Source of the DNA: a virus
DNA length: 40,865 nucleotides
UHGV virus genome: UHGV-0180691
Reading direction: 5' to 3' (one strand)
The position numbers were made by a program, and so were the translations under genes. This document shows positions 1 through 40,865 of this stretch, piece after piece (within the stretch, counting starts at the first letter, position 1; each line of letters opens with the position of its first letter). The notes under the pieces were generated by a model that was not told where the DNA came from, made no database searches, and saw only the letters and a program-made list of their open reading frames with translations.

Positions 1-4
1 TTTA

Positions 5-706
5 TTGATATGGCTAGTCCTGAGAAACAATCCTTACAAAGGAGTTGATTTGAGCCTGGTTGAACTTAAGGACACCCTTTCGGGGGTGTCTACTTTTGCA
101 TGGATGTTCAGTGTTGTAAGTATAATTCTTGTCTTTATAGGTTGGTTCGTTACTTACAATAACTCGTTAAAAATTGCTACTCGTTCCGAGTCAAAGTCAA
201 TAATAGATGCTATTGCTAAAATTTTAAATGAAGTTTCAGATTTATCCCTCGAATATTGGGTTAATAAATCTGTTTCTCCAAGTGCGAACCCTTTTAAAAG
301 AGCAGCGAATTCTAATCCTTTTAAAAAGAAAAGGTTAGAGTCTCCCACGGGGTTATCCACACCCAGCGCAAAATTATTCATGACTGCTATTCATGGGAAG
401 TCGATACAAATAAATAAGTACATTGACTTTTTGCGTAGCAGGGGATTTGTAATATCTGACTCATTTTTCACTCAAGTTCTCATTAAAGCCACTATGGAAT
501 ATGAGAAATCATTTGTATACAGTAAAACTTACAGGGTGACACGTGCTCAAGAGGTTGCAAGTGCTTGCACTGATTTTATGATGCACTTGTACGATGAATT
601 TCAAAGAAATTATCCTCCTCGAATGCCATTTTCAATATGCGATAAAATAAGAAAATTAGATGATGATATTGACAAATGGTATCAAGGGCTTTATGAGCGG
701 CAATAA
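5..706 (+). CDS. hypothetical membrane protein; AT-rich accessory gene beside integrase (5' end may lie beyond the window)
   Basis: Reading frame is open to the window start (track begins with TTG at 5; first in-frame ATG at 104). Hydrophobic N-terminal segment FAWMFSVVSIILVFIGWFV. Visibly AT-rich compared with neighbouring phage genes (by eye, not computed). Convergent with int. No motif recognised. Confidence 0.4.
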   Translation: MIWLVLRNNPYKGVDLSLVELKDTLSGVSTFAWMFSVVSIILVFIGWFVTYNNSLKIATRSESKSIIDAIAKILNEVSDLSLEYWVNKSVSPSANPFKRAANSNPFKKKRLESPTGLSTPSAKLFMTAIHGKSIQINKYIDFLRSRGFVISDSFFTQVLIKATMEYEKSFVYSKTYRVTRAQEVASACTDFMMHLYDEFQRNYPPRMPFSICDKIRKLDDDIDKWYQGLYERQ

Positions 707-713
707 TTGCCGC
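697..713. terminator. 17-bp perfect palindrome GCGGCAAT-A-ATTGCCGC between convergent genes, followed by T-rich sequence; possible terminator hairpin
   Basis: Palindrome read directly from sequence; centred on the TAA stop of the 5-706 ORF; T-run at 722-729 is not immediately adjacent, so terminator function is uncertain. Confidence 0.3.
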
Positions 714-719
714 TTGTGT

Positions 720-1883
720 TTAAGATTTTTTTTCTATCGATGTCCTTCCATCATACTCAGTCAGGTATTTTCCGTAATGGCGGAACAGCATTTCCGGTCC
801 CTTATGCCCCATTTGTCCCGCAAGCCAAAACAGGTTAGCTCCTTGACTGATATGTCTGGTGGCGAACGTATGCCTAGTCTGATATGGGTTTCTATAACGA
901 ATACCAGCCTTACGTAATGTTGGAACCCATGCTTTTTTTCTAATTGCATCAGCACTGGCCCAAGGTTTGTTCCTTTTTGGGTCTTCGAATATCATTTCAC
1001 CTTTCATAAAAGTGAACAGTTTCTGGCTGTCGAGAGCCGCCAATGCTTCTTCAGTCAGTTCTACTTTCCTTGTGCCTGCTTTTGTTTTTGTTGCTTTAAT
1101 GACACCAACTACACTGGCATTTTGAACGTGTGCTGTCCTGCCTACAAAGTCGATATCACGCCAACGAAGAGCACACAACTCAGAACTACGCAGCCCGGTT
1201 TGTATAGCGAACCGAAAAAGGTTCTCACACTGCTTATTGCCAGTTGCTGAGAGCAATGCGTCAACTTCTGTTGGCGTCAAAGGATCTACCACATAACTAC
1301 TTTCTGCCTCTGATTTATCACTTTGGTAACGTGAGGCTGTCACTAGTGATACAGGGTTAATCTGAAGAATACCATCCGTCACCGCCTCATCCAAAGCAGA
1401 ACGCAGGAATGACAGCTGGTTTCGAATAGTCTTTAATGTGGTTTTCTGGCTCTGGATCCATGTCTTCAATGCAGCTGGCGTCAACTCACTTGCAGGAAAA
1501 ATATGAAGTGCTGACAGCGCGCTTCGGCATTTCTTATATCCGCCAATTGTTGAAGGGGACAGTTTCCTCGTTTCGCATATCACCAAATATTCGTCCAAGT
1601 ACATCTTCACAGTTTTACCGGCGGCAGCGTTGCCAAAAATTCTTAACCGGTTAGAACGAGGAAAGTATTCCGCATAAACGAAAGTCCCCCTCTCGATCTT
1701 GTTATATATTTCTCCGAGTGTGCGCTCGGCGTACTTAATGTTTTTTGGAGTTACGTCCAGATTAGAAAGGGGCTCACGGCATTTTACCCCTTTATAAGTG
1801 AAGGTAATATTTATGGTTTCACCGTTGCGATGTTTCCTGATGGTTACGCCGCGTGGGAGTTTAGGCGATTCTGTCGTGCCCAT
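720..1883 (-). CDS. int: phage tyrosine integrase
   Basis: 387 aa; C-terminal catalytic region with conserved R...HxxR...Y context (RHTFATRHISQGANLFWLAGQMGHKGPEMLFRHYGKY); located at prophage end with overlapping excisionase-like gene upstream. Confidence 0.9.
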   Translation of the reverse strand: MGTTESPKLPRGVTIRKHRNGETINITFTYKGVKCREPLSNLDVTPKNIKYAERTLGEIYNKIERGTFVYAEYFPRSNRLRIFGNAAAGKTVKMYLDEYLVICETRKLSPSTIGGYKKCRSALSALHIFPASELTPAALKTWIQSQKTTLKTIRNQLSFLRSALDEAVTDGILQINPVSLVTASRYQSDKSEAESSYVVDPLTPTEVDALLSATGNKQCENLFRFAIQTGLRSSELCALRWRDIDFVGRTAHVQNASVVGVIKATKTKAGTRKVELTEEALAALDSQKLFTFMKGEMIFEDPKRNKPWASADAIRKKAWVPTLRKAGIRYRNPYQTRHTFATRHISQGANLFWLAGQMGHKGPEMLFRHYGKYLTEYDGRTSIEKKS

Positions 1884-2062
1884 TTTGCAACCTCACTAAG
1901 ATCAATCCATCTTTCCTTAACGCCTTCGACCTTTAGCACCTGAACCCCTTCACGCCACACTCCGCGCTGTATGCGCTTATTAATAGCATCAGGGGTTTCG
2001 CCAGTCTCTTTGCAATAAGTTGAGATGGGAACACAATCGAGGCTCAGCATATACTTCTCCAT
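1844..2062 (-). CDS. xis: excisionase-like small DNA-binding protein
   Basis: 72 aa basic protein immediately upstream of and overlapping int start; position typical of xis. Confidence 0.55.
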   Translation of the reverse strand: MEKYMLSLDCVPISTYCKETGETPDAINKRIQRGVWREGVQVLKVEGVKERWIDLSEVAKWARQNRLNSHAA

Positions 2063-2084
2063 TAACCCGGCTGCACCCGAGTAA

Positions 2085-2657
2085 TTAATATTTGTCGCTG
2101 GTGGTAGGGATCAGTTTCTGCCAAATTGCTGACACGTATTTTGCCTGATGGCGCGCATCAGCCAGGGCATTGTGCACATCGCCAATAAAAGGCATGTCAC
2201 GCTTCGGATCGAAACCGACACTGCGACCGAGCGTAACAATAGTGCGCACATCGTGATCGTTCCAAAAGGCCCAAGGGCAAATGCGGCCGGCGCGTTCGTA
2301 AGCTCCACGCAGAATCACATTGTCAAAGGTGGCACCGTTACCCCAGACCTTCATGTATTTGGGATTATCTGCGTGCCGGTGAATGAAATGGCTCAGTTCC
2401 GACAGTGCATCAGTGATAGGCATCGCATCATCAACGCAAATAGCTGAGCGCGCTTCTGAGCTTTGTTTGAGCCACCAAAGAATAGTATCTCCGTCCGGTA
2501 CCGCACCCTGATCCATTGCGCTTTCAAGCGAGACGGCCGTATAGAATTCTTGGCCAAGTTCACATGTATGAGGGTTAAAAAAGACGGCACCAATTGACAC
2601 GATCGGCGCGTTTGGCTTTTTTCCCATTGATTCGAGGTCAATCATTAAGTCGTTCAA
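2085..2657 (-). CDS. putative 3'-5' exonuclease (DnaQ-like fold, phage early-left region)
   Basis: 190 aa; acidic N-terminal motif MIDLESMG resembling exonuclease motif I; 4-bp ATGA overlap with upstream ORF suggests translational coupling. Family assignment from memory, not searched. Confidence 0.5.
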   Translation of the reverse strand: MNDLMIDLESMGKKPNAPIVSIGAVFFNPHTCELGQEFYTAVSLESAMDQGAVPDGDTILWWLKQSSEARSAICVDDAMPITDALSELSHFIHRHADNPKYMKVWGNGATFDNVILRGAYERAGRICPWAFWNDHDVRTIVTLGRSVGFDPKRDMPFIGDVHNALADARHQAKYVSAIWQKLIPTTSDKY

Positions 2658-2947
2658 TTGCTTTCTCCATTGTTAATTCTTGGCTTTTGATTCACTGGGG
2701 GGGGGGGGTAGCGCGAGTCGGCGTTGTCGCTAACGTGGCAATAATGAGCCCCGTCAGGACGAGTACAAATTGTCCCGCACCTATCACATGCCAATATTGC
2801 TTCCAGCTCCGCAATCCGCTCCTCTGCTTTTGACAACTGCTCGAGAAGTTCTTCTGCTAACGTCACACGCATCACGACTTTCTGACAGTCGTGGCGTTTG
2901 GCTCTGGCGATTGTGCCGCGCAGAGTCGCATATTTGTTTGTGGTCAT
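2654..2947 (-). CDS. hypothetical small protein containing a poly-proline stretch encoded by a G12/C12 homopolymer
   Basis: 97 aa ORF; coiled-coil-like segment (EELLEQLSKAEERIAELEAIL) and CxxC; in operon context with overlapping neighbours. Confidence 0.4.
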   Translation of the reverse strand: MTTNKYATLRGTIARAKRHDCQKVVMRVTLAEELLEQLSKAEERIAELEAILACDRCGTICTRPDGAHYCHVSDNADSRYPPPPVNQKPRINNGESN

Positions 2948-3141
2948 TGGACGGACTCCTGACGAAGATGGTTAATTTCGGCGTCAAGGCTCATTCGCTG
3001 GTCCATCGATTCCGTCAAGGCGGCAAATGTAACGTCCAAGCGAGTGGCTACCTCACGCATCAGAGAGGCTTCTGCTGGTGGCAGTTTCCCCGCCGCAGCA
3101 TGGGCTGCGGCTACCAGTTCTTTTATCTTCATGCGTGGCAT
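2944..3141 (-). CDS. hypothetical small early protein
   Basis: 65 aa ORF with overlapping start/stop to neighbours on the same strand. Confidence 0.35.
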   Translation of the reverse strand: MPRMKIKELVAAAHAAAGKLPPAEASLMREVATRLDVTFAALTESMDQRMSLDAEINHLRQESVQ

Positions 3142-3668
3142 GCGCGTGATTCCATAAGCTCATTGAAACGGTTAATGAACAAGCCATATGCCTGGCCTGG
3201 GCGAAGTGGAACGATCTGGATAATGTCGCTGGCCGGAATACCTTCGAGGCAAGGCCAGAGTGAACCGTCGTCGATATCCAGATCGCGGCGTTCAGTGGCA
3301 AGCATCACCAGATCGGCATATTTCACTACCGCTGACATATCAGAGGTTATGCTGAATTTGGTGCGGATCAGGTCATCAACCATCGTTTCGATGCGTTGAT
3401 AATCCGGCAGAAGTGCTTTGAGAGGAGCAGGGATGTCCTGGCAATACGCTTCGGCCGCGTCATGCATCAGGGCTTCAAAGGCAAACTCTGGCGGCACAAT
3501 TTGGCTGCACAGCACCGAGTGCTGGGCCACGCTGTAAAATTCCGGCAGATGACCAGTGAAGCGGCAGATGTGTGAAAGTGCGGTCGCAATATCCTCGATC
3601 TCCACATCGTCAGCGGTTGAATTGAGGTAATCGAATTTCTTTCCTGAAAGTGTCTGGATATAACTCAT
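3129..3668 (-). CDS. yfdR: HD-domain phosphohydrolase (YfdR-like 5'-deoxynucleotidase family)
   Basis: 179 aa; HD motif context (ALMHDAAEAY) and upstream His (ALSHICRF); size and neighbourhood match the CPS-53-type early-left block. Confidence 0.65.
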   Translation of the reverse strand: MSYIQTLSGKKFDYLNSTADDVEIEDIATALSHICRFTGHLPEFYSVAQHSVLCSQIVPPEFAFEALMHDAAEAYCQDIPAPLKALLPDYQRIETMVDDLIRTKFSITSDMSAVVKYADLVMLATERRDLDIDDGSLWPCLEGIPASDIIQIVPLRPGQAYGLFINRFNELMESRACHA

Positions 3669-3803
3669 CGTCTTTTCTTCTCCATATTTGGCAGCTGCAC
3701 CTGCGCCAGTTTTTGGTTGTACGAATCCCTCGCCATTGGCGATTAATAAAGGGAATTACGCTTCAATAAATCCCCGCGGCGCCGGGGATTTAATGCAGAG
3801 AAA

Positions 3804-4634
3804 TTACGCTTTAAAGTTACCGATAAAGGTTTCAACCGGCTTGTCGGTGAACTTCTCTATCAGCAGGTCACGGAACTCGTTGGCGATAGCTTCTTCCTGG
3901 GCTTCCAGTTGAACGATGCGGAGTACAAACACCGGTTCCCCGCTTTTAAGCAGGCTGTTACGCAGGCTAAAGCGGCGTTCGCCTAGGCCTTCATATGGCA
4001 CGCATTTGAACTCGAAGGCGACAGGCATCACGTCTTTACTGCTGGCTTCAACGCTCTGCATCAGGGACTTTCTGCCGCCAAAATCTTCGTCTTCATGAGC
4101 TGCTTCCGAGACTTGTTTGATATTGACGCGACGAACGGCACCAGCTGCCTGCGCGATGGACAACACATTCCCGTCGGCATCAAATGCGCTCAGGAAGTCG
4201 GCCCAGTCCTCCAGCCATTCAGCAATTTCCTTCTGGCCCAGTCGATCGCCATTTACCTGAAGTAGGGCTCGGAATGGCGCTGTCTTTTTGAGGGTGATAG
4301 ATGCGACGTTATCAGCATGGCCAGGGTTAGCCAGAGTACCGATATTGAACACGGAGCGTGCGGTCATGTTGTCAGCATCGATAAAGCATCGCGCTGGTTC
4401 AGCTTCGTTGGCATAGCCAGCTGCATAACGCACAAAGTCAGGAATGCTGGTTGTGGTCATGGCACCGCGAAAACGAAAACGCTCCAGATCGAAACGCTCA
4501 AGGCTTTCTACGTTTACGCCATCAGGGAGCAGGGCAGTAGGGCATGCTGTTTCTTTAACTGCAGTAAGGTGATAACCGGAAAGAACAAGGTCTTTCACCT
4601 GCTGCAGGGCATTGCCGTCTAAAATCTGGGACAT
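3804..4634 (-). CDS. conserved phage early protein, YfdQ-like (DUF2303-type), function unknown
   Basis: 276 aa; size and position between YfdR-like and YfdP-like ORFs; assignment from memory of prophage CPS-53 gene order, not searched. Confidence 0.5.
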   Translation of the reverse strand: MSQILDGNALQQVKDLVLSGYHLTAVKETACPTALLPDGVNVESLERFDLERFRFRGAMTTTSIPDFVRYAAGYANEAEPARCFIDADNMTARSVFNIGTLANPGHADNVASITLKKTAPFRALLQVNGDRLGQKEIAEWLEDWADFLSAFDADGNVLSIAQAAGAVRRVNIKQVSEAAHEDEDFGGRKSLMQSVEASSKDVMPVAFEFKCVPYEGLGERRFSLRNSLLKSGEPVFVLRIVQLEAQEEAIANEFRDLLIEKFTDKPVETFIGNFKA

Positions 4635-4687
4635 AAAATTTCCTTAATATGTTGTCAAAGGGATGTCAGTGATTTGTCTGCTGCGGA

Positions 4688-5059
4688 TCACTGTGCCGCT
4701 TTAAGCTTTCCGTCAACGCCGCCGTTGATCCCGAACAGCTGCCCCTGATCTTCCTGCAGGATGGTCAGCTTGCCGCCTTTGTTAACCCACATTGGTGTTT
4801 CGGTGGTGTCTTCTTCGGAGGCTTTACCGCGCGGGGTTGGGGTGACGTAGTTCAGCTTGTGCTTGATCTTGACGCGCTTCTCTTCGACGGAGTTACCCAT
4901 ACGCTCAATATCAAAGGTGAGGACTACTTTGCCTTTGGTACCGTTGTTCAGAACGCCAAGCGCGGTAGTGTTTAAAGCTGCCGCGATCTTGTTCATGAAC
5001 ACGCCGGCATCCAGTTCGCCCAGGAAATCGGGCACTACGGTCATGCGGTCATTACTCAT
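4688..5059 (-). CDS. conserved phage early protein, YfdP-like, function unknown
   Basis: 123 aa; position and size consistent with yfdP of CPS-53-like early regions. Confidence 0.45.
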   Translation of the reverse strand: MSNDRMTVVPDFLGELDAGVFMNKIAAALNTTALGVLNNGTKGKVVLTFDIERMGNSVEEKRVKIKHKLNYVTPTPRGKASEEDTTETPMWVNKGGKLTILQEDQGQLFGINGGVDGKLKAAQ

Positions 5060-5268
5060 GGTTTAACCCTCTGTGAGGCGGCTGCCACCGCCAGTGGAAC
5101 TTCTCCATACACAACAGAAAAGGGCACCTGCGCTTCGGCTATGGGTAGGAGGTCCATTTCCATAGCGCCCGGGTGGATTGGGGAATGAGCCCGTCGCCCG
5201 GTGATGCCCTTGTCTCTTGTGTAAAAAAGGTGCCCACCGATGTGATGGGCAAAGACTACACACAGCAA
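5056..5268 (-). CDS. hypothetical small ORF upstream of YfdP-like gene (doubtful)
   Basis: 70 aa; ATGA overlap with downstream gene start but TTG start and overlaps another ORF in a different frame. Confidence 0.2.
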   Translation of the reverse strand: MLCVVFAHHIGGHLFYTRDKGITGRRAHSPIHPGAMEMDLLPIAEAQVPFSVVYGEVPLAVAAASQRVKP

Positions 5269-5684
5269 TGATTTTGTTGTGGCGGTGGTGCCTCCACCTG
5301 CCGGACCGGCCAGAACCGGCGACGCTACACCTCAAGAAACGTATTCATTTCAAAAGTTGAAATAAAAACTTGTTGGCCTCGTCACGTGCGCAGAGCCGCA
5401 TTACCACAACTGGAAGCGCACTCTTTCGGTAACAAACCTGCCCCCGCAGTGAAAGAGAGAAGGAGTGCGCTTTCACGTTGTGCCCTTAAAAAGCTGGCTG
5501 TCACCCTCAAGGGGAAAGTGAGCAGCCAGAACAGGGATCACTTCTTATTGCTTTGGCCTGCTTTTAACCACATCAGGCGCGGTGGTAAGTCATTTGCGAA
5601 TCATCCGGTCATTCATACGCCACCGGCGGCTACTTCGTGGGCTTCCTGCCTGTTCGCTGTTGATGAAAATGAAGATAAAAGATA

Positions 5685-5725
5685 TTTGCGAAATGCGCAA
5701 GAAATAAAATGCGTAAAACGCAATT
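5685..5725. promoter_or_regulatory. putative left operator/promoter (OL/PL) region
   Basis: Motifs TTTGCGAAATGCGCAAG (5685-5701) and ATGCGTAAAACGCAATT (5709-5725) closely match motifs in the cI-cro intergenic region (15 of 17 identical to 6542-6558). Confidence 0.45.
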
Positions 5726-5733
5726 GAAAGGGC

Positions 5734-5766
5734 GTAAAAAAACCGCCGTGTAGGCGGTTATTTGTT
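5734..5766 (-). terminator. rho-independent terminator downstream of repressor gene (possibly bidirectional)
   Basis: Stem AACCGCC / GGCGGTT with 6-nt loop (5741-5760); 7 A on plus strand upstream gives a U-run on the minus-strand transcript. Confidence 0.7.
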
Positions 5767-5777
5767 CTTAGGGGATG

Positions 5778-6473
5778 TTATCCGTGCCGTTTAACTGACT
5801 GCGACTGGCTGATCATTACCTTGCCGAAAACGTAAAATCTGTCTTCATTGGACTTATCCACTGACCACTCCCGATATTTAGGGTTATCGGAAATGACAAG
5901 AATTTTATCTGGGATCATCTGTAATCTTTTGACGTAAATTTTATCATCAAAACCAAAGACATAAATCCCATCACCATCAAACTCATTAATCGAAATATCA
6001 ACGAATATCAAATCACCTGGTTCAATGGTATCAGCCATGCTGTCACCACGAACGTTAATCACTTTGACCGTATCTGGTGTTCTCCCACCAAATAATGCGG
6101 CGGCTCTTTCGTTGTTGTACTCAATGGACCTGATGACATCGACGACATCACTACCTTGTATATGGCCCATGCCAGCACTGGCGCTGACATCGAGCAACTC
6201 GACTCTAAACACAGGGTCACCCTCTCCATAAGCTGGATTTTTACCACTGGATTTACATACAGTATTTTCATTTGGAGATGGTGTAAAGAGTTCTGCCACG
6301 CTGACACCAAGTGCCGTAGCATATTTGCTAAGCGATTGTTCAGTAAATGACTTTTGTTTTCCAGTCTCAACCCGTGAGACGTTCGCACCGTCAATACCTA
6401 CAGCTTCAGCAAGATCTGAAATTTTCATGCCCTTTTCGAGGCGTAATTCTCTAATGCGGTTTCCTATGTTCAT
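5778..6473 (-). CDS. cI: CI-like prophage repressor (N-terminal HTH, C-terminal LexA/S24-like autopeptidase domain)
   Basis: 231 aa; N-terminal HTH (IRELRLEKGMKISDLAEAVGIDGANVSRVETG); C-terminal domain with GDSM and VKRL context typical of S24 Ser/Lys dyad; divergent from cro-like gene. Confidence 0.9.
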   Translation of the reverse strand: MNIGNRIRELRLEKGMKISDLAEAVGIDGANVSRVETGKQKSFTEQSLSKYATALGVSVAELFTPSPNENTVCKSSGKNPAYGEGDPVFRVELLDVSASAGMGHIQGSDVVDVIRSIEYNNERAAALFGGRTPDTVKVINVRGDSMADTIEPGDLIFVDISINEFDGDGIYVFGFDDKIYVKRLQMIPDKILVISDNPKYREWSVDKSNEDRFYVFGKVMISQSQSVKRHG

Positions 6474-6484
6474 GCGTCCATTAC

Positions 6485-6566
6485 AGGTTGTTTTTGCGTG
6501 ATATGCAAAGCAACTTGCGCAAGTCGTAACTACACATTAATATGCGTAATGCGCAATTACAGGGGG
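6485..6566. promoter_or_regulatory. putative right operator region (OR) with divergent PRM/PR promoters
   Basis: Repeated operator-like motifs TTTGCGTGATATGCAAAG (6493-6510), CTTGCGCAAG (6514-6523) and ATGCGTAATGCGCAATT (6542-6558) between divergent cI and cro. Confidence 0.55.
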
Positions 6567-6570
6567 TATT

Positions 6571-6834
6571 ATGCAATCACCGTTAAGAAATTTGCGAAAA
6601 TCGCAAGGTTTGACTCTCTCTCATGTGGCAAACGTGGTGGACATTGATCCAGCCAACCTAAGCCGAATTGAAAGGGGTCAACAAATCGCATCACTCGATG
6701 TAGCTGAAAGGCTTGTGAAGTTTTATTCGGGCCAAATTGATGAGCTCCAAATCTTGTACCCGCACCGTTATACGCAGGCTACAGAAACTGGGGAAGCAAC
6801 GGTACCACAGGAAAAAGGGGAAAGCCGTGGGTAA
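6571..6834 (+). CDS. cro: Cro-like HTH transcriptional regulator
   Basis: 87 aa; HTH (LRKSQGLTLSHVANVVDIDPANLSRIERG); divergent from cI; RBS AGGGGG upstream. Confidence 0.8.
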   Translation: MQSPLRNLRKSQGLTLSHVANVVDIDPANLSRIERGQQIASLDVAERLVKFYSGQIDELQILYPHRYTQATETGEATVPQEKGESRG

Positions 6835-7375
6835 CGAACCGGAATGGAAAGTTGATAAGCAGCCAGCCTGGCTGGTGGCCGCAATCAAAAAAACAATCAC
6901 CGAACTGCCGGGCGGATATTCAGAAGCTGCTGAGTGGTTGGGTGTGACCGAGAACGCGCTGTTTAACCGGCTGCGTACCGATGGTGATCAGATCTTCCCG
7001 CTCGGTTGGGCGATGGTGCTTCAGCGTGCTGGTGGTTCAAACCACATCGCGAACGCTATTGCACGTCACTCGAACGGTGTTTTTGTGCCATTGGCTGATG
7101 TTGAAGAGATTGAGAACGGCGATATCAACCAGCGTCTCATGGAGTCAGTTGAGTGGATCGGCAGGCATTCGCAATACGTTCGTAAAGCTACCGCTGACGG
7201 CGTTATTGATGCTCAGGAACGCGCCCAGATCGAAGAGAACAGCTATCAGGTGATGGCTAAGTGGCAGGAACATTTGACGCTGCTTTTCCGTGTGTTTTGC
7301 GCGCCGGAAAAGAGTGACGCCCGCGAGTGTGCAGCTCCGGGCGTCGTGGCAGACAAATCTTGTATGGAGAAGTAA
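6827..7375 (+). CDS. putative CII-like/YdaT-like early regulatory protein
   Basis: Start moved to GTG at 6827 (RBS GGGGAAAG upstream; overlaps cro stop); position immediately after cro; family assignment tentative. Confidence 0.4.
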   Translation: MGNEPEWKVDKQPAWLVAAIKKTITELPGGYSEAAEWLGVTENALFNRLRTDGDQIFPLGWAMVLQRAGGSNHIANAIARHSNGVFVPLADVEEIENGDINQRLMESVEWIGRHSQYVRKATADGVIDAQERAQIEENSYQVMAKWQEHLTLLFRVFCAPEKSDARECAAPGVVADKSCMEK

Positions 7376-7380
7376 TCCGC

Positions 7381-7707
7381 ATGACCAGTTTAACGGCTTT
7401 TAACCGTTTACCGCAACTGAGGATGATCCCGGTACCGGGCGCTCCGTTGTTTCGGTATGAACGCAGAATAGCAAACCGCTGGGTGCCATGTAACCACAGT
7501 CGGGCGGTCGCAATTGTGGGGGTTTACTACAGGAAGGCGAAACGCTTATGCGCGAAGTTAACCGAAGGTTCAAAGACCACAGAGGGATCCCCGTTCGGGT
7601 TATCCGGTGGGAGCCAGAGACTCAACGAGTTATCTACCTGCGGGATGGTTATAACCACGAATGTTTCAGCCCGCTCGAACAATTCAAGCGCAAGTTTACA
7701 GAGTTAA
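7381..7707 (+). CDS. hypothetical early protein
   Basis: ATG at 7381 with GGAG 10 nt upstream; 109 aa; between cII-like and replication genes. Confidence 0.35.
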   Translation: MTSLTAFNRLPQLRMIPVPGAPLFRYERRIANRWVPCNHSRAVAIVGVYYRKAKRLCAKLTEGSKTTEGSPFGLSGGSQRLNELSTCGMVITTNVSARSNNSSASLQS

Positions 7708-7716
7708 AGGACGACC

Positions 7717-8571
7717 ATGAGCACTAAATTAACGGGTTACGTTTGGGACGCTTGTGCCGCTTCTGGCATGAAGCTGTCCAGCGTTGCCATCATGGCGCGT
7801 CTGGCAGACTTCAGCAGTGATGAAGGGGTTAGCTGGCCTTCCATCGCTACCATCGCGCGCCAGATTGGTGCCGGTGAGAGCACGGTTCGCACAGCCATAT
7901 CTCAACTGGAAAAAGACGGGTGGTTAACCCGCCAGCAGCGCCGTAAAGGCAACCGCAATGCATCGAACGTTTACCAGCTCAATGTTGCGAAATTACAGGC
8001 TGCTGCTTTTTCTCACCTGTCAGATTCTGACGCATCAAATTCTGATGCCTCAAAAACCGACGCGTCAAAATCTGAGGCATCAAAAAACGATGAAAAAGGC
8101 GGTTTTCACCCGTCAGAATCTGGGGGGGATCCGTCAGTAAATACAACTACTGATCCATCAGTTAAAAAACCTTTTTGTCCGGTTGCGCCGCAACCAGACC
8201 CTGAAGTGATGATTACCGATAACGCCATCCTGGTTCTGAATCATCTGAACCTGGTTAGCGGCTCACGATACCAAAAATCAAAAACTTCTCTGGAAAACAT
8301 CCGTGCTCGCTTGCGCGAAGGTTACACCGTTGGTGACTTACAACTGGTGATTGACCTTAAGCATGAGCACTGGAACGGCAATGACGTGCAGTACCAGTAC
8401 ATGCGCCCTGAAACGCTATTTGGCCCGAAAAAGTTCGAGGGTTATCTGCAAAGCGGGATCCGTTGGGACAAGAAGGGGCGTCCACCACGTGAAAGCTGGG
8501 GTGAAAAGAAACACGATCCGATGAAGTTCGGTCCGGTTGATACCAAGATTCCAGAGGGGTTCAGAGGATGA
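7717..8571 (+). CDS. replication initiation protein (O-like, N-terminal winged-HTH; conserved phage C-terminal domain)
   Basis: 284 aa; position after cro/cII; internal low-complexity linker encoded by direct repeats (iteron-like) as in lambda O; RBS AAAGGA upstream. Confidence 0.65.
   Translation: MSTKLTGYVWDACAASGMKLSSVAIMARLADFSSDEGVSWPSIATIARQIGAGESTVRTAISQLEKDGWLTRQQRRKGNRNASNVYQLNVAKLQAAAFSHLSDSDASNSDASKTDASKSEASKNDEKGGFHPSESGGDPSVNTTTDPSVKKPFCPVAPQPDPEVMITDNAILVLNHLNLVSGSRYQKSKTSLENIRARLREGYTVGDLQLVIDLKHEHWNGNDVQYQYMRPETLFGPKKFEGYLQSGIRWDKKGRPPRESWGEKKHDPMKFGPVDTKIPEGFRG
8026..8088. repeat. four direct repeats with 15-bp periodicity (core GAYGCNTCAAAA), iteron-like, inside the replication gene
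   Basis: Cores start at 8029, 8044, 8059, 8074; followed by an A-rich stretch; encode the SDASNSDASKTDASKSEASKND linker. Confidence 0.5.
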
Positions 8572-9455
8572 CGGAAAATAAATACTGCCGCGCACTGGCT
8601 GAACTCCGTTCAAAACCAGCGCATGAATTGAAAGAAGTTGGCGATCAGTGGCGAACTCCAGATCTACTTTTTTGGGGCATCAATTCGATATTTGGCCCGA
8701 TGGCTCTGGATCTGTTTGCAGATGATAGCAATGCAAAATGCCCTGCATGGTATACCGCCGAAGATAACGCGTTGACGCAGGACTGGTCAGAACGTCTGGC
8801 AGAACTCGGTGGCGCCGCGTTTGCTAACCCGCCATACAGCCGTTCTCAGTACCATGAAAAGCAGGCCATCACTGGCATGACTCACATCATGAATCACACA
8901 ATGGCTATGCGTGATAAAGGTGGTCGTTACATATACCTCGTGAAGTCAGCCACAAGTGAAACATGGTGGCCGGAGGATGCCGATCACATCATGTTTATTC
9001 GTGGTCGTATTGGGTTTGATCTTCCTGTTTGGTTTGTTCCCGCTGACGAGAGGCAGCAACCCACCAGCGCATTTTTTGCCGGGGCAATAGCTGTTTTCGA
9101 CAAAACCTGGCGTGGTGAAAGCTTCAGCTATATCAATCGCACCGAACTGGAAGAAAAAGGGCGTGCAGCATTGTCATTGGCTCAATTCGCCGCGGCAAAA
9201 ATGGCCCTTCCTTCGGTGCCGGAAAAAGCAATGCCTACTCCAATTGCAACACCTGATGCAGAGTCGCGCATCTGGCCTCTTGAGGTTGGACTGGTGTTTA
9301 ACCAAATTGAAGGGGCTGACGCTCTACCTGTTTCACAGCAGAACAAGCTGAAAGCCAATATCAACCAGCTGTGGCTCGAACGTATGCCTACGAGTGAAAT
9401 TATCACGACCGCTGGTGGTCTCTTCAACAGCATGCAGGGGGCCGTCAATGCGTGA
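8568..9455 (+). CDS. DNA N6-adenine methyltransferase (phage Dam-like)
   Basis: 295 aa; motifs DLFADDSN and FANPPYS (NPPY catalytic motif); stop overlaps start of the next methyltransferase gene. Confidence 0.7.
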   Translation: MTENKYCRALAELRSKPAHELKEVGDQWRTPDLLFWGINSIFGPMALDLFADDSNAKCPAWYTAEDNALTQDWSERLAELGGAAFANPPYSRSQYHEKQAITGMTHIMNHTMAMRDKGGRYIYLVKSATSETWWPEDADHIMFIRGRIGFDLPVWFVPADERQQPTSAFFAGAIAVFDKTWRGESFSYINRTELEEKGRAALSLAQFAAAKMALPSVPEKAMPTPIATPDAESRIWPLEVGLVFNQIEGADALPVSQQNKLKANINQLWLERMPTSEIITTAGGLFNSMQGAVNA

Positions 9456-11385
9456 AATCATCGTTGATAACTTTGCCGGTGGTGGCGGCGCGAGTACCGG
9501 CATTGAACTGGCCATCGGGCGTAGCGTGGATATCGCTATCAACCACGACGAAAACGCTATTGCGATGCATAAGACGAATCACCCAGACACGCTGCATTAT
9601 TGCGAGTCGGTGTTTGACGTTGACCCAAGCGCAGCCACCAGCGGTAAACCTGTCGGCCTGGCCTGGTTTAGCCCTGACTGCCGCCACTTTTCCAAAGCGA
9701 AGGGCGCTAAGCCAGTTAAGAAAGAGATTCGCGGGCTGGCGTGGATTGTTCTGCGCTGGGCGCTGGCAGTACGTCCCCGAGTCATGATGCTGGAGAACGT
9801 CGAAGAATTTAAGACATGGGGCCCGCTGCTGGATGAAGAATTACGCCCGGATCCTGAGCGTGCTGGTGAAACATTCGAGGCATTTGTCGGCATGCTGTCG
9901 ACTGGTATCGCTGCGAATCACCCAGCACTGGCTGAGGTTTGCGAATTTCTTGCCATTGAGCCGCACGGCAAGCAGGCGCAACAGCTGATCGCCGGGCTTG
10001 GCTATGAGGTCGATTATCGTGAACTGCGCGCTTGTGACTATGGCGCGCCGACGATCAGAAAGCGTTTCTTCATGGTCATGCGTTGTGACGGCCGCAAGAT
10101 TCATTGGCCTGAAGCGACTCATGGGGATCCAAAATCACTGGAAGTACAAAGCGGCAAGCTGGCGCCATGGCGTACCGCGGCGGAGTGCATTGACTGGAAT
10201 ATCCCGGCCCGGTCCATCTTCGACCGCAAAAAGCCGCTGGCGGAAAATACGCTCAAACGTATCGCGCGCGGCATCCAGCGTTTCGTTATCGAGAGTGCTT
10301 CGCCGTTTATCGTTAAGTGCAACCACACCACGTCACACGGCAAATATGATTGTTTCCGTGGGCAGGAGCTCGAGGCTCCATTACAAACCATCACGAAAAC
10401 CCACGGCTATGCGCTGGCGGTACCGCATCTTACTAAATTCCGCACCGGGGCCACCGGGCAGCCAGTGACCGAGCCGGTTCCAACTGTCACCGCTGGTACG
10501 TCGGCGCGCCCGGGCGGGAATGGACATGCGCTTGGCGTAGTTGAGGCCGCCCTGACACCGTTCCTGGCTGGCAATGGCGGCAGTGAGTACCAGGCAAAGC
10601 CGCGCCCGCTGGATAAACCCGCTCATACAATCCTCAAGCAGTCCCACGCGTGCGTGGTTGCGCCGGTCATCGCCCGCCAGTTTGGCGCCAGTGTTGGGCA
10701 CAGGGCTGACGAACCGAGCGCGACGATTACTGCAGGTGGTGGCGGTAAGTCGCAGCTGGTAACTCCAACATTGATCCAGATGGGGTACGGCGAACGCCCA
10801 GGACAAGAACCGCGTGTTCTTCAACTGAATAACCCGCTCGGCACGGTCACTGCTGGTGGTAATAAGTTTGCAACGGTGAGCGCGTTCCTGGCGAAGCACT
10901 ATGGTGGGAATTACACGGGGCCGGGTGTTGGTATGGATGAGCCTGCCCATTCAGTCACTACTGTTGATCATCACGCGGTAGTTGCGTCGCACCTGGTGAA
11001 GCTGCGCGGAACCTGCCGCGACGGTCAGACCATGGATACACCTATGCCGACGATTACCGCTGGTGGCCAGCATGTTGGCGAGGTCCGGACATTCCTCGAA
11101 ACATACTGCGGTGATAGCGAGGATGAATGGCTGGTGACGATCGAGGGGGTTAAGTACCAGATCGTCGATATCGGAATGCGCATGCTGCAACCGCATGAGC
11201 TTTATAAGGCGCAGGGCTTCCCTGACGGCTACGTTATCGATCAGGACTATCGCGGCAATCGTTACGCCAAAGACAAGCAGGTAGCGCGCTGCGGTAACGC
11301 AGTACCGCCGCCGTTCGCTCGTGCTCTGGTAGAAGCAAATCTTCCTGAATTATGTGCAAATCAAAAGGCGGGTGCAGCCGCCTGA
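9448..11385 (+). CDS. DNA cytosine-5 methyltransferase with extended repeat-containing variable region
   Basis: Start at ATG 9448 (MREIIVDNFAGGGGASTG = motif I); SPDCRHFS (catalytic Cys motif IV), MLENVEEF (ENV motif VI), C-terminal LQGFP and GNAVPPPFARAL (motifs IX/X); about 360-aa region between motifs VIII and IX with repeated T(V/I)TAGG modules. Confidence 0.85.
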   Translation: MREIIVDNFAGGGGASTGIELAIGRSVDIAINHDENAIAMHKTNHPDTLHYCESVFDVDPSAATSGKPVGLAWFSPDCRHFSKAKGAKPVKKEIRGLAWIVLRWALAVRPRVMMLENVEEFKTWGPLLDEELRPDPERAGETFEAFVGMLSTGIAANHPALAEVCEFLAIEPHGKQAQQLIAGLGYEVDYRELRACDYGAPTIRKRFFMVMRCDGRKIHWPEATHGDPKSLEVQSGKLAPWRTAAECIDWNIPARSIFDRKKPLAENTLKRIARGIQRFVIESASPFIVKCNHTTSHGKYDCFRGQELEAPLQTITKTHGYALAVPHLTKFRTGATGQPVTEPVPTVTAGTSARPGGNGHALGVVEAALTPFLAGNGGSEYQAKPRPLDKPAHTILKQSHACVVAPVIARQFGASVGHRADEPSATITAGGGGKSQLVTPTLIQMGYGERPGQEPRVLQLNNPLGTVTAGGNKFATVSAFLAKHYGGNYTGPGVGMDEPAHSVTTVDHHAVVASHLVKLRGTCRDGQTMDTPMPTITAGGQHVGEVRTFLETYCGDSEDEWLVTIEGVKYQIVDIGMRMLQPHELYKAQGFPDGYVIDQDYRGNRYAKDKQVARCGNAVPPPFARALVEANLPELCANQKAGAAA

Positions 11386-11399
11386 TATGGAGAAATAGC

Positions 11400-12092
11400 A
11401 TGAATCAGTTAACCGCAAAGGGTGTTGTGACAATGTCCAGCCGTGAAATTGCCAGGCTGGTGCAGAGCAAACATGGTGATGTGAAGCGCTCAGCTGAGCG
11501 CCTTGCATCTGCTGGTATTTTAACCGCGCCGTTGGCGCACACCCCCTACACACACCCGCAAAACGGGCAAACCTACGAGGAGTATTGGTTCAACAAACGT
11601 GATTCTCTGGTGATCGTCGCCAGGCTGTCGCCAGAATTTACCGCCGCTGTTGTCGATCGCTGGCAAGAGCTGGAGAACAGCCAGGCCGTAAGTGTCCCGC
11701 AAACATTGCCGGAGGCATTACGTCTCGCCGCGGATCTGGCCGAGCAGAAAGAACAACTCAGCCAGCAGTTAGCCGCTGCCGCGCCGAAAATTGAGTTTGT
11801 CGATCGGTATTGTACTGCCAAAGGCTCAATGTCTTTCCGCCAGGTGGCAAAGCTGTTGCAGGCCAAAGAGACCGATTTCCGCTTGTTCCTCATTGAGAGC
11901 GACATTATGTACCGGCTCGGCGGAGTGCTGACACCGCGGCACCAGCACATTGCTGCCGGGCGGTTTGAAGTGAAAACTGGCACCACGAGCGAAACAAACT
12001 ACGCCTTTAGCCAGGCACGTTTTACACCCAAAGGCATCGAGTGGATCGGCGGCCTGTGGACGGCACACATCGCTAAGGGGCATGCCGCGTGA
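11400..12092 (+). CDS. Rha/antirepressor family protein (N-terminal Rha-like, C-terminal Ant-like domain)
   Basis: ATG at 11400 with GGAG upstream; N-terminal MSSREIARLVQSKHGDVKR pattern typical of Rha family; assignment from memory. Confidence 0.6.
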   Translation: MNQLTAKGVVTMSSREIARLVQSKHGDVKRSAERLASAGILTAPLAHTPYTHPQNGQTYEEYWFNKRDSLVIVARLSPEFTAAVVDRWQELENSQAVSVPQTLPEALRLAADLAEQKEQLSQQLAAAAPKIEFVDRYCTAKGSMSFRQVAKLLQAKETDFRLFLIESDIMYRLGGVLTPRHQHIAAGRFEVKTGTTSETNYAFSQARFTPKGIEWIGGLWTAHIAKGHAA

Positions 12093-13150
12093 GAGGACTG
12101 TTTACAGCCGAGACTGTTCCTCGCCTTGGCCTAGTGGTGTTAAAGCCGGGCAGCGAACTGATGTCTCTGTTTCAACAGGGGCGTGTGCTGGTGGAGCCTC
12201 AGCCAAAAAGCATGGCTGGGCTTCCGTCGGGCCTCGTCCCTGATGCCAGGCAGCCGCTGGCAGAAGATAAGTCCCTCGAGGAATTCTTCACCGACGAGAG
12301 AGTAATCCGTGCAGCTGGCGGTTTGACCGCGTTGGAATCCTGGTTAGAACGTAACGTGAAGGAATGCCAGTACCCGCACACTGATTATCACCATCATGAG
12401 CTGGTAACGATGCGACACCCCCCTGGATCAATGTTGCTCTGTTGGCATTGCGATAACCAGCTGCGCGATCAAACCACCGCGGCGCTGGCAGAACTGGCCC
12501 GGCGTAATCTCATTAACTGGCTGATCAGTTCCATCCTGTCATCGCTTGGCTATAACAACGAGCGTGAATTATCCCTCGGTGAATTGTGCTGGTGGGCCGT
12601 CTATTCAGGCATTGCTGTTGCAATCACGGAAAGGATGGCCCAGCGTGCGCTTCGATTACCGGACGAGTCGTTTTTATCCGTATATCGAGAAAGTGACATT
12701 GTGCCGATGCCCCCCGCTAAAAGCATTTTGCAGAAGAAGGTCACCCCTGCGGTCACGGCTGCGAAATTAAAGCATGGAGCAAATCAGGAAGTGGCCTATG
12801 ACCAGCCAAAGGTTCTGGCTCTGCATGCGGATCCTGAATCCCCTGAATCATTCATGTTGCGCCCAAAACACCGCAGGTGGATGAATGAGGACTATACCCG
12901 GTGGGTTAAAACCCAGCCCTGTGAAGGTTGCCGGCGGCCAGCGGATGATCCACACCATGTCATTGGTCACGGCATGGGCGGTACCGCCACTAAAGCCCAC
13001 GATTTGTTCGTGATCCCTCTGTGCAGAGAGTGTCACGACAAATTACATGCTGATGTTGCAGCGTTCGAGAAAAAACACGGTACCCAGCTGGAGCTGCTAT
13101 TCCGGTTTATGAATCGAGCGCTGGCGATCGGCGTAATAACAAAAGCGTAA
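12089..13150 (+). CDS. DUF968-type phage protein (YdfU-like) with C-terminal Cys/His HNH-like motif
   Basis: 353 aa; GTG start with AAGGGG RBS; C-terminal CEGCRRPADDPHHVIGHG...CRECHDKLH. Confidence 0.55.
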   Translation: MRGLFTAETVPRLGLVVLKPGSELMSLFQQGRVLVEPQPKSMAGLPSGLVPDARQPLAEDKSLEEFFTDERVIRAAGGLTALESWLERNVKECQYPHTDYHHHELVTMRHPPGSMLLCWHCDNQLRDQTTAALAELARRNLINWLISSILSSLGYNNERELSLGELCWWAVYSGIAVAITERMAQRALRLPDESFLSVYRESDIVPMPPAKSILQKKVTPAVTAAKLKHGANQEVAYDQPKVLALHADPESPESFMLRPKHRRWMNEDYTRWVKTQPCEGCRRPADDPHHVIGHGMGGTATKAHDLFVIPLCRECHDKLHADVAAFEKKHGTQLELLFRFMNRALAIGVITKA

Positions 13151-13171
13151 TTGTATGGAGCGCTGAGCATA

Positions 13172-13864
13172 ATGAATTTACAAGAACTGGAATATACGCG
13201 GATTGAACTGCGCCGCGCGCTGGCGGATTTATCAGGATCGACAAAAGGACAGCTGCAGGCGTTCAGTGAGCATCCACCAGCAGATAAGAATAAATACCCT
13301 CGGCACCATCCTGAAATCGTCATGGAGGGTGGGGAAGGTTGTGGATCGAAGGTTGTAAAAACTCTGGCCACTCCGCTTTATGTTCTTGAGACAAGGAGCC
13401 GTCGCCGACCTTTACCGCCTATTAAGGATACGGAGTTCGCTTGTTCAGCATGGCGTCGATCGGTCAATGGTCTGGGGGCGCATTTGCAGGCATGGGTGCG
13501 GTACTGCTATGGGCATGACCTTGCTTTCCGGTACCAGAGGTTAATGTGCCAGCACGTATGGGAAGAGTTTCAGCGTCAGCATAGCGGCAAAAAAATCCAA
13601 GACCGTGTCACTAAAAAACTGGTAGGGCTTGTCTGGCTGGCGGCGCAAGAAGTTGCTGCCTCGCGTAATAACGATACCTATCAGGAGTATGCTGGAGCAG
13701 CTCTGGCGCGCATGGTCAGCGTTGAGCGTTCCACCTGGCTCAGAGTGTATTCAGGCCACTGGGCAGCTTTCAAAGCGTCGTTTTCGGAGATGGACAGCCA
13801 GGCACTAAGCGAAATTTTGACACGGTACGAAGAGTACCAAGAACTGAAAGTGGCGGAAATGTGA
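13172..13864 (+). CDS. putative late-gene antiterminator (Q-like)
   Basis: ATG at 13172 with GGAG upstream; immediately upstream of a strong intrinsic terminator and the lysis cassette, the canonical Q position; sequence family not verified. Confidence 0.5.
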   Translation: MNLQELEYTRIELRRALADLSGSTKGQLQAFSEHPPADKNKYPRHHPEIVMEGGEGCGSKVVKTLATPLYVLETRSRRRPLPPIKDTEFACSAWRRSVNGLGAHLQAWVRYCYGHDLAFRYQRLMCQHVWEEFQRQHSGKKIQDRVTKKLVGLVWLAAQEVAASRNNDTYQEYAGAALARMVSVERSTWLRVYSGHWAAFKASFSEMDSQALSEILTRYEEYQELKVAEM

Positions 13865-13957
13865 GGTAACTTTCACTAACTCCCTCAATTAGGCTTGCAA
13901 AATGCAACAAAATAAGCGATATTTGAAGCTAATTTGATATATTGCCAAAAGTTTATA

Positions 13958-13982
13958 AACCCGCCAGCGAGCGGGTTTTTTA
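13958..13982 (+). terminator. rho-independent terminator (tR'-like) downstream of Q-like gene
   Basis: Stem CCCGC / GCGGG with loop CAGCGA followed by T6. Confidence 0.7.
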
Positions 13983-14003
13983 TTAGATGTTTTTTAAGGA
14001 ATC

Positions 14004-14291
14004 TTAAGGGAAAACACTACTCCATTGGAATTGAGCTCCTGCATCGAAGATTGTTAGCTCTGCGACATCTCTTGGTGTTCTCTTAGCTTTAAATGCTGGG
14101 CTATTTTCGTAAAAGCACTTCATGTTTTTCATATAGCGGTATAACACATCGCCAGAAGCATCATAAATAATAAATGAATCAATATTATGTGTATTAGTCT
14201 TTGATTCATTCGGGTCGATGTAACAAACAATGTTTCTTATAGCTTGGCGCACTTGCGCGATACTCTGAAATGACACAACTAGTACCTCCAA
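14004..14291 (-). CDS. doubtful hypothetical ORF in AT-rich spacer
   Basis: 95 aa but TTG start and weak RBS; internal ATG lacks an RBS; listed only because it is the sole ORF in a roughly 690-bp AT-rich interval. Confidence 0.15.
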   Translation of the reverse strand: MEVLVVSFQSIAQVRQAIRNIVCYIDPNESKTNTHNIDSFIIYDASGDVLYRYMKNMKCFYENSPAFKAKRTPRDVAELTIFDAGAQFQWSSVFP

Positions 14292-14550
14292 TTTCTTATG
14301 AATACTCTTTATATATCGTCTAGATGCATGTTTTCTTTATGCCAGGTCTTTATTTTTATAAATACGGCAAGTTCTAATTAGAAATTGAGCGCTTCCAGAT
14401 AGGGAGCATTTATTTGTGGAAATGGGCGGCTGGTGGGTGTTGTAGCACCCAACCAGCCATTAGCTCATGCTTTCAGGTCACAAGCTAACCAAGGCCCATT
14501 GCTTTAGCGCAAAAGCATAGTGAGCCTATCAGAGTTACGCTTACGGATCT

Positions 14551-15603
14551 ATGAAAAATACTGTAAATATAAACAGTGTTGAGCTTATCAACGCTGACTG
14601 CCTGCAATACCTAGCAACCCTCCCAGATAACACCATCGACCTTATTGTTACGGATCCGCCTTATTTTAAGGTGAAGCCGAACGGCTGGGATAATCAGTGG
14701 AACGGTGACGCCGACTATCTTCGCTGGCTTGATATGTGTCTTGCCCAGTTCTGGCGAGTGCTTAAGCCTGCCGGCAGCCTGTATTTGTTTTCAGGTCACC
14801 GACTTGCATCCGATATTGAGATCATGATGCGTGAACGCTTCAACGTCATGAACCACATTATCTGGGCGAAGCCATCAGGGCGCTGGAACGGGTGTAATAA
14901 AGAAAGCCTGCGCTCTTACTTTCCCGCGACGGAACGCATCCTTTTCGCTGAGCATTATCAGGGGCCATATAAGCCGAAAAGCGACGGGTTTGCTGAGAAA
15001 AGCAACGAGGTCAAACAGCACGTCATGGCTCCGTTAATCACCTACTTTCGGGATGCACGAGCCGAACTGGGGGTCACGTCCAGGCAAATAGCTGACGCCA
15101 CCGGAAAGAAAAATATGGTGTCTCACTGGTTCGGTGCCAGTCAGTGGCAACTACCGAACGAGCAGGATTACGAAAAGCTGCAGGAATTGTTCACTCAGAT
15201 CGCCATTGAGAAGCACCGCGCCTCAGAACTCAAAGCACCGCATCACCAGCTGGTGGCCACATGGCATTCGTTGAACCGGAAATACCTTGATCTGCTGGAA
15301 GAGTACAAATCTCTTCGGCGGCATTTCTCTGTGACAGTAGCCGTGCCCTATACAGACGTCTGGACACATAAACCCGTCCAGTTCTATCCAGGCAAACACC
15401 CGTGCGAAAAGCCCGCTGATATGTTGCGGCAAATCATCAACGCCAGCAGCAGGCCCGGCGATGTGGTAGCTGATTTCTTTATGGGCTCGGGATCAACTGT
15501 TAAAGCAGCCATTGAACTGGGCCGCCAGGCTATCGGCGTAGAACTGGAAGAGGAACGTTTCAACCAGACGGTAAGTGAGGTGAGGCAGCTGGCAGGGGAA
15601 TAA
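14551..15603 (+). CDS. DNA methyltransferase, N6-adenine/N4-cytosine class (beta-type, DPPY motif)
   Basis: 350 aa; VTDPPYF (motif IV) near N-terminus and FFMGSGST (motif I, AdoMet binding) near C-terminus, the order typical of beta-class amino-methyltransferases. Confidence 0.8.
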   Translation: MKNTVNINSVELINADCLQYLATLPDNTIDLIVTDPPYFKVKPNGWDNQWNGDADYLRWLDMCLAQFWRVLKPAGSLYLFSGHRLASDIEIMMRERFNVMNHIIWAKPSGRWNGCNKESLRSYFPATERILFAEHYQGPYKPKSDGFAEKSNEVKQHVMAPLITYFRDARAELGVTSRQIADATGKKNMVSHWFGASQWQLPNEQDYEKLQELFTQIAIEKHRASELKAPHHQLVATWHSLNRKYLDLLEEYKSLRRHFSVTVAVPYTDVWTHKPVQFYPGKHPCEKPADMLRQIINASSRPGDVVADFFMGSGSTVKAAIELGRQAIGVELEEERFNQTVSEVRQLAGE

Positions 15604-15673
15604 AAGCTTGGGTCGCTATCGCGGCCCTTTTTATTACCTCAACTGGACACCCGCAACGTAGCGAGGTGAGAGC

Positions 15674-15889
15674 ATGTATCGAATGGAAAAAATCACGACG
15701 GGTATTGCATACGGCGCATCGGGAGGGGGGACCGGATACTGGTTGCTTCAGCTCCTCGATAAAGTCTCCCCATCTCAATGGGCGGCCATTGGTGTGCTCG
15801 GTAGCCTCATGTTTGGTTTGCTGACGTGGTTAACGAGTCTGTACTTCCAAATTAAAGCGGATCGCCGCAAAGCTGCGCGGGGTGAATGA
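15674..15889 (+). CDS. S: class II holin / pinholin (phage 21 S-like), dual-start motif
   Basis: 71 aa, two predicted TM helices, C-terminal RRKAARGE; Met1-x-Arg-Met4 dual start; strong resemblance to phage 21 S pinholin as I recall it. Confidence 0.85.
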
Positions 15890-16425
15890 TGTCGAACAAA
15901 GCAAAGCTCAGCGCAGCAGTGCTGGCGCTAATCGCGTCAGGGGCATCTGCTCCACTCATTTTCGACCAATTCATCAGCGAGAAAGAAGGCAATGCGCTGG
16001 TGGCCGTTGTTGATCCGGGTGGGGTCTGGTCTTTATGTCACGGCGTGACCGTTATCGATGGCAGGCGTGTTGTTAAGGGCATGACAGCCACAGAGGAACA
16101 ATGCCGCAAGGTTAACGCTATTGAACGTGATAAGGCATTAGCCTGGGTGGATCGCAATATCAAAGTGCCTCTGACAGAGCCGCAGAAGGTAGGCATCGCA
16201 TCTTTTTGCCCGTACAACATCGGGCCGGGTAAATGCTTCCCGTCCACGTTCTATAAGCGCATCAATGCTGGTGACCGGAAAGGGGCATGTGAAGCTATTC
16301 GCTGGTGGATTAAAGATGGCGGCCGTGATTGCCGACTAACCAAAGGCCAAAAGAATGGCTGCTATGGGCAGGTCGAGCGGCGCGATCAAGAAAGTGCGCT
16401 GGCGTGCTGGGGGCTGGACCAATGA
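15886..16425 (+). CDS. R: SAR endolysin (T4-lysozyme-like muramidase with N-terminal signal-anchor-release domain)
   Basis: 179 aa; Gly/Ala-rich weakly hydrophobic N-terminus ([19 protein letters not shown]); E...D...T catalytic spacing ([22 protein letters not shown]); overlaps holin stop. Confidence 0.85.
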
Positions 16426-16940
16426 AAATTAATGCAGGTCTTATCGGCGTTATCGTTATTGCTGGCCTTTCGGTCGCTCTCGTTAAGAGTTGCTCAAACG
16501 CCAGTAGCCTGCAGAGCGATAACGACGTTCTGCGAAGTGACAACTCTTTGCAGGGGCAGGTGATCGCTACCCAGGCATTCAACTTTAATCGGTTCTATCA
16601 GGTAGCCGAACATGCCAACAGGCTTAACGCCCTGATAGACACCAGCACCGAAGAAACCGTAATCGAATACCGGGAGATTCTCCGCCGTGAAAAAACCTGT
16701 GATCTGCCTGTTCCTGCTGACATTGCTGGTGGGCTGCTCGAATACGCGTACCGTTTACGTGCCAGCGCCATGCACACCGATACCAACAGACCTGACGCAG
16801 CCGATGATCGTGCCGCTGCCGCCAGCTCAATGACGTACTGCCAGGCTGTTTTGTGGATAAAGCCTCTACTGGCCGTGATTGAGAAGGGCAACAATAATTT
16901 CGCTGGCATAAGGCAGATCGAGCAGGAAAGAAAGAACTAG
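16422..16940 (+). CDS. Rz: i-spanin (Rz-like)
   Basis: ATG at 16422 overlapping endolysin stop; N-terminal TM segment; coiled-coil-rich periplasmic region; contains an embedded lipoprotein ORF in another frame. Confidence 0.7.
   Translation: MKINAGLIGVIVIAGLSVALVKSCSNASSLQSDNDVLRSDNSLQGQVIATQAFNFNRFYQVAEHANRLNALIDTSTEETVIEYREILRREKTCDLPVPADIAGGLLEYAYRLRASAMHTDTNRPDAADDRAAAASSMTYCQAVLWIKPLLAVIEKGNNNFAGIRQIEQERKN
16688..16834 (+). CDS. Rz1: o-spanin (Rz1-like outer-membrane lipoprotein) embedded within Rz in an alternative frame
   Basis: Hand translation from GTG 16688: MKKPVICLFLLTLLVGCSNTRTVYVPAPCTPIPTDLTQPMIVPLPPAQ; lipobox LVGC; proline-rich mature region; GGGAGA about 10 nt upstream; below the 60-aa cutoff of the ORF track. 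Confidence 0.6.
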
Positions 16941-17063
16941 GAATAGCTCGTCCTTGAGCACACGGGTATTTCTGAACGACGGCTTTACCTGACATAGCAA
17001 AGCACCGTTAAATTGTAGAAAAGACTCGATATTTAACAAGCGAAGCGCAGCAATGTAAAAAAA

Positions 17064-17092
17064 AATGCCCTCACATGGAGGGCTACCAGAGT
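17064..17092 (-). terminator. rho-independent terminator on minus strand
   Basis: Plus strand shows A9 then GCCCTC-ACATG-GAGGGC; on the minus strand this is a GC stem followed by U9; lies downstream of the minus-strand gene 17355-17852. Confidence 0.6.
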
Positions 17093-17354
17093 CTCAGTTT
17101 CACTTGCTCTTTTTATGGATGTTTCCCAGGAGTTGGCAAACTACTCATCAGAGTCATAAACAGCCTGGCATCCGGCATGAGATTAACAAGCGTAAGCGGA
17201 AAAAATTAAGATTTTACGTATGCAGAAAGATGGAGGTTAGTTGACAAATTATCTATCGTTACACGACACCGACATTCGAGACCACCAGATGCGGAAAGAC
17301 ATCCTCTCTAAGTCAATTGCTGCCTGAACAAAGTTAAAAGCCAAAGCGCATAAT

Positions 17355-17852
17355 TTAATCACACTCTTGCCGTTGCCGATCTAGAGTGTTAAGTGCCTTC
17401 ATGTAAGCGCTATACGCTCCCTTAAATGTTTGTCCAGCCTGCTCAATTGCCGACTCTTGTAATTCTTGATTATTACCAGCGCTGTCTGCGAGATAAAAGG
17501 CCTTAAGAACGTTCGCCGCAACTAAACCCAGCTCAGGAGGGGCGTAGGTCATTACTTCTGTAGCGCTTTGAACTACGGGTAACATATCTTTTCTCAGGTC
17601 GCCTCTGGTCATTGGGTTGGTCAATGCAGGAGAAAAGCCAAACGAAGTAACTGAAACCATAAATTGATTATATTTTTCTCTCAATAGTGACTCCTGCTTA
17701 TCTAAACGAATAATGCAGGCTGTTTTGGAGGCATTGTGAGTTTGTAAATAGTTTCCATACAATCCCAAAAGCGCAGTAATGCTTACACCAAGTAAGGTAC
17801 AGATTACGGGAAAAATGACATTAAACTGGTTTATCCGTGGGCGACTGCTCAT
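17355..17852 (-). CDS. hypothetical single-pass membrane protein; AT-rich insert between lysis and packaging modules
   Basis: ATG at 17852 preceded by AAGGAG with 8-nt spacer; N-terminal hydrophobic helix (FNVIFPVICTLLGVSITALLGLYG); antisense to the late operon; own downstream terminator; AT-rich by eye. Confidence 0.55.
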   Translation of the reverse strand: MSSRPRINQFNVIFPVICTLLGVSITALLGLYGNYLQTHNASKTACIIRLDKQESLLREKYNQFMVSVTSFGFSPALTNPMTRGDLRKDMLPVVQSATEVMTYAPPELGLVAANVLKAFYLADSAGNNQELQESAIEQAGQTFKGAYSAYMKALNTLDRQRQECD

Positions 17853-18263
17853 GACCAAAGCTCCTTAGTTAACAACTTAATTTTCACTAATTAGTAAGTC
17901 CATATTTGCTTGCCATGATTTTAACATCAAGCTCCAGAACGTGGTTGGTAATCATTTTTAGAGTCTCTTTACTTCCAGATTTGACCGTTTTTGTTAATTA
18001 ATTTCCAGCTGGAGAAATGAGGCTAACCGCCTCGATCAGCAAGGGACCGGCAATACTGGTGTCAAAGCATACACGAGAATGAATCTCATAAGTAAAAGGT
18101 ACTCCTGGCGATTATAAACACCGAGGGGGCGAGGACACGCGGAAAAAGCCAAATTTTTGCATTTTTATCGGCCATCACCACCACTTCAATTCATTGAAAC
18201 ATCGGGATAAAAATTTTTCCGGTGTCGATTCTGTTTGTTTTTTGTTCATCACTGGAGCCATTC

Positions 18264-18758
18264 ATGGATCATGAATTAAAGCGACTGCAGCTTAACGTCA
18301 GCCAGCTGGCGGCCTTGTCCGGTGTGCATCGCCAGACTGTGTCAGCCAGGCTGAAAAATGTCCGTCCGGCAGGTGGCAACGACAGCAACCTGAAACTGTA
18401 TGGCCTGACAGATGTCCTTGCTGAGCTGATGAAAATGCCTGCCCCGGTAGCTGAAGGAGAAATGGAGCCTCAGGACCGTAAAGCCTGGTATCAGTCAGAG
18501 CGTGAAAGGCTGAAGTTTGAACAGGAAGTAGGAGAGCTTATTCCCGCTTCAGATGTTGCACGCGAGTTTGCCGAAATGGCGAAGGCCATGATTCAGGTTC
18601 TTGAGACGTTGCCGGATATTCTTGAGCGCGATTGTGCGCTTAATCCTGCAACGGTTTCCCGCGTCCAGTCGATTATTGACGATCTCCGTGATGAAATTGC
18701 CCGGCGGGTCATGAGTGACGAAGAAAAAGCAGAGGAGGACATCCTGGAGGAGGAATAA
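18264..18758 (+). CDS. terminase small subunit (putative, HTH-containing)
   Basis: ATG 18264 with GGAG upstream; N-terminal HTH-like (LNVSQLAALSGVHRQTVSARL); acidic C-terminus; immediately upstream of and abutting the large terminase gene. Confidence 0.6.
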   Translation: MDHELKRLQLNVSQLAALSGVHRQTVSARLKNVRPAGGNDSNLKLYGLTDVLAELMKMPAPVAEGEMEPQDRKAWYQSERERLKFEQEVGELIPASDVAREFAEMAKAMIQVLETLPDILERDCALNPATVSRVQSIIDDLRDEIARRVMSDEEKAEEDILEEE

Positions 18759-20881
18759 TGTTGGCACTGGCGACCGCCCTCACATTGAAACGTGACACCG
18801 GACACCTGATTAAAGCGCCACGCAGAATGCCTGTATCAGTGGCGGTAGCAAAATATATGCGTGTCCCCACCTCCGGAGGTAATTCCGTCCCCTGGGATCC
18901 GATGGTGGCGCCTTATGTTCTGGAGCCTATGGACTGCCTGGCATCCCGTGAATACGACGCCGTGATATTCGTCGGACCTGCCCGAACGGGTAAAACAAAT
19001 GGTCTGATTGACGGATGGGTGGTTTACAACATCGTCTGTGATCCGTCCGATATGCTGCTGGTGCAAATGACACAGGATAAGGCACAGGAGCACTCAAAAA
19101 AGCGTCTTGCCCGAACATTTCGCTGCAGTCCGGAAGTCAGAAAAAACCTGAGCCCCCGGCATAATGACAACAACGTTCACGATAAGTATTTCCTTTCAGG
19201 TAGCTTCCTGAAAATTGGCTGGCCATCCATCAATGTCATGTCGTCATCAGATTTTAAGTGTGTGGCGCTGACGGATTATGACCGATTCCCTGAGGATATT
19301 GATGGCGAGGGCGACGGCTTCTCACTGGCCTCCAAACGTACAACCACCTTCATGTCCGCCGGGATGACGCTTGTAGAGAGTTCTCCGGGGCGTGATATTC
19401 GTGACAGCAAATGGCGCCGCAAGTCTCCTCATGAAGCTCCACCGACGACCGGTATTCTTTCCCTGTACAACCGTGGCGATCGCCGCCGCTGGTACTGGCC
19501 GTGTCCGCACTGCGGTGAATATTTTCAGCCTGCTATGGAGTCCATGACCGGCTACCGTGATGAACCGGATCCGGTTAAAGCCAGTGAGGCGGCACACCTG
19601 CTTTGTCCGCACTGCAGCGGCATTATCACTGCGGATAAAAAGCGCGAGCTTAACGGCGCAGGAGTCTGGTTGCGGGAAGGGCAGAGTATTGACCGTGACG
19701 GCAATGTATCCGGCGAACCGCGGCGATCGCGCATAGCCAGTTTCTGGATGGAAGGACCCGCAGCCGCTTATCAGACCTGGGCGCAGCTGGTGTACAAGCT
19801 GCTGACAGCTGAGCAGGAGTATGAGGCCACTGGCAGCGAAGAAACCCTCAAGGCGGTAATCAATACCGACTGGGGGCTACCATACCTGCCGCGCGCAGCC
19901 AGCGAACAGAGGCGCGCCGATGTGCTGATGCAGCGGGCGGAGGATTACGGTAAGCGCCTGGTCCCGCCTAAGGTGCGTTTCCTGCTGGCGGCCGTTGACG
20001 TCCAGGGCGGCAAAAAGCGCCGTTTCGTCGTGCAGATTATCGGTTATGGCGAAAACGGTGAACGCTGGCTGGTGGATCGCTACAACATCCGCCAGTCGCT
20101 GCGCTGCAATGAGCATGGCGAGGCGGAGCCGATCCACCCGGGCGCGTATCCGGAGGACTGGCAACTGCTGGTCTCCGATGTGCTGGAAAAAACGTATGCG
20201 CTGCAGTCTGACCCGGCGCGGCGTATGCCGGTGCTGGCGATGGCCGTCGACAGCGGCGGTGAAGAAGGCGTGACGGACAACGCGTATAAATTCTGGCGAC
20301 AGTGTCGGCGTGACGGCCTGGGTAAACGTGTTTACCTGGTTAAGGGCGACAGCACAAAGCGTCAGAAAATCATTACCAAAACCCACCCGAATAATACCGA
20401 ACGCAGCGACCGTCGCGCCGACGCGCGCGGCGAGGTGCCGGTGTATCTGCTTCAGACCGACCTGCTTAAGGACCAGCTCAGCAACAACCTGGACCGCGAA
20501 ACCCCCGGTGGCGGATACATCCATTTTCCTGACTGGCTGGGGGAGTGGTTCTACGAGGAACTGACCTATGAAGAACGCGGTGTTGATGGCAAATGGCGAA
20601 AACCCGGCAAGGGCGCCAACGAAGCCTTTGACCTGTTCTGCTATGCGCACGCCGTGGCGGTTCTGCGCGGGTACGAAAAAATTCGCGACTGGGAAAAACC
20701 TCCTGCATGGGCTGAGCCGCAGGATCTCAATCCAAATATTCATGAAGGGACCCCCCCCCGGGAGATAACCGTGAAAAAAACAAAACCCGTTCAGTCGCCT
20801 GTGCAGGCTGAACCTGAAAAGGACACAGCCCTCTCCGGCAGCTGGCTCGGGTCTTCCGTTAAGGGAGGCTGGTTGCTGTGA
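18758..20881 (+). CDS. terminase large subunit (lambda GpA-like)
   Basis: 707 aa; Walker A-like VGPARTGKT; CxxC...CxxC zinc-like motif (CPHCGEYF...CPHCSG); size and context of GpA-family terminases. Confidence 0.9.
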   Translation: MLALATALTLKRDTGHLIKAPRRMPVSVAVAKYMRVPTSGGNSVPWDPMVAPYVLEPMDCLASREYDAVIFVGPARTGKTNGLIDGWVVYNIVCDPSDMLLVQMTQDKAQEHSKKRLARTFRCSPEVRKNLSPRHNDNNVHDKYFLSGSFLKIGWPSINVMSSSDFKCVALTDYDRFPEDIDGEGDGFSLASKRTTTFMSAGMTLVESSPGRDIRDSKWRRKSPHEAPPTTGILSLYNRGDRRRWYWPCPHCGEYFQPAMESMTGYRDEPDPVKASEAAHLLCPHCSGIITADKKRELNGAGVWLREGQSIDRDGNVSGEPRRSRIASFWMEGPAAAYQTWAQLVYKLLTAEQEYEATGSEETLKAVINTDWGLPYLPRAASEQRRADVLMQRAEDYGKRLVPPKVRFLLAAVDVQGGKKRRFVVQIIGYGENGERWLVDRYNIRQSLRCNEHGEAEPIHPGAYPEDWQLLVSDVLEKTYALQSDPARRMPVLAMAVDSGGEEGVTDNAYKFWRQCRRDGLGKRVYLVKGDSTKRQKIITKTHPNNTERSDRRADARGEVPVYLLQTDLLKDQLSNNLDRETPGGGYIHFPDWLGEWFYEELTYEERGVDGKWRKPGKGANEAFDLFCYAHAVAVLRGYEKIRDWEKPPAWAEPQDLNPNIHEGTPPREITVKKTKPVQSPVQAEPEKDTALSGSWLGSSVKGGWLL

Positions 20882-21093
20882 CGAAAGATGATATCTGGAA
20901 AACGCTGCTGATGGTGCGTCAGGCCTACCAGGACTCGCTGGACGGCAAGAGCATTTCTTTCACAGGCGTGAATGGTCGCGCCATTACCAACCACGATCCG
21001 AAAGCGTTGCGCGACGAGCTTGATTACTGGGAGCGGCGCTGGCGGGCGGTCAACCGCCGCGGCGGTTCGTACAAACTCGCTAACTTTCTGTAA
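20878..21093 (+). CDS. head-tail joining protein (gpW-like)
   Basis: 71 aa; GTG start overlapping terminase stop; position between terminase and portal as lambda W. Confidence 0.55.
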   Translation: MTKDDIWKTLLMVRQAYQDSLDGKSISFTGVNGRAITNHDPKALRDELDYWERRWRAVNRRGGSYKLANFL

Positions 21094-21101
21094 GGCGTTC
21101 T

Positions 21102-22622
21102 ATGGGCATTCTTGAAAGAACACTGGGGGCTATTTCCCCCGGGTGGGCAGCGGCACGCGCGCGGGACCGTCTCCGGCTTAATGCTTATGAAGCGGCAAAC
21201 CCGTCACGGCTGCACAAGGCTAAAAAGCAAAGTCAGTCCGCGGACACCTCGGTATTTGCAGCAGGTCAGTCCCTGCGGGAACAGGCCCGGTGGCTCGATG
21301 AAAATCACGATCTGGTGATCGGCCTGTTCGACAAAATGGAAGACAGGGTAATCGGTGCCCACGGTATCCATGTTGAGCCCCAGCCTCTCGATCTGGAGGG
21401 AAACCTCCATTCCGAGTTCGCGGGGCAGCTTTCGGCGCTCTGGGCGGAGTGGTCCGTGCGTCCTGAAGTGACTGGCATGTTTACCCGTCCGGAAGCCGAG
21501 CGCCTGCTGTTGCGTTCTGCGCTGCGTGACGGGGAAGTGTTCACGCAACTGGTCAGGGGAAACGTACCCGGCCTGCAGCATGCCACGTCAGTACCGTTTT
21601 CTCTGGAAATGCTGGAGGCGGATTTTGTGCCGTTCAATCTTAACAGCACCGCCGGCCAGCAGGTTCGCCAGGGCATCATCGTGAACGACTGGGGGCGTCC
21701 CGTCGGCTACCGCGTTTACAAATATCATCCGGCGAACATGATGCGGTTCAGCGCGGAACTTAAAACCGTCTCTGCTGACAACATGCTTCACCTGGCGCAG
21801 CGCAAGCGGCTGCACCAGCTGCGGGGTATCAGCCTGATCCACGGAGTCATTACCCGTCTTTCGGACATCAAGGATTATGAAGAGAGCGAGCGCGTGGCCG
21901 CCCGTATTGCCGCTGCACTGGGCTTTTACATCAAGCGCGGCGATGCACAGTCACTTGGTGATGACGGTGAGTTTTCAACCCCCGGCGGGCAGCGTCACTA
22001 CGATATCGCGCCGGGCATGATTTATGACGAACTCCGCCCCGGCGAAGACCTTGGCATGGTGGAGTCAAACCGCCCGAACGTTCATCTCTACGAGTTCCGA
22101 AACGGGCAGATGCGGGCCGTGGCCGCCGGTACGCGCGGCAGTTATTCCAGCATTGCCCGGGACTATAACGGCACCTACAGCTCCCAGCGTCAGGAACTGG
22201 TGGAGAGCTTTGAAGGTTACAACGTCCTCCAGCAGTGGTTTGTCGGCCAGCACAGCCGGCCCGTTTACCGCGCATGGCTGGCGATGGCGTTGCTGAGCGG
22301 CGTTGAAGTCCCGCCGGATGTGGATCCGAATTCTCTCTATAACGCACTTTATCTCGGGCCGGTGATGCCGTGGATTGATCCGGGCAAAGAGGCGAACGCC
22401 TGGAAAGCCATTGTGCGTGGCGGCGCGGGCACCGAAGCGGAATGGGCGCGGGCCAGGGGGAAAAATCCTCAGGAGGTTAAGCGCCAGCGACTGCGTGAAA
22501 CTGAATTTAACCGTAAACACGGGCTGGTGTTTGATTCCGACGCCGCCAATGACAAAGGAGCGATGCCAGATGCAACGGCAAAACCAGACGATAAACGGCG
22601 TGAGCCGGACGATGATGATTAA
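21102..22622 (+). CDS. portal protein (lambda gpB-like)
   Basis: 506 aa; position after terminase/W; acidic C-terminus; size typical of lambda-family portal. Confidence 0.85.
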   Translation: MGILERTLGAISPGWAAARARDRLRLNAYEAANPSRLHKAKKQSQSADTSVFAAGQSLREQARWLDENHDLVIGLFDKMEDRVIGAHGIHVEPQPLDLEGNLHSEFAGQLSALWAEWSVRPEVTGMFTRPEAERLLLRSALRDGEVFTQLVRGNVPGLQHATSVPFSLEMLEADFVPFNLNSTAGQQVRQGIIVNDWGRPVGYRVYKYHPANMMRFSAELKTVSADNMLHLAQRKRLHQLRGISLIHGVITRLSDIKDYEESERVAARIAAALGFYIKRGDAQSLGDDGEFSTPGGQRHYDIAPGMIYDELRPGEDLGMVESNRPNVHLYEFRNGQMRAVAAGTRGSYSSIARDYNGTYSSQRQELVESFEGYNVLQQWFVGQHSRPVYRAWLAMALLSGVEVPPDVDPNSLYNALYLGPVMPWIDPGKEANAWKAIVRGGAGTEAEWARARGKNPQEVKRQRLRETEFNRKHGLVFDSDAANDKGAMPDATAKPDDKRREPDDDD

Positions 22623-24672
22623 CCCCCGCGCCAGCCTGGCGGGTGTCGATGCGGCGAACGGTCAGTGCTGGTACGAAATCCGCGCGCTGGCTGCCGGACG
22701 GGTCGAAATCTTCCTTTATGACGTGATCGGCGGCTGGGGCATTACTGCCCAGCAGTTCGTCACTGACTGTAAAGAGGCGGGGGTGTTTGAGGCCAGCGCG
22801 GTGGATCTGCATATCCACAGTCCCGGCGGCGATGTCATGCAGGGCTTTGCCATCTTCAACACCCTGTCTCGGCTGAAAGCGAAGATCGATATCTGGGTGG
22901 ACGGCGTGGCGGCCAGCATGGCCTCAATGATTGTCTGCCTGCCGGGCGCCACGGTGCACATGCCGGAAAACGCCTGGATTATGGTGCACAAACCATGGGG
23001 CGGTATAGCCGGGGATTCTGACGACATGCGCGATTACGCCGCATGGCTTGATCGTAACGAAGCCCTGATGCTCAGCGCCTATATGAACAAAACAGGACTG
23101 GGGCAGGAAGAGCTGGAAGCGATGCTGAAAGCGGAGACCTGGCTTAACGGTGCCGAGGCGGTGGAAAAAGGCTTCGCCGACACGCTTGAACCTGAACTGC
23201 AGGCCGCGGCCTGTGTGAATGAAAATAAACTGAAGGATTACCAGAATATGCCAGAACAGATTAAATCTCTTTTCACGCCGCGCGCCGAAGCTCCGGTGAA
23301 TCAGCCACCGCAACCTGCTCCGGTACAGGCAAACCTTAACACGCCAGCGCCACAACAGCCTGCACCGCAGATGACAAATATCGATATCACCGCGCTGGCC
23401 CAGCAGCTGCAGCAGCAGATGCAGACGGCGAACGCAGAGCGTGTGAATTCCGTCTCAGCCGTATTTGAGGCGTTCCCGGCCTTCGCGACGCTGAAGGCTG
23501 AATGTCTGGCCGACTTCACCTGCAACGCTGAAAAAGCCCGCGATAAACTGCTGCAGGCGCTGGCGGCGGGCACCACTCCGAGCGCTGGTCCGGGCGCGAT
23601 TCATCTTTATGCCGGTAACGGCAATCTGGTCGGTGATTCCATTCGCGCTGCAGTAATGACCCGAGCGGGCTATGCGCAAGCCGAAAATGATAATGCTTAC
23701 AACGGTTACACCCTGCGCGAACTGGCACGCGCCTCCCTTGTTGATCGCGGTATCGGTATCTCCGGCGCTGGCACGGCACAGGCGATGGTCGGGCTGGCGT
23801 TCACCCACAGCAGCAGCGATTTCGGCAATATCCTGATGGATGTGGCACACAAAGCGGCTCTGATGGGCTGGGAGGAAGCCACCGAAACCTTTGAACAGTG
23901 GACCCGTAAGGGCACGCTGACCGATTTCAAAACCGCGCACCGCGTAGGTCTGGAATCACTGGCATCGCTTCGCAAGGTCCGAGCCGGGGCAGAATATAAA
24001 TATGTCACCATCAAGGATCGCGGCGAGCCAATTGCCCTGGCGACCTACGGAGAACTTTTCAGCATTGACCGGCAGACCATCATCAACGATGACCTGGACA
24101 TGCTGACCCGTATCCCACAGGCAATGGGGCTTGCTGCGCGTGCCACCGTGGGCGATCTCGTTTGGGCGGTGCTGACTAGCAACCCGAAAATGTCCGATGG
24201 TAAGCCGTTATTCCACGCCGATCACGGCAACCTTGTATCCGCCGATCTGAGTATCGAAGGCCTGGATACGGCGCGTAAGGCGATGCTGCTGCAAAAATCG
24301 GGCGATCGCCGTCTGAATATTCGCCCGGCCTTTATGCTCACGCCAGTGGCAATTGAGTCACGGGCAAACCAGTTGATCAAATCAGCAAGCGTGCCGGGCG
24401 CGGATGCCAACAGCGGTATCGTGAACCCGATCCAGAACTTTGTGACGGTGGCCTCTGAGGCTCGCCTGGATGACAGCAGCCCGACGGATTACTACCTGAC
24501 CGCTGCACAGGGACGCGACACCATTGAGGTGGCATATCTCGACGGCATCGACACCCCGTATCTGGAGCAGCAGCAGGGCTTCACCGTTGACGGCGCTGCG
24601 TTTAAGGTGCGTATCGATGCCGGGGTTGCACCGCTTGACTGGCGCGGCATGGTTAAAGTCACCAAAAAATAA
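22570..24672 (+). CDS. fused prohead protease (ClpP/S49-like) - scaffold - major capsid protein (tripartite capsid gene)
   Basis: Start set at ATG 22570 (AAAGGAG 9 nt upstream; alternative ATG 22612/22615); N-terminal HIHSPGGDVMQGFAIFNTL...MVHKPWGG protease region; central Q/A/P-rich low-complexity scaffold-like region; C-terminal MCP-sized domain; strong terminator follows. Confidence 0.8.
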   Translation: MQRQNQTINGVSRTMMINPRASLAGVDAANGQCWYEIRALAAGRVEIFLYDVIGGWGITAQQFVTDCKEAGVFEASAVDLHIHSPGGDVMQGFAIFNTLSRLKAKIDIWVDGVAASMASMIVCLPGATVHMPENAWIMVHKPWGGIAGDSDDMRDYAAWLDRNEALMLSAYMNKTGLGQEELEAMLKAETWLNGAEAVEKGFADTLEPELQAAACVNENKLKDYQNMPEQIKSLFTPRAEAPVNQPPQPAPVQANLNTPAPQQPAPQMTNIDITALAQQLQQQMQTANAERVNSVSAVFEAFPAFATLKAECLADFTCNAEKARDKLLQALAAGTTPSAGPGAIHLYAGNGNLVGDSIRAAVMTRAGYAQAENDNAYNGYTLRELARASLVDRGIGISGAGTAQAMVGLAFTHSSSDFGNILMDVAHKAALMGWEEATETFEQWTRKGTLTDFKTAHRVGLESLASLRKVRAGAEYKYVTIKDRGEPIALATYGELFSIDRQTIINDDLDMLTRIPQAMGLAARATVGDLVWAVLTSNPKMSDGKPLFHADHGNLVSADLSIEGLDTARKAMLLQKSGDRRLNIRPAFMLTPVAIESRANQLIKSASVPGADANSGIVNPIQNFVTVASEARLDDSSPTDYYLTAAQGRDTIEVAYLDGIDTPYLEQQQGFTVDGAAFKVRIDAGVAPLDWRGMVKVTKK

Positions 24673-24697
24673 CGACCGTCTTCTGACGGTTTTTTTA
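24671..24697 (+). terminator. rho-independent terminator after capsid gene
   Basis: Stem ACCGTC / GACGGT with loop TTCT followed by T7. Confidence 0.65.
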
Positions 24698-24742
24698 TAT
24701 CCGGGGCGGCACGTGCTGCTCCTTTTTTGTCTGGAGAGAAAA

Positions 24743-25078
24743 ATGGCGAGAAATTATCAGCAGGACGGTAACACCCTTGATTTTCAGAATACCGGTGTGA
24801 CCGATATTCATTCGGGGGACGCTGTGCTTTCGGGGGCGCTGGTGGGCGTCGCTCATGATGACATTCCGGCAGGGCTGTGGGGCGTGCTGCACACTACCGG
24901 CGTGTTCACTCTGCCAAAGGCTGCGGAAGCGGTCACTGTTGGTCAGAAGCTTTATCTGGCAGACGGTAAACTGACGGTGGAAGCGGGTGAGGCGGCTGCA
25001 CCGAATCCCCTGGCAGGTACGGCATGGGCAGCCGCCGCGGCCGATGTCGATGCCGTTCCGGTACGGCTGGGTTATTGA
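24743..25078 (+). CDS. small head-associated protein (DUF2190-like; possible decoration/cement protein)
   Basis: ATG 24743 with GGAGAG RBS; 111 aa, Ala/Gly-rich; directly after the capsid gene. Confidence 0.45.
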   Translation: MARNYQQDGNTLDFQNTGVTDIHSGDAVLSGALVGVAHDDIPAGLWGVLHTTGVFTLPKAAEAVTVGQKLYLADGKLTVEAGEAAAPNPLAGTAWAAAAADVDAVPVRLGY

Positions 25079-25434
25079 TGAACCGCTTTCGCCAGCGCCT
25101 GTTAAACGCGGATGCCCGGATCTCCCGGGCATTTGCCGAAGAGGTTCCGGCAGTCCTCTCCATCGGCAGTGAGTTGCGTCCTGTCACCGTGATTTTTGAG
25201 ACGCCAGACGCACCCGTGGACGTACCGGGCGGAGGTCAGATTCAGGATCGGGCCCCGGCGTTCAGCGCGATGACTGCCGATATCGCGGGGCTTGAGAAGC
25301 ACCACGAGGTGGAAATTAACGGTACCACTTACCGCGTAACGCATGTTGGTGCAGATGAAGAAGGCCGCACCCGCGTCACCCTGGCTTATGGTGCCCCGGG
25401 CAAACCGCAGCCGGAAATCAACAAGTGGAGCTGA
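25078..25434 (+). CDS. putative head-tail connector/adaptor protein
   Basis: ATG 25078 overlapping upstream stop; 118 aa; position in head-completion block. Confidence 0.4.
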   Translation: MNRFRQRLLNADARISRAFAEEVPAVLSIGSELRPVTVIFETPDAPVDVPGGGQIQDRAPAFSAMTADIAGLEKHHEVEINGTTYRVTHVGADEEGRTRVTLAYGAPGKPQPEINKWS

Positions 25435-25435
25435 T

Positions 25436-26098
25436 ATGGCACGTGAGTCCAGACTGCGACGGGACCTGCCCGTCGATATCGATGTGGATGCCATCTGGCG
25501 GATAGCGGAACAGATCGGAGCCACCCAGAAACAGTTTCGGGCAGCATACTCCCGCGCGCTGAGGCGTACGGCGACCACCCTGCGCAAGAAAGCCGTTGCT
25601 GACATGAAGGACGGCCTGGCGCCGCGCAGTCTGGACCTGGTGCGCCGGCGCCTGCTTTCCTTTCGTCTTGATCGTGCTTCACAGTCAAAACTGGATAACT
25701 TTCGTCTCTGGTTCGGCCTGAATGCCATCAAGGTGAAAGACCTTAAAGGCCGGATAAACGGCCGCGTGAGGCCTCACCATACCCGGCGGGATAAATCCAC
25801 AGGGCGGTTTATGAAAGCGCGACGCCAGGCGGAAAACGCCGGATTTACGCCTAAGGGCAGTCTGCTTTCTGCACGCACGTTTGAAAACGGTGAGGTGACT
25901 CGCTCCCGCAGGGAGAACAGGCGGACGGTGGTTATTCGCGATCCGGATACCCGGCGGACCCGCGAAGCGGAAGTCGATATTTATGAGCCGATGCTGAACT
26001 ACATCGAAGATAACGCCTTTGCCGAGGCGATGGAGATTTTTATGCATCATTTTGAAACCGATCTGCGCGGGCGCGTGAAAGCCCGAATATCTGTCTGA
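25436..26098 (+). CDS. phage structural protein (head completion / neck, putative)
   Basis: ATG 25436 with GTGGAG RBS; 220 aa, basic; position between head and tail modules. Confidence 0.4.
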   Translation: MARESRLRRDLPVDIDVDAIWRIAEQIGATQKQFRAAYSRALRRTATTLRKKAVADMKDGLAPRSLDLVRRRLLSFRLDRASQSKLDNFRLWFGLNAIKVKDLKGRINGRVRPHHTRRDKSTGRFMKARRQAENAGFTPKGSLLSARTFENGEVTRSRRENRRTVVIRDPDTRRTREAEVDIYEPMLNYIEDNAFAEAMEIFMHHFETDLRGRVKARISV

Positions 26099-26106
26099 GG
26101 TGGACC

Positions 26107-26661
26107 ATGGCTGAGCCATTACTGCTGGGGCAGTATCACGATGCGGTCACCGGCGCGCTGAAAAACATTGCGTGGGTACGCGACGCCGATGCCTACCCGG
26201 AAAAAAACGTGCCCCGCTTTACCGGGCTGACCACTCCGGCGGTGTATTTCTCCATTAATGGCTGGGAGCAGGACGGAGGTAACGAAGGGCAGCTCAACGT
26301 CACCCTGTCCTGCGATTTGTATGTGGTGGTGGATGCGGCTGGCGCGGGCGTCAGCAGGCCGGAAATTTTCCTGCGTACGGCGGCCGCCGATATCACCCAG
26401 TGGATTGACGGCCAGTTGTTCGGCCTGACCAGTCTGGCGCCCGCCGTGTTTATCGATGCATCACGTGATGAGTTTGATCCGCGCATGGACGATTACCTGG
26501 TGTGGCGCATTTCCTTCACACAGTCAGCGGCATTTGGTGCGGATCCGTTTGCGCAGATCAATGCCCCGCTGAATGCCGTCTGGCTCGGTAAGGCACCAGA
26601 TATCGGCCGGGCACATGTGGACGATTATCAGCTGATTTACGAGGCGAAACCCGATGAGTGA
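26107..26661 (+). CDS. putative tail completion / sheath terminator protein
   Basis: 184 aa; position immediately upstream of baseplate/sheath genes; no motif verified. Confidence 0.4.
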   Translation: MAEPLLLGQYHDAVTGALKNIAWVRDADAYPEKNVPRFTGLTTPAVYFSINGWEQDGGNEGQLNVTLSCDLYVVVDAAGAGVSRPEIFLRTAAADITQWIDGQLFGLTSLAPAVFIDASRDEFDPRMDDYLVWRISFTQSAAFGADPFAQINAPLNAVWLGKAPDIGRAHVDDYQLIYEAKPDE

Positions 26662-27271
26662 TATCGAGGGCGATTTACAGCGCCGCCTGGCAAACATTGT
26701 CCGGCGCGGGGTTATTCATTCCGTTAAGCATGACGGTATACCGAAATGCCGGGTGGACCTGGGCGACATCACCACCACCTGGCTGCCGCTCTGCCAGGGC
26801 TTTTCGGGGACTAACCGGGCTGACTCCAATCCGTATGCGGTCGGGGATGCGGTCACGGTACTGTCGGAGGCGGGCGAGCTCAATAATGGCCGGGTGTTTC
26901 CCGGCTGGAATACCGGCGGTCTGCCGGTACCGGAAGGCAGCGGCAGCGAGCATATCACCCGCTACGGAGACGGTACCGAGATCCGCTATGACCGTGCCGC
27001 GCATGCCCTGACCATCACCCTGGCGGAAGGCGGTACCTACAAAATTATCGGGAAAGGCACGCTCGACGGTCCGGTGGAAATCACCGATACCCTGACTGTA
27101 CAGGGGAAAACGCAGATAAACGCCGACACGAACGTGGCCGGAAATATCGGTGCGACCCAGGAGATTTCGGACGGTACCGGGAAAATGAGCGGGATCCGTC
27201 AGACGTTCAATAACCATGATCACCGGGGAGACAGTGGTGGCATGACCGGGAAACCTAATCAGAAAATGTGA
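26654..27271 (+). CDS. baseplate spike/assembly protein V-like (gpV family)
   Basis: 205 aa; N-terminal LANIVRRGVIHSV...CRVDLGDITTTWLP and C-terminal HRGDSGGMTG resemble P2 gpV as I recall it. Confidence 0.6.
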   Translation: MSDIEGDLQRRLANIVRRGVIHSVKHDGIPKCRVDLGDITTTWLPLCQGFSGTNRADSNPYAVGDAVTVLSEAGELNNGRVFPGWNTGGLPVPEGSGSEHITRYGDGTEIRYDRAAHALTITLAEGGTYKIIGKGTLDGPVEITDTLTVQGKTQINADTNVAGNIGATQEISDGTGKMSGIRQTFNNHDHRGDSGGMTGKPNQKM

Positions 27272-27292
27272 CCTGCATCAGCAGGTTTTTTT
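27271..27292 (+). terminator. intrinsic terminator-like hairpin plus T7 between gpV-like and sheath genes
   Basis: ACCTGC-ATCA-GCAGGT followed by TTTTTTT directly upstream of sheath RBS. Confidence 0.5.
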
Positions 27293-27309
27293 ATGCCTGG
27301 AGAAAATTA

Positions 27310-28779
27310 ATGTCGAATTTACATGGTGTGGAAACGATCGAACTGACATCCGGCACGGTCGCGGTCATGACGATCCAGACGGCCATTATCGGCCTGGTGG
27401 GCACTGCGCCTGATGCCTCTGCCGGTACGCCAGCCAGTGCCAGCACGGGGACGCCAATCCTGGATAACGTTGTGGATTTTGCCGCGAAAATTGCCGGCAG
27501 GGCAGGAAACGTGGTGGTGGTTGAAGCTGTAGCCGGTATTCCCGATGCGGGGGATCCAGCGGAGGTGGGAACTTCCGCCATCTGGGATGCTACGGGGCTT
27601 AAGCTGACCATCACGCTTGGCTGTGATGAAGCTGGCAAGCTGACGGCTACTCCCGCAACTGTTGCTGCTGCCGTGAGGGCAGTCGCAGACGTGAAAGTAA
27701 ACGCAACGGGGGACGGTAGCGGTATTGTCTTACCGTTCAGTCTGCAGCTCGCTGGTGGCGAGGATGAGCCATTCCCCCTGAATACCCCGGTTGCAATTGT
27801 CGGTACCTCGATGCTCTCGCGTCTTGGGGACAAAGGCACGCTTAAGCAGGCGTTGACGGAAATCAACGACCAGCGAAATGCCCTGACCGTGGTAGTGCGT
27901 GTGGCGGAGGGGGCAGATGAAGCTGAGAAACGTGCAGCGGTGCTGGCCGGGATTGGCGCGCTGTCGTCGGCAAAATCCGTGACAACGTACCAGCCACGTA
28001 TCGTCATCGCACCGGGATTCAGTGAGGATGATGCGGTAGGCAAGGCACTGGAAACCGTTGCCGGCAAGCTGCGGGCTGTGGCGTATGTTGACTGTGAGTC
28101 CGGTGCCACGCTGCAGGAGGTTGTGCAGCGTCGCCAGTCTTATGGTACCCGCACCGAGCTGCTGCGTCCGCGTGTGCAGGTCAGCAACGCTGACGGTCAA
28201 CTTGTCTATCGTCCGTATTCTGCGTTTGCGGCGGGGCTGCGTGCCCGTATCGACTTTGAGAAGGGCTGGTGGTGGAGTAAATCCAACCAGGACATTAACA
28301 ACATCCTCGGCGTGGAGCAGATTGACGAGTTCATTCTGGGCGATGAAAACTGTGATGCGAATCTGCTCAACATGCAGAACGTGTCCACCATTATTCGCCG
28401 TGCAGGGTTTAAGCACTGGGGGAACCGCCTGTGCGGTACCAACCCGCAGTGGCGCTTTGAATCTGTTCGCCGTACCGCCGACGTCATCGAGGACAGTATC
28501 CAGGAAACGATGCTGGAGTACGTTGACCGCCCGCTGGACCGGGAAAACGCCGATGACATTATCGGCACCATCAATGCCTATATGCGCCAGCTGGTCGGGC
28601 TCGGTGCCATCTTCGGCGGACGTGCCTGGCTGGATGAGGAGCTTAACACCGCTGAGAGCATGGCGGCGGGCGTGCTGTACATCAACTATGACTTTGGTCC
28701 GAAATCGCCGACTGAGCTTATCAGCCTGCGCGTCCGGGTGAATAACAACTATGCGCTTGAGGAGATGCTGGCAGCATGA
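27310..28779 (+). CDS. contractile tail sheath protein
   Basis: ATG 27310 with GGAGAAAA RBS; about 490 aa; followed by tube, chaperone and tape-measure genes in canonical order. Confidence 0.8.
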   Translation: MSNLHGVETIELTSGTVAVMTIQTAIIGLVGTAPDASAGTPASASTGTPILDNVVDFAAKIAGRAGNVVVVEAVAGIPDAGDPAEVGTSAIWDATGLKLTITLGCDEAGKLTATPATVAAAVRAVADVKVNATGDGSGIVLPFSLQLAGGEDEPFPLNTPVAIVGTSMLSRLGDKGTLKQALTEINDQRNALTVVVRVAEGADEAEKRAAVLAGIGALSSAKSVTTYQPRIVIAPGFSEDDAVGKALETVAGKLRAVAYVDCESGATLQEVVQRRQSYGTRTELLRPRVQVSNADGQLVYRPYSAFAAGLRARIDFEKGWWWSKSNQDINNILGVEQIDEFILGDENCDANLLNMQNVSTIIRRAGFKHWGNRLCGTNPQWRFESVRRTADVIEDSIQETMLEYVDRPLDRENADDIIGTINAYMRQLVGLGAIFGGRAWLDEELNTAESMAAGVLYINYDFGPKSPTELISLRVRVNNNYALEEMLAA

Positions 28780-29282
28780 GCGAAAAAAACACACTACGCG
28801 TCTGGACCTTCTTCCGGCAGGGGGTCCGCATACAGGGGGCGCATGAATTCACCCCACCGACACTGTCCATTGTCAAAACTGATTTGCGTACCGGCGCGCA
28901 GGATGCGCCGTCCCCCGTGGATGACGGCATGGAGGCCCTGACCTGTCAGCTGAAATTCTACGGTATGGATACGGACATGCTGACCGCCTTCGGTTTTGTA
29001 AGCGGCAGCCGCCCGCGCTTTACGGCCTATCAGGGCTATCTGGCGAACGGTACCGCGCTTGGCACCGTCGAGGAGATCGAAGGCTTTGTGCAGACCGTTA
29101 CGCCGGATGCGCGGGGCAAGGACAATCTGTCCGAGAACGCCATCACGGTGGAAATCGCGGTGAGCTATTACCGCCAGACCAAAGACGGCAGGGAGCTTTT
29201 TGCTATTGATACCGAGCGCTTCGCGCGCCGGGTGAATGGTGTTGATGTACTGTCTGGACTGGCGGCGAAGGTCCGCCTCTGA
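28776..29282 (+). CDS. tail tube protein
   Basis: 168 aa directly after sheath, GAGGAG RBS; followed by terminator. Confidence 0.7.
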   Translation: MSEKNTLRVWTFFRQGVRIQGAHEFTPPTLSIVKTDLRTGAQDAPSPVDDGMEALTCQLKFYGMDTDMLTAFGFVSGSRPRFTAYQGYLANGTALGTVEEIEGFVQTVTPDARGKDNLSENAITVEIAVSYYRQTKDGRELFAIDTERFARRVNGVDVLSGLAAKVRL

Positions 29283-29301
29283 TTTTTCAACTGAACATAC
29301 C

Positions 29302-29324
29302 AACGGCCTGCGGGCCGTTTTTAC
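29302..29324 (+). terminator. rho-independent terminator after tail tube gene
   Basis: Stem CGGCC / GGCCG with short loop followed by T5. Confidence 0.55.
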
Positions 29325-29340
29325 TTTTTAAGGATTATTT

Positions 29341-29628
29341 ATGAGTTTTCCCGGTGAAACCCGCGTGATCAAACTGTATTCCCCTGTTTCGATTGAGAAC
29401 GGTGGCTTACTCGAACAGGTGACGATACGCGAACCGCTGGTGCGTGACCGCATCGCTTTTTCCAAAGACCACGGCAGTGAAGAAGAAAAAGAAGCGCGCA
29501 TGATTGCGTTATTGTGCAACCTCAGCGAGCAGGATATCTGGCAGCTCACAGCGGCGGATTATGCGCAGCTGCTGGACGCATTTAATGTTTTTATGCTCCC
29601 GCCCGCGGATCGACCGAAAGAGGTCTGA
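29341..29628 (+). CDS. tail assembly chaperone (P2 gpE-like)
   Basis: 95 aa acidic protein between tube and tape-measure genes; a 46-codon ORF in the -1 frame overlaps its 3' end. Confidence 0.6.
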   Translation: MSFPGETRVIKLYSPVSIENGGLLEQVTIREPLVRDRIAFSKDHGSEEEKEARMIALLCNLSEQDIWQLTAADYAQLLDAFNVFMLPPADRPKEV

Positions 29629-29768
29629 TGCGGGCGATACGCTTTCTCGGGCGGCGCCTGCATTTTCCCATGGCGGAATACCTGGACATGCCATTCAGTG
29701 TGTTTTCTGATTTTCTCACCGACGAAGTGGAGGCGGTAAATCGTGGCCGGATTAAGCCAGAACCTTAA
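29628..29768 (+). CDS. -1 frame extension ORF downstream of tail chaperone (E'-like; candidate programmed frameshift product)
   Basis: Hand translation MRAIRFLGRRLHFPMAEYLDMPFSVFSDFLTDEVEAVNRGRIKPEP; frame open from 29586; overlaps chaperone 3' end and tape-measure 5' end. Confidence 0.35.
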   Translation: MRAIRFLGRRLHFPMAEYLDMPFSVFSDFLTDEVEAVNRGRIKPEP

Positions 29769-31416
29769 GGCCGTCATTACCTTTGGCGGCAATATCGACA
29801 GCTCCTGGAGCCGTTCAGCGAACGGTTTGCAAAAGAGCCTGAAGGATGTCGGAAAGCAGTCAGAAAAACTGAGCAAAGACCAGGCTAAGCTGGCGGCGGA
29901 GATTAAGAAAGCAAAGCTTGCCGGGCAGAGCCTGGGCGATCTGAAACGCCGTTACAGCGATGTGTCCCGTGAAATCCGTAAAACGGAGTCCGAACAGCAG
30001 AAGCTGAACCAGCAGATGCAGAAGGCGCAGCGGCTGGCGTCATTTAAGGGGGCAGGTAAAGGATTGTTTCGCCGCGGTCTGGGTATCGCCGGACAGCTGG
30101 GCGGCATGGTGGCACCGGGGCTGGCGATCGGCGGCGGCGGGGTTGTGGCCTCCGCACTGGGCACTCTGATTGCCCCGGCGGCCACCAACGCGGAAACGGC
30201 CAGACGCGCCGGCGTGGCGAAAAGCTATGGCGTCGATATCCCGACGTTTGATGCATGGGACACCCTCGCAAAACAGTACGACATGAACGGAGAGAATATC
30301 GGCGATCTGTTTGAGGAGTATCTGCACAAGGCGGGGGAGTACAAGCAGAACGGCAAACAGGGCTCACTGCAGGATGCGTTTGAAACGCTGGGCTTCAAAG
30401 CCGGCGACTTTGCCGGCCTGAGCGATATGGCGCAGTTTGAAAGAATCGTCGAGCGTGCGCTCAGTCTGCAGGATGAGTCAAAAGCTTCGTTTGCTCTTGA
30501 TTCGCTGTTTGGCGGCGAGGCCAGCAAGCTGCTGATGCTACTGAAGCAGTCCGGGAAAAGTTACCGCGACCTGATGGACGAGCAGCGTCGGTATAACCTC
30601 GTCACGAAAGAGGGGGCTGAAGGCGCGATGGCGGGCAATCGTGCCATTACTAATCTGCAGACCGTTTTCTCTTCTGCACTGGCGGAAATCTCCGGCCAGC
30701 TCGGTAACGAACTGGCGCCGGATATCCGACGCCTGACTGACGATATGGCGGAGTGGTTTAAAGGCGGGGGGATCAAACGCATCGTCAGTTTTCTACGCAA
30801 TGATCTCTACCCAGGCGTGCTGACGTTCGGGCAGGGGATCGTTTTCGTCGGGAAAGTGGCGTATGCGCTGGCGAAAAAACTGTCCTGGTTGTTGCCGGAT
30901 GAGCGAAGCGATCAGCGTGATGTGCTCAAATCGCTGGCCATGACCGGCTCGGTCGATATCGCCCGCATGACGGCGCAGCGTAACGGCCAGGGAGAGTGGT
31001 TCGAACAGCAGCTCAAAGAAAAACCGGGTCTGCCGGACGATGTGAAAAAATCGTACCGGGATACGCGAGGTATCTTCAGTGATGACAATGAAGGCTTTGA
31101 TAAATCACTGGATAAATATCTGACACCGGAAAACAGCGGACCGCTGTTTGGCCTGGATAGGGCTCAGAGCAATAGCGCGTCGGCTTCAGGCGACGGAGGT
31201 TACTGGGATGCACTTCTCCAGCGCCTTGATACAGCCGACCAGCAGCCACAGGCAAGGCAGCTTACTGACAACCGGAAATTCGAATACCGTTTCGAAATTA
31301 ACGGAGCACCCGGACAAAGCGAGCAAGGTATAGCTGATGCGGTCGAGGGGGTGACGAAAACCAGCCCGGCGTTTACGGGTAACAGCAGCATGATGGACGG
31401 AGGACAAATCTGGTGA
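29743..31416 (+). CDS. tail tape measure protein
   Basis: GTG 29743 with GGAGG RBS; 557 aa; coiled-coil-rich N-terminus, Gly-rich hydrophobic segment (GIAGQLGGMVAPGLAIGGGGVVASALG); position after chaperone. Confidence 0.75.
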   Translation: MAGLSQNLKAVITFGGNIDSSWSRSANGLQKSLKDVGKQSEKLSKDQAKLAAEIKKAKLAGQSLGDLKRRYSDVSREIRKTESEQQKLNQQMQKAQRLASFKGAGKGLFRRGLGIAGQLGGMVAPGLAIGGGGVVASALGTLIAPAATNAETARRAGVAKSYGVDIPTFDAWDTLAKQYDMNGENIGDLFEEYLHKAGEYKQNGKQGSLQDAFETLGFKAGDFAGLSDMAQFERIVERALSLQDESKASFALDSLFGGEASKLLMLLKQSGKSYRDLMDEQRRYNLVTKEGAEGAMAGNRAITNLQTVFSSALAEISGQLGNELAPDIRRLTDDMAEWFKGGGIKRIVSFLRNDLYPGVLTFGQGIVFVGKVAYALAKKLSWLLPDERSDQRDVLKSLAMTGSVDIARMTAQRNGQGEWFEQQLKEKPGLPDDVKKSYRDTRGIFSDDNEGFDKSLDKYLTPENSGPLFGLDRAQSNSASASGDGGYWDALLQRLDTADQQPQARQLTDNRKFEYRFEINGAPGQSEQGIADAVEGVTKTSPAFTGNSSMMDGGQIW

Positions 31417-31883
31417 GTGAAATCGTTCCGGTCTATGAAGACTTCGGACAGTCGTGGTCCGGCGCTGTCCGTGGCGCACAGGCCGCCCGAGTGATGATGA
31501 TGCTGGGCGACTTTGCCTTTTCGATTGATACCACCGCGTACAGCCAACTGACCCGTGAGGCCAGCTGGCGCTGGAGTGAGCAGGAGCGGATCGGTAAACA
31601 GGATTTACTGCAGTATACCGGCAAGCCCGGGCGAACGGTTCGGCTTGAAGGGGAGTCGCATGCTTTCTTCCGCAAGGGGGTGGATGCCGTCAACGATCTC
31701 TTCGACCTCGCAGATCAGAATAAGCCACAACAACTGGTCAGCGGCGAAGGGGATGTGCTTGGCTGGTGGGTGGTTATCGACTTCTCCGACACAACCAGCC
31801 GTTTCCTGCCAGGCGGTGGCCACCGAAATAAAAACTGGACGATGACGCTGAAACATTATGCCGACGACATATCAAACCCGTGA
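31413..31883 (+). CDS. tail protein U-like (gpU family)
   Basis: 156 aa; GTG start overlapping tape-measure stop; position and size as P2 U / R-pyocin U-like. Confidence 0.55.
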   Translation: MSEIVPVYEDFGQSWSGAVRGAQAARVMMMLGDFAFSIDTTAYSQLTREASWRWSEQERIGKQDLLQYTGKPGRTVRLEGESHAFFRKGVDAVNDLFDLADQNKPQQLVSGEGDVLGWWVVIDFSDTTSRFLPGGGHRNKNWTMTLKHYADDISNP

Positions 31884-32073
31884 CGGTGATGTGCTTGATG
31901 CAGTCTGTGCGACACATTACGGCACGGAAAACCTTTCTTATATTGTGACTCAGGTGCTTGAAGCGAATCCGGGACTGGCTGACATCGGTGCCGTTTACCC
32001 GTCTGACCTCTATATCATCCTGCCTGATCTGGCGCCGCCGGTTCAGGATTCTGCATTTAGTCTGTGGGATTAA
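31858..32073 (+). CDS. tail protein X-like (LysM-like domain)
   Basis: 71 aa; GDVLDAVC...YG...VLEANPGLADIGAV resembles P2 gpX/LysM as I recall it; positioned between U-like and D-like genes as in R-type pyocin clusters. Confidence 0.6.
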   Translation: MPTTYQTRDGDVLDAVCATHYGTENLSYIVTQVLEANPGLADIGAVYPSDLYIILPDLAPPVQDSAFSLWD

Positions 32074-32074
32074 T

Positions 32075-33193
32075 ATGACTGAACAGATTGTTAAACCGGA
32101 ATATGCACCTGCTTTCAGCATCAACGCGGAGGGAAAAGATATTACCCGCGCGCTGCAGCAAAGCCTGTCGGAGCTGACGCTGACGGATTATGGCGGCGCT
32201 ACGGCAAAGGCGGATGAACTGAAAATCACGCTGCTGTCCGAAACGTTGCCTCTGCCGGTGAAAGGGGCACGGTTACGCGTGGCGCTGGGTTTTAACGACC
32301 AACTGGTGGATAAGGGCTGGTTTGTGGTGTCCGGCGTGGGCAGCAGTGGCCCGCCACGTCGTATAGAGATTTATGCCACTGCCGCGCCCATGAATGCACA
32401 GAAACAGCCTGGCGATGTGCTCAGCCAGAAAACGCGCAGCTGGGATAACCTGCGACTTGCGGATCTGGTTAAAACCGTGGCCACCGAAAACGGTCTGGTG
32501 CCGAAAGTGGCCACAGAGCTTGCAGACATCCACATTGACCATGTTGATCAGGTTGCAGAATCCGACGCGAACCTGCTGACCCGCCTTGCCCGAACGTGGA
32601 ACGCTGTCAGCAAACCCTCAGGCGGTTACTGGCTTTTTTTGCGCCAGGGTGCAACCGCGAAAGCCTCCGGAGAGCAGACCGGCGCTCTGGTTATCACACC
32701 AGAACAGGTATCAAACTGGTCGTACAACGAAGGTGAACGGGGGAGTTCGACAGGAAAGGCCACCGGCAGTGGCGGTAAGTCCTCGGGTAAAATTGGCGTT
32801 CGGTATTACGATGAGGCTGACGGAAAGACCAAAACCACCACGGTCGATCATGACGGTCCCTCAATGGCGAACCCGTATACCCAGCCGGTGAAGGACACCG
32901 CTGACCAGCAGGCAAAGTCAAAAAAAACGCAGGCACAGCGCAATGAGCAAAAAATGACGGTTACTGGTCCTTGCCGCCCTGAACATGTCCCTCTCACCGC
33001 AGAATCCGGCGTATCCACGTCCGGCTTTGGTGAGCGGGAAGATCGTGCCTGGGTGGTGGAGTCGCTGGTTTACTCCCTGACACCCGGCGGCTTCAGCTAC
33101 ACGTACAACCTGGTGGTTGATATTCGCAAGCCTGCGAAATCCTCTAAAAAATCCGGCAGCAAGGATAAAACTGGACCGGATTACTTCGGCTAA
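32075..33193 (+). CDS. baseplate hub protein (P2 gpD-like / late control D family)
   Basis: ATG 32075; 372 aa; position after U/X; Gly/Ser/Lys-rich internal linker. Confidence 0.7.
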   Translation: MTEQIVKPEYAPAFSINAEGKDITRALQQSLSELTLTDYGGATAKADELKITLLSETLPLPVKGARLRVALGFNDQLVDKGWFVVSGVGSSGPPRRIEIYATAAPMNAQKQPGDVLSQKTRSWDNLRLADLVKTVATENGLVPKVATELADIHIDHVDQVAESDANLLTRLARTWNAVSKPSGGYWLFLRQGATAKASGEQTGALVITPEQVSNWSYNEGERGSSTGKATGSGGKSSGKIGVRYYDEADGKTKTTTVDHDGPSMANPYTQPVKDTADQQAKSKKTQAQRNEQKMTVTGPCRPEHVPLTAESGVSTSGFGEREDRAWVVESLVYSLTPGGFSYTYNLVVDIRKPAKSSKKSGSKDKTGPDYFG

Positions 33194-33232
33194 CTTACCG
33201 CCACCCGGCGGACCTGATACGGAAAAAATACT

Positions 33233-33580
33233 ATGAACGGCGTAAACAGCTGGACGGGTAAACGCCTGTCCGGTACCGACCATTTGCGTCAGTCGGTCAG
33301 CGACATCCTCTCAACCCCGGTAGGTAGCCGGGTGCTTGTCCGTGATTATGGCAGCAACCTGTTTTCGCTGGTGGACAACCCCCGAGATGACCTTACGCGG
33401 CTACGTATTATCGCAGCGACCGCCTCGGCGCTGGCGAGATGGGAGCCGCGGCTGAAGGTCACGCGCGTGGTCGTCTCTTTCCCGGCAACTGAAACGGGGT
33501 GTGTGGTGGATATTGAAGGGATCAACAAAGAGAACAATCTTCCTATCAGCACCGGAGGCATACCGATATATGGCAAGTAG
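33233..33580 (+). CDS. baseplate assembly protein W (gpW/gp25-like)
   Basis: 115 aa, the typical gpW size; followed by J- and I-like genes. Confidence 0.75.
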   Translation: MNGVNSWTGKRLSGTDHLRQSVSDILSTPVGSRVLVRDYGSNLFSLVDNPRDDLTRLRIIAATASALARWEPRLKVTRVVVSFPATETGCVVDIEGINKENNLPISTGGIPIYGK

Positions 33581-34484
33581 TTATGACGTAATTAACCTGT
33601 CCGCCCTGGCGGTACCGGATGCCATCGTGGTTCCGGATGCTGCAGATATTTTTACCCGCTGGCTGGCACGCCTGCGCGAACTGGATCCGGTATTTGATGC
33701 GCTGGTGGAATCTGATCCGGCGTTTAAACAGGGTGAAATCAATGCCTACCAGCTCGCCCTGGCGTTTCAGCGAGTCAATGACGCGGTACGCGCAGTTTTC
33801 CTTGCCAGCGCAAGAGGGGCCGATCTCGACCAGATTGGCGCGGGCTTTAACGTTTCCCGTCTGGTGATAAATCCCGGAGATCCGGATGCTGTGCCACCTG
33901 TCGATCCTGTTTATGAAGATGATGACGCTTTTCGTGAGCGTATACAGCTTTCATGGGCACAACTGAATACGGCAGGCGCGCGCAATGCATACCGCTTCCA
34001 TGCCAAATCAGCAGATAACGATGTGCTGGATGCGGATGCTTACGGACCGGAGACGCATAACCGACCGGGGGAAGTAGACGTCTACGTCCTGTCGCGAACC
34101 GGGAATGGTGAGGCCAGCCCCAGCCTGACAGAAAAAGTGATGAGCGAACTGAGCGCCGATGAGGTCAGGCCTCTGACTGATTATGTAAGCGTAAAAAGCG
34201 CCACCATTGTCAACTATGCGGTAACGGCTGAACTGGATATACCTGACGGACCGGATGCACAGACGGTGCTGGAACATGCCATCAGCACGCTGACAAGCTA
34301 CACCCGGCTTGCGCATCGCATAAACGGCCTCGTACCGCTTTCCGCGATTTACGCAGCACTCCAGCAGCCCGGCGTCACAAGAGTCAGGCTGATAAGTCCG
34401 GTCGCAGATCTGGAAGCAGCCGCGGGGCAGGCTCCCTGGTGCAGTGCGATAAACGTCACCCGCAAAGGAGGGTCCGGTGGATAA
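33570..34484 (+). CDS. baseplate assembly protein J-like
   Basis: ATG 33570 with GGAGG RBS overlapping W; about 305 aa; followed by I-like gene with overlapping start. Confidence 0.75.
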   Translation: MASSYDVINLSALAVPDAIVVPDAADIFTRWLARLRELDPVFDALVESDPAFKQGEINAYQLALAFQRVNDAVRAVFLASARGADLDQIGAGFNVSRLVINPGDPDAVPPVDPVYEDDDAFRERIQLSWAQLNTAGARNAYRFHAKSADNDVLDADAYGPETHNRPGEVDVYVLSRTGNGEASPSLTEKVMSELSADEVRPLTDYVSVKSATIVNYAVTAELDIPDGPDAQTVLEHAISTLTSYTRLAHRINGLVPLSAIYAALQQPGVTRVRLISPVADLEAAAGQAPWCSAINVTRKGGSGG

Positions 34485-35028
34485 ATTTCGCTCCCTGCTA
34501 CCGCCCTCCGCCATCCAGCCAGAGCGGGCACTGGAGCAGGCCAGTTCGGAGCAGATCACAGCGCTGGATACGGGCATGGTGCGTAAGGTGAAAGACCCCG
34601 ATACCTGTCCGGCGCATTTGTTGCCCTGGCTTGCCTGGGAATTTTCGGTTGATTCCTGGGAAGACGCCTGGACTGAGGCTGAAAAGCGGCAGGTGATTAA
34701 GGATGCCGCATATGTTCATCAGCATCGCGGTACTGCCGGCGCTGTCAGGCGGTCACTGAGCGCTGTCAGTCTCCCAACTACCGTGGTGGAGTGGTGGGAG
34801 GATCTGCCGCGTAAGGCTCCCTACACCTTCCGCATTGAGGTTTACAGCCTTCAGGAAGTTGATGACGCGCTGTATCAGCGTATCCGGCGGCAGGTCGATA
34901 AAGCGAAGAACCTGAGGAGTCTGTTGACCTCTATTGACGTGATTGCGGATCTGGGCGCCATGGGAACTTATTACACCGGCGGTGCTGTCACCGCCTGGAT
35001 TGATATTGATATTGAGGCAGGAGTTTAG
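34477..35028 (+). CDS. tail protein I-like (baseplate wedge)
   Basis: 183 aa; GTG start with AAGGAGGG RBS; immediately upstream of tail fiber gene. Confidence 0.7.
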   Translation: MDKFRSLLPPSAIQPERALEQASSEQITALDTGMVRKVKDPDTCPAHLLPWLAWEFSVDSWEDAWTEAEKRQVIKDAAYVHQHRGTAGAVRRSLSAVSLPTTVVEWWEDLPRKAPYTFRIEVYSLQEVDDALYQRIRRQVDKAKNLRSLLTSIDVIADLGAMGTYYTGGAVTAWIDIDIEAGV

Positions 35029-35030
35029 CC

Positions 35031-36356
35031 ATGGCTGAGAAGTATTACAGTATTCTGACCAACAGAGGCAAAGAGCTGGAGGCGCAGTCTTCTGCGACCG
35101 GGAAGCCCGTCATAATTAAAGATTTTGTAGTAGGTGATGGTAACGGCCAGCCGGTTAAGCCTGACCCGGCATTAACAGCCCTTGTTCGCGAAGTTTATCG
35201 TGCGGCGGTTTCATCATTGCAGGTCTCACCGGAACAGGCTAATCAGTTTATTGCGCAGCTTGTACTGCCTGCCGATGTGGGCGGCTTTGTAGTCAGGGAG
35301 GTCGGACTTTTGACCGATGCAGGCGAGCTTTATGCTGTAGCGAACTGTGCCGCGATCGAGAAGCCAGTAAGTGGTATCAGCGTTAAACTCCAGTTTAGAC
35401 TCGCTGTGTCTGAAACGGCTGATATCGAGCTGAAGGTTTCAACGGGCGATGGGTTGTTTCTGCGACAGGATGCAAACCTGAGTGATGTGATGGATATAGT
35501 CAGGGCACGGAAAAACCTTGGGCTGAAAGAGGCAGCAGTTCTGGATGTTGGGACAAAAGCTGGCACTGTGGCGGCAGGGGATGACGAACGCATTACCGGC
35601 GCTGTGCAGCGCGCTGGTGACGAAATGGCGGGATCTCTTTCTATCACTGACTCAACCGCACTCCGCTTAAAGCAGAAAGATGTGAGTACCCTTTTCCGCT
35701 TTGACGGTACAACGTTTTACCTGATGTTTACAAAAAAAGGTGATCCGAATGGCGGGTATAACAATTTACGTCCTTTTTATGTTGATGCAAATACCGGGGC
35801 TGTAACCCTAGGTAATGTAGTTAAGGCCCCTGCGGGAATTACTGCAAATTCAATTACGTCGAATACAAGTGTTTTCATCGAGAGTGACGACCGTCAGCAT
35901 ATTATTTTTCAAAATAAAGATGGCACCCCGAGAGCATATATTTATAAAGACCGTAATTCCGATCTTCGTCTGAATAACGGTAATGAGGGGGGCGGAGATT
36001 TTGTTATCTCACGTACCGGTGACCTCTTGTGGGGCCCGAATGGAGCGAGACTGAGCTATGACGGGAATCTCTACGGCTCTGTATGGGGCGGTTGGCTGTC
36101 AAACTGGCTAACTGGGCGGCTTGGGGCGAAGGCGGAAATTAACTGGGTGCAGTCAAATTTCATCACTGATGTCGCGCTCGGTGCCGAGGGGTCATTCATC
36201 ATTGCTAAAAATGCATGGCAGCGCGCGCCTGCTGGATGTGTCCTTACTGGTTACAACGCCGAAGGTAACGAACCTGTAAACGATACATTATTTTACCGCC
36301 CCATTCAGAAATATGTTCCGACTGTCGGCTGGATGGTCATTGGTCACACTGCATAG
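35031..36356 (+). CDS. tail fiber protein (conserved N-terminus, variable C-terminal receptor-binding region)
   Basis: 441 aa; N-terminal MAEKYYSILTNRGKELEAQ...VVGDGNGQPV typical of P2 H / Mu S-type fibers; C-terminal part visibly lower GC. Confidence 0.8.
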   Translation: MAEKYYSILTNRGKELEAQSSATGKPVIIKDFVVGDGNGQPVKPDPALTALVREVYRAAVSSLQVSPEQANQFIAQLVLPADVGGFVVREVGLLTDAGELYAVANCAAIEKPVSGISVKLQFRLAVSETADIELKVSTGDGLFLRQDANLSDVMDIVRARKNLGLKEAAVLDVGTKAGTVAAGDDERITGAVQRAGDEMAGSLSITDSTALRLKQKDVSTLFRFDGTTFYLMFTKKGDPNGGYNNLRPFYVDANTGAVTLGNVVKAPAGITANSITSNTSVFIESDDRQHIIFQNKDGTPRAYIYKDRNSDLRLNNGNEGGGDFVISRTGDLLWGPNGARLSYDGNLYGSVWGGWLSNWLTGRLGAKAEINWVQSNFITDVALGAEGSFIIAKNAWQRAPAGCVLTGYNAEGNEPVNDTLFYRPIQKYVPTVGWMVIGHTA

Positions 36357-36366
36357 GACACATGGT

Positions 36367-36894
36367 ATGGCATTAACACTTAAAAATTTAACGATTTACA
36401 CACCTGAATATTACGACCTGATGATTCAGGCGATTTATCTTCAAACAGAAGATGGTCTGGACTGGTATCTACATTTGACCCGCTTCCAGCCTGATACGCT
36501 GAAAATTTGTTTTGATGATAAAGGGGTAATCCGATCATACCATGCTGACGCGTCACGCCTTTATCCGTTGAATCTTTCGGTAACTGAGGTCAATACCGCC
36601 GATGTGCCGGATGGCCTGAATATTTACGGTGAATGGATGTGGAACGGCGAAAAAATAATTCCACGTGAGTTTACCCGGCAGGAAAAAATCGACCAGGCAG
36701 AAGCCCATCGTTCAGAATTGATCGCCGCTGCAGGGGAAAAAATTGCACCACTCCAGGATGCCAGCGATTTGGGTATTGCCACAAAAATGGAGGCGGATCA
36801 ACTGATGGCGTGGAAGTCCTACCGGGTGAAACTAAACCGCCTGGTGTTCACAAATGATCAGGAGATCAGCTGGCCGTCACCACCAGAAACATAA
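36367..36894 (+). CDS. tail fiber assembly protein (Tfa/gpG-like chaperone)
   Basis: ATG 36367; 175 aa; follows the tail fiber gene. Confidence 0.7.
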   Translation: MALTLKNLTIYTPEYYDLMIQAIYLQTEDGLDWYLHLTRFQPDTLKICFDDKGVIRSYHADASRLYPLNLSVTEVNTADVPDGLNIYGEWMWNGEKIIPREFTRQEKIDQAEAHRSELIAAAGEKIAPLQDASDLGIATKMEADQLMAWKSYRVKLNRLVFTNDQEISWPSPPET

Positions 36895-37074
36895 ATAGTT
36901 AGCCTCAAGCCTTTACCAGGCGGGCTTTATGTTGCTGCTGGCTCCTGTTATTGCACTCTTTTTAAAATTTACAAACGCAATAATTCTAAAGCCAAGAGAA
37001 ACTTAGAAACGAAACGGTGAAGCTTTGAACAGTCACGATAGGGCCTGTATCTTGCGGACAATTACAAATAAAAC

Positions 37075-37094
37075 TACTGTATATAAAAACAGTG
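37075..37094. promoter_or_regulatory. LexA binding site (SOS box) in umuDC promoter
   Basis: TACTGTATATAAAAACAGTG = CTGT-N8-ACAG consensus, 16 nt upstream of umuD start codon. Confidence 0.85.
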
Positions 37095-37109
37095 TTTGAG
37101 GTGTGTGCA

Positions 37110-37529
37110 ATGGAATTCATCAGGCCAACAGAACTGCGAGAAATTATCGCTCTCCCGCTTTTCAGTGACTTAGTTCAGTGTGGTTTCCCAAGTCCTGCAG
37201 CTGATTACGTTGAACAGCGTATCGATCTCAATGAGTTACTTGTCGCTCACCCGAGTTCAACGTATTTCGTCAAAGCCGCGGGTGATTCTATGATCGAAGC
37301 CGGGATCAGCGACGGTGATCTTCTGGTGGTGGACAGCTCCAGGACTGCTGAGCATGGTGATATTGTCATCGCTGCGGTGGAAGGGGAGTTCACTGTTAAA
37401 CGCCTTCAGCTGCGCCCGACCGTGCAACTCAATCCTATGAACAGCGCCTATAGTCCGATTGTTGTGGGCAGCGAAGACACGCTGGACGTTTTCGGCGTCG
37501 TGACTTTCATCGTTAAATCTGCGAGCTGA
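37110..37529 (+). CDS. umuD: UmuD, error-prone polymerase V accessory subunit (S24 autopeptidase)
   Basis: 139 aa; near-identical stretches to E. coli UmuD as I recall it ([44 protein letters not shown]); LexA box upstream. Confidence 0.85.
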
Positions 37530-37531
37530 AT

Positions 37532-38800
37532 ATGTTTGCGCTCTGTGATGTGAATTCGTTCTACGCATCATGCGAGACGGTGTTTCGGCCAGATTTGAAA
37601 GGGCGGCCAGTGGTTGTTCTTTCGAATAATGATGGCTGTGTAATAGCACGAAGCGCCGAGGCCAAAGCCGCTGGAATTACTATGGGAGAGCCGTTCTTTA
37701 AGCAAAAGGAGCTTTTCCGGCGCGCTGGCGTTGTCTGCTTCAGCAGCAACTATGAGCTGTATGCTGATATGTCGAACCGGGTAATGACGACGCTTGAGGA
37801 AATGAGCCCCCGCGTTGAAATTTACAGTATCGATGAAGCTTTTTGTGACCTGACGGGCGTTAGGAACTGCCGGGACCTGACTGACTTTGGCAAAGAGATC
37901 CGCGCTACAGTTCTGAAGCGAACGCACTTGACTGTCGGGGTTGGCATTGCCCAGACAAAGACATTGGCGAAGCTTGCCAATCACGCAGCGAAGAAATGGC
38001 AGCGCCAGACCGGCGGGGTAGTGGACCTGTCGAACATTGACCGTCAGCGGCGGTTACTGGCTATTGTACCTGTGGAGGATGTATGGGGTGTCGGCAGACG
38101 CATTAGCAAAAAGCTGAACGCCATGGGCATCAAAACAGCTCTGGACCTCTCAGAACAAAGCACCTGGATTATCCGTAAACACTTTAACGTTGTACTCGAG
38201 CGAACTGTCCGGGAACTGCGCGGTGAACCATGTCTGGAGCTTGAAGAGTTTGCGCCGGCAAAGCAGGAAATCGTGTGCAGCAGGTCTTTTGGTGAACGCG
38301 TCACCGAATACGAACAGATGCGGCAAGCTATTTGCAGCTATGCGGCGCGTGGTGCCGAAAAGCTTCGGGGCGAGCATCAGTATTGCCGCTTTATCTCTGC
38401 CTTCGTGAAAACCTCTCCATTCGCGCTTAATGAGCCGTATTACGGTAATAGCGCTTCAATGAAGCTTCTCATACCTACACAGGATTCCCGCGACATTATC
38501 AACGCCGCAGTAAAGTGCCTGGACAAAATCTGGAAGGATGGTCACCGGTACCAGAAGGCAGGAATCATGCTTGGGGATTTTTTCAGCCAGGGTGTGGCCC
38601 AACTTAACTTGTTCGACGATAACGCCCCGCGGGCCGGCAGCGAAAGGTTGATGGAGGTGCTTGATCACTTGAACGACAAAGATGGAAAAGGCACCCTGTA
38701 CTTCGCGGGGCAGGGCATTCAGCAGCAGTGGCAGATGAAACGAGAAATGTTGTCGCCGCGATATACGACGAGATATTCAGATCTGCTAAGAGTCCGATAA
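37532..38800 (+). CDS. umuC: UmuC, Y-family DNA polymerase V catalytic subunit
   Basis: 422 aa; N-terminal [15 protein letters not shown] and SIDEAF motifs of Y-family polymerases; immediately downstream of umuD. Confidence 0.9.
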
Positions 38801-38932
38801 GTATTCCTGATGTCTTGGTCCGCTTTGTGTCATTCGCAGACATTGGCGGAATAGAAAGCAGCCGTGATGTGTTTTCATTAACTATGGTTACGTTAGAATA
38901 GGCTCGTTGAAAACGAGATAACTGGAGTATAA

Positions 38933-39577
38933 ATGTTTGCTGATTTTGGTATCGTGAATTTCTGGACGTACCTGCTTGGTGCGACGCTGATCGTCCTTGC
39001 GCCTGGCCCTGAAACCATGTTCGTGATTAAAACGAGCATCACCAGCGGCATCAAGCGGGGCTTTGCTGCCATATTTTCCATTCTACTGAGCGACGTTATT
39101 CTGGTTCTGCTGGCATGGTGTGGGCTGGCCGCGGTCATAAGCTCAACCCCTGCCTTGTTTAACGCCATCAAATACGCAGGCGCTGTTTATCTTTTCTATC
39201 TCGGTGTCCAGACGATACGCGCTATCTTTAAGCAAACTGTCGAAACAAGTGAGGAAAAGAACTCTTCAGCTGATACCGGGGGGATCATCGGACGCGGAAT
39301 GCTGGTTACTCTTCTGAATCCAAAAACACTGCTGTTCTATATCTCTTTCTTCGCCCAGTTTATCAATGTTCAGGCTGAACACTCCTGGATGGCGTTCATC
39401 ATTCTGGCAGCAGTGATGTTCGCAATTACTCTCGTTTATTTCGGCTTTCTCGTTTTCTGCGGCTCTTATCTGCTCAGTCGTCTGAAAGGTAATCGTAGAT
39501 TATCGGCGATTGGAAACGCGTTGGTAGGGATGTTCTTCATTGGATTTGCAGCACGGCTCGCAAGCGCAACTTCTTAA
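38933..39577 (+). CDS. leuE: LysE/RhtB-family amino-acid exporter (LeuE/YeaS-like)
   Basis: 214 aa, about six predicted TM helices; strong similarity to E. coli LeuE as recalled (MFAEYGVLNYWTYLVGA...); GGAG RBS. Confidence 0.75.
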   Translation: MFADFGIVNFWTYLLGATLIVLAPGPETMFVIKTSITSGIKRGFAAIFSILLSDVILVLLAWCGLAAVISSTPALFNAIKYAGAVYLFYLGVQTIRAIFKQTVETSEEKNSSADTGGIIGRGMLVTLLNPKTLLFYISFFAQFINVQAEHSWMAFIILAAVMFAITLVYFGFLVFCGSYLLSRLKGNRRLSAIGNALVGMFFIGFAARLASATS

Positions 39578-39588
39578 CTGGACAGCTA

Positions 39589-39611
39589 AACCGCCGTGAG
39601 GCGGTTTTTTT
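39589..39611 (+). terminator. rho-independent terminator after leuE-like gene
   Basis: Stem AACCGCC / GGCGGTT with loop GTGA followed by T7. Confidence 0.7.
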
Positions 39612-39678
39612 CGTAATTTTGCTGGATGGTACGTCCGCTTATCGCTTATTTCGAGCGTGCAACGTCTGCTTTGTCCTT

Positions 39679-40350
39679 TCATCCTGTAGCCTCTATAAGC
39701 TCCGGCCCTTGATTCTTCACGTTCCCCACGGCGTGCGTCACGGCGTGCCATATAAACTTGTCTGCTGGAACAGCACCGTCAGCTGCTATCTCTTCAGCTT
39801 CTTTCCCTCCTATATCTTGACGCATCCACTCCCGGGCGGCTGCTGGCGACAAAACAAGTGGTCGACGGTCGTGAATATCTACCAGACCTTTATCCGCTGC
39901 CGATGTCACAATGAGAAAACCTTCCGCATCATCGCCGCGCTCAAACGGTGTGCTGCCGATCGCCGCCATAAAAATCGGCTGGCCGTCTGCCCGGTGAATG
40001 AAATATGGCTGCTTTCTGTCGCCTTCCTTCTTCCACTCGAACCATCCATCAGCAAAGCAGATTGCCCGGCCATGCTGCCAGAGAGGCTTGAACATCCTGC
40101 TGGTGGCCGCTGTCTCGACACGCGCGTTTATCAATGGTGCTTTATCCCACCATCCTGGCGCGTAAGACCACAGGACCGGATCAAGATGCAGCTGCTCGTC
40201 GCGTTCGCTCAGCAGCAGAACTTTGGTACCAGGCGCCACGTTGTACCGGCCAATAGGTTCCGGATCATACGCAATGTCACGGTCGGCTTCATCGGCCAGG
40301 TATGACAGATATTCTTCACGGGTCTGGGCTTGTGCAAAACGTCCACACAT
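39679..40350 (-). CDS. yedK: SOS-response-associated peptidase (SRAP, abasic-site processing protein YedK)
   Basis: 223 aa starting MCGRFAQ (catalytic Cys2); high similarity to E. coli YedK as recalled. Confidence 0.85.
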   Translation of the reverse strand: MCGRFAQAQTREEYLSYLADEADRDIAYDPEPIGRYNVAPGTKVLLLSERDEQLHLDPVLWSYAPGWWDKAPLINARVETAATSRMFKPLWQHGRAICFADGWFEWKKEGDRKQPYFIHRADGQPIFMAAIGSTPFERGDDAEGFLIVTSAADKGLVDIHDRRPLVLSPAAAREWMRQDIGGKEAEEIAADGAVPADKFIWHAVTHAVGNVKNQGPELIEATG

Positions 40351-40575
40351 AGAAACCTCCAGTCAGTCAGACTGAAAGTATAGGGCAGGGAGAAAAAGTA
40401 GCGCGCGCTGGTTAAGTCTTACAAACGGATTCGCGGTGAATATGCTGATGAGGATGAAATGCGTAAAGCGATACGTTGTGAAACTGGAAGGAGTTACGCA
40501 AAGTTGCGACAAAGCCAAAAGAGAACGCTAAATCCGGTAGGGGATCCGGGTTCGCTGTGATGACAATATGGAAAT

Positions 40576-40815
40576 TCATTCATTAGTAAGCCACATATCA
40601 GACTCTTCAAACATATCCTCCAGCATACGGTTCAACTTTTCACGGTCACTTTTGCTGGCATCACTATTCAATCCGTTAGCCTGCATAGGCTTAACCTTCA
40701 CTTCAGCATCAGGGAATATGCTATGAACTCGCCTCGTCAGCTCAGCCAAAATAATTTCTCTTGCGCCATCCAAGCCCTGAACATTTCGCTTATCGTAAAC
40801 CAACTCAACAAACAT
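40576..40815 (-). CDS. dinI: DinI-family DNA-damage-inducible protein
   Basis: 79 aa acidic protein with DinI-like C-terminus (EESDMWLTNE); AGGAGA RBS; possible LexA box truncated by the window end. Confidence 0.7.
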   Translation of the reverse strand: MFVELVYDKRNVQGLDGAREIILAELTRRVHSIFPDAEVKVKPMQANGLNSDASKSDREKLNRMLEDMFEESDMWLTNE

Positions 40816-40865
40816 AACAGTCTCCTTAATCTCTGTGAGGGGAGGTTATATTTTTACTGTAAATA

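Follow-up and report, generated by a model that had tools for sequence, protein, structure and literature searches.

We propose, with a probability of about 0.8, that the segment at 8017–8176 is a phage replication origin built on the lambda plan and located in the linker-coding part of the gene for its own initiator. The window, i.e., the whole 40,865-nt stretch of DNA that was analysed, is a lambdoid prophage, with the gene order given in Table 1, and the 15-bp repeats inside the segment are most likely the binding sites of the initiator itself at a lambda-style origin, as far as sequence comparisons can indicate. In the proposed mechanism, the N-terminal winged-helix domain of the initiator, probably as a dimer, would bind a partly palindromic 10–11-bp core (YCARAWTCTGR), which recurs every 15 bp across 8017–8091 and once more at 8113. 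The resulting nucleoprotein complex, together with transcription from the early rightward operon, would destabilise the adjacent AT-rich tract at 8137–8176, and the Phg_2220_C domain would then recruit host replication proteins, including the helicase. Recruitment of host proteins is suggested because P-, DnaC- and DnaB-like genes are absent from the early operon, with none between the initiator gene and Q. The first-pass annotation had proposed a candidate origin with DNA-level initiator repeats, and every test that we ran, all of them computational, favours it. Searches of the available literature returned no published origin, binding activity or replication activity for this initiator family, and in the SfIV genome paper the replication module is listed with no mention of an origin.

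The initiator gene, its repeat array and the AT-rich tract

Both domains of the initiator score above the Pfam gathering thresholds, which places the protein in the HTH_36/Phg_2220_C class of phage initiators (PHROG 11896/428). Residues 23–70 match the HTH_36 winged helix (E = 1.9e-9; 37.6 bits against a cut-off of 25), residues 173–245 match Phg_2220_C (E = 7.8e-23; 80.8 bits against a cut-off of 27), and the linker between the two domains spans approximately residues 100–165. The PHROG names of the protein are 'primosomal protein' and 'replication initiation O-like'. The description 'O-like' in the first-pass annotation is therefore apt for architecture and annotation, but not for the N-domain, as HTH_36 is a different Pfam family from that of the lambda O N-domain. 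The same domain set occurs in 2,446 homologues, and the labels that homologues carry in databases include 'conserved phage C-terminal domain-containing protein' and even 'GntR family transcriptional regulator'. Structure prediction gave no usable model (mean pLDDT 45 and pTM 0.33, from an alignment of 20 sequences that are all at least 86% identical), and a sequence search against solved structures returned marginal winged-helix regulators only (best E = 0.018).

The DUF4222 gene and the start of the initiator gene share 11 nt. In many relatives too, a DUF4222 gene is annotated beside the initiator, as seen in the plasmid-collection matches, and it may be part of the replication module. This one prophage also carries three DNA methyltransferase genes, namely the Dam-type and C-5 genes that follow the initiator gene and a gene of the N6_N4 type at 14551–15603.

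Table 1. Coordinates of the features discussed (positions of the whole window; cells are left empty where nothing was recorded)
Feature	Position	Strand	Basis or remark
Integrase	720–1883	minus	
cI-like repressor	5778–6473	minus	
cro-like gene	6571–6834		
cII-like gene	6737–7375		
DUF4222 gene	7548–7727		
O-like replication initiator gene, 284 aa	7717–8571	+	ORF list, Pfam, PHROG
N-terminal DNA-binding domain region, aa 1–100	7717–8016	+	Putative iteron reader; directly upstream of the array
Five 15-bp units, candidate iterons	8017–8091	+	Tandem-repeat and core-motif scans
Conserved block TTTTCACCCGTCAGAATCTGGGGGGGATCCGTCAGTA	8103–8139	+	Near-invariant synonymous sites, 70 loci
Isolated palindromic core site TCAGAATCTGG	8113–8123	+	Within the conserved block
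GATC-containing element GATCCGTCAGTA	8128–8139	+	Within the conserved block
AT-rich tract, candidate unwinding element	8137–8176	+	Least stable 40-mer of the gene
Module junction	8163–8199	+	Ends of homology in relatives
Dam methylase	8568–9455		Directly after the initiator gene
Cytosine methylase, 663 aa, C-5 type	9394–11385		After the Dam gene
Antirepressor, DUF968, Q, another methylase, lysozyme			Further downstream

Four repeat copies starting at 8029, 8044, 8059 and 8074 with 15-bp spacing had been reported inside the initiator gene; these start positions and the spacing are correct, and the copies lie within the initiator ORF. The reported consensus, GAYGCNTCAAAA, is exact at 8044 and 8059 and has one mismatch each at 8029 (GACGCATCAAAT) and 8074 (GAGGCATCAAAA). 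The register had to be shifted, as relatives conserve TCA-AAA-TCT-GA (core YCARAWTCTG) and not GAYGCNTCAAAA. The array as now delimited contains strong cores at 8020 (TCAGATTCTG), 8035 (TCAAATTCTG) and 8065 (TCAAAATCTG) and degenerate ones at 8050 (TCAAAAACCG) and 8080 (TCAAAAAACG), and it encodes SD-ASNSD-ASKTD-ASKSE-ASKND in the inter-domain linker. The original extent of 8026–8100 also leaves outside the isolated core copy further downstream (Table 1). In the family as a whole, the unit consensus is gCR-TCA-AAA-TCT-GAC (366 units from 72 loci), of which TCA-AAA-TCT-GA is the most informative part, followed by a 4-nt variable spacer.

The repeats stand out from the rest of the window. The two best-scoring tandem repeats found by Tandem Repeats Finder are the 15-bp array at 8026–8085 (4.0 copies, score 71) and a reading of 8029–8090 with a 30-bp period (score 89), and the repeat scan returned five copies at exact 15-nt spacing from 8005. 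When one mismatch is allowed, GAYGCNTCAAAA has nine matches in the window against 1.94 expected, and none of 100 shuffles reaches nine. The core YCARAWTCTG has six matches in 40.9 kb against an expectation of 0.87 (0/100 shuffles reach six), and all six fall within 8020–8123; the core is confined to this single place in the window. These six matches represent four sites, two of which are palindromic and were counted on both strands, the form CAGAWTCTG being a palindrome. Between 8029 and 8090, the 30-bp period fits better than the 15-bp period (84% versus 75% matches), and strong cores (…TCTGA) alternate with degenerate ones (…ACCGA, …AACGA); the functional unit may be a pair of sites.

The block downstream of the array has the consensus TTT-SAC-CCG-YCA-GAA-TCT-GGN-GGS-GAT-CCG-TCA-GTA (8103–8139; 70 loci). 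A second GATCCATCAGT repeat, at 8152, falls inside the AT-rich tract. The A-rich stretch noted directly after the array in the first-pass annotation is real but mild, and the least stable AT-rich segment of the gene is the tract further downstream, which has a dG of -45.1 kcal/mol (99.3rd percentile of the window). This tract is modest in composition (~30% GC), and many intergenic stretches of the window are less stable. Its placement recurs in the family: 53 of 60 relatives have the least stable 40-mer of the ORF starting no more than 80 nt beyond their last palindromic site. Lambda served as a control: the least stable stretch within O lies directly to the right of iteron 4, with the annotated iterons inside O, and the order of iterons followed by AT-rich DNA is the same in the window and in lambda ori. 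A conserved pair of GATC sites occurs at 8128–8131 and 8152–8155, with GAT as the Asp codon of the first element in 69 of 70 relatives, and the phage Dam methylase gene begins 400 bp downstream of the pair.

The spacing of 15 bp is off the helical repeat and tighter than that of lambda. A more elaborate account, which we regard as doubtful, makes the array a dual-coding element that supplies both a lattice of DNA sites and the linker peptide of the initiator, serving one gene product in two ways. The arrangement that would go with it, in which TCA and TGA half-sites alternate every 7–8 bp at a period off the helical repeat, shares this doubt, as the two were judged jointly. If this account were true, slippage in steps of 15 nt (3 to ~10 copies) would shift origin strength and linker length together, and the complex would be a continuous filament, unlike the wrapped O-some of lambda. 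The conserved GATC pair near the phage Dam gene might then add methylation timing.

The preferred reading of the segment as an origin also has to be weighed against DNA-level sites with another function, such as autoregulation of the initiator, sites for some other regulator of the phage or the host, or a conserved patch of homology for recombination at the module junction. Plasmid iterons often double in autoregulation and copy control, and regulatory sites would suit the conserved GATC sites of the block with a Dam methylase gene directly after. However, elsewhere in the window the motif does not coincide with any promoter or operator, and scans of the region detected no promoter- or terminator-like signal above chance, no IHF consensus, no good DnaA box and a GATC density that is ordinary for the window. 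The conserved block does adjoin the recombination junction at 8163–8199, but the array itself lies upstream of the junction and not at it, and a recombination patch has no need for a phased array of 3–10 copies followed by an AT-rich tract. We consider a role other than replication unlikely.

Constraint on the DNA and on the encoded peptide

Whether the DNA or the protein is conserved is the central question, because a period of 15 nt is also the period of a pentapeptide (x-S-K-S-D). The related sample consisted of nine phages and 78 genome loci from many Enterobacterales, with N-domains 64–100% identical to that of the window, and all of them carry the repeat in 3 to ~10 copies. Units were defined by the protein alone, as x-S-[K/E/N]-x-x, which yielded 366 units from 72 loci. 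Their codon usage differs strongly from that in the same genes outside the array. Ser2 is encoded by TCA in 80% of units versus 11% of serines in the N-domain, Ser4 by TCT in 74% versus 9% in the N-domain, Lys3 by AAA in 255/257 (99%) versus 59–64% elsewhere, and Asp5 by GAC in 78% versus ~50% elsewhere. Codon 1 varies at its first and third bases and encodes A, P, T or G. Shared ancestry was controlled for with the most distant pairs (N-domains 60–75% identical). In these pairs, the same residue has the same codon with a frequency of 0.37–0.42 in the N-domain; between non-orthologous units, the values are 0.65 for Ser2 and 0.93 for Lys3, and 0.45, i.e., background, for codon 1.

The conserved stretch does not respect codon boundaries. 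Conservation stops within a codon, with TCAAAATCTG or TCTG retained while the fifth residue is D, V, G or E, and the core persists over the peptides SKSD, SKSV, SKSG, SDSE, PDSD and PPESG. In relatives from Proteus and Trabulsiella, the core takes the form YCAGAWTCTG and encodes PDSD, RSDSD, SDSE or PPESG. In phiP27, whose N-domain is 64% identical, TTTGACCCTTCAGAWTCTGG occurs twice, 32 nt apart, once in frame 0 (FDPSDSG) and once in frame 2 (VLTLQNLDP); such a frame difference implies that two indels offset each other on either side of a DNA motif that was preserved. All core copies in genome-derived ORFs of the family are in frame 0 (271/271), and the out-of-frame evidence therefore comes from phiP27 alone. 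The phiP27 copies (NC_003356.1) lie at 1914–1970 of the extracted locus, and its initiator gene is followed by a gene for a DnaC-like loader, unlike that of the window.

Resampling of synonymous codons with the window protein held fixed gave P = 0.0014 for the observed similarity between units, and four core motifs arose in none of 20,000 such resamplings. Of the other reading frames across the linker, four are open in none of 73 relatives and the fifth is open in 33/73. The fixed codons, the changed peptides, the phiP27 frame and the closed alternative frames therefore place the constraint on the DNA, and as judged by these comparisons, the 15-bp repeats are conserved as DNA rather than as protein. 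The first-pass annotation had named related phages with the same linker peptide and no DNA periodicity as evidence against an origin; the comparison returned the opposite, with the DNA motif kept while the peptide varies. Within the family, variants of the recognition helix and variants of the core motif do not covary, both being too conserved, so the covariation argument is restricted to comparisons between families.

A repeat maintained for its peptide would be a flexible Ser/Asp/Lys-rich x-S-K-S-D linker that grew by replication slippage, with the DNA periodicity as a by-product. This is very unlikely, because codon choice is fixed far beyond the needs of the protein, conservation ends in mid-codon with TCTG kept as the fifth residue changes, the residues encoded by the spacer change freely, and phiP27 has one copy in another reading frame. 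Outside any repeat context, the isolated copy at 8113 is equally conserved at its synonymous sites, and the same consensus recurs across clades whose synonymous sites are saturated, a pattern that homogenisation within arrays cannot explain. A peptide repeat would nonetheless account for a period of exactly five codons, for copy numbers that change in steps of 15 nt as expected from slippage, and for the fact that only one family copy is out of frame; the residues S, K and D are themselves conserved, and the structure model, itself poor, predicts no secondary structure for the linker. It is highly improbable that mRNA or single-strand structure, or an overlapping gene, constrains the synonymous sites: the region as a single strand does fold far better than shuffles (z = -5.7), but a strong fold is not discriminating because arrayed palindromes fold anyway and the validated lambda ori folds even better (z = -7.8), a copy number of 3 to ~10 means that no fixed long-range fold is conserved, and an overlapping gene, to which ORFs of 55–60 aa in other frames across the array might point, was rejected on the frames closed in relatives.

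Inheritance of the module and other initiator types

The ends of homology among relatives delimit what is inherited together. Relatives with another C-terminal domain are homologous to the window up to nt 483 of the gene, and Salmonella phage 118970_sal3, which has the same C-domain and an unrelated N-domain, is homologous from nt 447. The N-domain, the array and the AT-rich tract therefore form one inherited unit. A scan of viral contigs by the array pattern alone gave at least 120 loci, and all of those listed encode the N-domain directly upstream on the same strand; in the usable genome loci, the array is likewise always accompanied by the N-domain. This co-inheritance could arise through physical adjacency alone. 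Across 191 complete ORFs, classified against reference types, at least four types of C-terminus are found fused to the N-domain and array. Single-linkage clustering of the C-termini had merged everything and was replaced by this classification. The commonest C-terminal type (SfII/KpF5) is homologous to the C-terminal domain of lambda O (E = 7e-26), and the chimeras of this type therefore carry the N-domain and array at the place that the iteron-binding domain and the iterons occupy in lambda O.

Where the N-domain is of another kind, the initiator gene has a different set of repeats, mostly palindromic, at the corresponding position. At the equivalent gene position, 118970_sal3 (KU927493.2; locus 2314–2448) has at least four direct repeats with 23-bp spacing, which are iterons at the DNA level and not a peptide repeat because 23 bp is not a multiple of three. 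The repeat is GTGCAGGAGATTCAC in the mEp460/SfV type, CCTAGTGACAAAATGTCACCA in Vibrio phage D67 and GGYGGGGCAGGAGCTGACC in SI5, and P22 gene 18 has 20-nt repeats under its annotated rep_origin, in the same place in the gene. In both E. coli phage mEp460 (locus 1810–1849; spacing of 17 and 12 nt) and Vibrio phage D67 (locus 1768–1795; spacing of 17 nt), repeated copies of the same 11-mer, AGAACCAGTCA, follow closely after the iteron-like arrays, and this 11-mer may be a second shared origin element.

Searches of genome and plasmid records returned several unusual contexts for the initiator. In E. coli CP178308.1 and CP178306.1, the initiator gene is split between loci near 1.19–1.20 Mb and 2.44–2.47 Mb. 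At one locus, the N-domain up to aa 77 is fused to an unrelated 456-aa ORF without core motifs; the distant locus holds the remainder from NRNASN, with three core motifs and an SfII-type C-domain. In their positions, the two loci resemble the K-12 cryptic prophages e14 and CPS-53. The initiator gene of these enterobacterial prophages is also present (78–91% protein identity) in contigs assigned to Vagococcus sp., Chryseobacterium sp. and Martelella alba, which look like contamination or mislabelled assemblies. The plasmid collection gave 24 matches, mostly prophages inside very large records, and no clear minimal replicon was seen among them.

Significance and comparison with known systems

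For an initiator family that is very common in enterobacterial prophages, our analysis provides a concrete candidate origin (8017–8176) together with YCARAWTCTG as a putative recognition core. It would also extend the lambda rule, by which origin and DNA-binding domain act as a single exchangeable specificity module inside the initiator gene, to an N-domain family without detectable homology to lambda O, and this extension is supported by the natural chimeras of the module with a C-domain of the lambda O type. The principle of an origin inside the initiator gene is decades old and the conceptual gain is small, and the initiator family is not lambda's own. Prophage annotation could benefit, and small replicons or origin-decoy tools are potential uses; recoding or codon optimisation of such genes calls for caution.

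In lambda, the iterons and an AT-rich tract lie in the middle of O, and the iteron copy number varies from 4 to 6 (PMC7466680). By analogy of architecture, the element in the window would work like lambda ori. As in lambda ori/O, P22 gene 18 and O of the Stx phages, the candidate origin lies in the linker of the initiator gene, flanked by a DNA-binding domain on the N-terminal side and a recruiting domain on the C-terminal side. Further likenesses to lambda are an array of partly palindromic repeats and an AT-rich tract that come in this order, 5' to 3', in both, a copy number that varies among relatives and alters the length of the linker, an N-domain that forms one specificity unit with the repeats while C-domains are swappable, and a place for the initiator gene after cro and cII within the early rightward operon.

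The differences from lambda are equally specific. The N-domain of the window protein is HTH_36 (PF13730) and not Phage_rep_O (PF04492), which lambda O and P22 gp18 match at 1e-36 to 1e-38 and the window protein does not. BLASTP against lambda O detected no N-domain homology (E = 0.55), and such homology was dropped as a candidate at an hhalign probability of 1% against the lambda and P22 N-domains. The C-domain, Phg_2220_C, has no similarity to lambda O, whereas SfII-type relatives do have a lambda-type C-domain. No P-like gene follows the initiator gene; the genes that come next encode methylases. The window has a 10–11-bp core every 15 bp, compared to lambda iterons of 18–19 bp at distances of ~20–24 bp, and its period, being divisible by three, lets the array encode a pentapeptide repeat as well.

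Other close systems are the SfII, SfIV, KpF5, phiNP, YeP1 and LLS phages and the CPS-53 and e14 cryptic prophages, which share with the window the N-domain (64–100% identical), the core of the repeat and the block downstream of it; over the whole gene, the identity of LLS, Flotzy and Eeyore to the window is 97–98%. The SfII/SfIV/KpF5 group differs from the window in that many members have another C-terminal domain and 3 to ~10 units, and the phage records of this group annotate the protein and mention no origin. A winged-helix N-domain is also common to the window protein and the DnaD-like replisome organisers of phages of Gram-positive hosts, such as SPP1 G38P and the lactococcal phage replication proteins, and in several of the latter class the origin consists of repeats inside the initiator's own gene. 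The PHROG neighbours of the window protein include a 'DnaD-like helicase loader', and its match to DnaD_N is weak (3e-5; 24.5 bits, below the Pfam cut-off of 27). The DnaD-like organisers differ from the window in their hosts and repeat sequences. In iteron plasmids (RepA, pi, TrfA), direct repeats bound by a winged-helix initiator adjoin an AT-rich unwinding element; the plasmid iterons are ~17–22 bp long, usually lie outside the rep gene and also control copy number by handcuffing.

What the first reader, a model, noticed from the sequence alone, without database searches (positions are those of the whole stretch)
10330..11130. C5-methyltransferase with a 360-aa variable region built from repeated T(V/I)TAGG modules: candidate multispecific enzyme
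Between conserved motif VIII and motifs IX/X the protein contains at least seven similar short modules (for example PVPTVTAGT, SATITAGGGG, LGTVTAGGNK, PMPTITAGGQ, LQTITKTHG, PAHTILK, PAHSVTTVD). Multispecific cytosine methyltransferases of Bacillus phages (SPR, phi3T) carry tandem target-recognition domains, each containing a conserved Thr-hydrophobic dipeptide. The repeated modules here could be a similar array, which would be unusual for an enterobacterial prophage.
Basis: inference. Interest (0 to 1): 0.5.

Follow-up and report, generated by a model that had tools for sequence, protein, structure and literature searches.

The report
Prophage cytosine methylase with seven recognition modules
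A prophage DNA cytosine methyltransferase carries seven different copies, in a row, of the short module that normally lets such an enzyme read its DNA target, and relatives gain, lose and shuffle these modules like cassettes; this suggests, but does not prove, that one enzyme protects phage DNA at many different sequences.

Summary
The gene at window 9448-11385 (+) encodes a 645-aa C5-cytosine methyltransferase with all catalytic motifs. Between motifs VIII and IX it has exactly seven P-x-x-(T/S)-(I/V)-x modules ("TL-motif" modules), 32-48 aa apart. Shuffled sequences give 0.33 on average.

The modules are not a recent duplication or a linker. Each is a distinct, conserved sequence type, and the array is under purifying selection (dN/dS 0.06-0.19).

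Near-identical homologues differ by whole modules. Modules 2, 3, 4 and 5 are each missing in some intact proteins, and extra modules are inserted in others. Distant family members carry the same module types in a different order. The family is very large, mostly phage-borne, and has about 0-10 modules per protein.

The module matches the published consensus for the core of a C5-methyltransferase target-recognition domain (TRD). A module profile hits the solved M.HaeIII TRD and the terminal TRD of phage SPR-type multispecific enzymes, where one such motif corresponds to one TRD.

The multispecific reading is therefore well supported by architecture but has no biochemical proof. Structure prediction of the array failed (pLDDT 26-59). 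I found no report of such enzymes outside Bacillus-type systems.

Verdict: a new variant of a known kind. Interest is 0.6.

The parts
9448..11385 (+). Complete gene for the 645-aa C5-cytosine DNA methyltransferase. The ATG start overlaps the stop of the upstream gene by 8 nt.
   Evidence: The ORF and its translation are. PF00145 matches at E = 1.8e-20. All homologues start with MREIIVDNF.
9448..10335 (+). N-terminal catalytic part, aa 1-296. It holds motif I FAGGGG (aa 9-14), motif IV S-P-D-C (Cys78), motif VI E116-N117-V118 and motif VIII T-I-R-K-R (R204, R206), followed by a conserved helix-containing segment up to the array.
   Evidence: These residues are invariant in alignments of 71 and 146 diverse homologues. 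AF2 pLDDT is about 85-98 for most of aa 1-250. Foldseek and HMM hits to 3g7u, DNMT1, M.HhaI and M.HaeIII cover this part only.
10336..10431 (+). Module 1, type C (aa ~297-328): ...FRGQELEAPLQ-TITKTHGYALAVPHL. It is always the first module in the enterobacterial clade.
   Evidence: 22.4 bits with the distant-only profile.
10432..10566 (+). Module 2, type G (aa 329-373, 45 aa): TKFRTGATGQPVTEPVP-TVTAGTSARPGGNGHALGVVEAALTPFL.
   Evidence: 15.5 bits. The module is absent as a block in Citrobacter phage phiNP and in one 'CFEABMA' homologue.
10567..10671 (+). Module 3, type F (aa 374-408, 35 aa): AGNGGSEYQAKPRPLDKPAH-TILKQSHACVVAPVI.
   Evidence: 10.7 bits. The module is absent as a 35-aa block in P0027 and P0062, which are 91-93% identical elsewhere.
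10672..10776 (+). Module 4, type E (aa 409-443, 35 aa): ARQFGASVGHRADEPSA-TITAGGGGKSQLVTPTLI.
   Evidence: 20.4 bits. The module is absent as a 34-aa block in P0087. In distant proteins type E sits at other positions in the array, for example IBEAD and HBED.
10777..10890 (+). Module 5, type A-like (aa 444-481, 38 aa): QMGYGERPGQEPRVLQLNNPLG-TVTAGGNKFATVSAFL.
   Evidence: 17.2 bits. The module is absent as a 39-aa block in P0035, P0057, P0053 and phiNP.
10891..10995 (+). Module 6, type B (aa 482-516, 35 aa): AKHYGGNYTGPGVGMDEPAH-SVTTVDHHAVVASHL. It is the module most like the C-terminal TRD of the SPR-type enzymes (EPAFTVNTIDRHGVAV).
   Evidence: 26.0 bits. BLASTP against SPR gives E = 0.005. 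The module is present in all close homologues. Extra modules (types K and B-like) are inserted directly after it in P0002, P0023, P0087, P0012 and P0037.
10996..11097 (+). Module 7, type A (aa 517-550, 34 aa): VKLRGTCRDGQTMDTPMP-TITAGGQHVGEVRTFL. It is the most widely conserved module of the family and is last or next-to-last in the array.
   Evidence: 25.5 bits. P532, T535, G540 and H542 are invariant in 146 sequences.
11098..11385 (+). C-terminal catalytic part (aa 551-645) with motif IX R578-M-L-Q-P-H-E584...QGFP and motif X G616-N-A-V-P-P, followed by the stop codon.
   Evidence: The residues are invariant. They align with DNMT1/MET1 motifs IX-X. pLDDT is 70-94.
8568..9455 (+). Upstream, translationally overlapping gene for a Dam-family N6-adenine methyltransferase. 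It is a likely co-expressed partner.
   Evidence: PF05869 matches at E = 2.3e-44. The same gene pair occurs in E. coli prophages and in phiNP.

Best explanation
The gene encodes an orphan, prophage-borne C5-cytosine DNA methyltransferase.

Its single catalytic core is intact, with motifs I, IV, VI and VIII before the array and motifs IX and X after it. Between motifs VIII and IX sits a tandem array of seven different "mini target-recognition domains". Each module is 34-45 aa and is built the same way:
- a Gly-rich loop;
- an acidic residue followed by Pro;
- the TL motif, P-x-x-T-(I/V)-T-A-G-G;
- a short hydrophobic junction strand (h-V-x-P-x-h).

The proposed mechanism is inferred by analogy with the SPR, phi3T, rho11s and H2 enzymes. 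In this model the modules work as alternative recognition units. Each can dock a different short DNA sequence against the shared catalytic site. One protein would then methylate several unrelated targets, at most about seven. Probably fewer are active, because modules 1, 6 and 7 are constant and may be framework, and some modules may be inactive.

The gene lies in the rightward early operon of a lambdoid prophage, between the replication gene and the Q antiterminator, and no endonuclease gene is nearby. It would therefore be silent in the lysogen and switched on after induction. Progeny DNA would be pre-methylated against many restriction systems of future hosts. Two adenine methyltransferases of the same prophage would act alongside it.

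Shown here: the anatomy, the repeat statistics, the cassette-like variation, the purifying selection, the match to the TRD core and the genomic context. Inferred: that modules act independently, how many targets there are, and when the gene is expressed.
For: **Intact enzyme.** PF00145 matches and all catalytic residues are invariant. The core is modelled confidently and matches solved C5 methyltransferases.

**Seven modules, far beyond chance**.

**Each module fits the published TRD consensus.** That consensus is ...P-(STCA)-P-T-(ILV)-(TASV)-X5-16-H. The paper states that the residues flanking this TL motif make the DNA contacts (PMC2413257). Here P at -3 and T-(I/V) are present in 7 of 7 modules, and a His within 14 residues after the six-residue core in 5 of 7.

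**The module profile hits characterised TRDs.** Profiles built from family modules hit the solved M.HaeIII TRD around T237-V238 at 13.5 bits (5.8 with the distant-only profile). They hit the C-terminal TRD of SPR, H2, rho11s and phi3T at 4.6-8.6 bits. Background maxima are 0.8 and 1.5 bits.

**Calibration on known multispecific enzymes.** The retrieved SPR, phi3T, rho11s and H2 proteins have 3, 2, 4 and 4 T-(L/I/V) motifs, 30-48 aa apart. SPR is documented as having triple specificity, and these enzymes as tandem-TRD enzymes (titles and text seen).

**Cassette behaviour.**
- Proteins 86-97% identical to the query differ by in-register blocks of 34-45 aa that remove module 2, 3, 4 or 5 or add a module.
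- The breakpoints fall in the conserved junction strands.
- Among 240 family proteins there are 116 architectures. These counts are approximate because of two anchoring errors described in the full report.
- The same module types occur in different orders, for example ...E-A-B-A, I-B-E-A-D and H-B-E-D.

**The modules are old and distinct.** Only the motif codons repeat at the DNA level.

**Purifying selection on the array.** dN/dS is 0.19 against phage Flotzy and 0.06 against phiNP, similar to the catalytic domain in the phiNP comparison.

**Context.**
- CI-like repressor, CII-like gene, replication gene, Dam-family methyltransferase, this gene, Ant, DUF968 and Q follow one another, with no nuclease gene.
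- Distant members in Bordetella and Cohnella also sit in prophage-like regions. The Cohnella region holds further methyltransferase genes.
Against: - There is no biochemical or methylome evidence for any member of this family.
- Similarity to experimentally defined TRDs is short and at motif level.
- AlphaFold2 gave no confident fold for aa 286-560 in either run. Whether the modules are separate units or one integrated domain is therefore unresolved.
- Modules 1, 6 and 7 never vary among close homologues, and module 7 is nearly universal in the family. That fits a structural role as well as it fits a specificity role.
- Most of the 140 scorable proteins among the 150 listed representatives have 4-6 modules. 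Multi-module construction could therefore be a structural habit of the family rather than a count of specificities.
- Motif IV has Asp instead of the canonical Pro before the catalytic Cys. The effect on activity is unknown.
Confidence: 0.6

Rival explanations
1. The seven modules together build one composite, repeat-based DNA-binding domain, for example a meander or solenoid of beta-hairpins. That domain would read a single target, possibly long, degenerate or relaxed. Copy number would tune affinity, processivity or target length rather than add specificities.
For: - Most of the 140 scorable proteins among the 150 listed family representatives have several modules, with the mode at 4-6.
- Modules 1, 6 and 7 are constant in close homologues, and module 7 is nearly invariant family-wide.
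- The inter-module junctions are conserved hydrophobic strands, and the model predicts two of them (aa 402-409 and 437-443) as beta-strands at low confidence. They could pair into one sheet.
- No structure contradicts this reading.
Against: - Intact, widely distributed natural variants lack any one of modules 2-5 or have an extra module.
- Module order differs between relatives.
- Both facts are hard to reconcile with a single cooperative read-out of one target.
- Monospecific enzymes need only one such module. In M.HaeIII only one hit was found in residues 191-324.
- Each module type is separately conserved rather than homogenised.
Confidence: 0.22
2. The enzyme is effectively monospecific. 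Only one module is functional, most likely the one nearest motif IX. The others would be decayed relics (pseudo-TRDs) or a flexible spacer.
For: - From memory, inactive TRDs are reported in the rho11s and H2 enzymes.
- pLDDT is low across the array.
- The published consensus places the functional TL motif 10-50 aa from motif IX. Only module 7 meets that, at 43 aa.
Against: - dN/dS of the array is 0.06-0.19, so the whole array is constrained.
- All seven modules keep the full motif and score 10.7-26 bits with an independent profile.
- Module types are conserved across proteins whose catalytic domains are below 62% identical.
- There are no frameshifts or stop codons in hundreds of homologues.
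Confidence: 0.12
3. The repeats are a compositional or low-complexity artefact of a Gly/Thr-rich linker and have no specific role.
For: The region is enriched in Gly (13% against 8% elsewhere) and Thr (11.5% against 3%), and it is poorly modelled.
Against: - Shuffles that keep composition give 0.33 motifs against 7 observed.
- Spacing is regular and in register, and the positions flanking the motif are conserved.
- The array is under purifying selection.
- The profile matches the solved M.HaeIII TRD.
Confidence: 0.02

Closest known systems
Multispecific C5-cytosine methyltransferases of temperate Bacillus phages (M.SPRI, M.Phi3TI, M.Rho11sI, M.H2I, M.SPBetaI)
   Same: - They are phage-borne orphan enzymes with one catalytic core.
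- The region between motifs VIII and IX holds several contiguous ~40-aa modules, each with a Thr-(Leu/Ile/Val) motif.
- The module sets differ between related phages.
- Their C-terminal TRD (EPAFTVNTIDRHGVA) resembles module 6 here (EPAHSVTTVDHHAVVA).
- The presumed role is broad self-protection against restriction.
   Different: - The catalytic subfamily differs. Motif IV here is S-P-D-C, not the P-C-Q of SPR. The best solved relative of the core is 3g7u, at 20% identity.
- There are 7 modules here, and up to about 10 in relatives, against 2-4.
- Module similarity is only at motif level (4.6-8.6 bits).
- The hosts are Enterobacteriaceae and many other phyla.
- Activity is untested here.
Monospecific C5 methyltransferases with solved DNA complexes (M.HaeIII 1DCT/3UBT, M.HhaI 1MHT)
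   Same: - The catalytic fold and motifs are the same.
- The M.HaeIII TRD segment [25 protein letters not shown], around the T237-V238 TL motif, is hit by the module profile at 13.5 bits.
- M.HhaI has the analogous G-rich loop, T250-L251 and G-G-G segment (VGKGGQGERIYSTRGIAITLSAYGGG, verified). From memory of Klimasauskas et al. 1994, this segment supplies the base-specific contacts.
   Different: Those enzymes have one such module and one target, whereas this protein has seven. M.HhaI lacks the Pro at -3 and is not hit by the profile.
3g7u, putative DNA modification methyltransferase of E. coli O157 prophage CP-933R
   Same: It is the closest solved structure to the catalytic core (Foldseek E = 1.4e-10, phmmer E = 6.4e-07). 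It is also encoded by an enterobacterial prophage.
   Different: It is 376 aa with canonical P-P-C-Q and has no module array. Only the core aligns (about 224 columns, 20% identity).
M.BceSV (Bacillus cereus prophage) and M.(phi)BssHII
   Same: They are the other reported multispecific C5 enzymes. M.BceSV is prophage-encoded and silent in the host genome. M.(phi)BssHII is known to me here only from a cited title.
   Different: They come from Firmicutes, and I could not retrieve their sequences to compare. According to its title, M.(phi)BssHII has TRDs at separated locations, not a single tandem array.

Membership tests
C5-cytosine DNA methyltransferases (Pfam PF00145) | Conserved motifs in canonical order: I (FxGxG), IV (catalytic Cys), VI (ENV), VIII (QxRxR-type), then IX and X after a variable region. 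| tested here: met
   PF00145 matches at E = 1.8e-20. F9-G11-G13, C78, E116-N117-V118, R204/R206, R578...E584 and G616-N617 are invariant in 146 homologues. The fold matches 3g7u, DNMT1, M.HhaI and M.HaeIII.
C5-cytosine DNA methyltransferases (Pfam PF00145) | Pro-Cys dipeptide in motif IV. | tested here: not met
   The sequence is S75-P76-D77-C78, so Asp precedes the catalytic Cys. HMMER aligns s-p-d-c with G-P-P-C of 3g7u. S-P-D-C is invariant in the subfamily. This is a subfamily hallmark rather than evidence against membership. Its effect on chemistry is unknown.
Multispecific (multi-TRD) phage C5 methyltransferases, SPR/phi3T type | Several contiguous TRDs of about 40 aa in the variable region, each with its own TL motif. 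| tested here: met
   There are seven modules of 34-45 aa, 32-48 aa apart, each with P-x-x-(T/S)-(I/V). SPR, phi3T, rho11s and H2 show 3, 2, 4 and 4 motifs at 30-48-aa spacing.
Multispecific (multi-TRD) phage C5 methyltransferases, SPR/phi3T type | TRDs are autonomous cassettes: individually deletable and exchangeable, with different sets in related enzymes. | tested here: inconclusive
   Natural intact variants lack module 2, 3, 4 or 5, or carry extra modules. Order differs in distant members. This shows that folding and selection tolerate module loss, but not that the remaining specificities persist.
Multispecific (multi-TRD) phage C5 methyltransferases, SPR/phi3T type | Methylation of several unrelated target sequences by one polypeptide. 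| not testable with these tools
   This needs expression followed by 5mC mapping or restriction-protection assays.
Multispecific (multi-TRD) phage C5 methyltransferases, SPR/phi3T type | Sequence homology (common descent) with the Bacillus phage enzymes beyond the general C5 core. | tested here: inconclusive
   BLASTP of the array against SPR finds only module 6 against EPAFTVNTIDRHGVAV, at E = 0.005. Module profiles score 4.6-8.6 bits on the C-terminal TRD only and at or below 0 on the other TRDs.
Multispecific (multi-TRD) phage C5 methyltransferases, SPR/phi3T type | Orphan enzyme of a temperate phage with no cognate endonuclease. | tested here: met
   The gene sits in a lambdoid prophage early region, with neighbours replication protein, Dam-family methyltransferase, Ant, DUF968 and Q. 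Related loci are also prophage-like.
TL-motif TRD core of C5 methyltransferases (consensus quoted in PMC2413257) | (YFW)-X-(RK)-X5-P-(STCA)-P-T-(ILV)-(TASV)-X5-16-H-(PFYWL), lying 10-50 aa before motif IX. | tested here: inconclusive
   The core P-x-x-(T/S)-(I/V)-(T/L) is present in 7 of 7 modules, and a downstream His in 5 of 7. The full literal consensus matches 0 of 7, and also 0 in SPR, M.HaeIII and M.HhaI as written. Only module 7 lies within 50 aa of motif IX, at 43 aa; the others lie 76-264 aa away.

The most novel reading that the evidence does not exclude
This protein would be the most multispecific DNA methyltransferase known, with about 4-7 independent targets. It would also represent a very large, previously unrecognised pan-bacterial family of phage enzymes. 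That family would draw on a shared library of interchangeable ~35-aa mini-TRD cassettes (about 200 sequence clusters in the 240 proteins analysed). New anti-restriction repertoires would arise by recombination at the conserved junction strands. In effect this would be a naturally programmable cytosine-methylation platform.
Probability: 0.35. Interest if true: 0.78.

Novelty: new variant of a known kind. Interest (0 to 1): 0.6.

Why it matters
Multi-TRD cytosine methyltransferases have been treated as a curiosity of a few Bacillus phages. A 2025 review of restriction-modification biology still cites only those.

If this family behaves the same way, broad-spectrum self-methylation by modular enzymes would be a common phage counter-defence. 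It would span Enterobacteriaceae (Salmonella, Enterobacter, Klebsiella, Citrobacter, Yersinia) and many other phyla.

It would also help explain 5mC signals that appear only after prophage induction. Long-read methylome surveys detect these poorly.

The natural single-module variants amount to a ready-made deletion series for assigning a target to each module. The short, portable modules would be useful parts for engineering methyltransferases with chosen specificities.

There is still no structure of any multi-TRD enzyme. How several recognition units share one active site therefore remains an open, and now more broadly relevant, question.

Tried and rejected
- **AlphaFold2, run 1.** With 121 close homologues the result was unusable (mean pLDDT 48; array below 40).
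- **AlphaFold2, run 2.** With 146 sequences including 41-71% identical homologues, the core was good but the array stayed at pLDDT 26-59.
- **PDB searches.** Sequence, profile and Foldseek searches align only the catalytic core. Nothing solved resembles the array.
- **Direct BLASTP of the array against SPR.** Only one short match was found, so homology to the Bacillus TRDs cannot be claimed beyond the motif.
- **M.EcoGII idea.** I considered whether the upstream adenine methyltransferase is the non-specific M.EcoGII. This is rejected. M.EcoGII is a beta-class enzyme with N-terminal DPPY, whereas the upstream gene belongs to the PF05869 Dam family. The beta-class enzyme is a different gene, at 14551-15603.
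- **Recent tandem duplication.** This is rejected, because only the ~18-nt motif codons repeat at the DNA level.
- **Long family members as methyltransferase fusions.** This is rejected, because the extra length is an intein.
- **Module labels.** Two labels from my automatic clustering, S and M, turned out to be mis-anchored copies of B-type modules. I corrected the architectures by hand.
- **Literature.** Nine full-text searches found no description of multi-TRD C5 enzymes in Enterobacteriaceae. The key Trautner-laboratory papers are not held in the library, so details of TRD sizes and target assignments rest on titles, secondary citations and my memory. REBASE could not be consulted.
Full report
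**1. What is there**

The finding lies inside one gene, window 9448-11385 on the + strand.
- The longest ORF starts at a GTG at 9394. All homologues begin at the ATG at 9448 (MREIIVDNFAGGGG...), which gives a 645-aa protein.
- The ATG overlaps the stop codon of the upstream gene by 8 nt (ATGCGTGA).
- Pfam assigns the protein to PF00145, C5-cytosine DNA methylase (E = 1.8e-20).
- The catalytic residues are present and invariant in alignments of 71 and 146 diverse homologues:
  - motif I: F-A-G-G-G-G;
  - motif IV: catalytic Cys78;
  - motif VI: E116-N117-V118;
  - motif VIII: R204 and R206;
  - motif IX: R578...E584...Q-G-F-P;
  - motif X: G616-N-A-V.
- One deviation stands out. Motif IV reads S-P-D-C, so Asp replaces the canonical Pro before the cysteine (alignment with 3g7u).

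**2. Checking the observation**

- The conserved Thr/Ser is at aa 314, 346, 394, 426, 466, 502 and 535.
- Aligned on that residue, the modules share these features:
  - Pro at -3;
  - an acidic or polar residue at -4 and -5;
  - T-(I/V)-T-A-G-G;
  - a Gly-rich loop upstream;
  - a hydrophobic "junction" strand downstream: ALAVPHL, ALTPFL, CVVAPVI, LVTPTLI, TVSAFLA, AVVASHL and EVRTFLE.
- The pattern P-x-x-[TS]-[ILV]-[TASVLN] occurs exactly seven times in the protein and nowhere else. In 20,000 composition-preserving shuffles the mean was 0.33 and the maximum 4.
- To avoid circularity I built a profile only from modules of 42 family members whose catalytic domain is below 62% identical to the query. 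It scores the seven modules at 22.4, 15.5, 10.7, 20.4, 17.2, 26.0 and 25.5 bits. The best score in 25,000 residues of other ORFs of the window is 1.5 bits.
- At the DNA level only the ~18 nt encoding the motif repeat. The modules are therefore old and diverged, not a recent duplication.

**3. The array is functional sequence, not a linker**

I compared the gene with Escherichia phage Flotzy (96% nt identity).
- dN/dS is 0.02 for the N-terminal catalytic part (aa 1-290).
- dN/dS is 0.19 for the array.

I also compared it with Citrobacter phage phiNP (79% nt identity).
- dN/dS is 0.075 for the N-terminal catalytic part.
- dN/dS is 0.063 for the array.
- dS is saturated in this second comparison, so these ratios are rough.

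Both comparisons show clear purifying selection on the array.

**4. Cassette-like variation**

A search of 5.8 billion proteins returned thousands of homologues. The 120 best are 77-98% identical and come in discrete length classes from 605 to 695 aa. They are from Enterobacter, Klebsiella, Citrobacter, Salmonella, Kluyvera, Raoultella and E. coli.

The alignment shows that most of these length differences are in-register blocks of 34-45 aa, which are whole modules. The rest are two smaller insertions outside the modules: about 21-24 aa after motif VI and 17 aa after module 7.
- Module 3 is absent in P0027 and P0062.
- Module 4 is absent in P0087.
- Module 5 is absent in P0035, P0057 and P0053.
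- Modules 2 and 5 are absent in phage phiNP, which has an additional terminal module.
- An extra module (EPLQTLTTKADS...) follows module 6 in P0002, P0023, P0087 and P0012.
- A different extra module (SPAHTVTTGNHH...) follows module 6 in P0037.
- All breakpoints fall within the conserved junction strands.

I then clustered 1,603 modules from 240 family proteins.
- The clustering gave about 200 sequence clusters and 116 architectures.
- These counts are approximate. The anchoring pattern mis-registered two labels, S and M, which are really B-type modules.
- The same types recur in different orders. The query is C-G-F-E-A'-B-A. Distant proteins are, for example, I-B-E-A-D, O-B-E-A-D and H-B-E-D.
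- Modules 1 (type C), 6 (type B) and 7 (type A) are constant in the close clade.
- Type A is last or next-to-last almost everywhere.

**5. Size and spread of the family**

A filter-free HMMER search of 1.84 billion cluster representatives found 8,579 proteins at E < 1e-3 and 2,582 at E < 1e-30. The weaker hits probably include general C5 methyltransferases, because only the 150 best could be inspected.
- Among the 140 of those 150 best that could be scored, the strict motif count runs from 0 to 10.
- The mode is 4-6 modules.
- The stretch from motif VIII to motif X grows by about 31 aa per module (r = 0.66).
- A profile search returned members from Brenneria, Pectobacterium, Serratia, Yersinia, Bordetella, Pseudomonas, Paenibacillus, Cohnella, Sporomusaceae and Terrimicrobium.
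- Two distant members I looked up lie in prophage-like regions:
  - Bordetella: Arc repressor, ParB-HTH and integrase;
  - Cohnella: DnaB, an SNF2 helicase, an integrase and two further methyltransferases.
- I saw no endonuclease gene in either region.

**6. What the module is**

A published consensus for the TRD of C5 methyltransferases is (YFW)X(RK)X5-P-(STCA)-P-T-(ILV)-(TASV)-X5-16-H. It is called the TL motif. According to PMC2413257:
- its flanking residues make the DNA contacts;
- Trautner and colleagues used it to define and modify target recognition in multispecific enzymes.

The seven modules fit the core of this consensus, and five also have the downstream His.

The module profiles hit the solved M.HaeIII TRD ([25 protein letters not shown]) at 13.5 and 5.8 bits. 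Background maxima are 0.8 and 1.5 bits.

M.HhaI has the analogous segment VGKGGQGERIYSTRGIAITLSAYGGG (sequence verified). From memory of the 1994 M.HhaI-DNA structure, its two Gly-rich loops around T250-L251 provide essentially all base-specific contacts. If so, a ~35-aa unit of this type can carry a complete specificity.

**7. Comparison with the known multispecific enzymes**

I retrieved the genes of SPR, rho11s, H2 and phi3T and translated them.
- They contain 3, 4, 4 and 2 T-(L/I/V) motifs in the variable region, 30-48 aa apart.
- SPR is documented as having triple specificity, and these enzymes as tandem-TRD enzymes (titles and text).
- All four share the C-terminal module (D/G)EPAFTVNTIDRHGVA. 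It resembles M.HaeIII's [12 protein letters not shown], so I infer that it is their common GGCC TRD. That target assignment is from memory.
- Module 6 of the query (DEPAHSVTTVDHHAVVA) is the closest match to that module (BLASTP E = 0.005; profile 4.6-8.6 bits).
- The other Bacillus TRDs, which have S-P-T-L-T-T with Pro at -1, are not significantly hit.

So the architecture and the motif are shared, but common descent of the arrays is not demonstrated. The catalytic cores also belong to different subfamilies.

**8. Structure**

Two AlphaFold2 runs were made.
- The first used 121 close homologues and failed overall.
- The second used 146 sequences down to 41% identity. It gave a confident catalytic core, with pLDDT mostly 85-98, but pLDDT 26-59 for aa 286-560. 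Only a few junction strands were predicted as beta-strands.
- Foldseek and profile searches against the PDB match only the core: 3g7u (from an E. coli O157 prophage), DNMT1/MET1, M.HhaI and M.HaeIII.

**9. Context and likely biology**

The window is a lambdoid prophage. Its genes, in order:

| Coordinates | Strand | Gene |
|---|---|---|
| 720-1883 | - | integrase |
| 5778-6473 | - | CI-like repressor |
| 6737-7375 | + | CII-like protein |
| 7717-8571 | + | replication protein |
| 8568-9455 | + | Dam-family adenine methyltransferase |
| 9448-11385 | + | C5 methyltransferase (this finding) |
| 11352-12092 | + | Ant |
| 12089-13150 | + | DUF968 protein |
| 13151-13864 | + | Q antiterminator |
| 14551-15603 | + | beta-class adenine/N4 methyltransferase |
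| 18758-20881 | + | terminase large subunit |

- There is no endonuclease partner.
- The position in the early rightward operon implies expression after induction only. This is an inference.
- Heavy 5mC would be a liability in McrBC/McrA-positive hosts. That might relate to the rarity of the gene in E. coli (13 of 5426 genomes). This too is an inference.

**10. Verdict**

The best explanation is a phage anti-restriction C5 methyltransferase with a tandem array of seven TL-motif mini-TRDs that act as alternative recognition units (confidence 0.6).

The main rivals are:
- a single composite repeat-built TRD (0.22);
- a monospecific enzyme with relic modules (0.12).

Membership in the C5 methyltransferase family is established. 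Membership in the functional class "multispecific C5 methyltransferase" meets the architectural criteria, but the defining activity is untested.

I found no description of such enzymes outside Bacillus-type systems in nine full-text searches or in a 2025 review. REBASE and most subscription literature could not be checked.

I rate it a new variant of a known kind, with interest 0.6.

Noticed in passing
window 9670-9681 (aa 75-78): Motif IV of this whole subfamily is W-F-S-P-D-C. Asp, not the canonical Pro, precedes the catalytic cysteine. It is invariant in 146 diverse homologues, and the consequence for catalysis is unknown.
   Followed up: partly
family members P0129, P0181, P0199, P0202, P0204, P0211, P0244, P0267 (883-1113 aa): These long homologues carry a Hint or Hint/LAGLIDADG intein at motif IV. 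Where both junctions could be read, it lies exactly between the Asp and the catalytic Cys (WFSPD|CFPAGT...VVHN|CKHFSKAKG), so the +1 extein residue is the catalytic nucleophile.
   Followed up: partly
window 14551-15603 (+): This is a third methyltransferase gene in the prophage, downstream of Q. It encodes a 350-aa beta-class PF01555 enzyme with DPPY near the N terminus and FMGSGS near the C terminus. It is 77-81% identical to the methylase of Stx2, SfV, cdtI, mEp460 and phiP27 phages. It has the same class, length and prophage setting as described for the non-specific adenine methyltransferase M.EcoGII. Identity to M.EcoGII itself was not tested.
   Followed up: partly
window 8568-9455 (+): A Dam-family (PF05869) N6-adenine methyltransferase gene overlaps the start of the C5 gene by 8 nt, which suggests translational coupling. 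The pair recalls the fused Dam/C5 architecture that I remember for phage P1 Dmt; that resemblance was not tested.
   Followed up: partly
L005 1674-3008 (Escherichia phage Flotzy): In Flotzy, a 96% identical C5 methyltransferase gene is preceded by a 445-aa gene annotated as phosphoadenosine phosphosulfate reductase, not by the Dam-family gene. The partner gene is therefore exchangeable.
   Followed up: no
L009 8063-8872 and 11713-12993 (Cohnella xylanilytica prophage-like region): A distant multi-module family member sits next to a D12-class adenine methyltransferase and a ParB_N-N6_N4 methyltransferase. This is another phage region that stacks several methylases.
   Followed up: no
window 12089-13150 (+): A DUF968 protein with a weak HNH-like C-terminal match (PF16784, E = 0.002, below the curated cutoff) lies two genes downstream of the methyltransferase. 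It is a common lambdoid nin-region gene, and there is no evidence that it is a restriction partner.
   Followed up: no

Follow-up and report, generated by a model that had tools for sequence, protein, structure and literature searches.

The question raised by this locus is whether the interval between the Q antiterminator gene and the holin holds a single cargo gene behind an empty spacer, or is built of several units. In the window (the whole stretch of 40,865 nucleotides of the virus genome UHGV-0180691 that was analysed), Q is followed by a tR'-like terminator, 568 bp, a methyltransferase gene, a further terminator and then the pinholin, endolysin and spanin genes. Much of this layout had been recognised in the initial annotation. 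The methyltransferase between Q/tR' and the holin was confirmed by Pfam and PHROG matches and a terminator scan, its distance of about 570 bp from tR' is 568 bp when counted to the ATG, the hairpin-like element 3' of the gene lies at 15610-15635, and the view of the interval as a cargo site agrees with stx2AB occupying the corresponding place in Stx2a_WGPS2 and phiP27. No tRNA genes, as found in Stx phages, were present in the slot. In place of one cargo gene behind an empty spacer we propose four separate units between Q and the holin: the late promoter region with tR', an AT-rich cassette with a gene of its own, a structured RNA leader, and the methylase with a second terminator. To this explanation, taken as a whole, we assign a probability of roughly 60%.

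Q, the late promoter region and the lysis genes frame the interval

The Q gene (13172-13864, plus strand) encodes 230 aa from its ATG, the mechanical ORF beginning at TTG 13151, and its product matches Pfam PF06323 (E 4e-39) and PHROG 304 (E 3e-71); a sequence search returned no solved-structure relative of this Q type. A candidate late promoter pR' was placed on the plus strand at 13895-13943 by a lenient hexamer scan (TTGCAA-17 nt-GATATT at 13895-13923), and this 8-of-12 hexamer match lies below the threshold of the standard promoter scan. On its 3' side, at 13934-13943, an extended -10-like element, TGaTATATT, may act as a sigma-70 pause site. The segment of 120 bp behind Q goes together with this Q type: 44 loci contain it and 39 have this Q. 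The tR'-like intrinsic terminator follows at 13957-13985, with the hairpin AAACCCGCCAGCGAGCGGGTTT, an 8-bp stem and a T6 run.

At the other end, directly 3' of the methylase terminator, the lysis cassette (15674-16940, plus strand) consists of an S21-type pinholin (15674-15889), an endolysin (15886-16425) and an Rz-like spanin ORF (16329-16940, a mechanical call), with matches to PF04971, PF00959 and PHROG 214.

Base composition is uneven across the interval. GC content falls to 0.345-0.38 over 13800-14400, forming an AT-rich trough between flanks of about 0.51-0.58. The description of the whole spacer as AT-rich is thus correct from 13866 to about 14400 and incorrect for the final stretch of 136 nt up to the ATG (14415-14550), which has 47% GC and forms a separate conserved element.

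An AT-rich cassette, rather than the methylase, appears to be the variable cargo

Homology with close relatives stops at 13980-13984 and restarts at 14415-14419, i.e., the segment that varies among them lies between tR' and the methylase leader. Composition (35-38% GC) and these breakpoints delimit a swap-in cassette from 13985 to about 14385, which was present in only two of 170 loci (L004 and L005). What occupies this place differs in relatives: phage LLS has a 192-aa ORF there, Eeyore one of 181 aa, E. coli ECONIH5 a minus-strand ORF of 159 aa, and phiP27, in the corresponding Q-to-methylase interval, a PD-Lambda-1 defence gene (PADLOC match, E 2e-89). Empty sites also exist, as in N15 and locus L054 the methylase with its leader comes straight after tR'.

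Morons were judged by presence or absence among otherwise similar phages, atypical composition, and a promoter and terminator of their own (Juhala et al. 2000). The cassette is variably present, has an atypical GC content of 0.35-0.38 and shares the tR' hairpin as a terminator, while consensus scans found no promoter for it. The methylase has a terminator, and again no promoter was found; its GC content of 0.51-0.56 is at the level of the phage backbone, and it is conserved in relatives while the neighbouring segment varies, so its initial description as moron cargo did not hold. Judged from these comparisons, the real cargo of the moron slot appears to be the AT-rich cassette with the gene described below, not the methylase.

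Between cassette and leader, at 14385-14414 on the plus strand, lies an apparent relic: the 3' end of a small winged-helix ORF and a weak terminator-like hairpin (14391-14407, tail ATTTATTT). In relatives, a similar ORF end and hairpin stand before the leader, and an intact winged-helix ORF of 63-75 aa lies upstream of it in 87 of 123 distinct cases; this ORF is missing in the window. A Com-like zinc finger upstream of the methylase was considered and rejected, the small ORF of the relatives being a weak winged-helix match (DprA_WH, TrmB) and absent here.

orf90, on the minus strand of the spacer, belongs to a conserved family

The initial annotation saw no convincing ORF in the spacer, and named a real protein-coding gene there as evidence that would speak against its reading. 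Such a gene is present, though on the opposite strand. This gene, orf90 (14004-14276, 90 aa), is convergent with Q and antisense to late transcription; it starts with GTG at 14276-14274, is preceded by GGAGG at 14289-14285, 8 nt upstream, and stops at 14006-14004. A 94%-identical 90-aa ORF has been called in an Enterobacter roggenkampii prophage, and the two copies give a dN/dS of about 0.2, a value drawn from only 11 substitutions. The family comprises 12 clusters of 83-101 aa, with identity down to 31%.

Could this ORF nevertheless be spurious, and the AT-rich segment around it mere filler or decayed DNA with no function? The family is small, it has no match to domain, fold or defence-system models (PADLOC included), the start codon is GTG, and consensus scans gave no promoter for the gene. 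Against this, homologs with 31-69% identity have retained the length and share 8 invariant residues, and in all six contexts examined they lie immediately downstream of Q and convergent with it, even though these contexts involve two unrelated Q families and differing neighbours beyond the gene. The Shine-Dalgarno sequence is strong and correctly spaced, and AlphaFold produced a confident model from only 13 sequences. We therefore find a spurious ORF hardly credible and conclude, on comparative grounds, that orf90 is a real protein-coding gene and a member of a conserved family. It is also a candidate lysogen-expressed moron. It would be transcribed against the late operon and end at tR'; its stop codon is 19 nt from the tR' hairpin, which may thus serve as a bidirectional terminator that also ends the convergent orf90 transcript.

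The methylase is a member of the M.EcoGII family

The gene at 14551-15603 (plus strand) encodes a beta-class N6-adenine DNA methyltransferase of 350 aa. Its PF01555 match is significant (E 8e-43, 147 bits, cutoff 26.7 bits), and the order of motifs is that of beta-class amino methyltransferases, with TDPPYF at residues 34-39 N-terminal to FMGSGS (FxGxG) near residue 310; PDB relatives include M.RsrI, M.MboIIA and CcrM. Over 348 of 350 residues, central recognition domain included, it shows 77% identity and 87% positives to M.EcoGII, whose reference sequence, machine-read from the PDF supplement of PMC11551740, may contain a few errors. M.EcoGII and M.EcoGI, two prophage methyltransferases of E. 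coli O104:H4 C227-11 described by Murray et al. (2018; PMC5778455), share with it the prophage location, a length of 349-350 aa and the order DPPY, recognition domain, FxGxG. By full-length relatedness the methylase belongs to the M.EcoGII family. It is probably sequence-non-specific as well, although, with 23% of residues differing from M.EcoGII, its specificity could be another one. The prophage rRNA methyltransferase of PMC10810198 is a different enzyme (MT-A70, DPPW) at a different locus and is not relevant here.

N15, cdtI and Stx2 phages are already known to have an M.EcoGII-type methylase as their first late gene behind Q, and such a methylase heads the late operon in 94 phage records and about 160 fetched loci. 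Q, a variable segment, the leader, the methylase and then either holin or tRNA-stx2 follow each other in N15, cdtI, phiP27 and an Stx2a phage. In the gap before the holin of the window there is an intrinsic-terminator-like hairpin (15610-15635, plus strand; GGGTCGCTATCGCGGCCC followed by TTTTT); a terminator at this place is annotated in N15, and a terminator-like site was found 3' of the methylase in 67 of 104 distinct relatives as compared to 54 of 650 random segments. Such sites are enriched on both flanks of the leader-methylase unit.

A conserved leader is attached to the start codon of the methylase

The 136 nt directly before the ATG (14415-14550, plus strand) were identified by alignments, covariation and a covariance model as a structured leader of the methylase mRNA. 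Their median identity is 89.7%, compared with 75.6% for the methylase coding sequence, and the leader is the more conserved of the two in 96 of 101 diverged loci. Its length varies only between 134 and 139 nt, and its distance to the ATG is fixed. The covariance model gave exactly one hit per locus (96/96), and when the motif alone was searched for, the methylase lay downstream at a fixed distance in 115 of 117 usable hits; the two hits without methylase (L224 and L225) are chance matches in unrelated high-GC phage DNA with no covariance-model hit. The leader is thus obligatorily attached to the methylase start codon, and the linkage is exclusive. It occurs in 2635 of 5426 complete E. coli genomes, in up to 8 copies per genome and roughly 3,700 copies in all; among the methylase loci that were fetched, roughly one in four, chiefly from Xenorhabdus, Pantoea and Aeromonas, gave no detectable leader.

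Rfam 15 gave no match at gathering score over the whole window. Raising E to 10 over 13860-14620 added only sub-threshold hits, such as P26 on the minus strand (20 bits) and Trp_leader over tR'; AgvB, AsxR and IsrK had no hit at gathering score and otherwise weak sub-threshold ones only. Among the RefSeq matches listed, the leader is unannotated. It has no Rfam entry, and its strict linkage to the methylase and its covariation support were previously not known.

Most leaders (78 of 96) lack an SD-like triplet. Synonymous variation is suppressed in methylase codons 1-10 and more weakly to codon 30, and as the synonymous sites of codons 1-10 are frozen, the upstream element seems to extend into the coding sequence. 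A 17-codon upstream ORF in frame with the methylase (ATG 14467 to TAG 14520) was considered as a leader peptide and rejected, because it contains 1-nt indels, reads ATG-TAG in some members and has lost its ATG in Providencia and Ewingella.

Two mutually exclusive folds of the leader are supported by covariation

The leader can adopt two predicted folds. State A consists of helices P1 (14423-14427 with 14494-14498), P2 (14428-14439 with 14446-14458), P3 (14460-14469 with 14479-14488) and P4 (14500-14505 with 14512-14517), all in plus-strand RNA, as are those of state B, which pair 14422-14427 with 14463-14468, 14482-14489 with 14534-14542, 14476-14480 with 14545-14549, and 14492-14498 with 14521-14527.

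In a model-independent MAFFT alignment, 92.5% of state A cells are paired, compared with 31-47% in slid controls, and 84 cells show double changes as compared to 18.5 in shuffles; none of 500 shuffles reached 84, a count that is not a probability since the leader sequences are phylogenetically related. Compensatory changes were seen in 28 of 32 pairs on the covariance-model alignment, and for P2 in 8 of 11 pairs (MAFFT alignment) or 10 of 11 (covariance-model alignment). The P3 pair 14462-14486 occurs as CG (40), AU (26), UG (10) and UA (7).

State B is the RNAfold minimum free energy structure (-51.9 kcal/mol, z -3.1). Its specific helices are 91-99% paired, although such percentages are inflated by the covariance-model alignment having been fitted to state A and by state B having been taken from the minimum free energy fold of the window itself. 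Within these helices the Providencia clade has GGA:UCC in place of AAG:CUU, and in P5 a G-C pair is replaced by A-U. As P1 and several state B helices are nearly invariant, covariation says little about these, and a naive all-against-all covariation scan, dominated by one-sided G/A and C/U variation, revealed nothing beyond the helices already found. Taken together, the alignments support two mutually exclusive states, each with covariation of its own. Covariation supports a conserved junction of several helices and alternative pairings that reach into the initiation region; a riboswitch would in addition need a ligand-binding aptamer.

Conservation of this kind might also reside in the DNA, with the leader serving as an operator for the upstream winged-helix protein or as a 'linker' for recombination of lambdoid modules. 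Its left conservation edge is indeed a recombination breakpoint (14415-14419), and a winged-helix ORF of 63-75 aa precedes it in most distinct relatives, as mentioned above. However, the window, N15 and L054 have no winged-helix gene and still keep the leader unchanged. Its strict length and constant spacing from the ATG speak for a feature of the mRNA, and an operator or linker would not be expected to show compensatory changes of several pair types in nested helices, such as those counted in P2. We thus regard conservation at the DNA level as very improbable.

A minus-strand reading deserves more weight, though we still consider it unlikely: the element would be an antisense small RNA, similar to a type I antitoxin, which pairs with the methylase translation start and silences leaky expression in the lysogen, and conservation of the sense strand would be its mirror image. 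In P3 and P4 there are A.C oppositions on the plus strand (210 and 29 cells, respectively) which become G.U pairs in minus-strand RNA and so leave room for an antisense transcript. Besides, the conserved block reaches into the first codons of the methylase, the place to expect an antisense promoter, constitutive expression of the gene is harmful, and P2 read on the minus strand is a GC-rich hairpin followed by GCCCAUUUU. On the other hand, no minus-strand sigma-70-like promoter was found in or just after the start of the coding sequence at either threshold, TTGATA and TATATT being only 14 nt apart, and the U tract, 4 nt away from the hairpin, is badly placed for intrinsic termination. The well-paired state B helices are rich in G.U pairs that nearly all belong to the plus strand (94:7, 78:11 and 16:4, plus against minus), and the position of the element right against the ATG, with constant spacing, is that of a cis-acting leader.

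The methylase is probably kept silent until late infection

The initial annotation further suggested that the spacer may carry an independent promoter and that the methylase could be expressed in the lysogen as well as late in infection. This would make it a self-contained moron with, for example, a role in the modification of host DNA or the regulation of host genes. Promoter-like sequences are common in AT-rich DNA, weak sub-threshold hexamer pairs do occur within 14141-14188, and M.EcoGIII, another prophage methylase, is active in lysogens (PMC6602927). However, these hexamer pairs fall in the antisense orf90 coding region, upstream of the terminator-like hairpin at 14391-14407 in which the spacer ends, and the plus strand of 14290-14550 has no sigma-70-like site at either the standard scan threshold or a laxer one. 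Nearly all relatives that keep the methylase lack the AT-rich segment, and the methylase has the GC content of the backbone. M.EcoGI and M.EcoGII are reported not to be expressed in the lysogen, and their constitutive expression to result in slow-growing, unstable clones (PMC5778455); homologs of the methylase appear inactive in O111 methylomes (PMC6602927). Because no promoter was found, because of the hairpin, and because M.EcoGI and M.EcoGII are silent, expression in the lysogen is unlikely, and we consider it quite improbable that the methylase is a self-contained moron driven from a promoter in the spacer.

The arrangement we favour is one of late, Q-dependent expression, as suggested by the architecture of the locus and by its homologs. 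Only RNA polymerase modified by Q, passing tR' and the weak hairpin at 14391-14407, would reach the methylase, which would therefore be made late; it could then methylate progeny DNA before packaging and so blunt restriction in the next host. The leader would additionally limit or gate translation in a family most of whose members lack a Shine-Dalgarno sequence. In state A, a three-way junction (P1/P2/P3), the start region would be free, whereas in the thermodynamically favoured state B the 3' strand of P3 would pair with nt -17 to -9, and GGUCA with UGAUC at -6 to -2 of the AUG. Both this gating and its trigger are inferred. The probable role of the leader is to prevent early production of a toxic, restriction-evading methylase, which would stay silent until late infection.

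How it might do so allows for more than one answer. The leader may damp translation constitutively instead of switching it. The bolder proposal, tentative and in our opinion rather doubtful, is that the leader is an undescribed RNA family and a genuine two-state switch (a riboswitch or one responsive to a factor) that gates translation of non-specific adenine methyltransferases heading the late operon in thousands of enterobacterial prophages, including on the stx2-carrying transcript of several Stx2 phages. What stabilises state A might then be a metabolite (SAM and SAH are the obvious guesses), a late factor of the phage, or folding of the RNA during transcription, behind the Q-modified polymerase.

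Comparison with known systems and significance

A close counterpart in layout is the gene 52 region of N15 (AF064539), annotated in the same order as the window with putative promoter signals, a terminator, the gp52 methylase, a terminator and the holin. Its methylase is 57% identical to that of the window, and the leader model finds a match (64 bits, E 1.5e-12) in the 136 nt that separate the terminator from the true start of the methylase; unlike the window, N15 has nothing between terminator and leader. Judged by the tblastn match, the annotation places the start of gp52 about 230 nt too far 3'. A methylase 93% identical to M.EcoGII, from an Stx2a phage, sits after Q and carries the same leader; published work on M.EcoGI and M.EcoGII (PMC5778455) describes neither the leader upstream nor the late-operon position.

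As in the moron site of lambdoid phages after pR'/tR', a variable and compositionally foreign insert directly follows the Q-dependent promoter and terminator, with the difference that the insert here is orf90 and not the methylase. Stx2a_WGPS2 and cdtI likewise hold cargo oriented against late transcription, and in Stx2a_WGPS2 and phiP27 stx2 lies downstream of the methylase in the same operon. AgvB and AsxR (RF02702 and RF02703), convergent anti-sRNAs of 51-60 nt found 3' of a moron (Tree et al. 2014, PMC4104026), have no match in the window.

Two analogies in the way of working may be drawn for the leader. Like the SAM-III (SMK box) translational riboswitch, it is a conserved junction upstream of a SAM-related gene in which alternative pairing may occlude the initiation region; the fold is different, there is no Rfam riboswitch match at E up to 10, and we do not claim membership. 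The other is mom of phage Mu, a late, harmful, restriction-evading DNA-modification gene in which a stem-loop sequesters the mRNA start region and has to be opened for translation by Com. The methylase and its leader may work alike, but the window encodes no Com-like zinc finger, the modification would be methylation instead of the adenine modification by Mom, and there is no sequence similarity. A Com-like zinc finger is annotated beside a homologous methylase in Aeromonas phage phiARM81ld.

M.EcoGII is a widely used chromatin-footprinting enzyme, and if the leader controls translation, it would be relevant to heterologous use of M.EcoGII. Such control would also explain how phages can safely carry a harmful non-specific methylase and would provide an experimental handle on when phage DNA gains its restriction-proof methylation. 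In some Stx2 phages, it would mean an extra regulatory element on the late transcript upstream of stx2.

The methylase is a conserved gene of the late operon

The window holds a complete lambdoid prophage, with an integrase (720-1883) and a CI-like repressor (5778-6473) on the minus strand, and with a CII-like gene, replication genes and terminase also encoded. On the plus strand, an Ant-like antirepressor (11352-12092) and a DUF968/HNH protein (12089-13150) are followed by the Q antiterminator (13172-13864, PF06323), a 350-aa methyltransferase (14551-15603, PF01555), an S21-type holin (15674-15889), an endolysin (15886-16425) and an Rz-like spanin. Hairpins resembling terminators are present at 13957-13985 (tR') and 15610-15635, with a weaker third at 14391-14407, and GC content is 0.345-0.38 over about 13800-14400 versus 0.51-0.58 on both flanks. 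ORF, hairpin and GC analyses thus agreed with the initial annotation on the layout, the 568-bp gap, its AT-richness and the hairpin after the methylase. The holin frame opens with ATG TAT CGA ATG (M-Y-R-M, 15674-15685), a dual start like that of the antiholin/holin pair annotated in phage LLS, a close relative.

The motifs of the methylase follow the beta-class order (TDPPYF near the N-terminus, FMGSGS near the C-terminus), and over its full length the protein shares 77% identity with M.EcoGII (reference sequence from the supplement of PMC11551740), a non-specific adenine methyltransferase borne on a prophage of E. coli O104:H4 (PMC5778455). By tblastn, the family was found in 94 phage records, among them N15, PY54, cdtI, phiP27 and 29 Stx2 phages. 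Four annotated records place the gene between Q and the lysis genes, and in Stx2a_WGPS2 (whose copy is 93% identical to M.EcoGII) and phiP27 it precedes tRNA genes and stx2AB. The arrangement is a known one as the initial annotation gave it, and the window adds another member. Since the GC content of the methylase equals that of the phage backbone, we regard it as a conserved gene at the head of the late operon and not as variable cargo.

It needs to be added that in N15 the tblastn match begins about 230 nt upstream of the annotated start of gene 52 (2501 and 2735 of the fetched locus, respectively), and the deposited annotation probably cuts off the methylase N-terminus, including the DPPY region. 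The early region of the window encodes a Dam-family N6-adenine methyltransferase (8568-9455; PF05869, E 2e-44) and a 663-aa C5-cytosine methyltransferase (9394-11385; PF00145, E 2e-20), which, with the late M.EcoGII-type enzyme, makes three DNA methyltransferases in a 40-kb phage.

The probable moron slot lies upstream of the methylase

Homology with close relatives ends where the terminator does, at 13980-13984, and restarts at 14415-14419; between these breakpoints every compared relative differs in content. Phage LLS carries a 192-aa ORF on the plus strand, phage Eeyore a 181-aa ORF plus more, and E. coli ECONIH5 a 159-aa ORF on the minus strand, while Stx2a_WGPS2 and cdtI have two minus-strand genes each between Q and the methylase. 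In the Stx2e phage phiP27 this interval is occupied by L22, a 409-aa gene (1208-2437 of the fetched locus) that also bears a T5orf172/MUG113 domain; as it matches the PD-Lambda-1 model (E 2e-89), at least one phage has known anti-phage defence cargo in the interval. The site is empty in N15 and in a Symbiopectobacterium prophage, where the terminator directly adjoins the conserved segment. Among 170 fetched loci, the insert of the window is common only to an Enterobacter roggenkampii prophage and a short contig of run SRR28285710 in the Logan assemblies, at 97% identity. With the insert so confined and the other relatives different or empty, the real moron slot is most likely 13985 to about 14385. 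The initial annotation was thus right about the Q-to-lysis position of the slot and mistaken in taking the methylase for its cargo, as it is the cassette that varies.

Of 123 distinct relatives, 87 encode a conserved winged-helix protein of 63-75 aa, its ORF ending 10-30 nt ahead of the conserved segment (2295-2486, 2323-2514, 3153-3350, 2123-2350 and, in phiP27, 2653-2850 of five fetched loci: L011, L010, L006, L009 and L008, respectively). It has weak Pfam matches to DprA_WH and TrmB, and RefSeq sometimes names the protein 'TrmB family transcriptional regulator'; it could act with, or regulate, the methylase or the RNA leader described below. The ORF is absent from the window, where a segment similar to its final codons and the following hairpin lies at 14385-14414, so that the present cassette seems to have taken the place of that gene.

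A second low-GC island (0.36-0.46) lies at 16950-18200, between the spanin and the DUF1441/terminase genes. Pfam and PHROG searches gave no match for its 167-aa ORF (17355-17858, minus strand). As a Ser/Thr kinase and a PP2C phosphatase occupy the corresponding place in the E. roggenkampii relative, the island looks like another variable cargo slot.

The cassette encodes a Q-associated small protein

The spacer had been described as lacking a convincing ORF, which is incorrect: on its minus strand, a 90-aa frame (orf90) starts with GTG at 14276, preceded by GGAGG at 8-nt spacing, and ends at 14004, 19 nt from the tR' hairpin. An NCBI-annotated 90-aa protein of E. roggenkampii is 94% identical to it; the two genes differ by six synonymous and five non-synonymous codons (dN 0.024, dS 0.118), which alone is weak evidence. 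A profile search and an exhaustive HMMER search yielded a family of 12 clusters (83-101 aa) with identity down to 31% and eight invariant residues. In all six readable genomic contexts, the gene lies directly downstream of, and convergent with, Q, which is of the PF06323 type in five and of the lambda type (PF03589) in one. The neighbours beyond it vary: the methylase in some contexts, HicAB and a holin in another, other genes in a third. Because a Klebsiella aerogenes prophage carries Q, an orf90 homolog (L291 3193-3855), a HicA/HicB pair and a holin without the methylase, the family is tied to Q and not to the methylase. The AlphaFold model is a confident small alpha/beta fold (pLDDT 85) with no significant structural neighbour, and domain and defence-model searches gave no matches. 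We conclude that orf90, with its Shine-Dalgarno sequence, homolog family and conserved position beside Q, is a real gene and probably the actual moron, although no match assigns its function. A protein-coding gene in the spacer is also what the initial annotation had named as a finding that would speak against its own interpretation.

Expression of the methylase in the lysogen is unlikely

An independent promoter in the spacer, as had been proposed, found no support. A standard scan between Q and the holin gave no sigma-70-like site on the plus strand, and a laxer one returned only a candidate pR' (TTGCAA-17 nt-GATATT, 13895-13923) and weak pairs inside orf90. The candidate is followed by TGaTATATT (13934-13943), an element similar to the promoter-proximal pause signals known from lambdoid late promoters. 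Of 104 distinct relatives, 42 have a terminator-like hairpin in the 70 nt before the leader and 67 have one in the 90 nt that follow the methylase, against a background of 54 in 650 random segments. Enrichment on both sides means that terminators usually insulate the leader-methylase unit, consistent with a dependence on antiterminated polymerase. M.EcoGII is silent in the lysogen according to its authors, and under constitutive expression its clones were unstable and slow-growing (PMC5778455). Terminator insulation, together with the published silence of M.EcoGI and M.EcoGII in lysogens, makes lysogenic expression of the methylase appear unlikely.

A conserved structured RNA precedes the methylase

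The last 136 nt before the methylase ATG (14415-14550) are a conserved structured RNA. BLAST matched this leader in 142 of the 170 loci fetched via the methylase protein; its length was 134-139 nt in every case, and it ran right up to the ATG. No leader could be detected in about a quarter of the loci fetched, such as those from Xenorhabdus, Pantoea and Aeromonas. In 96 of 101 distinct loci whose methylase coding sequence is less than 90% identical to that of the window, the leader is better conserved than the coding sequence (median identity 89.7% versus 75.6%, with third codon positions at about 48%). A conserved peptide within it was ruled out by 1-nt indels and loss of the ATG. Its covariance model (CM) gave exactly one match per locus in 707 kb, and one in the window. 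When viral contigs were searched with three short leader motifs only, 121 matches were obtained, and the methylase lay downstream in 115 of the 117 with enough downstream sequence, at an identical distance in 112; the other two, with no CM match, were chance matches. No Rfam family matched. Complete E. coli genomes hold 3759 occurrences, in 2635 of 5426 genomes, and no annotated feature lay under the matches in the 12 rows listed. There are up to eight copies per genome (e.g. three in an O157:H7 strain), and some contigs hold two leader-methylase units about 3 kb apart (L242 287-435 and 3272-3420). A Dam site (GATC, 14545-14548), nearly invariant across the family, lies 2 nt before the ATG.

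Two exclusive folds point to an action on translation

In a first fold, modelled by hand (state A), hairpins P2 and P3 form a three-way junction closed by helix P1, and a further hairpin, P4, lies downstream. When 83 distinct sequences were aligned with MAFFT, 92.5% of the cells of this fold were paired, versus 31-47% with partners slid by 1-3 columns. Double-side changes occupy 84 cells versus 18.5 in shuffles, and none of 500 shuffles reaches 84, though these figures are not probabilities because the sequences are related. P1 is nearly invariant. In the CM alignment of 96 distinct sequences, itself fitted to state A, compensatory changes are seen in 28 of the 32 pairs, with one pair of P3 occurring as CG 40, AU 26, UG 10 and UA 7 times.

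RNAfold gave the window leader a minimum-energy structure of -51.9 kcal/mol (z -3.1) with an alternative fold (state B). Here AUGGGC (14422-14427) pairs with GCUCAU (14463-14468), so that the 3' strand of P3 (14482-14489) becomes free for pairing with 14534-14542; GCCCA pairs with UGAGC, and GGUCA (14476-14480) with UGAUC (14545-14549), just 5' of the AUG and containing the GATC. These helices are paired in 91-99% across the family, state B being derived from one of its sequences. The Providencia clade shows a triple compensatory change (AAG:CUU to GGA:UCC), and nine sequences show G-C to A-U changes. State A, through P1 and P3, reuses the same nucleotides in other pairings and leaves the initiation region free; the two folds are mutually exclusive, and state B offers no explanation for the covariation in P3.

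A Shine-Dalgarno-like triplet at -14 to -4 is absent in 78 of 96 leaders, and synonymous variation is nearly gone in codons 1-10 (normalised entropy 0.17 versus about 0.77 later). Together with the two exclusive folds, this points to a leader that acts on translation. An antisense RNA from the minus strand across the leader stays a live rival, as the many A.C oppositions in P3 and P4 would be G.U on the opposite strand; however, neither the standard nor the laxer scan found a minus-strand promoter, and state B helices contain many G.U pairs that are present as such on the plus strand only. The simplest reading of a leader acting on translation is that it would be off by default, either only damping how much of a harmful enzyme is translated from a very strong late transcript, or being switched on by some trigger. 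Of greater interest than the original finding are the leader RNA, which is very widespread, unannotated, supported by covariation and tied to genes of the M.EcoGII family, and the Q-associated small protein family of orf90.

Follow-up and report, generated by a model that had tools for sequence, protein, structure and literature searches.

In work attributed to Altuvia and colleagues from 1989, the mRNA of the lambda cIII gene is said to adopt two nearly isoenergetic conformations, one of which occludes the start, and the balance between them reportedly sets translation. The add adenine riboswitch is of the translational ON type and is built on a three-way junction aptamer. In phage Mu, the harmful late DNA modification function Mom is under translational control by Com (PMC3299994). 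Com is a small protein encoded directly upstream, and the mom mRNA carries a stem that inhibits translation (PMC3299994). The leader RNA described here, located upstream of a prophage DNA methyltransferase gene, seems to resemble Mu com/mom, lambda cIII and the translational riboswitches by function, and judged by the comparison below it is a member of none of them.

Murray et al. (2018, PMC5778455) report that M.EcoGII methylates adenines non-specifically, in RNA as well, that it is silent in lysogens, and that constitutive production of it is deleterious. They describe the enzyme of phage 1720a-02 as very similar to M.EcoGII, and in the passages searched an RNA element upstream of the gene is not mentioned. 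The DNA analysed here, a stretch of 40,865 nucleotides (UHGV virus genome UHGV-0180691) referred to as the window, is a lambdoid prophage whose methyltransferase is 76% identical to that of phage 1720a-02. The gene product is a beta-class N6_N4_Mtase of 350 amino acids with an N-terminal DPPY, and resembles M.EcoGII and M.EcoGI in both class and length (350 vs 349 aa). Because of the link through 1720a-02, the window gene can be assigned by sequence to the M.EcoGII/M.EcoGI family of prophage methyltransferases. No structure of a close relative of the methyltransferase was found in the PDB.

The methyltransferase gene is the first gene of the late operon and is followed by a terminator, a P21-type holin gene and a lysozyme gene (Table 1). 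The nearest methyltransferase loci are those of Enterobacter and Buttiauxella. Both the end of the antiterminator gene Q and the first terminator after it, a candidate tR', are conserved in Flotzy as well as in E. coli prophages. A second terminator-like hairpin lies directly 5' of the leader; a hairpin with a U-tract is found at this position in 77 of 98 distinct upstream regions, with differing stem sequences. In most relatives its loop holds the stop codon of a gene encoding a 63-aa winged-helix protein. This protein belongs to phrog_331, a family of unknown function, and is encoded just upstream of the leader in 139 of 175 loci (about 80%). The window has lost the winged-helix gene and carries a minus-strand ORF in its place. 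From this gene order, the hairpin that was the starting point of the analysis is part of the late transcript, located between the terminators overridden by Q and the first late gene. An ARAGORN search of the window found no tRNA or tmRNA genes.

Table 1. Features of the late operon start and of the methyltransferase leader, with positions in the window
Feature	Position	Strand	Remarks
DUF968/HNH gene	12089-13150		
Antiterminator Q gene	13151-13864	+	PF06323, E = 4e-39
First terminator after Q, tR' candidate	13957-13985	+	terminator scan
ORF without family	14004-14291	minus	
Terminator-like hairpin GCTTCC-agata-GGGAGC with T-rich tail	14391-14416	+	scan; directly 5' of leader
5' flank UGUGGAA	14415-14421	+	TGT near-invariant
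S1 AUGGGC	14422-14427	+	partner S2 (14463-14468) or S5 (14494-14499)
P2 hairpin, 12 pairs, bulged A14451, loop UUGUAG	14428-14439 with 14446-14458	+	
Hairpin that was the starting point	14429-14457	+	
S2 AGCUCAUG	14462-14469	+	5' strand of P3 (fold A) or partner of S1 (fold B)
S3 GGUCACAAGCU	14476-14486	+	3' strand of P3 (fold A) or 5' strand of P5 (fold B)
AGGCCCAU, including S5 GCCCAU and AGGC	14492-14499	+	P1 with S1 (fold A); AGGC with GCCU (fold B)
P4 hairpin UGCUUU-agcgca-AAAGCA	14500-14505 with 14512-14517	+	
GCCU, within conserved GAGCCUAUCA	14524-14527	+	partner of AGGC (14492-14495)
S4 CGCUU-ac-GGAUC	14538-14549	+	3' strand of P5; spans -13 to -2 of methyltransferase start
P1 (S1:S5)	14422-14427 with 14494-14499		fold A
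P3 (S2:S3)	14462-14469 with 14479-14486		fold A
S1:S2	14422-14427 with 14463-14468		fold B
P5 (S3:S4)	14476-14486 with 14538-14549		fold B
AGGC:GCCU	14492-14495 with 14524-14527		fold B
350-aa N6_N4 DNA methyltransferase gene	14551-15603	+	
Terminator	15610-15627		
P21-type holin gene	from 15674		
Lysozyme gene	from 15886		

An earlier note on this DNA, made from the letters alone, had pointed out the hairpin as an inverted repeat reading GCTGGTGGGTG-ttgtag-CACCCAACCAGC, and the sequence agrees with that reading letter for letter. The stem is lengthened by a further G:C pair, 14428:14458. The hairpin was also placed correctly upstream of the methyltransferase, its distance to the ATG at 14551 being 94 nt. 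Folding prediction, which the note had proposed as a check, gave -26.1 kcal/mol for the RNA of 14420-14466, with z = -4.16 and none of 200 dinucleotide shuffles equally stable. A gapless inverted-repeat finder did not report the hairpin owing to its bulge, and because of this blindness a sliding MFE scan (10,205 windows of 47 nt over the whole + strand) was used as background. The lowest energy of the + strand, -28.0 at 14421, is that of the hairpin region, and the stretch named in the note ranks second in the same scan. The hairpin is the most stable local fold within the 40.9-kb window. With 12 pairs and its predicted energy of -26.1 kcal/mol it has the G+C-rich stem of an intrinsic terminator. 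A U-tract directly 3' of the stem is absent, the tails being AUUAGCUC on the + strand and GCCCAUUUCC on the minus strand; the missing T-run had been observed in the note and is indeed missing on the + strand. The terminator scan made no call at the hairpin on either strand.

The region around the hairpin had been labelled a spacer, which does not hold, as it is a conserved block. BLAST searches with 13860-14560 identified two conserved pieces, one consisting of the Q end with the first terminator and one extending from about 14415 into the methyltransferase gene, and the stretch between them is variable. The conserved leader is thus ~135 nt long, covers about 14415-14550 on the + strand and ends at the methyltransferase ATG. 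Conservation across related prophages, the other check suggested for the hairpin, is therefore found: the hairpin lies within a block kept upstream of orthologous methyltransferases. When the upstream regions of methyltransferase orthologues were collected using one genome per species, ~136 nt up to the ATG were kept in 56 loci from Enterobacter, Salmonella, Citrobacter, Klebsiella, Erwinia, Providencia, Serratia, Ewingella and Lonsdalea. Linkage to the gene was assessed with a DNA pattern derived from leader residues alone, which matched at least 120 viral contigs. In all 118 evaluable contigs a methyltransferase ORF starts about 131 nt after AATGGGCG, showing that the leader is strictly linked to the methyltransferase gene. 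Methyltransferase loci without the leader also exist (L029, L033, L074, L076, L077 and phiO18P).

A covariance model of the leader (R1) found a single copy in the window, at 14411-14556 on the + strand (171.6 bits). Weaker copies precede the homologous gene in Pseudocitrobacter, Gilliamella and Serratia, and distant copies lie before the same gene family in Yersinia phage PY54 (66 bits), Vibrio phage VHML (54.6 bits) and E. coli phage N15 (46.3 bits), the last located directly downstream of the annotated late promoter and terminator. The copy of Aeromonas phage phiARM81ld (41.5 bits) precedes a Com-like gene that overlaps the methyltransferase gene. A shorter variant in Xenorhabdus retains GAAAUGGGCGG and the hairpin. 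The leader is also present in SfV, cdtI, mEp460, Citrobacter phiNP, 1720a-02 and the Stx2a/c/d-converting phages. In one Stx2a phage that was inspected, the gene order is Q, a small ORF, the leader, the methyltransferase, tRNAs and stx2AB, and in the Stx2 phages the leader is located on the late transcript directly upstream of the stx2 region. Among complete E. coli genomes, 2,635 of 5,426 carry the leader, with up to 8 copies per genome.

No family of Rfam 15 matched any part of the window at the gathering threshold. The best permissive match in 14380-14580 was the Pseudomonas sRNA P26 on the minus strand (20.3 bits vs a gathering threshold of 36, E = 0.03), and the remaining permissive matches were to miRNA models with E > 1. 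In the literature searched, including the EHEC Hfq-CRAC study with its supplements and the StxS papers, no RNA is described upstream of these methyltransferases. The leader is a new RNA family, a structured leader that probably controls translation of a phage late gene, with an unusually wide distribution and a signature involving two folds and two strands.

The structure was derived from an alignment of 50 leaders (A2) and from a second, model-based one (A3) with 83 leaders, of which 77 are distinct. Many of the aligned sequences are closely related, so that all cell counts given here overstate the number of independent events. The P2 hairpin has changes on both sides in 10 of its 12 pairs and is paired in 95.9% of cells, and for P4 both-side changes are seen in 6 of 6 pairs with 90.3% of cells paired. 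All 8 pairs of P3 show both-side changes, exemplified by 14462:14486, which is C-G in 34, A-U in 16, U-A in 10 and U.G in 7 sequences. P1 has compensatory changes in three loci (L018, L070 and L069). S1:S2 is 96.8% paired, its variation being solely between G.U and G-C or between U-A and U.G. In P5, 7 of 10 pairs show both-side changes and 85.2% of cells are paired, and in AGGC:GCCU the pair 14493:14526 is G-C in 58 and A-U in 9 sequences. In phiARM81ld all three strands have changed jointly, S1 to CGUGGC and S2 as well as S5 to GCCACG. All five whole-structure measures exceeded those of all 500 shuffles and of all slid controls. The hairpin is almost certainly a helix of a conserved structured RNA, and it is functional as RNA as part of a larger element. 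The proposal of the earlier note that it serves as an RNA element of the methyltransferase transcript stands in outline, in view of the covariation of RNA helices and the strict linkage to the gene. The unit is larger than was assumed, since the 29-nt hairpin is only one of at least five helices within a functional unit of ~135 nt.

S1, S2 and S3 each have two partners, and the helices therefore sort into two mutually exclusive folds, both backed by covariation. Fold A consists of P1, P2, P3 and P4, with P1, P2 and P3 forming a three-way junction. Fold B consists of S1:S2, P2, P5, AGGC:GCCU and P4. Among 50 homologues, the difference in constrained energy between the folds is only +1.7 +/- 3.9 kcal/mol, so that they are nearly isoenergetic. 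For the window, the energies are -54.4 (fold A) and -52.4 (fold B), and its MFE structure is fold A, whereas the centroid is fold B.

Several observations point to the start of the methyltransferase gene as the site of action. P5 lies over about -15 to -2 of the start, no in-frame start is found upstream of 14551, and most relatives have no clear Shine-Dalgarno sequence before the methyltransferase start. Furthermore, synonymous conservation is raised across codons 1-20 and reaches 0.94 in codons 1-10 vs a baseline of about 0.6, to which it returns after about codon 20. Because P5 covers the start, no upstream start or Shine-Dalgarno sequence is available and codons 1-10 are constrained, we favour, with somewhat more confidence than doubt, the view that the leader acts in cis on methyltransferase translation. 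The earlier note had also considered a simple stabilising element, and here the covarying P5 over the start region points to translational control instead. In the window clade position 14545 is G, while it is U in most relatives; G14545 weakens P5 and creates GGA at -8 to -6, and is probably a single evolutionary event.

In fold B, pairing of S1 with S2 would lengthen the hairpin, and pairing of S3 with S4 would bury a start region that lacks a good Shine-Dalgarno sequence. In fold A, S1 would pair with GCCCAU and S2 with S3, forming together with P2 a junction that withdraws S3 from S4. P5 may thus repress translation and fold A relieve it. This ON/OFF assignment is based on the position of the helices, because the accessibility predicted for -15..+6 is 0.49 with fold A and 0.41 with fold B, a gap too small to decide. 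The balance between the folds would then set methyltransferase output after Q-modified RNA polymerase has passed the upstream terminators. Candidates for shifting the balance are a ligand, the 63-aa winged-helix protein, the methyltransferase itself and folding kinetics. Binding of a protein to the leader RNA is possible. The leader is present in 79 of 79 evaluable loci found via the winged-helix protein, and 36 of 175 loci keep it in the absence of the winged-helix gene. Tight control would make sense, as an enzyme of the M.EcoGII type is deleterious when constitutive according to PMC5778455.

Three further candidate features of the leader were rejected. A helix P0 between UGUGGA and UCUAUG, by which the AUG would be buried in fold A, shows one-sided variation only, and a G-C pair of it is broken in 30 of 77 leaders. 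A helix P6 (AUCAG with CUGAU) has uncompensated U-to-C changes in alignments inspected by eye. A leader peptide initiated at the AUG of S1 (in the window a 7-codon ORF, MGGWWVL) is 3-43 codons long or open-ended among the leaders, and the peptide is not conserved. The codon at the S1 start is always AUG, GUG or UUG, and ribosome entry at this codon is possible.

The two folds could also belong to two different RNAs, with the + strand leader forming fold B and a separate minus-strand antisense RNA, ending in ...GCCCAUUU, forming fold A. Complementary to the leader and the start region, such an RNA would pair with the methyltransferase mRNA and thereby repress the enzyme, as sar reportedly does with ant in P22 and OOP with cII in lambda. 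The wobble pairs speak for this possibility: the helices specific to fold B (S1:S2, P5 and AGGC:GCCU) hold 168 G.U vs 22 A.C cells on the + strand, as expected for a + strand RNA, whereas those specific to fold A (P1 and P3) hold 206 A.C/C.A vs 11 G.U cells, which become G.U on the minus strand, although most of the A.C cells are one tandem mismatch common to one large clade and represent few independent events. Likewise, the MFE structures of the homologues are mostly fold A on the minus strand (0.60 of A pairs vs 0.10 of B pairs) and mostly fold B on the + strand (0.61 vs 0.15). The minus strand also has slightly better z values, -3.92 against -3.45 for the window and -4.39 against -3.56 for PY54. 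Of six distant homologues, four (PY54, N15, VHML and phiARM81ld) have a minus strand that is more stable than the + strand by 4-16 kcal/mol. A sense leader with a structured antisense RNA would fit the wobble asymmetry at least as well as one bistable RNA and is a serious rival. However, no sigma-70-like promoter was detected on either strand of 14380-15700, with none seen by eye near the ATG, and as synonymous constraint is at baseline beyond about codon 20 there is no conserved promoter deeper in the gene. Nor was a canonical terminator called on the minus strand. Transcription of the + strand within the late operon is certain, whereas the minus strand is not known to be transcribed, and for this reason a single + strand leader is preferred. 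On these grounds we regard an antisense RNA with repression by pairing as rather unlikely, and hold tentatively, at a little less than even confidence, that fold A is a second conformation of the leader RNA and not the fold of an antisense RNA.

The same junction can be viewed as the aptamer of a riboswitch, in which a ligand (e.g. SAM or SAH) bound at 14422-14499 would fix fold A and free the start region. The architecture is typical, with a ~78-nt junction containing highly conserved unpaired GAAAUGGGCGG, CAUUC and AACCAAGGCCCAC and, 3' of it, a putative expression platform that uses one of its strands. The association with a SAM-dependent enzyme is strict, and the leader is kept in the 36 of 175 loci without the winged-helix gene as well as beside the Com-like gene of phiARM81ld. 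A ligand-binding leader is nevertheless quite unlikely: it resembles none of the known riboswitch classes, control by a protein or autonomous control would be more usual for an element confined to a single phage gene family, and the internal mismatch of P3 differs between clades and so is not a binding pocket. Processing or stability of the late transcript would be served if S1:S2 and P2 together (about 18 bp with an internal loop) formed an RNase III-type site, for which the lambda N leader and lambda cIII are the nearest precedents. This long imperfect duplex of about two helical turns does covary, is the most stable local fold in the window and is positioned at the 5' edge of a cistron in a polycistronic phage transcript, but it leaves the covarying P3, P4 and P5 and the start region within a helix unexplained. 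Processing of the RNase III type, possible as it is, thus appears very improbable as the function of the leader. Least probable is selection at the level of DNA, as an operator (the alternative of a regulatory protein site raised in the earlier note), a Chi octamer or a transcription terminator. Winged-helix proteins usually bind palindromic DNA, the gene adjoins in 139 of 175 loci and the leader follows 79 of 79 close homologues; variability is also somewhat lower in the 5' arm of P2, with a mean column entropy of 0.60, than in the 3' arm, with 0.76. The arms, however, change sequence with complementarity kept via G.U intermediates, and with 41 G.U vs 22 A.C cells the symmetry of the DNA half-sites is broken. 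Moreover, P2 belongs with long-range RNA pairings, and the adjoining helices cannot serve as operator half-sites. The element is kept in loci with differing or no neighbouring regulator genes, and the winged-helix gene is absent from the window itself. The + strand of the window does carry 22 Chi octamers vs about 1 expected and 3 on the other strand, and one of these 22, GCTGGTGG at 14429-14436, lies within the P2 5' arm. Among the 77 distinct leaders the octamer is present in 49 and lost in 28, yet the helix is still 95.9% paired, and Chi is at most a secondary benefit. A terminator is contradicted by the lack of a T-run following the hairpin.

The preferred reading, a + strand leader acting in cis on translation, can be set against the systems described at the outset. 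As in Mu com-mom, the enzyme is a late, potentially host-harmful DNA adenine-modifying enzyme whose start region would lie in an mRNA helix (here P5), and a small gene may be located directly upstream; in phiARM81ld an annotated Com-like gene lies between the leader and a distant homologue of the methyltransferase. However, the window has no Com zinc-finger gene, and among the loci examined an annotated Com-like gene is found in phiARM81ld only; the usual neighbour is the unrelated 63-aa winged-helix protein, absent from the window. The leader is also far larger than the mom stem, having five helices and two competing folds, and the enzyme is a beta-class methyltransferase and not Mom. With lambda cIII, the leader appears to share two competing conformations of similar energy in the mRNA of a lambdoid phage. 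It differs in sequence, gene and position, being located in the late operon just after the Q-overridden terminators, and its two folds are derived from covariation rather than biochemistry. The likeness to riboswitches of the ON type is that a three-way junction shares a strand with a putative start-sequestering helix, and that a third pairing (S1:S2) competes with the closing helix. Unlike these, the leader has no Rfam riboswitch match and is confined to one phage gene family.

A covarying RNA of ~135 nt has been missed by the Rfam models; about half of the complete E. coli genomes carry it, as do phages of model or medical relevance such as SfV, N15, PY54, VHML and the Stx2a/c/d-converting phages. 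With two covarying folds and a strand asymmetry, the leader would be well suited to work on RNA switches or on the co-evolution of sense and antisense RNAs, and it may be of use for controlled expression of a widely used methylation tool enzyme. It is unlikely, though conceivable, that the leader represents a new class of bistable, riboswitch-like RNAs gating translation of M.EcoGII-family enzymes, with a metabolite (e.g. SAM) or, more unusually, the enzyme's own activity as the trigger. In the latter case, the fold of the leader could be shifted by m6A placed in its A-rich junctions or A-U pairs, resulting in RNA-methylation feedback. In a variant of this reading, sense and antisense RNAs would both be structured, with each strand selected for its own fold of the same DNA. 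In Stx2 phages, the leader is located between the late promoter and the toxin genes and would be part of every toxin transcript from that promoter. Furthermore, the leader offers a testable reason why methyltransferases of the M.EcoGII type are reportedly silent in lysogens despite intact genes.

The methyltransferase gene, which opens the late operon, shows unusual constraint at its start. Synonymous-codon conservation reaches 0.94 over codons 1-10, drops to 0.75 over codons 11-20 and ranges from 0.55 to 0.65 further on. The high values in the first 20 codons show that the constrained nucleotide element reaches from the leader, the conserved structured RNA ending at the start codon, into the coding region. 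At the other end of the leader, the AUG of strand S1 (AUGGGC) opens a mini-ORF. The UGGUGG of the Chi octamer in the hairpin P2 supplies its two Trp codons, and in the window its stop codon lies within the hairpin loop. Each of the 77 distinct leaders keeps AUG, GUG or UUG as the start codon of the mini-ORF, but the length of the mini-ORF is not conserved among them.

In relatives, a gene encoding a small winged-helix protein is located after tR', the terminator that Q overrides, and before the leader, and its stop codon falls within the terminator hairpin's loop. Gene and leader are tightly linked (139/175 and 79/79 loci). The protein gives weak TrmB/MarR-like Pfam matches, and it is a candidate trans-acting partner or methylation sensor. 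About 80% of relatives carry this 63-aa winged-helix gene at the site where the window has a minus-strand ORF of 95 aa. Searches of Pfam, NCBIfam and PHROG with the latter returned no matches. Only about 45 nt of the winged-helix gene's 3' end remain in the window, together with the terminator hairpin, and the AT-rich insert holding the 95-aa ORF looks like a moron insertion. Phage Flotzy and E. coli prophages share the end of the antiterminator gene Q and, with it, the hairpin downstream of that gene, which is probably the tR' of the late promoter. This hairpin is also a possible bidirectional terminator, and it may end the transcript of the minus-strand ORF as well.

Positions of features in the window and in compared loci
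Feature	Locus	Position	Strand	Remark
Hairpin, T-runs on both sides	window	13957-13985		~95 nt past Q stop codon
95-aa ORF	window	14004-14291	minus	part of AT-rich insert; 14292-14390 noted with it
Winged-helix remnant and terminator hairpin	window	14368-14416
Mini-ORF MGGWWVL-stop	window	14422-14445	+	opened by AUG of S1, invariant
Methyltransferase codons 1-20	window	14551-14610	+
Winged-helix gene (phrog_331)	L002	2823-3014
Winged-helix gene (phrog_331)	L203 (SfV)	2296-2490		orf47
Winged-helix gene (phrog_331)	L204 (Stx2a phage)	3794-3991
Gene 52 start region	L288 (phage N15)	1366-1735		annotated start 1735
Promoter-like site, terminator, leader, Com-like gene, methyltransferase	L286 (phiARM81ld)	820-1280		in this order
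Winged-helix gene plus leader, two copies	L151 (viral contig)	287-433; 3272-3418	same	~3 kb spacing

Judged from the leader and from homology to the window methyltransferase, gene 52 of N15, its methyltransferase gene, would begin near position 1501. The annotation probably sets the start too far downstream, unless the gene is disrupted. In the Aeromonas phage phiARM81ld the promoter-like site is strong (TTGACA-17-ATAAAT), and the Com-like gene overlaps the methyltransferase start. This gene order places a Mu-type Com regulator and the RNA leader together in a single phage. Seven near-identical methyltransferase loci of enterobacterial prophage type (L009, L013, L030, L047, L052, L079 and L081) come from assemblies labelled Geobacteraceae, Vagococcus, Chryseobacterium, Collinsella, Pseudomonas lundensis, Bacillota and Martelella, most likely through contamination or mis-binning.

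The Chi octamer GCTGGTGG is strongly enriched in the window and biased to one strand. It occurs 22 times on the plus strand of positions 1-40865, at every site in the orientation of late transcription, versus 3 times on the minus strand. Base composition predicts about 0.9 occurrences, and 200 first-order Markov simulations produced at most 5. The leader block reaches a maximum of 8 copies per genome in E. coli, and such multiple copies give scope for recombination between prophages at the leader block.

Follow-up and report, generated by a model that had tools for sequence, protein, structure and literature searches.

Embedded o-spanins have been catalogued in SpaninDB for phages mEp237 and HK225, where they are listed as predictions, and essentially all spanin experiments have been carried out on lambda, with a test on T4 added in the same study (Kongari et al., 2018; PMC6139136). 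In that catalogue, phage 21 falls into the Lambda i- and o-spanin families, whereas mEp237, HK225 and ZF40 are placed in a separate family, the definition of a spanin family being at least 40% identity over at least 40% of the periplasmic domain. A homologous ORF, gene 56 of Escherichia phage LLS (PQ299149.1), is annotated as 'o-Spanin outer membrane lysis protein'. Here we analyzed the virus genome UHGV-0180691, a stretch of 40,865 nt hereafter called the window, and we consider it very probable that its region 16687–16833 (plus strand) encodes the o-spanin, Rz1, of a two-component spanin, the i-spanin partner being the gene that contains it, Rz.

The Rz1 ORF lies wholly within Rz (16422–16940, plus strand), in the +1 frame, and extends from 0.51 to 0.79 of the length of Rz. 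It comprises 48 codons, starting with GTG and not with ATG, followed by a TGA stop codon, and its translation reads MKKPVICLFLLTLLVGC|SNTRTVYVPAPCTPIPTDLTQPMIVPLPPAQ. The earlier note had described a 48-aa ORF in an alternative frame inside Rz, with a translation beginning MKKPVICLFLLTLLVGC, and such an ORF is present exactly as given; its coordinates, reported as 16688–16834, were one base too far to the right, the true ORF occupying 16687–16833 with the TGA included. An in-frame TAA is located 8 codons upstream of the GTG with no ATG, GTG or TTG in between, and initiation at the next GTG, codon 5, would lose the Lys-Lys n-region, so that the GTG at 16687 is the sole usable start. From the sequence, a Shine-Dalgarno-like (SD) motif, GGGAG, was identified at 16672–16676 on the same strand, 10 nt upstream of the GTG. 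The 24-nt string preceding the ORF, tcgaataccgGGAGattctccgcc, is the one given in SpaninDB as the SD region of the mEp237 o-spanin, and the 18 nt compared ahead of the start match the window exactly in 59 of the 119 Rz homologues described below, with most of the others differing by 1 nt. Neither a GTG start nor an SD spacing of 10 nt is optimal, and both were counted against the o-spanin reading.

The o-spanins of mEp237 and HK225 share with Rz1 the length of 48 aa, the start position and the SD string. Full-length identity is 98% to mEp237, 92% to HK225 and 54% to the Pectobacterium phage ZF40; the mEp237 protein matches at 47 of 48 residues, the sole change being Q28 in mEp237 for P28 in the window (P28 is present in 34/119 homologues), and the mature peptide is identical at 31 of 32 residues to both mEp237 and HK225. 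Like Rz1, the o-spanins of the HK225 family have a lipobox of the form LLVG|C and, in a mature peptide of 32 aa, one periplasmic Cys, and the position of the mEp237-type o-spanin within its i-spanin gene (0.51–0.80 of the length, L) matches that found here. Rz itself is about 89% identical to the i-spanin of mEp237 and 78% to that of HK225 by tblastn, and both Rz1 and Rz fall within the limits set for the HK225/ZF40/mEp237 family. Judged by sequence identity, Rz1 is a member of this already catalogued family of embedded o-spanins.

An annotated counterpart of the cassette was found in phage LLS. It matches the window in every gene, from the methylase, anti-pinholin/pinholin, SAR endolysin and i-spanin to an o-spanin of 147 nt embedded in the last of these, and differs by few substitutions, with 93% identity at the DNA level and 94% identity for Rz1. 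LLS was isolated as a free phage on E. coli K-12, whereas the window is a prophage, the left flank of which has no match in any complete E. coli genome. The structural module of the window is only 78% identical to that of Citrobacter phage Chris1, and the best Rz matches are in Enterobacter.

The features of a lipoprotein precursor are present in Rz1. The predicted signal peptide (aa 1–16; 16687–16734, plus strand) is composed of an fMet-KK n-region and an ICLFLLTLLV h-region, with K or R at positions 2 and 3 in all the homologues and L8, L10 and L14 invariant. The LVGC lipobox that had been proposed was borne out on re-translation as L14-V15-G16-C17 (16726–16737, plus strand); it passes a rule of our own modeled on PROSITE PS51257, position 15 is V, A or T among the homologues and G16-C17 is invariant in 119/119, with Cys17 predicted to be the lipid-modified first residue of the mature protein. 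In E. coli, according to the Lol sorting rule, Asp at position +2 causes retention in the inner membrane. The +2 residue of Rz1 is Ser18 (Ser in 115/119 homologues, Thr in 4/119 and Asp in none), and sorting to the outer membrane is therefore predicted. The mature peptide (32 aa; 16735–16830, plus strand) has a conserved C-terminal P-L-P-P motif and is indeed proline-rich, as had been suggested, with 8 Pro residues (25%). Its only periplasmic Cys, Cys29 (16771–16773, plus strand), is invariant in 119/119 homologues and is the predicted site of a homodimer disulfide, by analogy with C29 of lambda Rz1 (PMC6139136). In such pairs, the i- or the o-spanin is expected to contain one or more periplasmic Cys residues, allowing homotypic intermolecular disulfides (PMC6139136), and here Rz1 C29, Rz C93 and Rz C140 are all invariant. 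Further traits used to recognize o-spanins (Summer et al., 2007; Kongari et al., 2018) were also found, namely a type II signal with no Asp at +2 and a gene embedded in the i-spanin gene, within a holin/endolysin lysis cassette. By these traits, the o-spanin gene may lie inside, overlap or neighbor that of a type II inner-membrane protein with an N-terminal transmembrane segment and a periplasmic domain, and a place in the lysis cassette is common but not required.

Such features could also belong to a small lipoprotein that is real but does not act as a spanin, serving for example in Cor-like superinfection exclusion or in entry exclusion, and weak matches of Rz1 to phrog_1119 'Cor superinfection exclusion protein' (E 0.035) and to the NCBIfam EexN lipoprotein (E 0.21) point in this direction. 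However, neither match is significant and both cover essentially the signal peptide only (residues 1–20 and 2–23, respectively), and the Cor-like or Eex-like reading was rejected on this ground. The best match of Rz1 is instead the spanin family phrog_456 'Rz-like spanin', with an E-value of 1.9e-6 over residues 2–44, and the embedding in an i-spanin in all the homologues, the location in a lysis cassette, the short Pro-rich domain and the conserved Cys all fit an o-spanin. We regard a non-spanin role as highly improbable. Among the libraries searched, PHROGs was the only one to recognize both proteins, Rz being assigned to phrog_214 'Rz-like spanin' (E 1.9e-57); in Pfam, Rz1 gave a sub-threshold LysC match and a generic lipoprotein-site match, and nothing significant was obtained for it in NCBIfam. 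Rz had no meaningful match in Pfam, no match in NCBIfam and no PDB sequence match at E ≤ 1.

The comparative analysis was based on 119 distinct full-length Rz homologues, derived from 135 loci and reaching down to 42% protein identity, from Enterobacter, Citrobacter, Kluyvera, Kosakonia, Pantoea, Brenneria and IMG/VR contigs. Across Rz codons 88–136 the +1 frame contains no internal stop, and it terminates at codon 137 in 119/119 homologues, whereas many stops occur in the +1 frame outside the overlap and in the +2 frame inside it. The Rz1 ORF begins with GTG in 112 homologues and with ATG in 2, and by tblastn the Rz1 peptide was detected in every intact homologous locus examined. At the protein level, residues G16, C17, C29, P43 and P45 do not vary. 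Compared to the window, Rz1 has a mean identity of 0.895 and the overlapped part of Rz one of 0.787, and Rz1 is still 71% identical where overall Rz identity is 42%. At the nucleotide level, the entropy of Rz third positions falls fourfold, from 1.155 outside the overlap to 0.29 within it (Mann-Whitney p = 6.3e-18), and the least constrained position in the overlap is Rz position 1, which corresponds to Rz1 position 3 (0.63 vs. 0.22 and 0.29), so that the codon periodicity in this region tracks the Rz1 frame. The Ala/Asp-rich segment of Rz at about aa 119–137 is poorly conserved and overlaps the conserved C-terminal half of Rz1; a complementary constraint between the Rz and Rz1 frames is known in lambda (PMC5295617). 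Taken across the 119 homologues, these patterns show strong frame-specific purifying selection on Rz1 and, unusually, a stronger constraint on the embedded frame than on the frame that contains it.

A chance open frame in Rz, resembling a lipoprotein signal and giving rise to no protein, would be in keeping with several observations. Alternative-frame ORFs are common (44 of at least 20 aa in 2.8 kb), and a lipobox satisfying our rule is not discriminating, since it occurs in 11 of the 1644 start/ORF combinations of the window, from 8 distinct ORFs, among which only Rz1 has a true Leu/Phe-rich hydrophobic core. Furthermore, the ORF is left uncalled by gene callers and by PGAP, and the peptide is found in only 4 protein clusters of 5.8 billion. 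This last scarcity reflects the known bias of gene callers against embedded genes: 196 of 528 o-spanins were entirely unannotated in the survey of Kongari et al. (2018; PMC6139136). A chance frame is nevertheless hardly credible in view of the open +1 frame with the same stop in all the homologues next to regions full of stops, of the invariant lipobox Gly-Cys and Cys29, and of a codon-position variability that follows the Rz1 frame. While the ORF and its lipobox alone would be weak evidence for a real coding gene, we consider the comparative evidence decisive.

Conservation of the overlap through a constrained segment of Rz or through an RNA or DNA element, with the open +1 frame as a by-product, has a negligible probability. 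In its first half (Rz REKTCDLPVPADIAGGLLEYAYRLR) the overlap is highly conserved as Rz protein too, and some of the low variability at the nucleotide level may there stem from Rz, but in the second half the Rz column conservation is 0.3–0.8 and yet the Rz third positions are constrained and Rz1 is conserved; Rz1 identity exceeds that of the overlapped Rz; constraint on the Rz protein cannot account for the suppression of synonymous third positions; and with an RNA element one would expect neither a period-3 relaxation that falls exactly on the third positions of Rz1 nor a stop codon that never varies.

The o-spanin reading of Rz1 implies an i-spanin partner anchored in the inner membrane, and Rz (172 aa) is consistent with this role. 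Its ATG overlaps the endolysin stop codon (ATGA), and an N-terminal transmembrane segment is predicted by the Kyte-Doolittle scale at about aa 5–22 (16434–16487, plus strand), with a 19-residue maximum of 2.43 at residue 3. A single-sequence AF2 model of low confidence (pLDDT 52.8) has a helix at residues 5–25 and suggests that Rz is mostly helical with a break near residues 118–138; this model is too weak to rely on. The predicted C-terminal helix of Rz (aa 139–171) is conserved.

Rz is the last gene of a lysis cassette, in which the holin (15674–15889), the endolysin (15886–16425) and Rz follow each other with overlapping stop and start codons; the gene for the Q antiterminator (13151–13864) is located upstream of the cassette and the terminase downstream. 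The holin gene (plus strand) encodes a pinholin/antiholin of the phage 21 type, matching Pfam PF04971 'Bacteriophage P21 holin S' with an E-value of 3e-31 (107.6 bits, cutoff 26). Its N-terminus, MYRMEK, carries a Met1 + Met4 dual-start motif (15674 and 15683, respectively), in keeping with a class II holin of the S21 family, and both starts are annotated in phage LLS, as anti-pinholin and pinholin. The endolysin gene (plus strand; alternative start at 15889 in PGAP) encodes a 179-aa protein with a glycoside hydrolase 24 lysozyme fold (PF00959, E 4e-21). The best PDB match is 3hde_A ('Lysozyme'; E 2.9e-16), which we take to be the phage 21 lysozyme; the alignment takes in the N-terminal segment and aligns the Glu-x8-Asp-x5-Ser/Thr motif. 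A SAR domain is a weakly hydrophobic, Gly/Ala/Ser-rich transmembrane segment located ahead of the lysozyme catalytic domain. Residues 8–26 are 53% Ala/Gly/Ser, giving a SAR-like N-terminal segment, and these sequence features fit the predicted assignment to the SAR type.

The locus had been described earlier as a phage-21-type cassette. This holds for the architecture, for the pinholin and for the predicted SAR-type endolysin, and it does not hold for Rz/Rz1, which are not of the phage 21/lambda family. The cassette is a mosaic, since the holin and endolysin are phage-21-like and the spanins belong to the separate HK225/ZF40/mEp237 family. In mEp237 and HK225 the spanin module lies beside a different holin, whereas in the window, ZF40 and phage LLS it lies beside an S21-type holin. 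With pinholin, predicted SAR endolysin, i-spanin and o-spanin the cassette is functionally complete, so that the prophage can probably lyse its host.

The function of Rz1 as an o-spanin is inferred from the lambda paradigm, following which a sequence of events can be proposed. Late transcripts driven by the Q antiterminator would be translated in both the Rz and the Rz1 frames, as in lambda. Pre-Rz1 would be exported through Sec, modified with diacylglycerol on Cys17 by Lgt, cleaved before Cys17 by signal peptidase II, N-acylated by Lnt and then delivered through the Lol pathway to the outer membrane, on whose inner leaflet the mature 32-residue protein may form a homodimer through a Cys29-Cys29 disulfide. 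The N-terminal transmembrane domain (TMD) of Rz would anchor it in the inner membrane, Rz would dimerize through Cys93 and/or Cys140, and its C-terminal periplasmic domain would be bound by the C-terminal part of Rz1. The resulting Rz/Rz1 complexes would cross the periplasm, kept in place by the peptidoglycan meshwork, until the S21-type pinholin triggers and depolarizes the membrane, which sets the SAR endolysin free to degrade the murein. The freed complexes would then fuse the inner and outer membranes as the last step of lysis. The coiled-coil step of the lambda scheme may not transfer to this family, since no coiled coils were predicted by Pepcoil in the i-spanin homologues of mEp237 and HK225. 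This result, the stronger constraint on the embedded frame and the mature Rz1, which with 32 aa is among the shortest catalogued and is predicted to be beta-prone and not unstructured, form the basis for the idea that the way in which HK225-type spanin pairs fuse or breach the envelope differs from the lambda coiled-coil hairpin model, a proposal that we consider unlikely.

The absence of Rz1 from the list of open reading frames of the window is plausible, because the same ORF is omitted in PGAP-annotated E. coli genomes and in the RefSeq entries for mEp237 and HK225; under PGAP the i-spanin appears as 'hypothetical protein' and the o-spanin is left out. The Rz/Rz1 family has no Pfam or NCBIfam model and, therefore, is systematically unannotated in Enterobacteriaceae genomes. 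As a near-identical o-spanin has been catalogued for mEp237 and HK225, Rz1 represents an annotation gap and not a discovery. The chief value of the finding lies in annotation quality, showing why embedded o-spanins are missed, and the knowledge of phage lysis is unchanged by it; the evidence of frame-specific selection serves as a compact demonstration, by comparison of homologues, that a catalogued, predicted family is a real coding gene.

Lastly, the locus was compared with lambda and phage 21 and with more distant spanins. Alignment to lambda Rz1, put forward earlier as a check, gave by BLASTP only the signal-peptide residues 3–23 (8/22 identical, pairwise E 0.002), Rz had no significant similarity to lambda Rz by BLASTP (E 0.079), and the lambda-type Rz and Rz1 models of Pfam gave no match at E ≤ 1. 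Membership of Rz/Rz1 in the lambda/phage 21 family was ruled out, no mature-domain homology having been detected by BLASTP. The resemblance is one of organization and of predicted mechanism. Lambda and phage 21 Rz1, like the Rz1 of the window, are embedded in the +1 frame of Rz and have an SPII signal and a short mature peptide. Lambda Rz1 has 10 Pro (25%; PMC5295617), the same proportion as the mature Rz1 of the window; both have a Cys at precursor position 29, and both pairs have complementary mutational or evolutionary constraint between the frames. In contrast, the mature peptide is of 32 aa in the window and of 40–41 aa in lambda and phage 21, the penta-proline run of lambda Rz1 is absent from the window protein, and the o-spanin frame ends at 0.79 L within Rz here and at about 0.87 L in lambda; the o-spanin homologues of the mEp237/HK225 type are predicted to be 28% beta. 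The o-spanins of P2 (LysC) and of SfV and Mu bear a weak likeness in the lipobox and the proximal mature region, seen in a match of Rz1 to Pfam PF23793 LysC that is below the gathering threshold of 27 bits (14.7 bits, E 0.03) and in 58% over about 32 aa by tblastn against SfV Rz1 and the Mulock o-spanin; these proteins, however, are about 100 aa long and are overlapped, not embedded, whereas Rz1 of the window is embedded. Rz1 resembles the u-spanin gp11 of T1 in its N-terminal lipoprotein signal and in its predicted part in disrupting the outer membrane, but a u-spanin carries a C-terminal TMD in the same polypeptide, whereas in the window, where the 48-aa Rz1 has none, the TMD is provided by the separate Rz.

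Retranslation placed the o-spanin gene Rz1, embedded in the i-spanin gene Rz (16422-16940, +), at 16687-16833 (+), an ORF of 48 codons with the TGA stop counted in the coordinates. The ORF listing and direct translation agree on it, so that the 48-aa ORF that an earlier note had read in an alternative frame inside Rz is real, its proposed position (16688-16834) being one base too far to the right. The ORF lies entirely within the +1 frame of the 172-codon Rz gene and spans 0.51-0.79 of its length. It starts with GTG, upstream of which there is a GGGAG motif (16672-16676). An in-frame TAA is found eight codons 5′ of this GTG with no start codon between them, and use of the sole internal alternative, the GTG at codon 5, would remove the Lys-Lys n-region; therefore, the start is unambiguous in this sequence. 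The product is fMet-KKPVICLFLLTLLVG followed by CSNTRTVYVPAPCTPIPTDLTQPMIVPLPPAQ, that is, a signal of 16 residues and a mature peptide of 32, with Ser at the +2 position and a second Cys at position 29. Both the lipoprotein signal with lipobox LVGC and the proline-rich mature peptide (8 prolines, 25%) described earlier are present on retranslation of the corrected interval.

Considered alone, the Rz1 ORF has no significance: 44 ORFs of at least 20 aa overlap its 2.8-kb neighbourhood, and 11 of 1644 start/ORF combinations in the window satisfy a PROSITE-style lipobox rule, with a genuine Leu/Phe-rich core in Rz1 only. The comparative evidence, drawn from aligned homologues, is decisive for Rz1 being more than chance. 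We collected 135 loci encoding Rz relatives from annotated phage and E. coli records, GTDB species genomes (Enterobacter, Scandinavium, Kluyvera, Citrobacter, Kosakonia, Trabulsiella, Phytobacter, Pantoea, Brenneria and others) and IMG/VR contigs, and scored conservation over 119 distinct full-length Rz sequences with protein identity down to 42%. In 119/119 sequences the +1 frame stays open over Rz codons 88-136 and is terminated at codon 137; outside the overlap it is stopped at more than 50 positions, and inside the overlap the +2 frame is closed in nearly all sequences. Gly16, Cys17, Cys29, Pro43 and Pro45 of Rz1 are invariant, and the +2 position is Ser or Thr in every homologue. GTG stands at the homologous start in 112 sequences and ATG in 2; the five sequences with CTG (4) or GGG (1) there have upstream in-frame starts. 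An intact Rz1 copy is missing only from three loci (L044, L049 and L055), each with a truncated or disrupted Rz.

In the codon alignment of the 119 sequences, Rz third positions have an entropy of 1.155 outside the overlap but of only 0.29 within it (Mann-Whitney p = 6.3e-18). The freest position inside the overlap is Rz position 1 (0.63 vs 0.22 and 0.29), where the third position of the Rz1 codon falls, and therefore it is the Rz1 frame that sets the codon periodicity there. Compared with the window, Rz1 has a mean identity of 0.895 and the overlapped Rz segment one of 0.787, and in Brenneria Rz1 identity is 71% at an overall Rz identity of 42%. Neither constraint on the Rz protein nor a nucleic-acid element would give this pattern. 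An Ala/Asp-rich, weakly conserved Rz segment (about aa 119-137) overlies the conserved C-terminal half of Rz1.

Rz1 is already known from the literature and from at least one GenBank annotation. The manual spanin catalogue of Kongari et al. (2018, PMC6139136) groups HK225, ZF40 and mEp237 in a single embedded i-spanin family, to which a single o-spanin family corresponds. Its mEp237 o-spanin entry (SD string tcgaataccgGGAGattctccgcc, sequence MKKPVICLFLLTLLVGCSNTRTVYVPAQCTPIPTDLTQPMIVPLPPAQ) lists 48 aa, a mature form of 32 aa, lipobox LLVG and one periplasmic Cys, with the comment 'found it emb in Rz'. The window Rz1 differs from it by one residue (P28, found in 34/119 homologues), and the 24 nt upstream are identical. 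Phage LLS (PQ299149.1) carries gene for gene the same annotated cassette as the window, including a 147-nt o-spanin. The ORF is unannotated in RefSeq mEp237, RefSeq HK225, ZF40 and PGAP-annotated E. coli chromosomes, PGAP labels the i-spanin 'hypothetical protein', and the peptide occurs in only four clusters of a 5.8-billion-cluster protein database, consistent with the 196/528 o-spanins entirely unannotated in that catalogue (PMC6139136). A missing CDS can be added, and Pfam, NCBIfam and PGAP are without a model for this spanin pair.

Two further records concern Rz1 relatives. In Serratia phage vB_SspS_OS31 (locus L138), the annotated 'lipoprotein Rz1 precursor' (512-835) has 108 codons and the conserved signal peptide and lipobox start at about locus position 689; the start was probably annotated too far upstream, fitting the 'o-spanin wrong start' error class (PMC6139136). 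By tblastn, homologues with 81% and 65% identity were found in Stenotrophomonas phages BUCT708/709 (OM816834/OM816835) and Elizabethkingia phage EKP1 (OM284015), unexpected hosts for an enterobacterial-type spanin, Elizabethkingia being a Bacteroidota genus; these matches could reflect host misassignment or contamination.

The genes around Rz1 form a lysis cassette of the standard lambdoid late-operon type; the prophage has a contractile tail. The cassette is preceded by genes for a Q antiterminator and a DNA methyltransferase and followed by terminase genes, with overlaps at all three gene junctions (ATGA). The holin (15674-15889), with dual start M1/M4, gives a Pfam match to 'Bacteriophage P21 holin S' (3e-31). 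The endolysin (15886-16425) is a PF00959 lysozyme; among solved structures it is closest to 3hde (E 2.9e-16), taken to be the phage 21 endolysin, in an alignment taking in the Ala/Gly/Ser-rich N-terminal segment. Rz is hydrophobic over an N-terminal segment (KD19 2.43) and matches phrog_214 'Rz-like spanin' (E 1.9e-57), and Rz1 matches phrog_456 'Rz-like spanin' (E 1.9e-6). A single-sequence AF2 model of Rz (pLDDT 52.8) was too weak to add anything. Q-modified polymerase presumably reads through a terminator-like GC-rich hairpin with a T-run (15610-15627, +) that separates the stop of the methyltransferase gene (15603) from the start of the holin gene (15674).

In the interval from the Rz stop to the small terminase, where lambda has bor, the opposite strand encodes a protein of 167 aa with a hydrophobic N-terminal segment (17355-17858, -), accompanied by a terminator-like hairpin (17083-17067, -). 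This ORF has no PHROG or Pfam match, is found in only 1/135 related loci (L057, 98% identical) and looks like a moron or cargo gene with its own terminator. The stretch at about 36960-38800 (+; ORFs 37092-37529 and 37532-38800) matches umuD/umuC-like translesion polymerase V genes of phages PHB10 and vB_SosS_Oslo (81-87% DNA identity); lying close to the right end of the window, it probably represents cargo of the prophage. Megablast of the left flank (1-800), by the integrase gene (720-1883, -), against 5,426 complete E. coli genomes gave no match, and Rz is matched best in Enterobacter species. The host was probably not E. coli, although the closest lysis cassettes are those of E. coli phages.

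The designation phage-21-type holds for the pinholin, the predicted SAR-type endolysin and the overall architecture, but not for the spanin genes, which belong to a family different from Lambda. Membership in the lambda/phage 21 family was rejected, having no BLASTP, Pfam or catalogue support: only 22 signal-peptide residues of Rz1 aligned with lambda Rz1, BLASTP of Rz against lambda Rz gave no significant similarity, a Pfam search of both gave no match to a lambda-type Rz or Rz1 model, and phage 21 is assigned to the Lambda i- and o-spanin families (PMC6139136). The observation is thus confirmed and the o-spanin interpretation supported, with the spanin family corrected. As part of the cassette, the HK225-family spanin module is a mosaic unit, with an S21-type holin beside it in only 55/135 loci and other holins elsewhere; mEp237 and HK225, unlike the window, carry it with another holin, and DNA homology between the window and mEp237 starts in the middle of the endolysin gene (about 16057).

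Essentially all spanin experiments were performed with lambda, a T4 test having been added by Kongari et al. (PMC6139136). From the lambda paradigm and established lipoprotein biogenesis, we infer that the Rz1 precursor would be exported by Sec, processed at Cys17 by Lgt, LspA and Lnt, and, because the +2 residue is Ser, carried by Lol to the outer membrane. There it may form a homodimer via a Cys29 disulfide and contact, by its C-terminus, the periplasmic C-terminus of membrane-anchored Rz, the complexes being held in place by murein. Once the pinholin had triggered and the murein had been degraded by the SAR endolysin, the spanins would fuse the inner and outer membranes. The system may differ from lambda in that the Rz homologues are without a Pepcoil coiled coil, the Rz1 homologues are predicted to be 28% beta and the mature o-spanin of the window is among the shortest catalogued. 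The complementary arrangement of constraint between Rz and Rz1 is the same as in lambda, where it was shown genetically (PMC5295617).

Follow-up and report, generated by a model that had tools for sequence, protein, structure and literature searches.

A probable moron between the lysis and packaging genes of virus genome UHGV-0180691, encoding a predicted membrane-anchored periplasmic protein of a previously undescribed family

In the virus genome UHGV-0180691, of which a stretch of 40,865 nt was analysed as a whole (the window), we observe a minus-strand gene, here called gene B, that is very probably a moron encoding a membrane-anchored periplasmic protein. We infer that gene B probably protects or alters the envelope of the lysogen, most likely by phage exclusion. 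The gene and its surroundings are laid out as follows.

Positions 16925 to 18093, no strand assigned: variable (moron) slot, from the end of Rz to the conserved cos-proximal block, delimited by collinearity with prophage L016.
Positions 17355 to 17852, minus strand: coding sequence of gene B, 165 aa from ATG, from the ORF listing and homologue alignments.
Positions 17861 to 17866, minus strand: Shine-Dalgarno sequence AAGGAG, read from the sequence, with an 8-nt spacer (CTTTGGTC) to the ATG at 17852 to 17850.
Positions 18094 to 18263, plus strand: cos-proximal block preceding the small-terminase gene, with conservation in Chris1, L016 and L001 to L005.

The gap between the stop codon of Rz (16940) and the ATG of the small terminase (18264) measures 1323 bp. 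The initial annotation had described, in an interval of about 1.3 kb, a minus-strand ORF with a strong AAGGAG ribosome-binding site, an 8-nt spacer and a composition more AT-rich than that of the flanking late genes, and all of this is borne out: gene B has a GC content of 0.43 (GC3 0.40), compared with 0.51 to 0.57 (GC3 0.54 to 0.63) for the flanking genes, and the slot (16941 to 18093) stands at 0.42, with 0.53 for the whole window. The listed ORF reaches further upstream, to a TTG at 17858, and the Shine-Dalgarno sequence is kept as AAGGAG or GAGGAG in prophages L002 and L003. Among homologous ORFs of other prophages, dN/dS ranges from 0.02 to 0.13 for all pairs with estimable dS, which indicates a selected protein-coding gene; comparisons that involve the window fall between 0.07 and 0.13 wherever dS is estimable. 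Gene B is a real gene under purifying selection.

Pfam matches identify the genes on either side of the slot as a P21-type holin, a phage lysozyme, a DUF1441 small terminase and a GpA large terminase. For Rz/Rz1, which have no Pfam match, the assignment is by architecture alone, the ORF of a lipoprotein (MKKPVICLFLLTLLVGC) being embedded in that of a TM protein. On either side of the slot, the window is collinear with the Scandinavium lactucae prophage L016, at 88% and 91% nucleotide identity, but positions 16925 to 18093 are replaced there by an unrelated 683 bp with a GrlR-like ORF. Gene B is also missing in Citrobacter phage Chris1 and in all six of the nearest relatives by small terminase, and prophages with a small terminase of only ~63% identity have it in this slot. 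Morons are described in PMC3594210 (citing Juhala et al. 2000) as genes that are absent at the same position in close relatives and deviate in base composition, and further as having their own promoter, their own terminator and expression from the repressed prophage; gene B shows both of the first two traits. The antisense insertion between the lysis and packaging modules that had been noted initially is thus an accessory gene in a slot that comparison with related prophages, proposed at that stage as a check, finds to be variable, and the conservation in all related phages that was held to speak against such a gene is not what we observe.

The cos-proximal block can be aligned to the linear record of phage Tritos at its left end (GGGCGGGAGCGT), and inside the block a cosN-like sequence (GGGGGCGAGGAC) at ~18125 to 18136 is the putative cos site. 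Phage Tritos has cspI, ynfN, gnsB, ybcV (antisense) and ybcW in the same slot, and comparable slots in other phages carry host-directed cargo (Ivy, GrlR-like, CspI and GnsB). In addition, a moron for the lysozyme inhibitor Ivy is found in the neighbouring slot of many related prophages, one of which also has a member of the gene B family. The best explanation for these patterns is that gene B is a horizontally mobile moron, carried as cargo at the right end of a genome of the lambda-like cos type, in the slot that separates Rz/Rz1 from cos.

With respect to the distribution of the family, we find ~79 relatives of gene B (50%-identity clusters) in Enterobacterales and Pseudomonas, with both plant-associated and enteric hosts. 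A 2081-aa protein with 30 matched stretches in the exhaustive family search was excluded and treated as a repeat artefact because of its ~30 near-identical tandem copies of a ~69-aa unit. In all prophage contexts examined, the relatives run antisense to their neighbouring genes; they occur in at least four unrelated backbones, being located at the lysis/terminase junction of GpA-terminase myovirus-type prophages, at the same junction of an Enterobacter Terminase_2 phage (27% identity), at the MuF/scaffold junction of enterobacterial and Pseudomonas siphovirus-type prophages, and next to an integrase in Pantoea; some lie in the chromosome, outside recognisable prophages. Gene B has spread horizontally, and its repeated capture, always antisense, by late operons of phages unrelated to one another speaks for an advantage to the lysogen.

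The N-terminal TM helix that had been predicted is recovered as the one hydrophobic segment of the protein (residues 10 to 33, Kyte-Doolittle and AF2), with basic residues on its N-terminal side and the best 19-residue Kyte-Doolittle window (mean 2.31) beginning at residue 12. The AF2 model (pLDDT 93.4, pTM 0.76) has helices at residues 9-72, 83-103, 106-124, 129-143 and 146-163, forming one TM helix that is followed by a compact four-helix bundle. The predicted protein is a type II inner-membrane protein with a basic cytoplasmic tail (residues 1 to 9), a TM segment at ~10 to 33 and a periplasmic bundle. Exactly two cysteines C-terminal to the TM segment are found, in invariant columns, in 54/54 aligned relatives (here Cys46 and Cys164), which suggests that the bundle is probably a disulfide-stapled periplasmic domain. 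The Cys46-Cys164 disulfide would probably staple the C-terminal end to helix 1 at its base, the proximity of the two residues being read from helix topology only. Residues conserved in the family comprise C-I-x-R-x-D-x-Q-E-x-x-L-R-x-K in helix 1, A-Y-A-P-x-E-L at the helix 2/3 turn, and R161, and given an up-down topology they should cluster at the membrane-proximal end of the bundle.

Profile searches gave no usable match for the gene B protein in Pfam (E <= 10), NCBIfam or PADLOC, the best being CedA (E = 0.18), and the sole match among PHROGs was to a PHROG of unknown function (E = 0.14). When the 54 relatives were searched against Pfam, PADLOC and PHROGs, singleton or doubleton weak matches at most and no common family were found: none of the 54 matched PADLOC-DB 2.0 (anti-phage defence systems) at E <= 0.01, and the PHROG matches, all weak, included two to Rz-like spanin (E = 0.007 and 0.009) and one to holin. 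A profile search of PDB sequences returned nothing (best DgkB, E = 0.62), and Foldseek against the PDB found no significant fold for the model, the best matches including PcaY_PP (6s33, E = 0.02), Tsr, Tar, TorS and QseE. The initial annotation, which could not assign the gene to a family, had pointed to profile and structure searches as a check and to homology with a structural or lysis accessory protein as a reason to abandon its reading; the searches return no significant family or fold match, and gene B is not a structural, lysis or packaging gene. The family is previously undescribed.

Superinfection exclusion is the likeliest function of gene B, a suggestion that we hold at somewhat less than even confidence. 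The protein would be made from the repressed prophage and would act at the periplasmic face of the inner membrane, where it may bind an incoming tail or ejection component, or an inner-membrane factor used by the phage, and superinfecting phages would be kept from delivering their DNA. Read as one statement, the sequence from moron to periplasmic membrane protein, prophage expression and exclusion is similarly tentative. Two prophage-expressed inner-membrane proteins provide the precedent: HK97 gp15, itself a moron, which blocks DNA entry (PMC3594210), and P22 SieA, which blocks DNA injection (PMC10883804). HK97 gp15 resembles the gene B protein in being the small product of a prophage moron that goes into the inner membrane, is encoded within a late operon and is related to proteins of bacterial chromosomes away from prophages (PMC3594210). 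It differs in lying between the tail-chaperone and tape-measure genes (PMC3594210), whereas gene B is antisense at the lysis/cos junction and the bulk of its product is a predicted periplasmic bundle of 130 residues in which a Cys pair is conserved. As for gp15, the prototype of an exclusion protein encoded by a moron, its family is YebO, and membership of this family is not indicated, as the gene B protein has no Pfam match at E <= 10 and its 54 relatives have no family in common. P22 SieA is similar in size (162-164 aa compared with 165 aa) but has three predicted TM segments and a conserved cytoplasmic motif, FxRYPxEAxxFNK (PMC10883804); the gene B protein has one hydrophobic segment, lacks this motif and gave no usable PHROG match. 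Against the exclusion model, upstream promoters were not found for gene B in the window or in other contexts, some relatives lie outside recognisable prophages, and a four-helix bundle is generic and fits many functions.

The position and antisense orientation of gene B are equivalent to those of lambda bor, which lies after Rz/Rz1 and before cos, opposite to the late operon. Bor, with about 97 aa, is a lipoprotein of the outer membrane, whereas the gene B protein has no lipobox at a plausible cleavage site and no Pfam match. A Bor/Cor-type lipoprotein reading of Cys18 was ruled out, since this residue follows an I, L or V within a hydrophobic helix of 24 residues and is not conserved across the wider family.

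A conceivable alternative, to which we give rather less than a one-in-two standing, is that gene B is a lysogenic-conversion or host-fitness factor, whose bundle would bind or mimic a component of the host envelope, for example the periplasmic domain of a sensor kinase or chemoreceptor or an envelope-stress component, and thereby alter the signalling or envelope of the lysogen. Small membrane regulators such as MzrA and MgrB act on the periplasmic domains of sensor kinases, and the best, non-significant fold matches include those listed above (PcaY_PP at E = 0.02, Tsr, Tar, TorS and QseE), which are four-helix bundles that bind ligands in the periplasm as domains of chemoreceptors and sensor kinases. 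In 4HB_MCP/TarH sensor domains, as in the gene B protein, the TM helix is continuous with the first helix of an up-down four-helix bundle in the periplasm; unlike these proteins, the gene B protein is without a second TM segment and a cytoplasmic signalling domain and ends at residue 165, right after helix 4. The 54 relatives have no Pfam match to this family, the likeness being one of fold only (E = 0.02). A host-directed role is also in line with the Ivy, GrlR-like, CspI and GnsB cargo that the same kind of slot carries in other phages, with the chromosomal relatives outside prophages, and with the occurrence of the family in plant-associated and enteric hosts.

It is improbable that gene B encodes an immunity-type protein, one that would neutralise a toxin acting in the periplasm (a bacteriocin, a T6SS/CDI effector, a lysozyme-like enzyme or the lytic domain of a phage tail). 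Periplasmic immunity proteins and inhibitors have a similar topology with a disulfide-stabilised periplasmic domain, which the topology and predicted disulfide domain of the gene B protein resemble; T4 Spackle is such an inhibitor of a lytic domain carried by the incoming phage tail, and the Ivy moron in the neighbouring slot of many related prophages, one with a family member as well, would fit the same reading. However, a cognate toxin gene does not adjoin gene B in any locus examined, and we observe neither similarity to immunity or inhibitor families among Pfam and the sequences of solved structures nor a significant structural match.

The history of the DNA upstream of gene B bears on whether the copy in the window is still expressed, and involves two further features.

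Positions 17887 to 18024, minus strand: 3' remnant of a second gene, gene A, of ~45 codons with an in-frame TAA (translation ending in SPAGN, stop, LTKTVKSGSKETLKMITNHVLELDVKIMASKYGLTN, stop).
Positions 17918 to 17926, minus strand: candidate extended -10 element TGtTAAAAT, a pattern match only, from a relaxed scan, 65 nt upstream of the ATG.

The remnant aligns to an intact gene in L001 and to a frameshifted copy in L002. Intact gene A encodes 143 aa (phrog_2266, E = 1e-32) and is the upstream partner of gene B. Relative to L001/L002, ~460 bp are deleted in the window, including DNA further upstream, with the junction near 18022 to 18024, and gene A has been lost in two independent deletions, with gene B intact both times. 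Judged from these alignments, gene B in the window is the survivor of a two-gene cassette. An obligate partnership of the two genes was ruled out by these deletions and also by relatives of gene A that stand alone in P2-like phages.

That the copy in the window is a silent relic, with the deletion of gene A and upstream DNA having also taken the promoter so that the ORF is no longer expressed, would be surprising. The ~460-bp deletion itself points this way, as does the standard scan, which found no sigma-70 site of consensus type upstream of gene B on the minus strand of the window; no such site was found in five other contexts either, and promoter scans of the window and six further loci gave no consistent site. 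Within the lineage that carries the deletion (the window, L025 and L026), however, gene B has accumulated 7 to 12.5 synonymous compared with 2 to 5.5 non-synonymous changes (dN/dS 0.07 to 0.13), and its ORF and ribosome-binding site are intact. The candidate TGtTAAAAT, also found in L025/L026, arose inside the gene A remnant, at a position where L001/L002, with their full-length gene A region, read GCGTAAAAAT.

A lytic-cycle accessory of the lysis module, antiholin- or spanin-like, is largely refuted by orientation and distribution and is very improbable: gene B does adjoin the lysis cassette, two of the 54 relatives have the weak Rz-like spanin matches (E = 0.007 and 0.009) and one the holin match, and the protein is built broadly like i-spanins and T4 RI (with a membrane segment at the N-terminus and a helical periplasmic domain with Cys, conserved in the case of i-spanin Rz), but the gene runs opposite to the late operon in every prophage context, lies between MuF and scaffold genes in the head module of many phages, far from the lysis genes, and is missing from closely related phages, Rz/Rz1 are already present in the window, no lipoprotein partner ORF (o-spanin) is listed inside or beside gene B, and the model is a compact bundle and not an extended coiled coil. 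Kinship with Rz of the window was ruled out, as hhalign aligned the TM segment only, with a probability of 0.7%.

Returning to gene B as an accessory gene that would be expressed from the prophage, the DNA downstream of its stop codon contains two features that overlap each other.

Positions 17057 to 17083, minus strand: intrinsic terminator GCCCTC-CATGT-GAGGGC-A-U9, with a 6-bp stem (17083 to 17067), a 5-nt loop and a U-run (17065 to 17057).
Positions 17057 to 17212, minus strand: Rz-linked conserved non-coding element, ending in the terminator and conserved after this type of Rz.

The initial annotation had called gene B self-contained, with its own terminator at 17064 to 17092 and a 3' UTR of about 260 nt. 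The minus-strand hairpin and U9 are real, and a GC-rich hairpin, a U-run and a compensated stem are all present: the stem is conserved across 56 sequences with compensatory changes, alignment pairs 149-161 and 151-159 changing on both sides. Given the positions of stem and U-run, however, the terminator spans 17057 to 17083, and it is part of the Rz-linked element. Similarly, the distance from the stop codon to the stem is about 271 nt, close to what had been described, but ~150 nt of it belong to this separate element. Self-containment is not supported, since the terminator and this part of the supposed 3' UTR form an independent element, found after this type of Rz in 73 IMG/VR viral contigs, of which 3 have gene B and 70 do not. 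The element is also 79% identical directly 3' of the Rz-like gene of phage PHB10, for which the phage-collection search found no gene B homologue. A structured UTR of ~260 nt was rejected, as this region folds no better than shuffled sequence (z = +0.83).

The Rz-linked element has a column conservation of 90-100%, and 99.5% of cells are paired, compared with 31-49% when partners are slid; its invariant G.U pairs are compatible with the minus strand alone. It is a candidate minus-strand sRNA of ~140 nt that is not specific to gene B. Rfam has no family for it, the only match being asX2 on the opposite strand (E = 0.48), and the whole window yielded no Rfam match at gathering score and no tRNAs. 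A scan for a promoter of the element found none. The sRNA svsR of prophage NC-SV, which sits at the 3' end of cI, was considered as a relative and is unrelated.

In its broadest and more speculative form, which we consider unlikely as a whole, the proposal is that gene B founds a family of exclusion proteins in which a stapled bundle and its conserved face would block genome entry by diverse tailed phages, a family spread horizontally to antisense late-operon slots of at least four mutually unrelated prophage lineages of Enterobacterales and Pseudomonas, with a conserved minus-strand sRNA of ~140 nt linked to Rz adjoining it here. Prophage morons are a main source of lysogen phenotypes, and most of them, to our knowledge, have no assigned function. 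Gene B would be a tractable case, with a small and sharply defined family, a fold modelled at high confidence, an invariant Cys pair and a predicted conserved patch. If neither the exclusion nor the sRNA idea holds, the locus would be an ordinary cargo gene. If the Rz-linked element is an sRNA, dozens of enterobacterial prophages would carry an RNA that is so far unannotated, and if gene B blocks phage entry, the small set of exclusion proteins known from the inner membrane would gain a new architecture, with which the passage of tailed phages across this membrane could be approached.

Gene B, the minus-strand gene between the lysis and packaging genes, is cargo in a variable slot, i.e., a moron, as judged from sequence comparison. 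The gap from the Rz stop (16940) to the small-terminase ATG (18264) measures 1323 bp, and the neighbouring genes are the lysis and terminase genes that had been assumed, with Pfam matches to a P21-type holin, a phage lysozyme, a DUF1441 small terminase, and a GpA large terminase; Rz/Rz1 of the window have no Pfam match and are identified from architecture. The gap and related loci (L numbers) carry the following features:

17355-17852, minus strand: gene B, 165 aa, ATG at 17852 to stop at 17355-17357
17866-17861, minus strand: gene B Shine-Dalgarno AAGGAG, 8-nt spacer to the ATG
17083-17057, minus strand: hairpin GCCCTC-CATGT-GAGGGC, then A-U9
17057-17212, minus strand: Rz-linked conserved non-coding element, from conservation and terminator
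18094-18263: conserved cos-proximal block, with GGGGGCGAGGAC at ~18125-18136, from alignment to the Tritos left end
L001 9535-9966: gene A, intact
L003 9970-9990: gene A, deleted form

The ORF and its ribosome-binding site read in the sequence as the initial annotation described them. The same goes for the N-terminal transmembrane helix (MSSRPRINQ, then a 24-residue hydrophobic stretch; best 19-residue Kyte-Doolittle window starting at residue 12, mean 2.31) and for the higher AT content (GC 0.43 and GC3 0.40, versus 0.51-0.57 and 0.54-0.63 in the neighbours).

Comparison with related prophages bears out the earlier reading of gene B as a moron (inserted accessory gene), with a slot that is variable and a GC content lower than that of the flanks. 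The window and a Scandinavium lactucae prophage (L016) are collinear over window 14409-16924 (88%) and 18094-23738 (91%). Between these blocks, where the window has 1169 bp, the prophage has 683 bp of unrelated DNA with a GrlR-like ORF on the plus strand, followed by a terminator of its own. Of the six genomes nearest in small terminase (69-97% identity), not one has gene B within 5 kb, and it is missing from Citrobacter phage Chris1, while copies 80-93% identical lie in exactly the same place in prophages whose small terminase is only ~63% identical and whose lysis modules are different. The GrlR-like ORF scores below Pfam's cut-off. Other cargo is seen in the same slot at L016 4357-4677, L056 8194-8619, and L123 9752-10165, and in many contigs it is an Ivy (inhibitor of vertebrate lysozyme) gene, after which comes an 86-aa ORF in antisense. 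Since the left end of the linear phage Tritos record can be aligned to the conserved block from 18094 (GGGCGGGAGCGT versus GGGGGCGAGGAC in the window), we infer that ~270 bp separate gene B from the virion chromosome's right end. Lambda has bor in this position, and Tritos has cspI, ynfN, gnsB, ybcV, and ybcW there.

The view of gene B as a self-contained cassette did not hold, as an upstream gene is mostly deleted and the downstream terminator belongs to a separate element. In L001 and L028-L033, gene B follows the 143-aa gene A (phrog_2266, function unknown) on the same strand; gene A is frameshifted in L002, deleted from about codon 6 up to the gene B ribosome-binding site in L003-L008, and reduced in the window and L025-L027 to its last ~45 codons (17887-18024, minus strand) with an in-frame stop. 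The deletion in the window lineage has its junction near 18022 and removed ~460 bp. Because these two independent deletions (window and L003 lineages) both spare gene B, gene A is dispensable and gene B retained. The gene A protein is acidic and has no transmembrane segment; its relatives occur alone in P2-like phages, and the annotation of the one in phage Midge cites HHpred similarity to T7 gp5.5/5.7. Between cos and gene A, the late-operon strand has a 75-77-aa ORF (L001 9315-9542 and L002 9313-9546, minus strand) that overlaps the gene A start, has weak phrog_25421 and phrog_3787 matches, and is absent from the window because of the deletion. No sigma-70 consensus site was found upstream of gene B in the window or the other contexts scanned, the only candidate promoters being an extended -10-like TGtTAAAAT (17926-17918) and a TATAAT without a -35 (18116-18111). 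The perfect minus-strand TATAAT occurs in the window alone, relatives having CAGAAT or similar.

Downstream, a hairpin with U9 is present as had been noted, though it lies a few bases to the left, at 17083-17057. It had been taken for gene B's own terminator, preceded by a ~260-nt 3' UTR; neither assignment is supported, as the hairpin lies within an element whose 28-nt core pattern (26 bases specified) is present in 73 IMG/VR contigs (58 distinct variants), only 3 of which have gene B. In 54 of the 73 the pattern stands at a fixed ~149 nt past the end of an Rz homologue. Window 16943-17212, terminator included, is 79% identical to the DNA directly 3' of an Rz-like gene in Escherichia phage PHB10, where no gene B homologue was found. 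Some 30 element contigs have a plus-strand ORF of ~141 aa to the right, the one scanned being an Ivy lysozyme-inhibitor gene. Columns 17060-17210 are 90-100% conserved versus 70-90% for the Rz coding region, a figure somewhat inflated because copies were chosen by a pattern within the element. The minus-strand end is a hairpin plus U6-9 with compensatory stem variants (GCCCTC/GAGGGC, GCTCTC/GAGAGC, GCCTCCC/GGGGGC), and RNAalifold gives a further long-range helix (17196-17185 with 17108-17093) whose invariant U.G and G.U pairs turn into mismatches on the opposite strand. Paired cells make up 99.5% (31-49% with partners slid), with 10 double-change cells versus 3.3 +/- 1.5 in shuffles. We saw no conserved ORF, promoter, or Rfam match in the element, and a distant-mode search of complete E. 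coli genomes (5,426) gave no hit to it. We take the element for a unit of its own, probably a minus-strand sRNA (~140 nt) whose terminator would also end gene B transcripts, rather than for gene B's own terminator or UTR. Just downstream of the terminator, a promoter-like TTGTTA-16-TACAAT (9/12; 17012-17039, minus strand) points antisense into Rz/Rz1, with the same site at the equivalent place in L056; 16941-17056, past the Rz stop, is 70-90% conserved without an obvious ORF.

Relatives of gene B fell in six clusters only, among 5.8 billion, in a word-indexed protein search, and an exhaustive profile search gave 79 representatives (E <= 0.001), nearly all of 150-215 aa. Citrobacter, Enterobacter, Pantoea, Pectobacterium, Escherichia, and Pseudomonas supply the named members, which are always annotated 'hypothetical'; among 50,697 GenBank phage records a relative is present in only one, that of Pseudomonas phage vB_PaeS-D14H. 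Their genomic contexts are:

(a) lysis/cos-terminase junction of GpA-terminase, sheath-tailed lambdoid prophages, the window's own type
(b) lysis/terminase junction in an Enterobacter prophage whose packaging genes are Terminase_2/Terminase_6 (27% identity)
(c) siphovirus-type prophages of enterobacteria and Pseudomonas, between MuF-like head-morphogenesis and scaffold genes
(d) Pantoea, flanked by opposite-strand genes close to an integrase
(e) two sites in chromosomes, neither in an obvious prophage

In every prophage context found, the gene is opposite to both neighbours. Gene B dN/dS is 0.07-0.13 in window comparisons with estimable dS (dS is saturated against L001), and comparisons among the window, L025, and L026, all of which have lost gene A, give 7-12.5 synonymous versus 2-5.5 non-synonymous changes. 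At the sequence level, gene B is a real gene under selection. A truncated copy (L043 5004-5201; E. coli 1344_LBHALD, NZ_CP129240) keeps the C-terminal 65 codons at 89% nucleotide identity, at the edge of a prophage remnant beside a tRNA-Arg gene near yqaB.

An alignment of 54 family members has two invariant columns, Cys46 and Cys164, with E54, R58, and R161 nearly so (>= 90%), and the recurring motifs CIxRxDxQExxLRxK and AYAPxEL. Past the hydrophobic segment each member has two Cys and no more, the first 14-22 residues on and the second 0-3 residues from the C-terminus in 40 of 54; basic residues precede the segment in 48 of 54. The AlphaFold2 model from this alignment (pLDDT 93.4, pTM 0.76; helices 9-72, 83-103, 106-124, 129-143, 146-163) predicts one transmembrane helix running into an up-down four-helix bundle. 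We infer that C164, where the last helix ends, C46-K60, where the bundle starts on helix 1, and YAPPEL (103-108), in the turn between helices 2 and 3, are all membrane-proximal. Because helix topology, rather than model coordinates, puts these parts together, a C46-C164 disulfide and a single membrane-proximal conserved patch are plausible. That the Cys pair is invariant suggests an oxidising compartment, namely the periplasm. Membership of SieA, gp15/YebO, Bor/Cor, spanin, 4HB_MCP, or any PADLOC family was ruled out on testable defining features, which the protein lacks, and the family appears undescribed.

Repeated backwards capture in late operons, purifying selection, and a small envelope protein together fit a lysogen-expressed function. 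On this pattern and the inner-membrane precedents of HK97 gp15 (PMC3594210) and P22 SieA (PMC10883804), which block DNA entry, we tentatively rank superinfection exclusion first: expressed in the lysogen, the protein would act at the inner membrane, on its periplasmic face. A host-directed role in the envelope or in signalling is possible, somewhat behind exclusion, and a periplasmic immunity or inhibitor role is unlikely. Equally doubtful is that gene B is a silent relic in this window, a reading weakened by dN/dS within the lineage that lost gene A. A lysis accessory is highly improbable, contradicted by the antisense orientation, the distribution, and hhalign against Rz. Prophages often carry morons of unknown function; the gene B family, with superinfection exclusion as its leading candidate role, is a good target for experiments, and the Rz-linked RNA-like element may match it in interest.
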